A DNA stretch of 38,974 bases, taken from contig JBLHNW010000001.1 in assembly GCA_047622205.1 (NCBI GenBank), positions 1 through 38,974 of the forward strand, read 5' to 3'. This document shows positions 1-38,974 of this stretch, piece after piece (the stretch's first letter is position 1; each line of letters opens with the position of its first letter). A program made the position numbers and the translations under genes. Source of the stretch: Paraglaciecola sp. (GTDB lineage: Bacteria; Pseudomonadota; Gammaproteobacteria; Enterobacterales; Alteromonadaceae). The notes beneath the pieces were generated by a model. The model saw only the letters and a list, made by a program, of their open reading frames with translations, was not told where the DNA came from and ran no database searches.

Positions 1-32
1 GACTTCCGAGTATTTCTGGATAAACGCCCTTA

Positions 33-1100
33 GTGATCACTACAATGCAAATGCAACCAACAAACATTGTGCAATTTATCTTTGTTTTTCAGATGATATT
101 CGGTGTCTTTCTCATTTGGAAAAATACTCGCTATCGTGGCTTGTGCTACTTATTAATACTTGCCGCTTGTTCGATGCTATTTAATTTAACTGAAGAGTTA
201 GCAAATACCAGAGAACTGCATCTTGTCACCCCTATTTTTCTGCTCGGCAAAGGGCCTTTGTTTTACCTGTTTGTTTATCAATTAATTTATCCCGAAAAGC
301 AAATAAACCAAAAGCGCTTCATTCATCTTTTTCCTATGTTAATTGCTTTGCCATTCACACATTGGCATCAACTGGTAATTGCGTCAGGCACCTTAAGTCA
401 GCTGGTTTATGCATATATGTCGATACGCTTAATTTTGGCATATCACAAAGCCTCTTTTTCAATGCGTTCTGACGCTGATTCATTGCAACTATTCTGGATA
501 GTGAACGTATTACTTGCCTCTCTCGTTGTTGGGGGATTCGATCTAATAAGGTTAAACCTGCAACCCTATATCTCCTATGAGTTAAATTTGGCAGGACAAT
601 TATTCGAAAACTCAGCTATTTTATTATTGTTTAGTTTTCTCATTTATAAAGCAGTACGACACCCTAAATTGTTTAACGGAATGACAGCTTTTGAACAATT
701 AGAGAAGCAAACTTGTGAAGCCCCTGACCGAAAAGATGAGGATATAAGTAAAACAATATTCGTAAGTCTGGAGCAATTAATTAAAGAAAAATTTTTACAT
801 CATAAACCCCGATTATCACTAACTGATCTAGCAACGGAGACAGGCCTAAATACCCGAGAAATATCACAGGCGATTAATCAAAGTGCCGATTGTAGTTTCT
901 GTGATTATATTAACAAATTGAGAGTTGAGGATTTAAAAGAAAAATTATTGAGTAATTCTAATAATAAAATTTCCGTACTTGATTTGGCTTTTGACGTTGG
1001 TTTTAACTCAAAATCCAGCTTCAATGCAATCTTTAAAAGGGAAACCGATACAACCCCAACGCAATTTATAAAACAGATTAGAAATAAAATAATCAATTAA
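33..1100 (+). CDS. Membrane-anchored AraC-family transcriptional regulator
   Basis: About 6 hydrophobic segments in the N-terminal 200 aa; C-terminal AraC HTH (LSLTDLA...ISQAIN...FCDYINKLRVE...LAFDVGFNSKSSFNAIFKRETDTTPTQF). True start could be ATG 45 or 51. Confidence 0.9.
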   Translation: MITTMQMQPTNIVQFIFVFQMIFGVFLIWKNTRYRGLCYLLILAACSMLFNLTEELANTRELHLVTPIFLLGKGPLFYLFVYQLIYPEKQINQKRFIHLFPMLIALPFTHWHQLVIASGTLSQLVYAYMSIRLILAYHKASFSMRSDADSLQLFWIVNVLLASLVVGGFDLIRLNLQPYISYELNLAGQLFENSAILLLFSFLIYKAVRHPKLFNGMTAFEQLEKQTCEAPDRKDEDISKTIFVSLEQLIKEKFLHHKPRLSLTDLATETGLNTREISQAINQSADCSFCDYINKLRVEDLKEKLLSNSNNKISVLDLAFDVGFNSKSSFNAIFKRETDTTPTQFIKQIRNKIIN

Positions 1101-1136
1101 AACAATTGAATAGAGTAATTCTATTTTCTTCTTAAA

Positions 1137-1184
1137 GTGCATTATCACGATCTGGGACGACTTATTCATTTCCCCGTGTACATT
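1137..1184 (+). promoter_or_regulatory. Putative AraC-activated promoter of the amidohydrolase gene
   Basis: GTGCATTATCACGATCTGGGACGAC (1137-1161), then 17 nt, then the -10-like TACATT (1179-1184). No canonical -35; lies directly downstream of the AraC gene. Confidence 0.4.
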
Positions 1185-1215
1185 GTCGTTAATTCAATTA
1201 CACACAAGAATAAAC

Positions 1216-2661
1216 ATGCGAAACCTACTCTTTAATAAGCAAACAAAGTATCTGTTACTAACTATCGGTATCACGATATTGCTAATACTAGCATTAACCG
1301 CGGTCTCTATTTTTTCGTTAAATTATATTCAACCGACAGGGTTAATGCCTGTCGACAATAAACAAGCACTTGTTATTGATAACGTAAATATCGTTATGGT
1401 CAAAACAAATAAGGTGCTCAAAAATCGCCAAGTGGTTATTAACAAAGGAATAATAACCGCGATCAACGGCGCCAGGTCCCCTGCGCAAGATAATGCCCGC
1501 ATTATTGATGGTAATGGAGCGTACGTTACGCCTGGCTTGTTTGACATGCATGTGCATTTGTATGACCGAAAATATCTGATGCTTAATCTTGCATACGGTG
1601 TGACGAGCGTGCGCAATTTAAACGGAAAAAGGATGCATTTGCGATGGAGAGAGGAGCTGCAAAATGAACAATGGCTAGGTAGCAACTTATATCTGAGTTC
1701 TCCTATTTTAGCCGGAAAAGACACTCACGCTCTAAATCAAAAAATACCATCACCCCAAGAAGGTAGAGAGCAGGTTAGAAAAGCAAAAGAGAATGGCTAT
1801 GATTTGGTAAAAGTGTATGGCTATTTAGAGAGCGAAATCTTTGAAGCGATTATTGATGAAGCCAGAAAACTTGATATTGCCGTAGCAAAGCATGGACCTC
1901 ATTCTCCAAAAGGCTCTGATTGGGAATACTTGGAGGGCTTGCAATCATTAGAGCATGTTGAAGACATCTTTCAAGGCCCATTAAATTATCAATTTGACTA
2001 TGAAAAGTTACAAACTATTGCGCTACAACTCAAAGCGTTGAATGTGCCGATTGTTCCCACGTTAGAAACTTTCAAGCACTTAACTCAGCTAAGTAATGGT
2101 AAACAAACCTTCATTAACAGTTTGGACCTAGACTTTTTAAATCCCCTCCATTTGGATATTGAAAGCGAGTTTAGCGTTGCCCGTTGGTTGCAAGATGAAA
2201 AACAACAAAGTGATTACCATTCAAAAGAGTTGAAATTTCTGTTCGAAATAGTGAATGTCCTCAATGACCATAAGATAAAACTATTGGTAGGCTCTGATGC
2301 GGGGACAATGTACACCATACCGGGAGTTGCTACGCATAATGAAATGTATTTGTTGAAACAATCTGGATTATCTGATTTTGGAGTACTTAAAGCGGCTACC
2401 ATCAATGCCGCACAGGCACTGAAAATAGACAGCCAGTATGGCAGTGTCGAGATAGGAAAAACAGCCGATTTGGTCCTCGTCACTCAAAACCCCCTTGAGG
2501 ATATTCAAGCACTTAGAAATCCTGCAGCGGTGATCAAAAATGGTCAATGGATAGATGAAAAAGCACTAGCGAAACTTAAAATCGAAGCTAAGAACACCGA
2601 TGGTTACTTTTGGAGTGTTATCAACTTGCTAGAAGATTTATTAACGAGGGCTATCTTTTAA
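1216..2661 (+). CDS. Membrane-anchored/secreted amidohydrolase-family metallohydrolase
   Basis: PGLFDMHVH metal motif, LAYGVTSVR, AKH, SLEHVED, VGSDAG, AATINAA, GSVEIGKTADLVLV; N-terminal TM helix. ATG 1216 preferred over TTG 1183, which overlaps the putative -10. Confidence 0.88.
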   Translation: MRNLLFNKQTKYLLLTIGITILLILALTAVSIFSLNYIQPTGLMPVDNKQALVIDNVNIVMVKTNKVLKNRQVVINKGIITAINGARSPAQDNARIIDGNGAYVTPGLFDMHVHLYDRKYLMLNLAYGVTSVRNLNGKRMHLRWREELQNEQWLGSNLYLSSPILAGKDTHALNQKIPSPQEGREQVRKAKENGYDLVKVYGYLESEIFEAIIDEARKLDIAVAKHGPHSPKGSDWEYLEGLQSLEHVEDIFQGPLNYQFDYEKLQTIALQLKALNVPIVPTLETFKHLTQLSNGKQTFINSLDLDFLNPLHLDIESEFSVARWLQDEKQQSDYHSKELKFLFEIVNVLNDHKIKLLVGSDAGTMYTIPGVATHNEMYLLKQSGLSDFGVLKAATINAAQALKIDSQYGSVEIGKTADLVLVTQNPLEDIQALRNPAAVIKNGQWIDEKALAKLKIEAKNTDGYFWSVINLLEDLLTRAIF

Positions 2662-2675
2662 TAAGGTGACAAATG

Positions 2676-2700
2676 AGCGGGAATGATCTTCCCGCTTTCT
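2676..2700 (+). terminator. Probable intrinsic terminator
   Basis: AGCGGGAA-tgatc-TTCCCGCT followed by TTCT, 15 nt after the amidohydrolase stop. Confidence 0.6.
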
Positions 2701-2900
2701 CATAAGTGTTGGACTTTCCACATTTACCCGCTTAATTTTGAAGGAGACGGACCTCATTACCCACGCGATGAAGAAGACTTTTTAAGGCCAGAAGAAAGAA
2801 AAATTATAGAACGTGTCTTCGTCGATTTTACAGCAGTGCAAACACTTCAAAAACGTCGTCAAATTTTACATTGTTAGATGTTAACCATTTAGGAAAGAGC

Positions 2901-3020
2901 ATGCAGCAAGGGAAGATGAAAGGCGATTTTATCGATACAGTTGGGAATTCTCCATTCAATAATGCCTGTCCGGTTAATTTGTCTTAGTAACTACAATGAT
3001 GTGAAAAAATTGATGGGGAG
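2901..3020 (+). pseudogene. Possible eroded 5' relic of a cysteine synthase (CysK-like) gene
   Basis: AGGAAAGAG RBS, then MQQGKMKGDFIDTVGNSP...; a later TGT GAA AAA ATT GAT GGG (CEKIDG) resembles the family N-terminus F-x-D-T-(I/V)-G-N-T-P-L...C-E-I-x-G. Stops and frameshifts follow. Confidence 0.4.
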
Positions 3021-3056
3021 ATTAAATAAACGTCACTCTTGAATTCAATCAAGCAA

Positions 3057-3674
3057 TTACTGTGCTTGCAGTAATTTATTCACTGCATTCTTTGGTGTTT
3101 TAGCTAGCTTTTGAATTAATGTAAACGGTACTTCTTCCCCCGTTATTATTTGGGAAATATCTTCTAGCATGGTCATCCATAATTTCGCGGTCATTTCTGA
3201 GTCGAACAAGGCCCTGTGAAAGCCACCCTCTGACGGAATGTTTTTATAGGCTATTAGCGTACCTAATTTATGATTAGACGCTTGTTGATATAGACGTCTC
3301 GCGACGAGTAAAGAACAAGCAAAGTTACCACCATATGAACGGGAAATTCGACCTAATTCCGCATCCAAAAAACGTTTGTCAAACGACGCATTATGGGCAA
3401 CAAGGTTACTGTCACCCATAAAGTTGGCAAACTCATCCATGACTTCATTACAGGGAGCAGCTTGGCTTAACATACGATTAGTGATACCGGTGTAGTCTTC
3501 AATAAAAGCACTGACACGTTTTCCTGGATTCATTAGTGCTTGAAAACGATCAACCACATTCCCATTTTCAAGACGAACAGCACCTATTTCGATGGCTCTA
3601 TCTCCCATGCCAGGTGAAAGTCCAGTGGTTTCAAAATCAAGTACAATAAGGGAGTCGGCGCAGGTTTGCGTCAT
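3057..3674 (-). CDS. DEDDh 3'-5' exonuclease (DNA polymerase III epsilon-like)
   Basis: ExoI LDFETTG, ExoII AHNASFD, ExoIII HRALFD. Confidence 0.92.
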
Positions 3675-3744
3675 GATCTAATTACCTGTGTGGTGTCAGC
3701 AGGGTATTTTACCAAACAATGACGGCACATCAAGTGTGTGCCGA

Positions 3745-4635
3745 TTAGTCTAGGCTGAGTTCGGTATTGCTAGAAAAGCATCTTGCTTGTTGTGTTATGG
3801 GGTCAATAAACTGCAGTTTTTGTGCTAATAGTTGCAAAGGTTTGCTGTAATCACCTGGCTTACTTGGCCGTAACTCTGGATAGTACGTATCGTTTAATAA
3901 CGGCAAGCCAAGGCTCTGCATATGCAGGCGCAGTTGGTGGGTCTTGCCTGTTATTGGGTTTAGCTCAAATAAGGCTTTGTCGGCTGAACGTTGCAGACAA
4001 CGAATGCGGGAATGACTGTTGGCCAGTCCTTCGACAATATGCATTAAAAATCTTAGTTCGGTTTTCTCCAAACGGTTTTTAATCTCCCATTGCTGGTTAT
4101 TCATAACAGGATTGTTAATCGTGCTGGCAATGGCCTGATAGGTCTTGTTGACTTGATGTGTTTCAAACAGACGATGGTAATGCTGACGTGAATTAGGGTA
4201 TACCGAAAACATTACCAAGCCTGCAGTGGCTTTATCGATACGATGCACTGCTTGCAGTTCTTGATTGCCGCTTTTATTACGCAAGCGATTTTGCAAGCAT
4301 TCTTCAACATATTCACCACCTGGCATCACGGGTAAAAAATGCGGTTTGTACGCCACCAAGATCAATTCGTCCTGAAAAATAATTTTTTCTGCAAAAGGAA
4401 TGACAGGCTCACTGTCAACTTCCCGATAATAATAAACCCGTTGCTGGGCCGCAAAAAGTGAATGCGCGCTAATTAAGCTGCCGTCATGCCAATGAACCTT
4501 GCCATCAGCCATGCGTTGTTGCCACACCTCACTTGCTATGGCGGGAAACTTGAGAATAAGAAATTCTAGAACAGTCGTTACACCGGGATTGCACTGAGGT
4601 AGGCTGAGCTTGGACGGAGAGTTAGCTATAGCCAT
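3745..4635 (-). CDS. RluA-family RNA pseudouridine synthase
   Basis: YKPHFLPV, catalytic HRIDKATAG, KTYQA, PITGKTHQLRLHM, LQLLAQKLQF. Confidence 0.92.
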   Translation of the reverse strand: MAIANSPSKLSLPQCNPGVTTVLEFLILKFPAIASEVWQQRMADGKVHWHDGSLISAHSLFAAQQRVYYYREVDSEPVIPFAEKIIFQDELILVAYKPHFLPVMPGGEYVEECLQNRLRNKSGNQELQAVHRIDKATAGLVMFSVYPNSRQHYHRLFETHQVNKTYQAIASTINNPVMNNQQWEIKNRLEKTELRFLMHIVEGLANSHSRIRCLQRSADKALFELNPITGKTHQLRLHMQSLGLPLLNDTYYPELRPSKPGDYSKPLQLLAQKLQFIDPITQQARCFSSNTELSLD

Positions 4636-4757
4636 AATTGTACTAGTATTTCCTATAAGGATCTTTTAGGTCTGAATTGATAACAATTTAACAAGAGATC
4701 CATGTTAAATATTTTACGTACATAAGAATACCAGTATATCGCTTAATTGAATCAGTA

Positions 4758-4798
4758 TGTTTCGCTCAGTTTACAGTGTGAAGTGCAGATAATTTACA
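4758..4798. promoter_or_regulatory. Putative tandem TyrR/PhhR-type boxes
   Basis: TGTTTC-N6-TTTACA (4758-4775) and AAGTGC-N6-TTTACA (4781-4798), 23-bp period, upstream of the Trp catabolic cluster; consensus is TGTAAA-N6-TTTACA. Confidence 0.4.
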
Positions 4799-4880
4799 TG
4801 TTTTACTGACATTAAAAAATGGATTGTGGTAAAAACGAATCACTTCCTGATAGATAAAAATAACAATTAAAAGGTCTTCA

Positions 4881-5669
4881 ATGGACATCAATCTTTCCGG
4901 CAAAAGAGCACTCGTTTGCGGCAGTAGTCAAGGAATTGGCCGAGCTTGCGCCATTGAGTTGGCCCAGCTTGGGGCAAGTATTACTTTGTTTTCTCGAAAC
5001 CACACAAGCCTCGAATCGGTTAAAGCTGAACTAGATACAACAAGCGGACAATTACACCATGTCTTGACGGCAGATTTTTCCAAGCCAGAACAAGTTAAAG
5101 CTGCTGTCAATGGTCATATTTCAGAAACGGGAGGCTTTGATATTCTAATTAATAATACCGGTGGTCCCGCACCTGGACCTGCTAGTACTGCCGACAGTCA
5201 GGCTTTTATCGATGCGTTTAACCTTCATTTGGTCTCCAATCACCACTTGGTACAGGCATTGATCCCGGCAATGAAAGCAAATCAGTATGGTAGAATAATT
5301 AATGTTATTTCTACCTCGGTCAAACAACCTCTACCTGGCTTAGGCGTGTCTAACACTATTCGCGGTGCGGTCGCCAGTTGGGCAAAAACCTTGGCGTATG
5401 AACTTGGGCCTTTTGGGATAACGGTCAATAATGTTCTACCGGGTGCAACCGCTACCGGTCGACTCGACGCAATTATCGCCAATAAAGCGAAAAAGCAGTC
5501 CATTTCAATAGAGCAGGCAACGGAAAATGAAAAGGCGCAGATCCCAATGCGGCGTTTCGCAAAGCCTGAGGAGTTTGCCGCAGCTACCGCATTTTTGGCT
5601 TCCCCGTCAGCAGGCTACATTACAGGGATAAACCTACCTGTAGATGGCGGCAGAACGGGAAGTTTGTAG
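4881..5669 (+). CDS. Atypical SDR oxidoreductase (no catalytic YxxxK)
   Basis: Rossmann CGSSQGIG, NNTGGP, GRIINVIS, SNTIR in place of YxxxK, ITVNNVLPG, YITG...VDGG. Confidence 0.9.
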   Translation: MDINLSGKRALVCGSSQGIGRACAIELAQLGASITLFSRNHTSLESVKAELDTTSGQLHHVLTADFSKPEQVKAAVNGHISETGGFDILINNTGGPAPGPASTADSQAFIDAFNLHLVSNHHLVQALIPAMKANQYGRIINVISTSVKQPLPGLGVSNTIRGAVASWAKTLAYELGPFGITVNNVLPGATATGRLDAIIANKAKKQSISIEQATENEKAQIPMRRFAKPEEFAAATAFLASPSAGYITGINLPVDGGRTGSL

Positions 5670-5672
5670 ATT

Positions 5673-7121
5673 ATGGCTATGGATATATTAGCTAATTTTA
5701 TCGATGGTCAATATTGCCCACCAGTAAATGGGCAATATATTGATAATATAGAGCCAGCAACAGGGCTTATTTATGGCAAAGTCCCTAATAGTGATGTAAC
5801 CGATGTCGCTTTGGCAGTAAAAGCGGCAGAACTGGCCCTTCCTGCTTGGAAGGCAATGCCATCAGAGCAACGTGCAGATTATCTGTACGCCATTGCCAAA
5901 GGTATTGAGGCGCGACTTGCTGAATTGGCCATTGCCGAATCCACTGACAATGGTAAGCCGGTTTCGCTGGCAACGAATGTGGATATTCCAAGGGCGGCCA
6001 GTAATTTCAAATTTTTTGCTCATGCCTGCTCGCAATTTGCCAGTGAATCACACAATATGGCAAACACAGCAGTTAATTATACGCTGCGCCAACCACTGGG
6101 AATCGTCGCTTGTATTTCGCCGTGGAATTTACCTCTATATTTGTTCACCTGGAAGATTGCCCCCGCACTTGCTGCCGGAAATTGTGTCATTGCCAAGCCC
6201 TCAGAGATAACCCCAAAAACCGCAGCAATGTTAGGTGAAATTTGTCTCGAAGCGGGTTTGCCTCCAGGAGTATTAAACATAATTCATGGCACCGGCATTA
6301 GTGCAGGACAGGCTTTATGTAATCACGAAAAGGTCAAAGCAGTGTCATTTACCGGTGGCACAGCTACCGGCGCTGCTATTGCCAGTCAACTTGCACCGAA
6401 GTTCAAGAAATTATCCCTGGAATTAGGTGGTAAGAACCCTGCTTTAGTCTTCGCCGACTGTGACTTTGAGCAAACAGTGGATGAAGTTTTCAAGGCAAGT
6501 TTTGCCAATCAGGGGCAAATTTGTTTATGTGCATCTAGGCTTTATATTGAACGCCCCATTTACGAGAAATTCAAACAGGCTTTGATAACCAGAGCCAATC
6601 AGCTGCAGCCCGGTGATCCACAATTAGCACAAACACAAATGGGCGCGATTGTGTCTAAAGCGCATATGGAAAAGGTTAAGCAGTTCATAGATCTTGCTCG
6701 TAAAGAGGGAGGGACCGTGTTGGCGGGTGGAGAACAAGTTAATCTACCAGGACGTTGCCAGAACGGCTATTTTTTGCAAGCCACAATTGTTGAAGGCTTA
6801 GCCAATACAGCAAGTTGCAATCAACAGGAGATTTTTGGACCGATGATTACATTGCAAGCATTCGACACTGATGAAGAAGCGTTATTTTTGGCCAATGAAA
6901 GTCAATATGGATTGGCATCGACAGTCTGGACCTCCAATCTTGGCAGAGCACATCGTTTATCTGAAAACTTAAATACGGGTATAGTTTGGATAAACTGTTG
7001 GCTATTGCGGGATTTGCGTACCCCTTTTGGTGGCATGAGTCATTCTGGGGTCGGTCGTGAAGGTGGTGAAGAGGCTATGCGATTCTTTACTGAGCCTAAA
7101 AATGTCTGTGTAAAATATTAA
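5673..7121 (+). CDS. 2-aminomuconate 6-semialdehyde dehydrogenase (ALDH8A1-like)
   Basis: ISPWNLPLYLFTWKIAPAL, SFTGGT, LELGGKNP, catalytic FANQGQICLC, EIFGP, WINCWLLRDLRTPFGG; context next to ACMSD. Confidence 0.85.
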   Translation: MAMDILANFIDGQYCPPVNGQYIDNIEPATGLIYGKVPNSDVTDVALAVKAAELALPAWKAMPSEQRADYLYAIAKGIEARLAELAIAESTDNGKPVSLATNVDIPRAASNFKFFAHACSQFASESHNMANTAVNYTLRQPLGIVACISPWNLPLYLFTWKIAPALAAGNCVIAKPSEITPKTAAMLGEICLEAGLPPGVLNIIHGTGISAGQALCNHEKVKAVSFTGGTATGAAIASQLAPKFKKLSLELGGKNPALVFADCDFEQTVDEVFKASFANQGQICLCASRLYIERPIYEKFKQALITRANQLQPGDPQLAQTQMGAIVSKAHMEKVKQFIDLARKEGGTVLAGGEQVNLPGRCQNGYFLQATIVEGLANTASCNQQEIFGPMITLQAFDTDEEALFLANESQYGLASTVWTSNLGRAHRLSENLNTGIVWINCWLLRDLRTPFGGMSHSGVGREGGEEAMRFFTEPKNVCVKY

Positions 7122-7400
7122 CTTAAAGAAATAATATAAAAAACATGAGCTTAATCTGTCATAAATTTAAATCATCAGGTGCAATATTTGCTGGTCCTTT
7201 GGGCTGTAAATGGGTACTGAACTAAGCTTTCACATCCTGTGTTCCCTGCTATTCTAGAGGAGGGACACACCTGCCTATTCTGCTGAGAATCAGATTAGTT
7301 TATAGGTAAATATACGGGTCTTTTGCACACAACATTCGAATCCTTTCTTTACAGGTGTTGCAAAATAATTCAATCGTTCAATTGATGTCAGGAACAACAA

Positions 7401-7835
7401 ATGAGCAAGCAAGAAAATACATTTAATACGGATAACGCACCCTTACCAGTAGGCTTATATCCTCACGCCCGTCAGGTGGGAAACCTACTCTTTTTGTCAG
7501 GTGTTGGCCCCAGAAAAGCAGGCACTAAACAGATCCCAGGTGTGGAGTTAGATGACGACGGCAAGATCATCTCTTACGACATCGAAGCGCAGTGCCACTC
7601 GGTATTTCAAAACGTTCGAGCCATTCTTGAAGCATCAAATGCAAGTTGGATGGATTTAATTGATGTCACCGTTTTCCTTACCAACATGGACGACGATTTC
7701 GTTATCTATAATCGTGTTTATGCAGAATATTTTGCTGACAACCAACCTTGCCGGACAACAGTTGAAATCAACAAACTCCCAACCCCAATTGCTATCGAAC
7801 TGAAGTGTATCGCCGCACTCAAGCCAAACAGCTAA
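7401..7835 (+). CDS. RidA/YjgF-family protein, probable 2-aminomuconate deaminase
   Basis: PVGLYPHAR, LFLSGVGP, VTVFLTNM, PCRTTV (catalytic Arg), IELKC; cluster context; AGGA RBS. Confidence 0.85.
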   Translation: MSKQENTFNTDNAPLPVGLYPHARQVGNLLFLSGVGPRKAGTKQIPGVELDDDGKIISYDIEAQCHSVFQNVRAILEASNASWMDLIDVTVFLTNMDDDFVIYNRVYAEYFADNQPCRTTVEINKLPTPIAIELKCIAALKPNS

Positions 7836-7846
7836 AGGAGTGACTC

Positions 7847-8362
7847 ATGTCAACATTTGCTTTACCTTTTAATTTACAAGCTTGGATTGAAGAACATCGG
7901 GAAAGATTAAAACCCCCGGTGTGTAACAAACAGATATTTGAACAAGATGATTACATCGTCATGGTGGTGGGTGGACCGAATAACCGCACGGATTACCACT
8001 ATAACGAAACACCCGAGTTGTTTTATCAGTTGGAAGGGGAAATGGTGCTTAAAGTCATCGATAACGGTGAATTCAAAGACATTCCAATCAAAGCTGGAGA
8101 GATATTTATGCTCCCGGGCAAAGTTTTGCACTCACCGCAACGCATGCCAGACAGCATAGGAATGGTAGTGGAGCAGAAGCGTCTGCCAGGACAGGAAGAT
8201 GCCTTATTGTGGTTCTGCCCAGCTTGCCAGCACCCCTTGTATAAAGAGCAGTTCACCTTGGAAAATATTGAAACCGATTTGCCTGTTGTGTTTAAAAATT
8301 TCTACGATAACCCTGACAATTGTACCTGCTCGCGATGCGGTACTATTACCAGCAAAGGGTAA
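7847..8362 (+). CDS. nbaC: 3-hydroxyanthranilate 3,4-dioxygenase
   Basis: [37 protein letters not shown], rubredoxin-like CPAC...CSRC; AAGGAG RBS. Confidence 0.96.
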
Positions 8363-8369
8363 ATGACGC

Positions 8370-9380
8370 ATGTTAAAAATAGATATTCATACCCATATTC
8401 TTCCCAAGACCTGGCCTAACTTGCGGGAAAAATACGGTTATGGCGGCTTCGTTAGCCTTGAACATACAGGGTGTGGTTGTGCCAGAATGATGATGGATGA
8501 CAAATTCTTCCGGGAAATTGAAGAAAACTGTTGGGATCCAAGTGCTCGCTTACATGACTGCAAACAACACAAGGTTGATGTACAGGTCTTATCCACGGTT
8601 CCTGTCATGTTTAGTTATTGGGCAAAACCAGCACATGCTCTGGATTTGTCGATGCTGCTAAATGACCACATAGCTGGAATTGTTAATGATCATCCGAAAC
8701 GATTTGTCGGCCTGGGTACTATCCCTATGCAATCCCCAGATTTGGCAATAAAAGAACTGGAACGTTGCGTCAAGGATATTGGTCTGGCGGGAGTACAGAT
8801 CGGGTCGCACATTAATGATATGAACCTCGACCACGAGCAGCTTTTTCCCATTTTCGAAGCGGCACAAGATTTGGGTGCTGCCGTTTTTGTTCATCCCTGG
8901 GACATGATGGCTAAAGAAAAAATGCCTAAATACTGGTTGCCTTGGTTAGTCGGTATGCCAGCTGAATCCAGCCTCGCCATATGTTCGATGATTTTTGGCG
9001 GTGTGTTACAACGACTGCCGAAACTGAAAGTCGCGTTCGCCCATGGGGGCGGCTCCTTTCCTGCAACCATTGGTCGTATAGAGCACGGCTTTAATGTGCG
9101 ACCGGATCTCTGTGCCGTAGATTGTGATATCAACCCTAGGGAATTTTTGTCACGGATATACCTCGACTCACTGGTTCATGACAAACTGGCACTGAATTAT
9201 CTGATTGATTTAATGGGAGCTGACCGAATAGCTCTTGGCACTGACTATCCTTTCCCTCTAGGCGAACTTGAACCCGGCAAGCTGATAGAATCTGTGGGAT
9301 ATCCCTCAGAAATCCAAAATCAATTATTACACGGAACGGCACTGGATTGGTTGGGACTGAAAAAGGAACAGTTTCTGTAA
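8370..9380 (+). CDS. nbaD: 2-amino-3-carboxymuconate-6-semialdehyde decarboxylase (ACMSD)
   Basis: [68 protein letters not shown]. Confidence 0.93.
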
Positions 9381-10231
9381 TGGTCACCGTCGAACTTGCC
9401 AATGGGACCTATCAAGTCAATATAGTTTTTCCACATTCGATTGCCATTGAAATGGCATTTAACAAGGATCAACCAAACCATTTTGGTGCCGATCTAGCAA
9501 CGGCGACACCGATGCAATCGGGTGGTTTTATTGGAGATACTGAACAAGGTGGCAGTTGCAATGTGAATCAGTTAATTCTGAACCCTCATTGTAACGGAAC
9601 CCATACCGAAACTCTGGCGCATATATGCGATGCCAGTGGTGTTTTGTCACTAAGCATAGCGGACATTGAAATTGCTCCCCTGGTGCCCTGTATGTTGATC
9701 TCAGTCTCTCCTGAACATGGCATGTCGAGTGACGAGTCGTATCGCCCTGATTTGACCGACAGAGATGAAGTTGTCACCCGGAAACAACTTGAAAAAGTAC
9801 TTAGAGATATCGATGACTGTCAGTTAACAAGCCTGGTAATTAGAACGCTTCCAAATGATTTGGGAAAATGTACACGGGTATACAATGAAATGCAGCAACC
9901 TGCGTTTTTAAGCCGGGATGCGGTGTTATATCTGAATGAAAGAGGTGTTGAGCACCTGTTGCTCGATTTACCTTCTATTGACCGACTCCATGATGAAGGG
10001 CTAATGACCTGCCATCATCTGTTTTGGCAGGTGCCCGAAGGCAGCCATCAGGCGGGCCAACACAGCCTGATTAACAAAACCATCACCGAAATGGCTTATA
10101 TTAATAAACAAATTGTCGATGGATTTTATTTTCTCAATCTACAAATGCCCGCTTTCATAAATGATGCTGCGCCTAGTCGTCCAGTGCTCTACTCAGCACA
10201 ACGTGTCAATGAGCAACCTTTAAAAACTTAG
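9380..10231 (+). CDS. kynB: Cyclase-family metallohydrolase, probable kynurenine formamidase
   Basis: NPHCNGTHTE metal motif, LVIRTLPN, HLLLDLPSIDR, ITEM, DAAPSRP; ATG overlaps the ACMSD stop (TAATG). Function inferred from context. Confidence 0.75.
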   Translation: MVTVELANGTYQVNIVFPHSIAIEMAFNKDQPNHFGADLATATPMQSGGFIGDTEQGGSCNVNQLILNPHCNGTHTETLAHICDASGVLSLSIADIEIAPLVPCMLISVSPEHGMSSDESYRPDLTDRDEVVTRKQLEKVLRDIDDCQLTSLVIRTLPNDLGKCTRVYNEMQQPAFLSRDAVLYLNERGVEHLLLDLPSIDRLHDEGLMTCHHLFWQVPEGSHQAGQHSLINKTITEMAYINKQIVDGFYFLNLQMPAFINDAAPSRPVLYSAQRVNEQPLKT

Positions 10232-10237
10232 CAAAAG

Positions 10238-11545
10238 ATGGAAACTATGAATTTTGATACTTCCCTACAATACGCGCAAAAACTGGATGCTACAGATCCT
10301 TTAGCGTCAATGCGCGAACACTTTTCAATTCCCAAACAAGCCAATGGTGAAGACGAATACTATTTCACCGGTAATTCATTGGGCCTGCAACCAAGGTTAG
10401 CCAGAGAAGCGGTAATTGAGTTGTTGGATGCCTGGCAACTGCGCGGCGTCAAAGGCCACTTTGAAGGAGAATACCCGTGGATGCCTTACCATGAATTTGT
10501 CTCTGAACAGGCGGCAAATCTGGTAGGAGCTAAACCAGAAGAAGTGGTAATGATGAATTCTTTGACGACAAATCTGCATCTGATGATGGTGAGTTTTTAC
10601 CAGCCAAAAGGAAAACGCAGTAAAATTCTGATTGAAGATCATGCGTTTCCGTCGGATCACTATGCTGTTGAGTCGCAGTTGAAACATCACAATCAATCTG
10701 TTGAAGACAACTTGTTGTTATGGACGCCTCGCAGCGGTGAAGAACTGCTTAATTATGACGACTTGTTCGACATGATCGAACAACAGGGTGATGAGATAGC
10801 CTTGATCCTGCTACCTGGGGTTCAGTATTACACGGGTCAGGTTTTGGACATGCAGCGCATAACCCAACAGGCTCACGCAAAAGGGATCATCGTCGGCTTT
10901 GATCTGGCTCATGCTGCGGGCAATGTGGAACTTGCCTTACATGACTGGCAGGTAGATTTTGCCTGCTGGTGTAGTTACAAGTACCTGAATAGTGGTGCGG
11001 GATCTGTGGCAGGCTGTTTTGTCCATCAAAGACACACCCAAAACCCAGAGTTAAATCGCTTCGCCGGTTGGTGGGGACACGACAAATCCACGCGTTTTAA
11101 AATGGAGAATAACTTTAAGCCTATTCCCACTGCCGAAGGTTGGCAGCTATCCAACCCACCGGTTTTGTCGTTAGCTGCAGTGCGGGGTTCATATGACACC
11201 ATTCGTCACGCAGGCGGAATCAGTGCTTTACGTAAAAAATCGCTGTTGTTAACCCAGTATTTAATGGATCTGATAAAGGCCGAATTGGGAGAAAGGATCA
11301 GAGTGATAACACCTGAAGATCCCGCCCAACGTGGCTGCCAGTTATCTCTTATGGTGAACGAACCTGGACTGAACGGTAAAGCTCTGTACGATGATCTTGA
11401 ATCACAGGGTATAACTACAGATTGGCGCGAACCTAATGTTATCAGGGTTGCCCCCGTTCCTTTGTACAACCAATTTCAGGATGCTTATCATTTTGTCAGA
11501 ATTCTGAAGACTTGCTTAAATAAGGAAGCCAATCATGTCAGTTAA
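10238..11545 (+). CDS. kynU: Kynureninase (3-hydroxykynureninase type)
   Basis: YFTGNSLGLQP, MNSLTTNLH, AFPSDHYA, FDLAHAAGN, PLP-Lys WCSYKYLN, GWWGH, WQLSNPP, RVAPVPLYN. Confidence 0.96.
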   Translation: METMNFDTSLQYAQKLDATDPLASMREHFSIPKQANGEDEYYFTGNSLGLQPRLAREAVIELLDAWQLRGVKGHFEGEYPWMPYHEFVSEQAANLVGAKPEEVVMMNSLTTNLHLMMVSFYQPKGKRSKILIEDHAFPSDHYAVESQLKHHNQSVEDNLLLWTPRSGEELLNYDDLFDMIEQQGDEIALILLPGVQYYTGQVLDMQRITQQAHAKGIIVGFDLAHAAGNVELALHDWQVDFACWCSYKYLNSGAGSVAGCFVHQRHTQNPELNRFAGWWGHDKSTRFKMENNFKPIPTAEGWQLSNPPVLSLAAVRGSYDTIRHAGGISALRKKSLLLTQYLMDLIKAELGERIRVITPEDPAQRGCQLSLMVNEPGLNGKALYDDLESQGITTDWREPNVIRVAPVPLYNQFQDAYHFVRILKTCLNKEANHVS

Positions 11546-12902
11546 TCAAAAACCTGCAACGATCACTCTAGCAGGAGGAGGCCTTGTTGGCTCGCTGCTG
11601 TCACTAATACTGGCGAAAAAAGGCTATCAGGTAGAGGTGTTTGAATCTCGCCCAGATATGCGAAGAGTCGACATTTCGGCAGGGCGTTCGATAAATTTGG
11701 CTTTGGCTAACCGCGGTATCAAACCCCTTGAAGAACTGGGCTTGATGCCCAAAATCAATGAAATGCTCATTCCTATGGTTGGCCGCATGGTTCATGTGGA
11801 GGGTGAGCCCGCTAAGTTACAGCCTTACGGCCAGCAAAAGCACGAAGTGATTTATTCCATTCCCCGTGGCCAACTCAACAGTTTTTTACTAACAGAGGCT
11901 GAAAAAACTGGTCTGGTTAACATTAATTTTGACACTAAAATTACCGCTGTTGATCTCAATACGAATCAACTAATGGTAACCCACCGCGATCAGACTAAGA
12001 CAGTAACGTTTAGTAAAATTATTGGCACTGATGGCGCTAATTCTGTGTTGCGTGATGCCGTTCTGGGCGGCAATAAAGACCAACAACTCAGTGTTGACGT
12101 CCTTGATCACAGCTACAAAGAATTACACATTTCTCCTGGTAAGCAGGGACAACATAAAATTGAAAAAAACGCCCTGCATATCTGGCCAAGGGGCAACTTC
12201 ATGCTCATTGCTCTGCCTAATCTCGACGGCAGTTTTACCGTTACTTTGTTTATGCACAGCAAAGGGGAAAATAGTTTCGCAACAGTTAATGATGATGCTT
12301 CAATTAATGCATTTTTTGACCAGTACTTCGCCAATATCAAACCCGATCTAGAAAACCTGGTAGGCTCTTATACAGCTAATCCAACAGGTCGTCTGGCAAC
12401 GATAAAATGTGCTCCCTGGAATTATGCCGACAAAGGGCTGATTATTGGTGATGCGGCTCACGCCATTGTTCCGTTCCATGGACAAGGCATGAATTGTGGG
12501 TTTGAAGATTGCCAGTCGATTGCGGAGTTGGTCCCAGATGCAAAACATGCAGAAACTGCGAATTGGCAGAAAATATTTGCCGATATTGCAAATCTGCGTA
12601 AACCCAACGCGGATGCCATAGCCGATATGGCACTTGAAAACTATATTGAAATGCGCGACAGCGTCATCCAACCCTCTTTCCTGAAGAAAAAAGCCTTCGC
12701 TTTTAAACTCCAGCAATTGTTTCCAGAACGATTTACTCCTCGATATGGGATGGTAATGTTTGAACATCGCCCCTATCACGAGGCGTTTGAGCTTGGGAAA
12801 ATACATGAGCAGTTGTTACAAGAACTCAGTGATTCACATGCATCGATTGAGGAACTGTCGCAACAAACGGCTGATACACTATTAAGCAAGTATGGATTAT
12901 AG
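11535..12902 (+). CDS. kmo: Kynurenine 3-monooxygenase
   Basis: GGGLVG, AGRSINLALANRG, GTDGANS, HSYKEL, LHIWPRG, IALPNLDGSFTVTLF, GDAAHAIVPFHGQGMNCGFED, NYIEMRD. Confidence 0.95.
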   Translation: MSVNQKPATITLAGGGLVGSLLSLILAKKGYQVEVFESRPDMRRVDISAGRSINLALANRGIKPLEELGLMPKINEMLIPMVGRMVHVEGEPAKLQPYGQQKHEVIYSIPRGQLNSFLLTEAEKTGLVNINFDTKITAVDLNTNQLMVTHRDQTKTVTFSKIIGTDGANSVLRDAVLGGNKDQQLSVDVLDHSYKELHISPGKQGQHKIEKNALHIWPRGNFMLIALPNLDGSFTVTLFMHSKGENSFATVNDDASINAFFDQYFANIKPDLENLVGSYTANPTGRLATIKCAPWNYADKGLIIGDAAHAIVPFHGQGMNCGFEDCQSIAELVPDAKHAETANWQKIFADIANLRKPNADAIADMALENYIEMRDSVIQPSFLKKKAFAFKLQQLFPERFTPRYGMVMFEHRPYHEAFELGKIHEQLLQELSDSHASIEELSQQTADTLLSKYGL

Positions 12903-12911
12903 GAGCGAAAC

Positions 12912-13760
12912 ATGTCTGATAAAAAAGCAGAAAATTACCGCAATATTGAAAAAGCTATCCATACCGATTTCAAACAAGATATGTCGTATGCAGATTACCT
13001 ACAATTAGATAAAGTGCTGTCCGCCCAGACACCACAATCTGGCCAACACGACGAAATGTTATTCATAATTATCCATCAAAGCAGTGAGTTGTGGCTTAAA
13101 CTTGCGGTACACGAAGTGAGCAGGGCACTGTCATGTATCCAACAGGAGGATTTTGGACCGGCGTTTAAAGTTATCTCCCGGGTTAAGCATATATTTATAC
13201 AACTTACGCAATCTTGGCAGATCCTTTCTACTCTGACGCCAAGTGATTATCTGAAATTTCGCGATGACCTTGGACACTCATCAGGTTTTCAATCTCATAG
13301 TTATCGCAAACTCGAATTTTTACTAGGTAACAAAAATGCCAACATGCTAAAAGTGCACGCTCATGATGCTGCCGTTTTTAAAGATCTCAGCGACACCCTA
13401 AATCAAAAGAGCATATACGATGAGGCCATTCACTTGTTAGCTAAACAGGGTTTTAACATCGACAACGAAGTGCTAAACCGTGATGTTACGCAACCCTACC
13501 AGGCTAATAAATCGGTACTAGAAGCATGGGTCACTGTGTATAAAGAATGCGATAAATACTTTGAGTTGTATGAATTAGCAGAGAAATTAGTCGATATCGA
13601 AGACGCATTTCAACAATGGCGTTTCAAACATATGTACACCGTGCAACGGATCATAGGCAATAAACAAGGTACTGGCGGCTCTTCTGGTGTTGGGTTTCTC
13701 AAAAAAGCCTTAGAAATGAGCTTTTTCCCTGAACTGTTTGACGTCAGAACGCATTTATAA
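12912..13760 (+). CDS. kynA: Tryptophan 2,3-dioxygenase
   Basis: YADYLQLD, HDEMLFIIIHQSSELW, SSGFQS, WRFKH, GTGGSSG, FFPELF; AGGAG RBS. Confidence 0.96.
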   Translation: MSDKKAENYRNIEKAIHTDFKQDMSYADYLQLDKVLSAQTPQSGQHDEMLFIIIHQSSELWLKLAVHEVSRALSCIQQEDFGPAFKVISRVKHIFIQLTQSWQILSTLTPSDYLKFRDDLGHSSGFQSHSYRKLEFLLGNKNANMLKVHAHDAAVFKDLSDTLNQKSIYDEAIHLLAKQGFNIDNEVLNRDVTQPYQANKSVLEAWVTVYKECDKYFELYELAEKLVDIEDAFQQWRFKHMYTVQRIIGNKQGTGGSSGVGFLKKALEMSFFPELFDVRTHL

Positions 13761-14024
13761 TGATATTTATTCCACATACTAAATGGAATTGCCTAGATTG
13801 GTTGATCACTTGCTAAAGTTCGGCCATTTTCTTCTCAAAAGAAACTGCTTTATGAGCGGGCTGAAACGGAGTCATAACGGCAATGTTTTATGCAGGCGCA
13901 TGCAGTGGGGGGATCAGGGAGCTTTGAGAATGTTGAAGTAACTGGCGTGAATTACAGGGTTTGACTCACCTTGCGATAAGGTTATTTCAGAAATCAGCTT
14001 CCACTTCGATGACTTAGTACGAAA

Positions 14025-14101
14025 TGGTGCACCCGGCGCGATTCGAACGCGCGACCTTCGCCTCCGGAGGGCGACGCTCTATCCAGCTGAGCTACGGGTG
14101 C
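14025..14101 (-). tRNA. tRNA-Arg (anticodon CCG)
   Basis: Minus strand reads GCACCCGTAGCTCAGCTGGATAGAGCGTCGCCCTCCGGAGGCGAAGGTCGCGCGTTCGAATCGCGCCGGGTGCACCA: 77 nt cloverleaf, anticodon loop CTCCGGA, encoded CCA. Confidence 0.97.
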
Positions 14102-14140
14102 ATCTTAATAAAAGCGGCGCTTGTTTATGTATAATGAACA

Positions 14141-14180
14141 AGCGAGGGCTGATTCTAAAGAATTACGCTATTTTTTCCAC
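14141..14180 (-). promoter_or_regulatory. Probable stable-RNA promoter for tRNA-Arg
   Basis: Minus-strand TAGAAT -10 (14152-14157) followed by a GC-rich discriminator CAGCCCTCGC; weak -35. Confidence 0.45.
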
Positions 14181-14218
14181 TGTTATTTGGTTTTATCTGG
14201 ATAACGATGGTATTTATC

Positions 14219-15391
14219 TCAACTTTGCTGCGCAATGCTTTGTTTATAAAGTTGCAGAGCTTGATGTTCTTGTTGCTGAGATTCTTTAATTGCGGCCATT
14301 AATAACAAATCTTGTTGCTGGTTACCGAGTTTTATTGCTTTTCCAAGCGCTTTTTCAGCGAGACCAAAATCCTTAGCGTGGTGGGCCAAATGTCCCAAAA
14401 TTGATAGTAACTCCACGTTCATATCGTCTTGCTTCAACCAGTTTTCGAGTTTCTTAATCGCTGCCGAAGGGTTGGGCAGTTTGATTTGTCTGAATAAAGG
14501 AACAAGCAAAGGATGTGGCCCGTCTTTTTGATATTCCACCAATGACTGCTCGGCATCGCTATACATGCCCTGATCAATTAGCTGTTGAACGTAGGCGGCT
14601 TGTTGAGCTGGATCTTTACGGGTAGCGCGGGGCAATGAGAGCCAATTCTGTTTGAGTTGCGAGGCGCCTTCTTTACTGGCAATTTCTGCAAAACTGCCTT
14701 TCGATGCCTGCTGCATAATGGGCTCATAATCCGCACCAAGGGCTTTTTTCCAGCCCTTTAATTTGTCTTTCAGTTCTTGCCATTTACCTGCCTGACCTAA
14801 GGCCTGAGCCCATAACCTCAAAACGTTTGGCTGGTTTTGATGTTTCACGTCAAGCAGGTTAATCAAACCTAATGCTTCGCTCGGTTTATGTTGCTGCAGG
14901 TGATCGCGGATTAAGCATAAGTTTGCCGCTAGAGCTGATTTCTCATAGGTTGCGGCCAAACGCCAGCTTTCTCTGGCACGCTCTGGTTCGCCTAATTGTA
15001 TTTCTGCCTCTGCTGCAGCTAATAAATTAAGCCCGTCAAAATCATCATTTTCAATTATTACGAGCTGTTTACGGGCTTCTAAAAAGTTACATTCAGCCAG
15101 GGCTAACAGGCCATTTGTGAAAGCTTTTTGTTTCTTGCGCTGGCCCCAGGTGCCTAACCAATTCTTTGACCCTGATGCAGCATTAATACTGACCTTAAGG
15201 AGCCAATTAAAGAGCATTAGCCCAGTAAATACCAGGATAAAGGATATGGCTAAAGACATCACATTCATTTCAACTGCCCAGCCGCTGAATTCTACGAAGA
15301 CGTAGCCTTTGTCGTCAAATATCATGGCCCCGACTAGCAGAAATATCAGTAATAAAACAAATACGAAAAAAATTCTTACCAAGCTGCTCAT
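14219..15391 (-). CDS. hemY: HemY-like TPR membrane protein
   Basis: Two N-terminal TMs with GYVFV, GLLALAECNF, TPR-like helices; last gene of hemCDXY. Start 15391 chosen from GGAGA spacing. Confidence 0.88.
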   Translation of the reverse strand: MSSLVRIFFVFVLLLIFLLVGAMIFDDKGYVFVEFSGWAVEMNVMSLAISFILVFTGLMLFNWLLKVSINAASGSKNWLGTWGQRKKQKAFTNGLLALAECNFLEARKQLVIIENDDFDGLNLLAAAEAEIQLGEPERARESWRLAATYEKSALAANLCLIRDHLQQHKPSEALGLINLLDVKHQNQPNVLRLWAQALGQAGKWQELKDKLKGWKKALGADYEPIMQQASKGSFAEIASKEGASQLKQNWLSLPRATRKDPAQQAAYVQQLIDQGMYSDAEQSLVEYQKDGPHPLLVPLFRQIKLPNPSAAIKKLENWLKQDDMNVELLSILGHLAHHAKDFGLAEKALGKAIKLGNQQQDLLLMAAIKESQQQEHQALQLYKQSIAQQS

Positions 15392-15393
15392 GA

Positions 15394-16686
15394 TCATTGA
15401 TCTCCGTTAGTAAAACGGTTGTTTAGACGATCATCAATTAAATCTTTCAAAGGATTTGTCACCATGAAACGATCAGGATAAACCCGCTGTACGTCAGAAT
15501 TTAGCAATCCAGTAAGGCTGCTATTAAATCGTGTTACTGCTTCATTTTGGGTGTCAAAATACTCAGCCAATATGTTCAAGGCAGATTGCATGCTTGCTTT
15601 ATACAAAGCAGCGTCTTCTTTTAATATAGCAATTTGAGCGGTCATTAGAGTGAATTTCAACTGCTCTTTAGATAACCATTGTTGTTGTTCTGACATAAAG
15701 GGCTTTATTTCTGCGCTGATTTTTTTGTAACTGAAAAAGTCCTTAGTTACTTCTGTCAGATTATTAGACAAATTCGTGCGCCAATCATCAAGGGATTCAC
15801 TTACTTCGCCAATTGGCTGGTCGTTTTCAGGGCGTTTAAAAAAGGCCAGTATCAGACTATCAACTTGGGGGACCAAACCACTAATTGATAAAGCGATTGA
15901 GCTATAGGAAACAGAGTTGATCTGTTGCACGGTCTGAATATCAACTGCTAATTGTTGGCGAATGGGCAGGAGACTTGGATCATCCAAATCCTGCAAGCGA
16001 CTGTCCGCTGACTGCAGCATAAATATGGCGGTTTTTTCGTCATGCTCAAGCCATAACTTTCTTCCGGCCATACGCACAAGGTAATCCGCTTCAGCTAACA
16101 ACCAATCGGCAGGCCTTCTGCCTGACACTTCTGATAAGTTACGTTTATTGACGTCAGCTTGCTGGGTGGTTATTTGTACTTGTTCTAACAGGCTTTCAAG
16201 ACTTGACTGAAACGCCTGATCTTGTTTTTCTAGCTCACCTTTCGCCAATTGACTAGCCGTCACGGCCTGCTGAATTATTTGCTGCTGCGAGGTGAAAAAG
16301 CTACCTTGTTCTTGCTTCTGAACCTGTTGCTCTTGTTGTTGCACTTGCCATTGTTGCCAACCCCAATACGCCGCGCCAATAAGTAGAACCAGAAATATTA
16401 GATTGATCAAGGTAACTAGCCATAACAGACCTGTCTTGACCTTTTTCTCGGCATTTCTTTGAATTTTTGAGGGCGTGCTCGACGTGCTTGCAGGCGCAGC
16501 AACGGATTTTGATTTGGGCGGTACTTTTTTGCTTGTAGCGGCAGGGGAAGATTCGCTTAACGCTTTTGCTTTAGGGACAGATTCCCCGGCCAATTTTTTT
16601 TCAGCAGCTTTGTCGTTTAATTGTTTTTCAAGCTCAGCCAATTTTCGCTCATCTGACTTAGTTGAATTGTCCTGATTTTCTGCCAT
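15394..16686 (-). CDS. hemX: HemX-family membrane protein
   Basis: Single TM, coiled coil, DWLLAEADYLVRMAGRKLWLEHD...ADSRL...IRQQLAVDI; synteny; GGAG RBS before ATG 16686. Confidence 0.9.
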   Translation of the reverse strand: MAENQDNSTKSDERKLAELEKQLNDKAAEKKLAGESVPKAKALSESSPAATSKKVPPKSKSVAAPASTSSTPSKIQRNAEKKVKTGLLWLVTLINLIFLVLLIGAAYWGWQQWQVQQQEQQVQKQEQGSFFTSQQQIIQQAVTASQLAKGELEKQDQAFQSSLESLLEQVQITTQQADVNKRNLSEVSGRRPADWLLAEADYLVRMAGRKLWLEHDEKTAIFMLQSADSRLQDLDDPSLLPIRQQLAVDIQTVQQINSVSYSSIALSISGLVPQVDSLILAFFKRPENDQPIGEVSESLDDWRTNLSNNLTEVTKDFFSYKKISAEIKPFMSEQQQWLSKEQLKFTLMTAQIAILKEDAALYKASMQSALNILAEYFDTQNEAVTRFNSSLTGLLNSDVQRVYPDRFMVTNPLKDLIDDRLNNRFTNGDQ

Positions 16687-16704
16687 TTGTTGCTCCAAAA
16701 ATTA

Positions 16705-17454
16705 TTATGCGCGTTCGCTAATGTGTTTCGCGCATCTGATCAGTGCGTCATCACTTGCATCACTACTAATAAAAACTCGGTCTATACCAAGCTTAGCCGC
16801 CATATCTGCGGTGCGCTTGCTTACTACAATCCAACTAACTGTCTGCAGCCAGTTAGAATCAAAATGTTCAAAGGCTGCTTCTATTAACTCACCACTGGTG
16901 GCAATAATGCAATTAATTTGCTCTGCTTGCCAATCTTCTGTGCAATTAGGCGTCGACACGCTTACGCGTTTATATAATTGCCATTGCTCAACCTTTGCCT
17001 GTCGTTGACACAATTGTTCGATTAAATCTTTGCGCCCACCATGACCTTTAATCACGATTATCTTTTTCTGCTGTACCTGATTGAGTTCTGGTAAGGCCAA
17101 TAATCCTTCAGTACTTGCCTGGTCTGGAATGATTGGCTTAAAACCATTGTTCGCTAATATTTGGCCGGTGCTGTTGCCTACTGCAAATATTTTGATTTCA
17201 TCTGGCCACTGATAATTGCCCTGAGTGATAAGCTCTGCAGCGACGGTACTGGTTACAATCAGCATGCTGTCTGGATCTAAGTTGCCAATTTTTATTGCAA
17301 GTTGCGACAGTGCTTGTTGATCGGTTACCGTATCAATTAAGCCCAAACCGACTGTGTTTAATCCCGCTTGTAAAAATCGCTGGCTACTCTTTTGATATTT
17401 TGCTTGTGGTCTTAGTAGCAGAAATTTCACTGGTCCTGATCTGTTTATACTCAT
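16705..17454 (-). CDS. hemD: Uroporphyrinogen-III synthase
   Basis: LLRP, VTSTVA, AVGNSTG, STEGLL, KGHGGR, LYKR, ATSGE, VVSKR; follows hemC. Confidence 0.9.
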   Translation of the reverse strand: MSINRSGPVKFLLLRPQAKYQKSSQRFLQAGLNTVGLGLIDTVTDQQALSQLAIKIGNLDPDSMLIVTSTVAAELITQGNYQWPDEIKIFAVGNSTGQILANNGFKPIIPDQASTEGLLALPELNQVQQKKIIVIKGHGGRKDLIEQLCQRQAKVEQWQLYKRVSVSTPNCTEDWQAEQINCIIATSGELIEAAFEHFDSNWLQTVSWIVVSKRTADMAAKLGIDRVFISSDASDDALIRCAKHISERA

Positions 17455-17473
17455 GTCACCTCATAATGCGTCA

Positions 17474-18412
17474 TTATGATGTAGCAGGGGTATATAATGC
17501 ACTGAGTATTGCACCTGCTCCTTGTTCGAGGAGTTGTTCTGCTACTAAAACTCCAATAGCTTCAGCATCCTTTATGTGACCGCTATGTTGAGCATGAATA
17601 AGTTTGCTACCGTCTGGCGAACCTACCATTCCACGCAGTACAAGCTGTTCGCCATCGAGCTCAGCAAAACTCCCGATAGGCACCTGACAACCCCCGTTTA
17701 ATTTGGCATTGAGGGCGCGCTCGGCTATGACTCTAATATAAGTTTCAGTATGGTTTAAAGGAGTTAATAATGCGACCAACTCAAGGTCATCACTACGACA
17801 TTCTATTCCTACAGCACCTTGACCTACTGCGGGTAGTGAAAATTCAGGTTCGAGGTAATCTTTGATTCGAGAGTGCATATTAAGGCGAATTAAACCCGCA
17901 GCGGCGAGGATGATCGCATCATATAAGCCATCATCTAGTTTCCCTAAACGAGTGTTAACATTACCGCGCAAATCGCGGATCTCAAGATCCGGACGAGCAC
18001 TGCGAATCTGACATTGACGGCGTAGGCTGGATGTTCCAACTATGGCTCCTTGAGGCAATGCGTCAATGTTGTCATAGGTGTTAGAGACAAATGCATCGAA
18101 GGGATTTTCCCGTTCACAGATCGCGTGCAGAGCAAAACCGGCTGGAAAATCAACCGGAACATCTTTCATAGAATGCACGGCAATGTCGGCTCTTCCTTCG
18201 CTCATGGCCACTTCAAGTTCCTTAATAAAGAGACCCTTACCACCAATTTTTGCCAATGGAGTATCGAGAATTTTATCACCCTGTGTACTCATAGGAACTA
18301 ACTCGACGGAGATATCTGGATGAGCAAGGAGTAATTTAGTTTTCACATATTCGGCCTGCCACAAGGCTAAAGCGCTCTTGCGGGTTGCGATACGAATGAC
18401 CCGATCTGACAT
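17474..18412 (-). CDS. hemC: Porphobilinogen deaminase
   Basis: [57 protein letters not shown]. Confidence 0.98.
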
Positions 18413-18521
18413 TACATTTCCAATATTAATTTACCAAAACTAAGTGAGTTAATGTTATCAGAAAAATGCTTTGATATTGCATGTCTACGCCTGAAAAAGC
18501 AGACTAAATTCGCCAATATTG

Positions 18522-19010
18522 TTAAACGTTTATTTCGAATAAAGGCAAGTTGCGTCCGGGAATACTGTGGGAGGCCAACTGTCCGATTAATTTTCCACCG
18601 TTGCGCTGGTAAAATTCAGTGGCATTGGGGTCCCCCTGGATCAGTAATTTTTCGGCGCCACGTTGTTTTAGGGTGTGGAGCGCATCGCTTAACAACATTT
18701 TTCCTATTCCAAGGCCAATAGAAGCAGGTTCGACAAATAAGGCTTCTAGTTCAGTTGTGCTATTCTCGCAAAGATTCAGCCCGTAAAAGCCCACTATTTG
18801 TGTATTATTTTCGGCGACCGCGAAATAAAATCGGGGAGAGCTAAGTTGCTCTGGGGTGTAACTCAACTCCACGGTACATTGGCGCAAAAACTCTTGATCA
18901 TAGCCCCAATGCCCTTTGGATCGCAGCGCCAGTTGACTGATTAGTTGTGCCTCGCTGCTATAAGCTTGGCGAATGAATGTTGAGTTTTCAGATGGGCTAA
19001 TGTTGGGCAT
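18522..19010 (-). CDS. GNAT-family acetyltransferase
   Basis: RSKGHWGY, LEALFVEP, GLGIGKML acetyl-CoA motif, DPNATEFY. Confidence 0.88.
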   Translation of the reverse strand: MPNISPSENSTFIRQAYSSEAQLISQLALRSKGHWGYDQEFLRQCTVELSYTPEQLSSPRFYFAVAENNTQIVGFYGLNLCENSTTELEALFVEPASIGLGIGKMLLSDALHTLKQRGAEKLLIQGDPNATEFYQRNGGKLIGQLASHSIPGRNLPLFEINV

Positions 19011-19122
19011 ATCTTACTCGTTGAAAGTGACCACGATATCGCGGTTAATTTATTTACACGAGACTCAATGTTAGCATGGGTATAGCGTGACGACAGGGGG
19101 CTGTCGCCAACTATTTTGATCC

Positions 19123-19578
19123 CTAGTTTTCTGGTAAATCTACGAGCGTAGGATAAAGAAGATCCGCCTCTGCGATATACTTGGCCATTTCTGCACGCCA
19201 TTCTTTCATGACACTGTTGCTGTAATTAAGATAAAGCTTACCTTCATGGATGGTAAATGCGTCTTCATCGATTCCAACCAAACGGCCATCTGACATGGCG
19301 TAGGCGCAATAGCCACCATACTGTGGTGCGTATTTCTCTGGATCAGCAACAAACATGTCACGATGTGCTTTACTGGCGAAATGCCACAGTGCACCGCGCC
19401 ATTCAAAATTAATCTTCTTGTTGCCTTTTACTGCCTTATTTTCGGTGAAATAGGCGACTGTGTCATATCCGTATATAGCATTATTATTAAATGTGCCGGT
19501 TTCAATGGGATCAGCAGCAAACGCCGTCGAAGCGAGCAGCAGCAAAGTAAATGCGCTGATAATCTTAAGTAGTTTCAT
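19123..19578 (-). CDS. Secreted YHS-domain protein (Cys form of the YHS (seleno)protein family)
   Basis: Signal peptide ending AFA; GYDTVAYF, WHFAS, PEKYAPQYGGYCAYAM, GKLYLNY. Confidence 0.85.
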   Translation of the reverse strand: MKLLKIISAFTLLLLASTAFAADPIETGTFNNNAIYGYDTVAYFTENKAVKGNKKINFEWRGALWHFASKAHRDMFVADPEKYAPQYGGYCAYAMSDGRLVGIDEDAFTIHEGKLYLNYSNSVMKEWRAEMAKYIAEADLLYPTLVDLPEN

Positions 19579-19717
19579 GGTTCTCCATTGAATCAGTTGT
19601 AATTTCATAGTTTAAATTCTCGCTGAAAAGTGTGTTTAAAAGTAACTAGTGTATAAACCGAGTTACCCAGCAGAATATTTCATCACATTTTTATCACAGC
19701 CCAAGCGATAACTGTTT

Positions 19718-20389
19718 TTATCCTAGCCTTTGCTGCAACCATGCGGAGATATCATTCAGTTCCTGCATACAAACATTATGCTGCATTGCATACTCTCGCC
19801 ACTCTACGGGATAGCCATTCTGTTCCAGCACTTTGTATGCTGCATTGCCGAGAAACATTGGTACTACATCGTCTTGCTGACCATGGGCAACCAAAATAGG
19901 CGTGCTGCGATTGGCATCATTAGCCTGGCTAGTTAGGGTCTCAGCTTCAGCCATATATGATGATAACGACATAATGCCAGCGAGTTTCTTGTTGATACGA
20001 GTACCCAAATGCAGGGCGATTACACCGCCTTGAGAAAAACCAGCAAGTACGATTCGGTGAGCAGGAATGCCCCTGGCAATTTCGTTTTCAATCAGTTCTT
20101 CTACTAATGCGGCGGATTCGTATACACCCTTGCTATCAGCTCTGTTGTTGAAATCCAGGGTGGTTATGTCATACCAGGCACGCATCGACATGCCATTATT
20201 AATCGTTACAGAACGCATGGGGGCATGGGGAAAAATAAAACGAATAGCCAATTCATCAGGAATTTTTAGCTCCGGTACAATGGGGGCAAAGCCGTTGCCG
20301 GAATCACCCAAACCATGTAACCAAATAACCACTGCCGTAGCAGGAAGTTTAGGTTCCACTTCAACATAAGGTAGGCTGTGTTCACTCAT
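19718..20389 (-). CDS. Carboxylesterase / phospholipase (alpha/beta hydrolase)
   Basis: WLHGLGDSG, MRAWYDI, GFSQGG nucleophile, HGQQDDVVP, MQHNV. Confidence 0.92.
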   Translation of the reverse strand: MSEHSLPYVEVEPKLPATAVVIWLHGLGDSGNGFAPIVPELKIPDELAIRFIFPHAPMRSVTINNGMSMRAWYDITTLDFNNRADSKGVYESAALVEELIENEIARGIPAHRIVLAGFSQGGVIALHLGTRINKKLAGIMSLSSYMAEAETLTSQANDANRSTPILVAHGQQDDVVPMFLGNAAYKVLEQNGYPVEWREYAMQHNVCMQELNDISAWLQQRLG

Positions 20390-20414
20390 CAGATAGGTCT
20401 CGTGTAATTAGTTA

Positions 20415-20738
20415 TTATTCTGGGCGGATCAATGAAACGGCCTGTTCGGCCTGTTTACTGGCGGCTTCGTTAATGAAAGACCAAAATTCCACACCGGTTC
20501 GTTCGTCTATCCAAACATCATTCTGGAAATTGAAATGGTGCCCGTTAAATTTAGTAGCCACCCATATTTGATGTAAAGGGGGTTGTTTATTAATAATGAT
20601 TTTCGAGCCATTTTCAAATGTCAAAGTTAAGATACTACTGGCGGATTCATAATCGATATCCACTTCGCATTCATCTAACATTTCTTCCAATGTTATTAAT
20701 ACATCATCAACCATTTGATGATACTGACTATCGTTCAT
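20415..20738 (-). CDS. cyaY: Frataxin-like iron donor CyaY
   Basis: [45 protein letters not shown]. Confidence 0.96.
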
Positions 20739-20879
20739 GTTACCTCACAAGTTCAGCTGTGGTGGATGAAACAAAATCACCCAATGAGCATCTAATACGG
20801 ATATGCTAACATTGCCTGACAACGGCAACACTTATTTTATCTAACCTTAACTCAATCAAAAGAATATATATAAAAAGAT

Positions 20880-21527
20880 ATGGCACAAACACTCGGTAAC
20901 TTATTTATACTCGCGGCACCATCCGGTGCAGGTAAATCAAGCCTAATAAAAGCACTGCTAGAAAAACACCAGGACACTAACGTTCATAATAACGCCATGC
21001 AGGTGTCCGTATCTCACACCACTCGTGCTCCCAGAACGGGTGAAATTGAAGGCTTACATTATCATTTTGTTGAGCGAGAGGAATTTCAAGCCCTTATAGC
21101 CCAAGATGCGTTTTTTGAGTGGGCAGAAGTATTCGGTAATTTCTACGGCACTTCAAAAGTTGTTATTGAACAAACTCTGCGTCAGGGCGTTGATGTGTTT
21201 TTAGATATTGACTGGCAAGGTGCTAGACAGGTCAAAGCGCAAATTCCTGATACTGCGACCATATTTGTTGCTCCGCCCTCCAGGCAAGAGCTACAACGCC
21301 GTTTAACCGAAAGAGGGCAAGATTCAGCGCCTGTGATTGCTCAGCGCATGACCAAAGCGGTAGCGGAAATATCACATTATCACGAGTTTGATTTTATCGT
21401 GGTTAATGACAATTTTGATGCGGCCTTAGCTGAACTTGACGCGATTGTTATTGGTCGTCGCCTACGGAAAGAAAAGCAGGTAATCCGCCATCAGAGCCTG
21501 TTTGATGATTTATTGTCGGAAAATTAG
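20880..21527 (+). CDS. gmk: Guanylate kinase
   Basis: [36 protein letters not shown]. Confidence 0.98.
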
Positions 21528-21614
21528 CCTAATATCATTAAAGATCTTTGCTATCAGACAGATTACAAGTAAACTACGCGACCTTTTTTCATATAACACC
21601 CGACGGAGATCATA

Positions 21615-21887
21615 ATGGCTCGCGTAACAGTTGAAGATGCTGTAAATAAAATTGGCAATCGTTTTGACTTGGTATTGGTTGCCGCACGTCGTGCTCGCCA
21701 GCTTGCGATTGAAGGCAAAGAGCCGCACGTTCCGGCCGGAACTGATAAGCCTACAGTCTTGGCATTGCGAGAAATAGAGCAAGGTTTCGTGACTGCAGCA
21801 ACAATTGAAGCGGGTGACATTCGCGATCAACATGAGCAAGATCGCGCTGAGTTTGCCTCTGTAACTAGCATCCTTTCAGAACAGTAA
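21615..21887 (+). CDS. rpoZ: RNA polymerase omega subunit
   Basis: [10 protein letters not shown]...[16 protein letters not shown]...[14 protein letters not shown]. Confidence 0.98.
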
Positions 21888-21994
21888 AATACCTCCTTTC
21901 TAACGGCTTTTGATCTATCTGATTTTTAGCCGTTGGCTTCCTGCCAATTTACCCGTATTCTTAAGTAATCCACTAGTCGAAAATAGCGTACAAC

Positions 21995-24109
21995 GTGTAT
22001 CTTTTTGAGGGTTTAAAACAAAAACTAGAAGCTTATCTGCCCCCTGAGAAGGTAGCAGAAACTGAGCGCGCGTTTGTGGTTGCCCGTAATGCTCACAGTG
22101 GGCAAATGCGTTCGAGCGGCGATCCATACATTACCCATCCAGTAGCTGTGGCCGGTATTTTGGCCGATATGAATCTCGATCACGAAACTTTAATGGCGGC
22201 TTTACTACATGATGTCATTGAAGATACTCATCATAGTAAAGAAGATCTTAGTGAAGAATTCGGTTCGATCGTCGGTGAGCTAGTTGAAGGCGTGAGCAAG
22301 CTGGACAAAATCCACTTCAGTAACAAACAAGAAGCCCAGGCAGAAAATTTTCGTAAAATGATGATGGCAATGGTCAAGGACATTCGGGTGATTCTGATCA
22401 AACTTGCCGACCGCACTCACAATATGCGCACATTGGGGTCATTGCGGCCTGATAAGCGTCGACGGATCGCCAGAGAAACCCTCGAAATATACGCGCCTAT
22501 TGCTCATCGATTAGGTATTCATGAAATTAAAAATGAGTTGGAAGATTTAGGTTTTCTAGCGATGTATCCCATGCGTTATCGAGCGCTTAAAGGGGCGGTG
22601 AAACAAGCACGTGGAAATCGTAAAGAAATCATCGAAAATACCCGTAAGGAAGTAGAAACACGTCTTGCTGCTTTGAAAATTAATGCGGTCACAACCGGAC
22701 GCGAAAAGCATCTTTATTCGATTTATCACAAGATGAAAAATAAGGAATTGATGTTCAATGAAGTGATGGACATTTACGCTTTTAGAGTCGTGGTTGACAG
22801 TGTTGATCATTGTTATCGAGCACTAGGTGCAATGCATGGTTTATATAAACCCATAGAGAGCCGCTTTAAAGACTATATCGCCATACCGCGCACCAATGGT
22901 TACCAGTCCCTGCATACTTCGCTTATCGGCCCTCATGGCATTCCGGTTGAGATCCAAATACGTACCGATGGCATGGACCAAATGGCCGACAAGGGGGTAG
23001 CTGCCCATTGGGTATATAAAGATGACGTTGATAACAACGACACGACAGCACAAGTTAGGGCGCATAAATGGATGCAATCACTGATTGAGTTGCAACAAAG
23101 CGCCAGCTCATCTTTTGAATTTATTGAAAATGTCAAAACCGATCTATTTCCAGATGAAATTTATGTGTTTACTCCAGATGGTCGAATTATCGAGTTGCCA
23201 ATGGACGCTACCGCAGTAGATTTTGCATACGCAGTGCATACCGACGTGGGGAATTCCTGTGTAGGGGTAAAAGTTGAAAGACGAAATTTCTCCCTGAGCA
23301 AACCTCTAGAAAATGGACAGACAGTCGAAATTATTACGTCTCCCAGAGCTAAACCTAATGCTAACTGGCTTAATTTTGTGGTGAGCGCACGTGCGCGAAC
23401 CCATATCCGCCAATATCTGAAGAAACAGCGCTCAGAAGAGGCAATTGTGATGGGTAATCGATTATTGCGTCATGCGCTGGGAACCACTAAGTTAGACGAT
23501 ATTCCGCAGCAAGACATTGATCGTGTCGTGCAGGAAACCAAACACGAGAATTTCTCTGCATTGTTGACTGATATTGGCCTTGGCAACGAGTTAAGCGCCA
23601 TTGTTGGAAGACGCTTATTAGGTGAGCTAACAGAAATACCGGATAAAAACCGAAAAGTCGCTATCAAAGGCACAGAAGGTCTTTTAGTTTCTTATTCTCG
23701 ATGTTGCCACCCAATTCCAGGTGACGAGATCGTAGCCGTCCTAAGTCCAGGGCGCGGCATGGTTATCCATCAAACTGGTTGCAGTAATATCCGTAAACTG
23801 AGTAAAGAAGAACCGCAGCGTATTATGGTAATGCAGTGGGACGATGAGCCAAATGGTGACTTTCGTGCCACTTTGCGTATCGAGCTAATTAATCATCAGG
23901 GTACATTAGCGACCCTAACCAATACTGTGGCATCCTGTGGTTCGAATATTGTTGCACTGCAAACTGAAGAAAAAGAGAGCAACGTTTACTATATTGATAT
24001 AGAGATAACTACAGTAAATAGACTGCAACTGGCTAATGTGATGCGCAGAATACGCGGCATGCCGGAAGTTCAAAAGGTGTCACGCCATAGTCAATCCAAA
24101 AAACACTAA
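21995..24109 (+). CDS. spoT: Bifunctional (p)ppGpp synthetase/hydrolase
   Basis: Intact HD hydrolase (LLHDVIED), IKLADRTHN, synthetase YQSLHT/EIQIRT, TGS and ACT domains; follows rpoZ; GTG start. Confidence 0.97.
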
Positions 24110-24147
24110 AGCGTATTTTTCAAAGATTAAATAAGGAAAAATTAATT

Positions 24148-24534
24148 ATGTCTAAGTCCGTCATTCATACAGACAGGGCGCCTCAAGCTATCGGTACATA
24201 TAGTCAGGCGATTAAATCCGGTACTACTGTGTATTTATCGGGTCAAATTCCATTAGTTGCGGAAACTATGGAGATGGTGTCAGAAGATTTTGCCCAGCAA
24301 GCGCAACAAGTATTTCGCAACCTACAGGCTGTATGTGAAGCTGCTGGTGGTACCTGTAATGATTTAGTTAAAGTGAATATTTTTCTAACGGATCTTTCTA
24401 AGTTTGCCACTGTAAATGAAATCATGAGCCAGTATTTTACTCTGCCCTATCCTGCCCGTGCGGCAGTTCAGGTTAGTGCCCTGCCTAAAGGTGCACAAAT
24501 TGAAATAGATGGTGTAATGGAATTACCCGAGTAA
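24148..24534 (+). CDS. ridA: RidA enamine/imine deaminase
   Basis: [40 protein letters not shown]; position after spoT. Confidence 0.88.
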
Positions 24535-24567
24535 ATAATCTGAGTTGGGATTACCAGAGGACCCCAG

Positions 24568-25299
24568 ATGGCAGCAGAAGCTAACATGTCAATTGAACGT
24601 TACCAGCGTATTAGAACGCTGCTTGCTAGACGTCAACCGAGTTTGACGGTGTGCATGGAAGAAGTACACAAACCGCACAATGTGTCGGCCGTTGTGCGCA
24701 GTTGTGATGCCGTGGGCGTACACCGGGTGCATGCCGTGTGGGATAAAAAAACCAAGCTACGCAGAAGTACTGCCGTAGGTAGTCAAAACTGGGTGTACAC
24801 CGATGTTCACGCGAACATTGAAGATGCCATTAGCCATTTAAAGCAGCAAAACATGCAGGTATTGGTCACCCATCTATCCGAAGATGCCATAGACTTTCGA
24901 GAAATTGATTACACCCGGCCAACGGCAATTATTCTTGGACAGGAAAAACATGGGGCAACGGGTCGGGCTATTGAATTGGCCGACAAAAACATCGTAATCC
25001 CGATGGTTGGCATGGTGCAATCATTGAACGTGTCAGTAGCCGCGGCTTTGGTGTTGTATGAAGCCCAGCGACAACGGCAGCAAGCGGGGATGTATGATCA
25101 ACAACAGTTATCTGAAGAAGAATGCCAGCGCATGTTGTTTGAAGGTGGATTTCCAATGTTCAAAGATATGTGTGAGCGTAAAAATATTCCTTATCCACAT
25201 ATTAACGCACGAGGAGAAATCGTTGCGGATGAAAGCTGGTGGCTGAGGATGCAATTGACCAAAAAAGGCCATAGGAAACTTGAAAATACCCCTGGCTAA
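24568..25299 (+). CDS. trmH: tRNA (guanosine-18-2'-O)-methyltransferase
   Basis: RRQPSLTV, HKPHNVSAVVRSCDAVG, GQEKHG, IPMVGMVQSLNVSVA, EAQRQR. Start may be 24586. Confidence 0.95.
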   Translation: MAAEANMSIERYQRIRTLLARRQPSLTVCMEEVHKPHNVSAVVRSCDAVGVHRVHAVWDKKTKLRRSTAVGSQNWVYTDVHANIEDAISHLKQQNMQVLVTHLSEDAIDFREIDYTRPTAIILGQEKHGATGRAIELADKNIVIPMVGMVQSLNVSVAAALVLYEAQRQRQQAGMYDQQQLSEEECQRMLFEGGFPMFKDMCERKNIPYPHINARGEIVADESWWLRMQLTKKGHRKLENTPG

Positions 25300-25405
25300 T
25301 TTAATCGCTTAGGGAGTATGGCTATATGCTGTGAAATATTTACTGCACGCGTCGGGACACCAATACCTTATTTACTCATCCAACAAACAACCAAAAGAGA
25401 ATTAC

Positions 25406-26035
25406 ATGAAATACTTGTTACTGATTGCCACACTTACACTAGGTGTTTGCTTTTCATCATTTGCCCTAGACAGAACCCAAATAGCCGACGATGCTGAAGA
25501 TGTAACACCCCTTTTGATTGGTCAAAAAATTCCCAACAGCACATTGCAGACGGTAGATGGTGATCCCGTGAGCCTTAAAGCTTTAACCATGCAAAAACCT
25601 ACAGTGCTTATATTCTATCGAGGCGGTTGGTGTCCTTATTGCAACCGACAGTTAGCAGGGTTGAAAGATATCGAGCTTGAATTAACTGAATTGGGCTATC
25701 AAATCCTCGCCATTTCTCCTGAGACTCCTGAACAGTTGCAGGAACAAAAGCTCCAGAGCAAATTTGCCGTACAGCTGCTTTCCGATCCTGGATTAGAGGC
25801 CATTAGTGGTTTTGGTATTGGTTTTTATTTACCTCTGATCACAGAAAAACTTTATGAGACAAAAATGGGAATCACCCTGACGGATGATAAAGGCTCGGGC
25901 AAAGCGGTGTTGCCAGCACCCGCGGTATTTATTCTTGATCAAAAGGGTATGGTTAAATTTTCTTATGTCAGCCCAAACTACAAAATACGTATGTCACCAG
26001 AATTACTGGTTCAGGCGGCTAAGTACTCCTTATAA
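25406..26035 (+). CDS. Secreted AhpC/TSA peroxiredoxin-like protein (copy 1)
   Basis: Signal peptide ending SFA; FYRGGWCPYCNRQL, AISPE, LPAPAVFI, YKIR. ATG 25406 preferred. Confidence 0.87.
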   Translation: MKYLLLIATLTLGVCFSSFALDRTQIADDAEDVTPLLIGQKIPNSTLQTVDGDPVSLKALTMQKPTVLIFYRGGWCPYCNRQLAGLKDIELELTELGYQILAISPETPEQLQEQKLQSKFAVQLLSDPGLEAISGFGIGFYLPLITEKLYETKMGITLTDDKGSGKAVLPAPAVFILDQKGMVKFSYVSPNYKIRMSPELLVQAAKYSL

Positions 26036-26111
26036 ATACGCTGAAATACCGAGTTGAGGTTTTTCAGTTGGGTATTCTCTTGCAGATCGCGGCAAATTCT
26101 CCGAAGATTTA

Positions 26112-26271
26112 TATGCCCAATCATCTCAATAAATGACGGATTCAGAGCTACCCGGGGACTTCAATTTAAGGCGACCCCTTGAAAGAATGTCATCTACCTT
26201 TTGAAAGGGAACAACGCCGCGTAAATGGCTTTAAATTCCCGCTGAAACGCGAATTTTGAGGTAGTATGGTA
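26112..26271. mobile_element. MITE-like intergenic repeat (~160 bp) with imperfect terminal inverted repeats
   Basis: Left end TGCCCAATCATCTCAATAAATGACGGATTCAG versus reverse complement of right end TACCATACTACCTCAAAATTCGCGTTTCAG; internal GGCG/CGCC stem; TA-rich ends. Confidence 0.55.
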
Positions 26272-26301
26272 ATGAGTACTATTTATAACGGAGATATAAT
26301 T

Positions 26302-26943
26302 GTGAGTAAGTTATCAAAAATCTTACCCTTTTTACTGTCATTTCTCGTCATATTGTTTTTTAGCACTAGTGTTCACAGTGAAACAAAAATCGCTGCAACA
26401 GCTGAGCAGGTCTCTCCGTTATTAAACGGTCAGTTTATACCGGATGTAATAGTGCAAACCGAGTTTGGCAAAGATATTAGTTTAAAAGGACTGGTCGAAA
26501 GTAAACCCAGCGTGGTGATTTTTTATCGCGGTGGTTGGTGCCCCTATTGCAATCGTCAGATGAAAGGTTTGCTCGAAGTAGAACAGCGCATTATAGATTT
26601 GGGCTATCAGATTATTGCTATCTCCCCAGAAGCACCTGAGCGCTTGCAAGCACAAAAAACGGGGACGAGTTTCGATGTGGTACGCTTATCTGACAATGGC
26701 TTAAATGCGATTAGAGCCTTCGGTTTAGGGTATTTTTTAGATGAGAAAACCGCTAATCAATACCGGAATAAACTAGGTGCCAAGTTGGTAACTTTGGGAG
26801 GCTCTAAAAAAGTCGTACTGCCGGTGCCTGCTGTATATATTTTTGATACCAGTGGTTTAGTACAATTTCAGTATGTTAATCCTAATCACCGGGTAAGAGT
26901 GTCGCCGCAACTTCTGTTTTACGCAGCACAAATTGCCAATTAA
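26302..26943 (+). CDS. Secreted AhpC/TSA peroxiredoxin-like protein (copy 2)
   Basis: GGAG RBS and GTG 26302; signal peptide; FYRGGWCPYCNRQM, AISPE, LPVPAVYI; paralog of the preceding gene. Confidence 0.87.
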   Translation: MSKLSKILPFLLSFLVILFFSTSVHSETKIAATAEQVSPLLNGQFIPDVIVQTEFGKDISLKGLVESKPSVVIFYRGGWCPYCNRQMKGLLEVEQRIIDLGYQIIAISPEAPERLQAQKTGTSFDVVRLSDNGLNAIRAFGLGYFLDEKTANQYRNKLGAKLVTLGGSKKVVLPVPAVYIFDTSGLVQFQYVNPNHRVRVSPQLLFYAAQIAN

Positions 26944-26984
26944 GGAGCACCACAGATCGTTTTTTTAAGGGCACAGTTAAACTC

Positions 26985-29060
26985 ATGCGCGGATTAGCTC
27001 ATACCCCTGTCACTGAGCTAAAGGGCGTGGGCAGTAAGGTCGCAGAAAAACTTACCAAACTGGGTCTGGTGACAGTTCAGGATTTGTTGTTCCATCTGCC
27101 CCATCGTTATGAAGATAGAACTCGAGTGTATCCGATTAACGAGTTGCTACCTCATTTGCATACAAGTATTGAAGGGGAGGTCATGTCTTGTGATGTGCAG
27201 TTTGGCCGTAAACGCATGTTGGTAGTGCGTCTCAGCGACGGAACCGGCACGGTCACTTTACGTTTTTTTCACTTCAGCGCGGCGCAAAAAAACAGTTTGG
27301 AGATAGGCGCGCATATTCGTTGTTTTGGCGAAATCAAAGCAGGTAAATACGGTTTTGAGATCATGCACCCCGAATACAAAGCCATTAACCCAGACCAATC
27401 CAGTAAAATGGCAGAATCTCTGACACCAGTTTATCCTGCCACTGAAGGTATAAAACAAATTACCCTGCGTAACCTGACTGAGCAAGCTCTGGCATTATTA
27501 GCGAAAGGGGGCTTGGCCGAATTACTGCCAGATGGTTTGTACCCACAACAAGTTGGTTTAGTTGAGTCGCTCAATTTGGTGCATAGACCTCCTCCGGATG
27601 TAACCCTGGATTTGTTAGAGCAAGGTAAACATCCAGCACAACAACGACTGGTTGTGGAGGAGTTATTGGCCCACCATTTAAGTGTTTTAAAGGTTCGTCA
27701 GCAAAATGCCCAACAACCCAGTTTTGTAATAAAACCCGCAGCAAAATTACTCACCGGTTTGACTGACAGTCTGGCGTTTCAGCTAACCGGTGCTCAGCAG
27801 CGCGTAACTCAGGATATTCATAAAGATCTACTGCAAAATCACCCCATGATGCGTTTGATACAAGGGGACGTTGGCTCTGGTAAAACTCTGGTCGCAGCTA
27901 TGGCAGCATTATCTGCCATAGGAGCGGGTTATCAGGTGGCAATGATGTCTCCAACTGAACTGCTGGCAGAACAGCATTTGCTTAACTTCCAAACTTGGTT
28001 TGCGCCTTTGGGGATCAAGGTTGGTTGGCTAGCGGGAAAATCAAAAGGGAAGGTACGAGAGCAAACACTTGTTGACCTTGCTAGCGGTGAAATACAGATG
28101 CTGCTGGGAACCCATGCAATATTTCAAGAAGCGGTTGAATATAAGACCTTAGCTTTGGTGATTGTCGATGAGCAACATCGTTTTGGTGTACATCAGCGAC
28201 TAGCTTTACGTGAAAAGGGTGAAAAACAAGGCGCCTTTCCCCACCAATTGATTATGACCGCTACTCCCATTCCGCGCACATTAGCCATGACTGCCTATGC
28301 AGATCTTGACACATCGGTCATTGATGAATTGCCTCCTGGGCGCAAACCCGTAACCACAGTTGTAGTGCCAGACACCCGCAGAGGGGAAGTTATAGAGCGG
28401 GTGCGTAACGTGAGCATTGAACAAGGACGACAAACTTATTGGGTGTGTACCTTAATTGAGGAGTCTGAAATGTTGCAATGTCAGGCTGCGGAAGATACCG
28501 CTATCGCTCTGCGAACTGCGTTGCCAGAACTCACAGTGGGTTTGGTGCACGGGCGTTTAAAAAGTAAAGAAAAACAGCAGCTAATGGAGGACTTTAAAAA
28601 AGGAAGTGTCGATTTACTGGTCGCCACTACGGTGATTGAAGTTGGGGTCGATGTTCCTAATGCCAGTTTGATGATCATAGAAAACCCTGAGCGTTTAGGG
28701 CTTGCCCAGTTGCATCAATTACGGGGACGGGTAGGGCGCGGCTCAGTTGAAAGTCACTGTGTGTTGATGTATCAAAGTCCGCTGTCCAAAACAGCCAGCA
28801 AGCGATTATCTGTTTTGCGGAGATCCCATGACGGTTTTTATATTGCTCAACAAGATCTGGAAATTCGTGGCCCAGGAGAACTGCTAGGCACTAAACAAAC
28901 CGGATTAGCCGACTTGAAAATTGCTGATTTAATCCGAGACGCTGAGTTAATCCCGCAAATACAACAAATTGCTACGCACCTATGGGAACGTTATCCATCA
29001 AATGCTCAGGCGATTATTAATCGTTGGTTAGGTCATAGAGAGCATTATGGTCATGCATGA
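26985..29060 (+). CDS. recG: ATP-dependent DNA helicase RecG
   Basis: LPHRYEDR, QGDVGSGKT, VDEQHRFG, MTATPIPRTL, TTVIEVGVDVPNA, QLHQLRGRVGRG, DLEIRGPGE. Confidence 0.98.
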   Translation: MRGLAHTPVTELKGVGSKVAEKLTKLGLVTVQDLLFHLPHRYEDRTRVYPINELLPHLHTSIEGEVMSCDVQFGRKRMLVVRLSDGTGTVTLRFFHFSAAQKNSLEIGAHIRCFGEIKAGKYGFEIMHPEYKAINPDQSSKMAESLTPVYPATEGIKQITLRNLTEQALALLAKGGLAELLPDGLYPQQVGLVESLNLVHRPPPDVTLDLLEQGKHPAQQRLVVEELLAHHLSVLKVRQQNAQQPSFVIKPAAKLLTGLTDSLAFQLTGAQQRVTQDIHKDLLQNHPMMRLIQGDVGSGKTLVAAMAALSAIGAGYQVAMMSPTELLAEQHLLNFQTWFAPLGIKVGWLAGKSKGKVREQTLVDLASGEIQMLLGTHAIFQEAVEYKTLALVIVDEQHRFGVHQRLALREKGEKQGAFPHQLIMTATPIPRTLAMTAYADLDTSVIDELPPGRKPVTTVVVPDTRRGEVIERVRNVSIEQGRQTYWVCTLIEESEMLQCQAAEDTAIALRTALPELTVGLVHGRLKSKEKQQLMEDFKKGSVDLLVATTVIEVGVDVPNASLMIIENPERLGLAQLHQLRGRVGRGSVESHCVLMYQSPLSKTASKRLSVLRRSHDGFYIAQQDLEIRGPGELLGTKQTGLADLKIADLIRDAELIPQIQQIATHLWERYPSNAQAIINRWLGHREHYGHA

Positions 29061-29823
29061 CCAACTAGTGGTGACGACTGCCGCTAATGCGAGCGAGAAT
29101 GTCGTTAATCAAGCCAGGCAAACCGCGCAAAAATGGCATTTACCCTATGTGCCAGCAGCCGACTCAGGTCTGGTACTACTTCAGTCCGAATCCCATCTGG
29201 AATTACGCCAATTAGATGAGCCCAAGGTCGGTGCCGTGTTAGTCGACTTTGCTTCAGATGCATTAACCTTTAGGCGTTTACATGGCGGAAAAAAAGAAGC
29301 CATTATCAAGGCCGTGGGACTTAAAGGTAAAACTGCTTTAAGTGTGTTAGACGCGACCGCAGGTTTGGGCCGAGATGCTTTTGTGTTGGCTAATTCAGGC
29401 TGCGTTGTTGACATGATTGAACGTTCACCGGTAGTCGCAGCGTTGTTGGATGACGGTTTAAAAAGGGCCGCGCTAGATCCTGAACTGAGCAACTGGGTGC
29501 CCCAGCGCATGCGTCTATTTCACGGCATAAGTTATCAATTATTATCAACATGGCATTATGAACAGCCGGATGTGATCTACCTTGATCCGATGTTTCCCCA
29601 TCGCAAAAAAAGTGCTTTGGTGAAAAAAGAAATGCGCCTGTTTCAACAATTATTAGGACCAGACGAAGATGCCGATTTATTACTTAAACCCGCCTTGGTT
29701 CTGGCTAAAAAACGTGTGGTGGTTAAGCGCCCCGAAAACGCAGGGTATTTAAATGAACAAAAACCAGACATGTCGATTGTGAGTAAAAAGCATCGTTTTG
29801 ATGTGTATTTGAAAATCATTTAA
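29047..29823 (+). CDS. rsmJ: 16S rRNA m2G1516 methyltransferase
   Basis: VDF...RRLHGG, KAVG, LDATAGLGRDAFVLA, IERSP, YLDPMFP, SALVKKEM, RVVVKRP, RFDVY. Start 29047 or 29053. Confidence 0.93.
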   Translation: MVMHDQLVVTTAANASENVVNQARQTAQKWHLPYVPAADSGLVLLQSESHLELRQLDEPKVGAVLVDFASDALTFRRLHGGKKEAIIKAVGLKGKTALSVLDATAGLGRDAFVLANSGCVVDMIERSPVVAALLDDGLKRAALDPELSNWVPQRMRLFHGISYQLLSTWHYEQPDVIYLDPMFPHRKKSALVKKEMRLFQQLLGPDEDADLLLKPALVLAKKRVVVKRPENAGYLNEQKPDMSIVSKKHRFDVYLKII

Positions 29824-29834
29824 AGGAAGCTGAT

Positions 29835-30236
29835 ATGACAAAAATAATTAGTAACATTAGTTTGTTAGTAAACGATTATGATGAGGCTATCGATTTTTAT
29901 GTCAACAAACTTGGCTTTGCTCTGTTATGTGATGTGCCAGTTACTAATGAGCAACGATGGGTAAGAATATCAGCTGTAAAAAACGCGGCTAACAACACGG
30001 CTTTGGTCTTATGTAAAGCGAGTGTCGAGCAAAGAAATTTGGTTGGCAAGCAAGCCGGTGACGGGGTGTTTCTTTTTTTACAAACTGACGACTTTTGGAC
30101 TGACTATCACAAGATGCAAGTAGCCGGAGTGGAGTTTTTAGAATCACAACCCAGAGAAGAAGTGTACGCCACGGTTATTGTGTTTTTTGATCTCTATGGC
30201 AATAAGTGGGATTTACTGCAGCCCAAAATCCTGTGA
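29835..30236 (+). CDS. VOC/glyoxalase-family protein
   Basis: LLVNDYDEAIDFY, RWV, GKQAGDGVFLFLQTDDF, PREEVYATV, DLYGNKWDL. Confidence 0.88.
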   Translation: MTKIISNISLLVNDYDEAIDFYVNKLGFALLCDVPVTNEQRWVRISAVKNAANNTALVLCKASVEQRNLVGKQAGDGVFLFLQTDDFWTDYHKMQVAGVEFLESQPREEVYATVIVFFDLYGNKWDLLQPKIL

Positions 30237-30267
30237 CTAAGTTACTTAACTCTTAATGGAGAAGATA

Positions 30268-30741
30268 ATGATTAAAATAGGCGATACCTTACCCCAAGTG
30301 ACCTTTAGTTTGCGTCAGAATGGTAAAAACACGAATCCAACTACAGCGGATATTTTTACAGGTAAAAAAGTTGTGTTATTTGCTGTACCAGGCGCCTACA
30401 CCCCTACCTGTTCCAATGCTCATTTGCCCGGTTATATCGCTCTGGCTGACGAATTTGCCAACAAAGATATAGATAGCATAATTTGTTTATCGGTCAACGA
30501 TGCATTTGTTATGGAGGCATGGGGGCAAATACAAAACGCCGAACATATTATGATGTTGGCTGACGGCGGTGCAGAGTTTACCCGGGCGATTGGTTTGGAC
30601 AAAGAAACGGGTACGTTTGGTGGAGTACGTTCAACTCGTTATGCGATATTGGTTGAAGATACTGTGGTGAAAGCACTGAACGTAGAACAGCCAGGTAAAT
30701 TCGAAGTGAGCGATGCACAAACAATGTTGGCTACACTGTAA
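30268..30741 (+). CDS. Prx5-subfamily peroxiredoxin
   Basis: VVLFAVPGAYTPTCSNAHLPGY, SVNDAFVMEAW, RSTRYA; GGAG RBS before ATG 30268. Confidence 0.93.
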   Translation: MIKIGDTLPQVTFSLRQNGKNTNPTTADIFTGKKVVLFAVPGAYTPTCSNAHLPGYIALADEFANKDIDSIICLSVNDAFVMEAWGQIQNAEHIMMLADGGAEFTRAIGLDKETGTFGGVRSTRYAILVEDTVVKALNVEQPGKFEVSDAQTMLATL

Positions 30742-30830
30742 TGTCACACTTTACTGGACATTTTCCTCAACATTATCGGATCTCAATTTTCGGTGGCTTT
30801 TTAAAAATTTGAGACAGGTAGGAGCAAGAC

Positions 30831-30957
30831 GTGATGTTTACACCTGAGCTTTTTCTAGCGCCTCGTTATTATGCAAAAACTTGAACGTGTGACGAAGATT
30901 TTAGCCGCCATATTGATCGGTGCAGGGTTAAAGCATAACGGTAGAGGGTATCAATAG
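30831..30957 (+). pseudogene. Internally deleted relic of a LysE/RhtB translocator gene
   Basis: AGGAG RBS and MMFTPELFLA (LysE-like start) joined across a frameshift to IMQKLERVT..AILIGAGLK (LysE-like C-terminal helix). Confidence 0.5.
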
Positions 30958-30980
30958 CTCAGTAGCTTAAGTTGATTATC

Positions 30981-31106
30981 TTTACCCAAATCATTGGAAT
31001 TGAATGGAAGCGACAAATGAATGAGACCCCGTGAGCTTGGTCCGCTAAGTGAATGGGGCGATTGAGTGTAGCCAACAATCATGCAGTTTCAAGGATGAAG
31101 GGTATA
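30981..31106 (+). repeat. Full-length ERIC element (126 bp)
   Basis: TTTACCCAAATCATTGGAATTG...CCCCGTGAGCTT...AAGTGAATGGGG...GCCAAC...GCAGTTTCAAGGATGAAGGGTATA is collinear with the 127-bp ERIC consensus. Confidence 0.88.
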
Positions 31107-31116
31107 AATGAAAAAC

Positions 31117-31130
31117 GTGACTTCTGTCAC
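31117..31130. promoter_or_regulatory. Palindromic operator candidate
   Basis: GTGAC-TTCT-GTCAC, 70 bp upstream of the ABC operon and just upstream of TTGACG. Confidence 0.4.
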
Positions 31131-31199
31131 ATGTAATTGACGTTATATGGCTCTAACATGGCATTTGTTCCTGTTAGTAGTTCAGCAATTACATAAGAG

Positions 31200-32141
31200 A
31201 TGGTCACCATGAAAAGCGAAAGCGAAAGCGAAAGCAAAGACGTTATAGCGACTCTTAGAAACGTGTCGAAGTCGTATTCTGGATCGTTAGCACTAAATAA
31301 TATTTCCTTAGACATTAAGCGAGGCGAGGTGCTGGCAATCCTCGGCGCTAATGGCGCAGGTAAAACCACTCTTATTAATGTCATGCTTGGCAGACTCGCT
31401 ATTCAAGCTGGTGAGGTGCAGCTTTTTTCGTCTGAGCCCGGATCCATAGCGGTCAAACGCAATACTGGGGCAATGTTACAAGTAGCCAGCTTTCCCGAAA
31501 CATTAAAAATTAAAGAACATATTCAATTATTCCAAAGTTACTACCCATGCCCGATGGATTATCAGCAAGTGCTGGCATATTCGGGTTTGGAGAACATGCA
31601 AAACAGATATTCCCGAAAGTTGTCAGGTGGTGAGAAACAACGGCTATTATTTGCCTTGAGTATTTGCGGTAACCCTAAACTATTGTTTTTGGATGAACCA
31701 AGTGCAGGCATGGATTTAGAATCAAGGCAGCGACTATGGCAGGCGGTTGGTGATTTGAAAAAAGCGGGCGCAAGCATTGTGCTGACTACACACTATATGC
31801 AGGAAGCTGAACATCTGGCCGATCGCATTTTGGTGCTCAATCAAGGTCAGATCGTCAAACAAGGAAGTAGCGAAGAAATCAAAGCAAGTGTTGATCATAA
31901 AATTCTGCGATTTATTAGCAAGGTTAAATCGCAGGTACTTTGCAAACTGCCAGACGTGGTAAATGTTGAAATCAGTGGAAAATATTCGATTGTCCAGTCC
32001 CGGCATCCAGTCAACACCCTACATGCCCTATTTAAGCTCACCCTCGATATCTATGATTTAAGTATTTCGGGTGCCGACCTGGAGGATGCCATTATCCAAC
32101 TCAATGCAAGCCAACTAAACCGCAAAGCGGTTGGAGAATAA
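31200..32141 (+). CDS. ABC-2 exporter ATP-binding subunit (YvfR-like)
   Basis: Walker A GANGAGKTT, LSGGEKQR, LLFLDEP, LTTH. Confidence 0.93.
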   Translation: MVTMKSESESESKDVIATLRNVSKSYSGSLALNNISLDIKRGEVLAILGANGAGKTTLINVMLGRLAIQAGEVQLFSSEPGSIAVKRNTGAMLQVASFPETLKIKEHIQLFQSYYPCPMDYQQVLAYSGLENMQNRYSRKLSGGEKQRLLFALSICGNPKLLFLDEPSAGMDLESRQRLWQAVGDLKKAGASIVLTTHYMQEAEHLADRILVLNQGQIVKQGSSEEIKASVDHKILRFISKVKSQVLCKLPDVVNVEISGKYSIVQSRHPVNTLHALFKLTLDIYDLSISGADLEDAIIQLNASQLNRKAVGE

Positions 32142-32142
32142 G

Positions 32143-32913
32143 ATGGATAATGTACAAACCATGAGTTTAGGACGCATGTTTAATTTGTATCGCACTGAGG
32201 CAAAATATGAACTCCTTAAAACCCTGCGCTCCCCATCTTTTGCGATCCCAGCAATACTGTTTCCGGTAATGTTTTATCTTTTCTTTGGCGTTATTTTTAA
32301 TCATGGAAATGTGCAGGCGGCCACTTATATGCTTGCAACCTACGGGACCTTTGGCGTAATTGGGCCGGCCCTATTTACCTTTGGTGTGGGTTTGGCAGTG
32401 GAACGCGGGCAGGGCTGGTTAGATATTAAAGAAGCCTCTCCCATGCCACCCAGTGCTCAAATACTAGCGCGAATTTTGGTCGCCATGCTGTTTTCACTAA
32501 TCATAATATTGAGTTTGTTTTTGCTTGCCTGGAGTCTGGCAAATGTGCAATTAGCCCTATGGCAGTGGCTAACGCTCGCAACCGTGTTGGTGTTCGGGGG
32601 ACTGCCTTTTTGCGTATTTGGTTTAACACTTGGTTTAGTGCTGAAATCCAATGCTGCTCCGGCAGTTGTTAATTTGATCTATTTGCCCGTGTCGTTTTTC
32701 TCAGGTTTATGGATACCCATTTCAATGTTTCCTGAGATTATGCAAACTATTGCCTGGTTTCTGCCACCACATCACTTGGCCCAATTGGCTTTGAGTATTA
32801 TGGGACACGCGCCGAGCACCGACGTGTGGCAACATATTTTGGTGCTCTTGGTTTTCAGCGTAGTGTTTTTTATTTTGGCACTGATTGCATATCGTAAGAA
32901 AGACAAACAATAA
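32143..32913 (+). CDS. ABC-2 exporter permease (YvfS-like)
   Basis: Six TM segments; FPVMFYLFFG, ERGQGW...ASPMP, YLPVSFFSGLWIP, LPPHHL; GGAG RBS before ATG 32143. Confidence 0.92.
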   Translation: MDNVQTMSLGRMFNLYRTEAKYELLKTLRSPSFAIPAILFPVMFYLFFGVIFNHGNVQAATYMLATYGTFGVIGPALFTFGVGLAVERGQGWLDIKEASPMPPSAQILARILVAMLFSLIIILSLFLLAWSLANVQLALWQWLTLATVLVFGGLPFCVFGLTLGLVLKSNAAPAVVNLIYLPVSFFSGLWIPISMFPEIMQTIAWFLPPHHLAQLALSIMGHAPSTDVWQHILVLLVFSVVFFILALIAYRKKDKQ

Positions 32914-32935
32914 GATCACATATATATTGTCAATA

Positions 32936-33017
32936 TATACCCGTCATCCTTGAAACTGCTTGTTTGTTGGCTACACTCATTCGCCGCCGCCATGCAATTC
33001 CAATGATTTTAGGTATA
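32936..33017 (-). repeat. Internally deleted ERIC element (82 bp), inverted relative to the copy at 30981
   Basis: Reverse complement TATACCTAAAATCATTGGAATTGCATGGCGGCGGCGAATGAGTGTAGCCAACAAACAAGCAGTTTCAAGGATGACGGGTATA shares both arms with the first copy and lacks the central hairpin. Confidence 0.88.
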
Positions 33018-33021
33018 TAGG

Positions 33022-33246
33022 GCTCCAGAATCTACTGATGGGTTTTCGTGGGTTTCGTTGTTAGTAGGCGCTTACTTTAATGCCAAAAATCTTGCGTCTC
33101 TAAGCCTTAAAGGCACAGCAGCTGAGAAGCGTCGAGCCAAAGTGCCTGGTGAAGAAAAACAAAAAAATCACTTAACTGGCGGGCATTTGAGTCTAACAAT
33201 CATCAGGAAGCTGTTAGAATTAGTCACCAAAATAATGGCTCGTTAA
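33022..33246 (+). pseudogene. Possible eroded C-terminal relic of a NarL/DesR-type response regulator
   Basis: Across frameshifts: APES..., KILRL, SLKGTAAEK..AKV...KNHLT, ESNNHQEAVRISHQNNG, resembling the LuxR HTH end (L-x-x-G...KNHL...N-R-x-EAVRIA-x-x-GW). Confidence 0.4.
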
Positions 33247-33272
33247 ACCGCGTATCTAAAAGAGTATTCGTT

Positions 33273-34460
33273 CTGAACATAAAACAAGTTGATGTGATTG
33301 TACTGGGGGCCGGCGCAGCTGGATTATTCTGTGCCGCCCAGGCAGGTAAACGGGGACGCTCAGTAGCTGTGCTCGACCATGCCAAACGTATTGGCGGGAA
33401 AATTCTAATGTCGGGCGGCGGACGCTGTAACTTCACTAATATGTATAGTAGTCACGAAAACTTCTTATGCAGTAACCCGCACTTTACCAAATCAGCCCTA
33501 AGTCGCTACACTCAATGGGATTTTGTTGGGTTGGTCAGCGAATACGGCATTGCCTACCACGAGAAAAGTCTGGGTCAGTTATTTTGTGATGAAAGCGCCA
33601 AAGATATTCTTAATATGCTTTTATCAGAATGTGAAAAAGCAGGCGCGACAGTCAGCAGTCAATGTGAAGTATTGGCTATTGAGAAAACCTCAAATGGCTT
33701 TGCACTAGAAACGAGTAAAGGCCAATACCAGTGCGAATCCTTAGTCATAGCAACCGGCGGATTGTCGATACCCAAACTCGGTGCCAGCCCGTTTGGGTAT
33801 AAGGTAGCCGAGCAATTTGGTTTAACAGTATTGCCCACGCGGGCGGGCTTGGTGCCTTTTACTTTGCACGATAAAGACAAAGCCGTATTGGCTGAACTCA
33901 GCGGTATTTCCATCGATGCCAGCGCAGAGTGCAACAATACTGTCTTTAACGAAAATATCCTGTTTACCCACCGTGGATTAAGTGGTCCGGCAGTGTTACA
34001 AATATCTTCGTTCTGGCAACCGGGACAAGAAGTAGAGTTCAATCTTTTTCCCAAAGGTGATTTAGCTGAAGAACTCACTCAGGCCCAACAACAAAGTCCA
34101 GACACACAACTCTCAACAGTGCTTAGTAAGTACTACTCAAAACGTTTTGTTCAAACCGCCATTGAGTATTTTGGGCTTAATAACAAGCCAATGAAACAAT
34201 ACCAGGGAAAGCAGCTAGAACAAGTGGCGCAGGCGTTCGAAGCGTGGCACTTACAACCCAACGGCACAGAAGGTTACCGCACCGCAGAAGTCACACTTGG
34301 TGGCGTAGATACCAATCAACTTTCTTCCAAAACCATGATGGCAAAAGACGTCGATGGCTTATATTTTATTGGCGAAGTGGTTGATGTTAGTGGTTGGCTT
34401 GGGGGTTATAACTTTCAATGGGCCTGGAGTTCAGGGTGGGTGGCGGGGCAGGATGTTTGA
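33273..34460 (+). CDS. HI0933/YhiN (BaiN-like) flavoprotein
   Basis: DVIVLGAGAAG, GGKILMSGGGRCNFTN, IATGGLS, LFTHRGLSGPAVLQ, AEVTLGGV, GEVVDVSGWLGGYNFQWAWSSG. First standard start is GTG 33294; CTG 33273 is proposed. Confidence 0.9.
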   Translation: MNIKQVDVIVLGAGAAGLFCAAQAGKRGRSVAVLDHAKRIGGKILMSGGGRCNFTNMYSSHENFLCSNPHFTKSALSRYTQWDFVGLVSEYGIAYHEKSLGQLFCDESAKDILNMLLSECEKAGATVSSQCEVLAIEKTSNGFALETSKGQYQCESLVIATGGLSIPKLGASPFGYKVAEQFGLTVLPTRAGLVPFTLHDKDKAVLAELSGISIDASAECNNTVFNENILFTHRGLSGPAVLQISSFWQPGQEVEFNLFPKGDLAEELTQAQQQSPDTQLSTVLSKYYSKRFVQTAIEYFGLNNKPMKQYQGKQLEQVAQAFEAWHLQPNGTEGYRTAEVTLGGVDTNQLSSKTMMAKDVDGLYFIGEVVDVSGWLGGYNFQWAWSSGWVAGQDV

Positions 34461-34590
34461 TGTATTTTTGGAGTTAAAACTAAGACATTTGAATATGTTG
34501 CGAGGCTGTTATACTTGCATTATTAGTGCTACCAGCAATTTATGACTTAGTGGGATTACTCGCACTAAAAACTATCCCGAGTGATGACAA

Positions 34591-35304
34591 ATGATAAAAC
34601 TCGCACGTAAATACCATAAGTGGTTCATGGCCTTTTTGGGAATTCAGTTTCTTTTTTGGTCTATTACTGGTTTGTATATGGTGAGCATGGATATACACCA
34701 TATACACGGTGAGGGGCTGCAAAAGCCCTCGAGTGAAGTGCTGGAACTTGGAAAAGTCACTTACCCAATCGCAAGTTTGTCACAGCGATACCCAAGGGCA
34801 GAGAATATTTCCATTGTCAAACTACTTAGACGGCAAGTCTATCAATTTGAGGTTACTGAACCACATAAAAAATGGCTCTTAATAGACGCTAATTCCGGGC
34901 AGCTAATGCCGGAAATCGAACAAGAGGTGGCGGTAAATATTGCACGATACCATTATAGTAAAGAGCACAAGATTGCTGATGTTATACTGATTGATAGTAA
35001 AATATTTCTCCCGTCAGAATTATCACCCAGGTACCTTCCTGTATGGCAAGTCACATTCGATCATTTTTCTTCGCCAACTTTTTATATCAGTCAACAAACA
35101 GGGCAAATAGTGACCAAGCGACACAACTATTGGCGACTATTTGACTGGATGTGGCGATTCCACATTATGGATTACGACGATGGCGAAAATGTATCAAACT
35201 GGTTCTTACTGTTAGTCGCTTTATTGGGGGTTTTTTCCGCCTTAGCGGGCGGTATTCTTAGCTATTTTCGTATTGTTAAACCTAATTATGGTGTGCGAAA
35301 ATAA
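34591..35304 (+). CDS. PepSY-associated TM protein (2 TM, periplasmic PepSY domains)
   Basis: RKYHKW-TM1 (WSITGLYM), PepSY-like repeats (IDANSG, YISQQTG), WRLFDWMWRFHIMDY-TM2. Confidence 0.85.
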   Translation: MIKLARKYHKWFMAFLGIQFLFWSITGLYMVSMDIHHIHGEGLQKPSSEVLELGKVTYPIASLSQRYPRAENISIVKLLRRQVYQFEVTEPHKKWLLIDANSGQLMPEIEQEVAVNIARYHYSKEHKIADVILIDSKIFLPSELSPRYLPVWQVTFDHFSSPTFYISQQTGQIVTKRHNYWRLFDWMWRFHIMDYDDGENVSNWFLLLVALLGVFSALAGGILSYFRIVKPNYGVRK

Positions 35305-37151
35305 TGACTAAGTCACAATTAAATAAAAAGGTTCACAAGTGGCTCTCTTTATTCGTTGGTATCCAGCTGATCATTTGGTTAAGTACAGGCCTTTATTTCA
35401 ATTTAATGGATCATGAAAAAGCCAGTGGTAATGAAAATCGCCTAAGGGTTCAGCATAAAGCCAATTTGACCGATTTTAAGTTTAAGTCCATCTCTGAACT
35501 AGGCTACAAGAGCCCGAAATCAATCCAGCTCATTTGGATTCTTGGCATGCCTTATTACCAATTGACATACAGCAGCGCGCCACATGGCTACCAGAAACAA
35601 GATCACAATCTAATCGATGTGCAAACAGGTACCTTATATGAAATAGATAAAGGTGCAGCGAAAGAGATTGCTACCCTATCATATCAAGGGAGCGCGGATA
35701 TTCTTCATCCGGAATTGGTTTCTCCCCCAATTTCAGAACTACCTCAACAAGAAAATGATGTTTGGAAAATCAGTGTTGAAGATGACGACAGTACTAATAT
35801 TTATCTCGACGCGTTAACAGGTCGGGTGATTGCACATATTAACGATGACCGTCGTCTACGAGACTTAATGTTTAAACTGCATTTTATGGATTACTTTAAC
35901 AAAGGTAGCTTTAATCATTGGCTTATTATTCTGTTTGCTCTGGGCACCTTAATGCTGTCAGTTACGGGTGCGATTTGGGTAGTTCAGCTCATAAAGTCTA
36001 AACAATTATCGCTGCGAATGATGTTACCTTCATCAAGAGCCCAGAAAAAAATAGCATTATCATATAGACACTACTTGGGCAGTTCCGATATAAGAATAAA
36101 TCCGTGCCAATCAATTTTTGAAGGCTTAGCAGAAGTTAATATATTTTTGCCCTCAAGTTGTGGAGGGGGTGGAACCTGCGGCGAATGCAAGTTTTCAACT
36201 CAGAAAAACCTACCCATCTACGATTCCGACAGACAACACTTGAGTGAACAGGAGCTATCTCAAGGCTATCGACTCAGTTGTCAACACAATGCCTCAGAAG
36301 TTGATGCAATCTTACTCGATGAGACTCTTGATATATCGCAATATGAGCTGGTTGTAGCCAAAACTCATTTTATTACCCCATTTATCAAAGAAATTTCCTT
36401 CACGGTTTCTTCAGGTGAAAAGCTCACGTTTAGAGCAGGGGCTTATATGCGTTTTCATGTCCCTGCAGGTAAAAATAATACCGTACCTGAAACATTACCA
36501 GAACGTTTTGAACAATATTGGCGTGAATATAGTACAGGTGAATTTGAACACCAAGGTGCGATTCGTCATTACTCGTTGGCCAATTACGATACTGAAACAG
36601 ATGCGTTAGTGTTTAATATTCGTTGGCAAACAACTACTGAAAATAATGGTCGAGCGGGCATTGGCTCTGCTTATCTGGGCTCACTTTCCGTAGGAGACAA
36701 AATTAAGGCATCAGGGCCTTTCTCTGATTTTTATGCCCCGCTTCTTTCTAACAATAGCCGGGTGTTTATTGGTGCTGGCTCGGGAATGGCCCCTCTGCGG
36801 TCTATTGCTTTGGAGCAGCTTGATAAAAAAACAGGTGAAAATAAAACCCTCTTTATTTTTGGTGCTCGAACTGAGGATGATTTGTTATATAGAAATGAAC
36901 TAGAAACGCTGAGCCAGCAATATACTTTTTTTGATTATATCCCCGTACTCTCCAAACCCAGCGAGCAGTGGCTTGGGTGCAAGGGATATGTGCAGGATAT
37001 TCTTGCCGAATATCTAGAATCCAGACTTTCATTAACTACTACCGAGTTTTACTTATGCGGACCAACGGCCATGATGGTTGCTGTAGAAAACTTATTGTTA
37101 ATTAGTGGAGTGAAACCTTCCCTCATCTTAAAAGATGATTTCAAGCGATAA
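35304..37151 (+). CDS. PepSY-TM protein fused to an NqrF-like 2Fe-2S/FAD/NAD(P)H reductase
   Basis: N-half KVHKW-TM, IDVQTG, YLDALTG, FKLHFMDY-TM; C-half SSCGGGGTCGEC...RLSCQ, RHYSLAN, GIGSAYL, SGPFSDF, GAGSGMAPLRS, FGAR, FYLCGP, terminal DDF. TAATG coupling with the upstream gene. Confidence 0.88.
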   Translation: MTKSQLNKKVHKWLSLFVGIQLIIWLSTGLYFNLMDHEKASGNENRLRVQHKANLTDFKFKSISELGYKSPKSIQLIWILGMPYYQLTYSSAPHGYQKQDHNLIDVQTGTLYEIDKGAAKEIATLSYQGSADILHPELVSPPISELPQQENDVWKISVEDDDSTNIYLDALTGRVIAHINDDRRLRDLMFKLHFMDYFNKGSFNHWLIILFALGTLMLSVTGAIWVVQLIKSKQLSLRMMLPSSRAQKKIALSYRHYLGSSDIRINPCQSIFEGLAEVNIFLPSSCGGGGTCGECKFSTQKNLPIYDSDRQHLSEQELSQGYRLSCQHNASEVDAILLDETLDISQYELVVAKTHFITPFIKEISFTVSSGEKLTFRAGAYMRFHVPAGKNNTVPETLPERFEQYWREYSTGEFEHQGAIRHYSLANYDTETDALVFNIRWQTTTENNGRAGIGSAYLGSLSVGDKIKASGPFSDFYAPLLSNNSRVFIGAGSGMAPLRSIALEQLDKKTGENKTLFIFGARTEDDLLYRNELETLSQQYTFFDYIPVLSKPSEQWLGCKGYVQDILAEYLESRLSLTTTEFYLCGPTAMMVAVENLLLISGVKPSLILKDDFKR

Positions 37152-37582
37152 TGTAAGAGTTTTTATGGAAGTGACATTTAAGACCTTAACCGTTATTGGC
37201 CGTCTTTTTAGCTCAAAAGTATTTGCCTATATAGGGATGAAAACAACAGTCCCAGCCCAGAATGCAATGATGATCTGTCGCTGACGTTTTCGAGCAAACT
37301 CATGCAGTAAAATCGTTCTAAAAGGAAAAAATTGGTAAGAAAATTTATTTTGGATTTAAGCCATCAAAAGAAACGGGCACAGACTTTTCTTGGAAGTTGC
37401 CATAATTGACAACTTCAAACTAACAATAAACAAAGAGTGACAGCAAAATGTTAAGAGAAATTTAAGATTGAATAATTTTTAGAGGTAAAGAATTAATTGC
37501 AGCATAATTCTGGTATTTTGAATAACCAATATGTTGGCTGTATTTTAAATGTGTTTTTGATTTAACTGTATATGTTCGGAGA

Positions 37583-38026
37583 ATGAAAATGATCGTCAAG
37601 TCTATGCTTAGAATAAACCTGTTTGTTGTTTTAGTGAGTTTGTTTTTGTTACCTTCTTTAGTGATGACCGCTAGCGCCCATGGTGACAGTCAAGAAAAAG
37701 TCTATGAGTTACGTACCTATCATACCAACGAAGGGAAAATGCCGGCCTTGCAAGCGAGGTTTCGTGATCACACACACACTATTTTTAAACGTCTGGGAAT
37801 GAAAGTTGCGGCCTATTGGACGCCAACCAAAGATCCCGAGGCAAATAATACACTGATCTACATTATAGAGCATGACAGTGAAGCAGACGCCAAGCAAAAG
37901 TGGCAAACATTTATTACTGATCCTGCATGGGTCAGCGCCTACCAGGCATCCATAAAAAACGGCGCCTTGGTGAAAAGTATTGATGTTGTGTTTATGGAAA
38001 AAACTGATTTTTCGCCAAAACTCTAG
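37583..38026 (+). CDS. Secreted NIPSNAP-family protein
   Basis: Signal peptide ending ASA; VYELRTY...GKM..L..RFRDHT, YW, LIYII, W..F..DPAW, TDFSP; GGAG RBS. Confidence 0.88.
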   Translation: MKMIVKSMLRINLFVVLVSLFLLPSLVMTASAHGDSQEKVYELRTYHTNEGKMPALQARFRDHTHTIFKRLGMKVAAYWTPTKDPEANNTLIYIIEHDSEADAKQKWQTFITDPAWVSAYQASIKNGALVKSIDVVFMEKTDFSPKL

Positions 38027-38115
38027 GAAGGGGTTTAGTCCAGTCTGCTTTTTAAAAAAGCACCGTTGCGGGACAAAGTATTATCTAGGGTTTTGGATTA
38101 CAGCCATGATAATTT

Positions 38116-38139
38116 GCCATGCTCAAGAGTGAGCATGGC
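38116..38139. other. Perfect 10-bp hairpin between convergent genes
   Basis: GCCATGCTCA-AGAG-TGAGCATGGC, 8 nt beyond the methyltransferase stop. No U-tract on either strand, so a stabiliser or pause site is more likely than a classic terminator. Confidence 0.5.
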
Positions 38140-38147
38140 GGTGCACA

Positions 38148-38974
38148 TTAGGGTTTGCGAAATTTCAGTGTCATTCTATTGGATTCACCAATCGCGGCGT
38201 ATGTAGCTTTTAACTCAACATTGTCGCCGCTGGTAGCATAACTCGGGGGAAGTCTCCAAACTATGTCATCTGCAGTGGGTTGGTCTGCAGGGTTTAGATT
38301 GATATCGCTGCTGCCGACATATTCAAATCCAGCGGCTTGCATGCGCTCTATTACGAATGACTCTTTAAGATAGCCTTTGGAGCCATCTGCCCATTCATCC
38401 GACGCATCATCCGGCGCTTTATGTTGAACCACGCCAACGATACCGCCAGACTTAAGTGCTTGATAGGCTTCAGATAAAGTTTCTGTCAGGTAGCTACCAT
38501 CATTTTCAAAACGAGCCAAATTGTGCAATGCGCGTATAAATACGATGGCATCAACGGTGCCGTTCATCCCACTTGGCATTGAATTCATTTGATAGGCTCT
38601 TACTTTCGCATCCCCGTCATTACGCCATTCTTCGGCTTCTGCAGTCCAGGTTTGAACCCAGGTTTTTTTAGCTTCAAGCCTCTCTTCACTGAAAAAACCA
38701 AATTTAGGGAACATATCGGCAGCGTAATCGGCGCCTATTAGATGTCCCTCACTGCCTAAATAGGGCAGCAATATCTTGCTATACCAGCCACCACCTGGCA
38801 GGGCTTCAATAACTGTCATGCCAGGCTTAAGATCAAAAAACTCCAGTACCTGTTGTGGATTTCTTGCCGAGTAGCGGGCTTGCACCTCTGGGGTTTGTAA
38901 CGATAAAACTTCAGCGATTGTTGTGGCTGAGGTGCCTTGCTCTTTGGCCGTTGAAGTAGCTGCCTCAGTTTTAG
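38148..38974 (-). CDS. Class I SAM-dependent methyltransferase-like protein (5' end outside the window)
   Basis: RNPQQVLEFF, VIEALPGGGWYS, IRALHN, LKSGGIVGVVQH, AAGFE, NPAD, VWRLPP, IGESNRMTLKFRKP; the frame stays open to the window edge. Confidence 0.85.
   Translation of the reverse strand, partial: KTEAATSTAKEQGTSATTIAEVLSLQTPEVQARYSARNPQQVLEFFDLKPGMTVIEALPGGGWYSKILLPYLGSEGHLIGADYAADMFPKFGFFSEERLEAKKTWVQTWTAEAEEWRNDGDAKVRAYQMNSMPSGMNGTVDAIVFIRALHNLARFENDGSYLTETLSEAYQALKSGGIVGVVQHKAPDDASDEWADGSKGYLKESFVIERMQAAGFEYVGSSDINLNPADQPTADDIVWRLPPSYATSGDNVELKATYAAIGESNRMTLKFRKP

Follow-up and report, generated by a model that had tools for sequence, protein, structure and literature searches.

A tyrosine-less SDR at the head of a kynurenine cluster: strong candidate for a reductive exit from the bacterial pathway

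Background & Summary

The first gene of a kynurenine cluster in Paraglaciecola sp. appears, judged by sequence comparison, to encode a real, conserved and misannotated SDR, and is a strong candidate for a reductive exit from the pathway. The cluster lies in a stretch of 38,974 nucleotides (contig JBLHNW010000001.1, forward strand) that was analysed as a whole and is called the window here.

Pathway charts have long routed the carbon of tryptophan through 2-oxoadipate. That the SDR acts at this node of the pathway, whatever its exact substrate, is highly probable. It is also probable, though with a good deal more room for doubt, that it is an NADPH ene-reductase that turns 2-oxohex-3-enedioate into 2-oxoadipate and so replaces the decarboxylase-hydratase-aldolase route. 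Cofactor, substrate and regiochemistry are all predictions.

The proposed reaction would run as follows. The RidA-type deaminase of the cluster would release 2-oxohex-3-enedioate (the keto form of 4-oxalocrotonate), which would be the substrate of the SDR. NADPH would deliver a hydride to C4, after which the enolate would be protonated to give 2-oxoadipate. A carbonyl would have no tyrosine to activate it, so the favoured chemistry is conjugate addition to the 2-oxo-3-enoate. More speculatively, His116 or water might protonate the enolate, and K148, R161, R194 and R258 might bind the cofactor along with both carboxylates. Depending on the genome, 2-oxoadipate would continue to D-2-hydroxyglutarate via HglS, or to glutaryl-CoA.

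Reduction at this point has been suggested before. The available text of one paper proposes a reduction to 2-oxoadipate without a gene, and mentions a syntenic Aspergillus SDR (PMC7842363). A figure in a 2026 review lists an 'oxalocrotonate reductase' (PMC12899273). The literature searched (titles and starts of abstracts, with few subscription journals) held no assignment of this SDR, nor a gene that makes 2-oxoadipate at this step. A sequence-only reading of the window had called the mammalian reduction gene not firmly assigned. This no longer holds for the 2-aminomuconate reductase, which is now assigned to ASPDH, but within the literature searched it still describes the step to 2-oxoadipate.

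If the proposal is right, this would be the first gene for the 2-oxoadipate-forming reduction in tryptophan breakdown, and bacteria would have a second, apparently commoner, lower kynurenine route. It would also correct the FabG misannotation of many relatives, and extend the chemistry of AerF and YwfH to ene-reduction of a linear diacid. The human gene is not identified by this finding.

The gene cluster

The SDR is the first of nine genes on the same strand, with eight kynurenine genes downstream:

4881-5669, + strand: Tyr-less SDR (His116/Ser157/Arg161/Arg258 clade), predicted NADPH-dependent 2-oxohex-3-enedioate reductase (Pfam, alignment, fold)
5673-7121, + strand: 2-aminomuconate semialdehyde dehydrogenase (AMSDH-type ALDH; top PDB matches 7bzv, 4u3w and 4i1w)
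7401-7835, + strand: RidA-family protein, likely 2-aminomuconate deaminase (PF01042; PDB 6izh; position conserved in operons)
7847-8362, + strand: 3-hydroxyanthranilate 3,4-dioxygenase, HAO (TIGR03037 and PRK13264, above cut-off)
8370-9380, + strand: aminocarboxymuconate semialdehyde decarboxylase, ACMSD type 1 (PF04909, Amidohydro_2; follows HAO; orthologues of 74-88% identity in 20 family genomes)
9347-10231, + strand: cyclase-family kynurenine formamidase, KynB-like (PF04199; weak TIGR03035)
10238-11545, + strand: kynureninase, KynU (TIGR01814, above cut-off)
11535-12902, + strand: probable kynurenine 3-monooxygenase, KMO-like (PF01494, FAD_binding_3; position)
12912-13760, + strand: tryptophan 2,3-dioxygenase, TDO (TIGR03036, above cut-off)

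The SDR frame encodes 262 amino acids. Its stop codon ends at 5669 and the ATG of the ALDH is at 5673, which leaves a gap of 3 nt. A longer gap of 279 nt follows the ALDH (end 7121, RidA start 7401). The KynB-like frame probably has its true start at a GTG or ATG just past the ACMSD stop. Promoter and terminator scans came out at chance level (21 vs 18.2 and 9 vs 10.5, respectively).

Together the eight downstream genes cover every step from tryptophan to 2-oxohex-3-enedioate, with family assignments made by Pfam, NCBIfam, PDB matches or position. For the ALDH, the top PDB matches are 2-aminomuconate semialdehyde dehydrogenases (E ~1e-137 to 1e-133), and its best NCBIfam model, TIGR03216, scores below cut-off. 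The 2-aminomuconate deaminase 6izh is the second-best PDB match of the RidA-family protein (4e-24), and the best NCBIfam model for the KMO-like frame is VioC, below cut-off.

The sequence-only reading had an SDR with SNTIR in place of YxxxK and an arginine after beta-2, 3 nt from the ALDH, and both the frame coordinates and the alignment bear this out. Its mapping of the remaining genes to the steps from tryptophan to 2-aminomuconate/4-oxalocrotonate also stands for all eight.

Among named proteins, the SDR is closest to one from a Paraglaciecola MAG (91%) and one from Aliiglaciecola litoralis (90%), where the nine-gene order is the same. None of seven genomes of the same genus has the SDR, which makes for a patchy distribution of the cluster in this lineage.

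The protein

The protein belongs to the SDR superfamily by its Rossmann motif, by Pfam and by a model with TM 0.85-0.94 to SDR structures. Pfam finds adh_short_C2 (PF13561, 2.6e-46) and adh_short (PF00106), both above cut-off. The nucleotide-binding motif is CGSSQGIG. After beta-2 follows F-S-R39-N, and the basic Arg39 would fit a preference for NADPH. The YxxxK position is occupied by S157-N-T-I-R161. There is no homology to aspartate dehydrogenase: only SDR-type Pfam domains and SDR structures match. None of the best 25 of 220 matched NCBIfam models reaches its cut-off, and the clusters matched in the ESM Atlas are all generic SDR ones, with wholly or mostly bacterial members.

Conservation was assessed in an alignment of 43 orthologues of 54-100% identity, from which one frameshifted row was dropped. 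Invariant are R39, H116, S144, K148, P150, S157, N158, R161, T190, T192, R194 and R258. The motif S157-N-T-x-R161 is kept in 43 of 43, and none has the classical YxxxK. The classical SDR catalytic tetrad also includes an asparagine in the helix after the NxG loop. Here this stretch reads F113-N-L-H116, with the histidine invariant, and many non-orthologous SDR rows have an asparagine aligned with it.

Many relatives are called '3-oxoacyl-ACP reductase' in databases. A FabG identity was rejected for this SDR on the missing YxxxK and on scores below the equivalog cut-offs (TIGR01830 132.8 vs 297.75; NF009466 167.5 vs 222). Judged by these sequence criteria, the database name is an over-annotation.

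The lack of a tyrosine is in itself no proof of a special function. Paralogues of 34-47% identity, with no kynurenine genes nearby, carry S-N-x-x-R as well, so the motif is no marker of the pathway enzyme. His116 does appear to mark the pathway clade, unlike S-N-x-x-R: it is present in every SDR examined of at least 49% identity, and in none at 47% or less. The SDR of genome G319 (47%) is without it, which means His116 may be dispensable. In a quick tree, 78 SDR rows from 47% upward group together (support 93, not starred).

The AlphaFold model has a pLDDT of 92.4. Ranked by fold with Foldseek, NADPH-bound AerF comes first (TM 0.94), followed by uncharacterised Burkholderia NADP(H) SDRs. YwfH is at rank 11 (TM 0.92, rmsd 1.7), above FabG. 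Going by sequence and modelled fold, the closest characterised relatives are thus the NADPH C=C reductases AerF and YwfH/BacG. Both share K148-x-P150 with the SDR, and the arginine after beta-2 is at the same place in the alignments with 6jh7, 3u49 and 5va8. AerF and YwfH have in common a lysine at 116 and an asparagine at 161, where the SDR has His116 and Arg161.

Distribution in the family

The family sample consists of 200 genomes, each at least 90% complete. SDR orthologues were found in 46 (63-82% identity, next matches at most 38%). All 46 hold exactly one ACMSD-like class: 20 have type 1, 20 have type 2 and 6 have a third class. Conversely, the SDR is found in none of the 140 family genomes without an ACMSD class.

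Type-1 ACMSD (74-88%) occurs in 20 genomes, all with the SDR. In 18 of these the SDR heads a contiguous operon, and the other two are split at contig ends. A second ACMSD class, of about 40% identity, matched in 36 further genomes, of which 34 were kept as kynurenine-type: 33 lie in ALDH-RidA-HAO-ACMSD clusters and one is on a 4.5-kb contig. The other two (G181 and G198) are other amidohydrolases and were dropped.

Of the 34 type-2 genomes, 20 carry the SDR elsewhere in the genome, with no stop codons and with all 11 diagnostic residues. For 19 of these 20 copies the nearest 6 kb or so is free of kynurenine genes, and the remaining copy lies at a contig end. These relocated copies are intact and conserved; their pN/pS is 0.25 and that of operon copies 0.16, in a comparison that was ungapped, uncorrected and close to saturation. 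None of the 20 genomes has a DmpH/DmpE-like (TIGR03218) match. Among the 14 type-2 genomes without SDR, 13 have two DmpH/DmpE-like genes, at least one of them in the operon locus. For the operon-borne gene the top-scoring model is that of DmpH, with a score under the cut-off. In two genomes this gene lies between ACMSD and kynU, and in three it is fused to kynU.

The last six carriers have the type-1 operon minus its ACMSD, plus a third class of amidohydrolase that is present in 6 of 6 such carriers and in 0 of the 194 other family genomes. Its identity is 50-54% to an amidohydrolase gene (L139, 6724-7809, minus strand) that takes the place of ACMSD in a Bacteroidota kynurenine cluster and for which 13 of 13 PDB matches are ACMSDs. 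All 26 carriers without type-1 ACMSD therefore have either a type-2 operon or a class-3 ACMSD, and reading their orphan SDRs as a sign of a gene unrelated to the pathway is largely rejected for the family.

Overall, among the 60 ACMSD-bearing family genomes, 45 have only the SDR, 13 only the decarboxylase/hydratase pair, one both and one neither. The genome counted as having both (G199) has, of the decarboxylase route, only a hydratase-dmpF-dmpG set, which lies beside another ALDH. The one with neither (G037) is in 580 contigs, and a profile search confirmed the absence. Genus g54 contains both the SDR-only and the decarboxylase-only state. Fisher P values overstate these associations, since the genomes share ancestry: the 46 carriers fall in 17 genera and the 13 decarboxylase genomes in 5.

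Distribution in other lineages

A Bacteroidota-centred sample comprised 150 genomes around a Chitinophagaceae genome, with the centre itself excluded. The SDR is present at 51% identity or more in 25 of these, and 21 of the 25 have an ACMSD class, as do 5 of the 125 non-carriers. No DmpH-like match turned up in any of the 21. Two of the five ACMSD-bearing non-carriers (G251 and G309) have two DmpH-like genes each, with one in G251 only 2 kb from ACMSD. The other three are G314, where neither route was found, G317, where neither route nor an AMSDH match was found, and G319 with its divergent SDR.

A sample of 300 Pseudomonadota yielded eight ACMSD matches, of which two were dropped (amidohydrolases of 34-36% without kynurenine neighbours). 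Five of the eight genomes have a His116 SDR and no DmpH-like match. One, G607, has no SDR and two DmpH-like genes within 12 kb of ACMSD.

Pooling all three samples gives 92 genomes with a kynurenine-type ACMSD: 71 with the SDR only, 16 with the decarboxylase only, one with both and four with neither (G037, G314, G317 and G319, where absence means not found with the queries used). The sequence-only reading had suggested that the SDR should co-occur with ACMSD and avoid DmpH/DmpE-type genes, and this is what the samples show.

We lean, by a little, towards a broader interpretation of these counts. The SDR route would be a widespread and undescribed bacterial reductive exit from the kynurenine pathway, with the His/Ser/Arg Tyr-less SDR as the 'oxalocrotonate reductase' that lacked a gene. 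It would be the majority route in Bacteroidota and marine Gammaproteobacteria (71/92 vs 16). Acting in trans, it would pair with any of three interchangeable ACMSD families, of which one (26% identical) had not been recognised as a decarboxylase before.

Physical linkage, which the sequence-only reading expected of orthologues, is found in 22 of 55 SDR loci at 53% identity or more, counted as a kynurenine gene within the fetched flank; many contigs of the other 33 are short. Linked loci span Alteromonadales, Microbulbifer, Endozoicomonas, Chitinophagaceae, Saprospiraceae, an Acidobacteria MAG and an Azospirillum MAG. None of 12 distant SDR loci has kynurenine genes nearby. In five Colwelliaceae loci the SDR is kept and the whole rest of the operon is cleanly missing.

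Other exits and 2-oxoadipate sinks

The window was said to lack meta-cleavage enzymes, and indeed none of the 39 frames scanned in it is a FAA-hydrolase or DmpG. A meta-cleavage exit was not found elsewhere in the assembly either, which is 79.6% complete and in 400 contigs. It has no TIGR03217 aldolase above cut-off and no TIGR03218 match, and its single FAA-hydrolase match adjoins a maiA-like GST gene and probably belongs to the tyrosine pathway. The assembly also holds a stand-alone gene of the 4-oxalocrotonate tautomerase family, below cut-off and unlinked.

The sequence-only reading had the product feeding glutaryl-CoA metabolism. This fits the 5 of 5 SDR-bearing relatives tested, which have GCDH (53-57%), but not this assembly. 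None of its eight acyl-CoA dehydrogenase matches is GCDH-like, and the best match to a PDB-verified GCDH query is an isovaleryl-CoA-dehydrogenase-like gene (36%). What the assembly does have, on contig C20, is an HglS-like/DUF1338 gene followed immediately by a saccharopine-dehydrogenase-like gene and an ALDH. Among its matches are 3lho (8e-60) and the hydroxyglutarate synthase 6w1k (1e-26), with the aligned His, Arg, His and Glu kept. HglS is described as converting 2-oxoadipate to D-2-hydroxyglutarate (PMC7286885). A candidate sink for 2-oxoadipate is therefore present, and this need not be glutaryl-CoA.

HglS was rejected as a marker of the SDR route. It is near-universal in the family (56 of 58 genomes tested, including 12 of 14 SDR-less ACMSD-bearing ones) and so does not discriminate, and it occurs in 1 of 22 Bacteroidota tested. 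GCDH sits beside the cluster in three Chitinophagaceae-type loci. As evidence of a sink this may be weak: the gene comes after a pyrF-like gene and may be part of a housekeeping block.

Alternative explanations

The main evidence against a role in the pathway comes from four of the 25 Bacteroidota carriers (G221, G341, G211 and G265, the last a single contig), in which no ACMSD-type, HAO or close AMSDH match was found. In these genomes tryptophan could not be the source of the proposed substrate, and the missing AMSDH match gives no support to an alternative entry to 2-aminomuconate. In two of the four the SDR abuts kynU, which looks like a remnant. Such genomes would fit an SDR with another substrate, for scavenging of side products or for housekeeping, that travels with kynurenine genes by history. 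The many unlinked Bacteroidota copies, the common S-N-x-x-R paralogues without kynurenine context and the phylogenetic clumping of the samples point the same way. This is nonetheless unlikely. No genome of the family sample has the SDR but lacks an ACMSD class, the SDR stays intact after loss of its operon where another ACMSD operon is present, and in three separate samples genomes with the decarboxylase pair are without it. Were the SDR not to act here, 45 family genomes would be left with no recognisable exit from 2-oxohex-3-enedioate.

Other possibilities keep the SDR in the pathway, but with a different reaction. It could reduce 2-aminomuconate, or the imine tautomer, before deamination. 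2-oxoadipate would then arise after hydrolysis, or the product would be an unsaturated amino acid as with human ASPDH, and RidA would be an imine hydrolase that acts afterwards or in parallel. The co-occurrence of SDR and ACMSD fits this just as well, ASPDH is an NAD(P)H-dependent precedent, and the SDR often adjoins AMSDH even with the other genes elsewhere (L024, L056, L188 and L189). Yet the RidA/deaminase gene is kept in SDR operons and in decarboxylase-type operons alike: it is the decarboxylase, a post-deamination step, that the SDR stands in for, and not RidA. AerF and YwfH also act on keto acids. Reduction ahead of deamination is for these reasons quite improbable.

Most SDRs are carbonyl reductases, and reduction of the C2 carbonyl, or of the 2-hydroxymuconate dienol, would give a hydroxy acid such as 2-hydroxyhex-3-enedioate, with a different and longer route to central metabolism. 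ASPDH, with hydride to C2 and a double-bond shift, is again a precedent, and the active site is unlike that of AerF and YwfH at His116 and Arg161. We give this very little credence, since the Tyr/Lys pair for carbonyl reduction is absent from 43 of 43 aligned orthologues and no further unassigned gene recurs in the conserved operons. Ene-reduction of 2-oxohex-3-enedioate is the preferred reading.

Comparison with known systems

The nearest functional parallel in animals is ASPDH. According to the available part of a recent preprint, it is the animal 2-aminomuconate reductase, with 2-aminohex-3-enedioate and not 2-oxoadipate as its product; a fungal deaminase was also identified, and further steps to 2-ketoadipate are still implied (bioRxiv 10.64898/2026.06.05.730449). 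The preprint also has a cascade of HAO, ACMSD and AMSDH by which 2-aminomuconate is made from 3-hydroxyanthranilate. Its introduction states that the bacterial 2-aminomuconate deaminase yields 2-oxohex-3-enedioate, and its main text, as available, makes no mention of an SDR. Like the SDR as proposed, human ASPDH uses NAD(P)H to reduce a C6 intermediate at the last stage of the kynurenine pathway. It differs in belonging to the aspartate-dehydrogenase family, in acting on 2-aminomuconate and in releasing no ammonia. Being unrelated and having another product, it makes the SDR a bacterial solution and not a homologue of the human gene. ASPDH also shows that the product of a reductase acting here may not be the expected one.

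The best PDB sequence matches (E 2e-50 to 3e-42) are uncharacterised S-N-x-x-R SDRs from Burkholderia (5va8, 5vps and 5idx) and Aeropyrum (APE0912, 2z1n, which we take to be a member of the CDD BKR_like_SDR_like group). They share the S-N-x-x-R motif, the GGP loop and bound NADP(H). Identity is 34-37%, position 116 is Met in Burkholderia and Leu in APE0912, none has Arg258 in the aligned part, and their titles give no function.

AerF of Microcystis aeruginosa (PDB 6jh7, 6jha and 6jhb; profile E 6e-61) has the same fold, a serine in place of the catalytic tyrosine, K-x-P after beta-5 and an arginine after beta-2. It is NADPH-bound, is titled an alkenal double-bond reductase, and was crystallised with a 2-oxo acid (4-hydroxyphenylpyruvate in 6jhb). 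It is however only 33% identical, has Lys for His116, S-G-V-V-N for S-N-T-I-R and no equivalent of Arg258, and serves biosynthesis (aeruginosin Choi) on a cyclic substrate.

YwfH/BacG of Bacillus subtilis (PDB 3u49, 3u4c and 3u4d; E 1.7e-39) is likewise a Tyr-less, NADPH-dependent SDR, and it reduces an unsaturated 2-oxo acid, H2HPP to H4HPP. It differs in identity (34%), in having Lys for His116 and an N-S-M-M-N motif, and in its role in bacilysin biosynthesis. The BacG step is a conjugate hydride addition to a 2-oxo-3-enoate, and 2-oxohex-3-enedioate carries this same group. For BacG, the available text describes epoxy-3E-H2HPP going to epoxy-4S-H4HPP (PMC9147277). Judged by sequence and model, the SDR appears to work like AerF and YwfH, but is an orthologue of neither.

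For the pathway as a whole, the comparison is with 3-hydroxyanthranilate breakdown in Burkholderia cenocepacia (Colabroy and Begley 2005, as cited in the ASPDH preprint), which reportedly has the same HAO, ACMSD, AMSDH and deaminase steps to 2-oxohex-3-enedioate. The meta-cleavage exit from there runs by decarboxylase, hydratase and aldolase. In the Paraglaciecola assembly that exit was not found, and in the sampled genomes the exit genes and the SDR nearly exclude each other.

Surroundings of the kynurenine cluster

The SDR, a Tyr-less reductase gene, is the first of nine genes in this cluster. Two features of its surroundings stand out:

33-2661, plus strand: upstream of the cluster, a membrane-anchored AraC regulator and after it an amidohydrolase of 492 aa
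7122-7400: AT-rich spacer of 279 nt between ALDH and RidA

In the related loci inspected, the regulator and amidohydrolase are not conserved next to the SDR. The spacer is the sole long gap within the cluster, and relatives have similar gaps.

Elsewhere in the same genome (G000) are:

contig C20:8087-11719 (L073), minus strand: single run of genes for a DUF1338/HglS-like protein, a saccharopine-dehydrogenase-like protein and an ALDH
contig C118 (L005:1498-1713), plus strand: stand-alone 4-oxalocrotonate tautomerase-family gene

The C20 run is probably a lysine-catabolic cluster, which would converge on 2-oxoadipate. The tautomerase-family gene is divergent from a TPR/winged-helix regulator and has no linkage to the kynurenine cluster.

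Variation among related loci

Two distinct kynurenine operon types (L224-L237 versus L082-L101) co-occur in none of the 200 same-family genomes. The kynurenine 3-monooxygenase of Colwellia-like type-1 operons is only about 40% identical, as in type 2, and this sequence pattern suggests that these operons are chimeric.

The SDR also occurs with little of the cluster around it, or with frameshifts:

L141 (genome G341) and L143 (genome G265): SDR directly followed by kynureninase (kynU)
L059:10001-10778: frameshifted SDR orthologue
L060:10001-10787: frameshifted SDR orthologue

Neither G341 nor G265 has a match for 3-hydroxyanthranilate 3,4-dioxygenase (HAO) or aminocarboxymuconate semialdehyde decarboxylase (ACMSD). 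Their SDR-kynU pair looks like a remnant of the Chitinophagaceae cluster that is whole in L050 and L059. Since other genes in L059 are broken too, the frameshifts are probably assembly errors.

Kynureninase is itself fused in three genomes of a single genus, where proteins of 682-689 aa carry a 4-oxalocrotonate-decarboxylase-like domain N-terminal to it:

L112:7439-9487, minus strand
L114:7335-9389, minus strand
L116:7315-9384, minus strand

A third ACMSD-like class

One further amidohydrolase is divergent but ACMSD-like:

L139:6724-7809 (genome G257), minus strand: third-class amidohydrolase

Further copies are found at L125-L128 and L130, and in genomes G075, G285, G339, G309 and G317. In one cluster (L139) it occupies the ACMSD slot after HAO. 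Six of the 200 family genomes carry it stand-alone, and these are exactly the ones whose operon lacks ACMSD. Identity to the window's ACMSD is 26-27%; all 13 matches of the L139 protein in a PDB search are ACMSDs. This class is likely a so far unrecognised ACMSD family.
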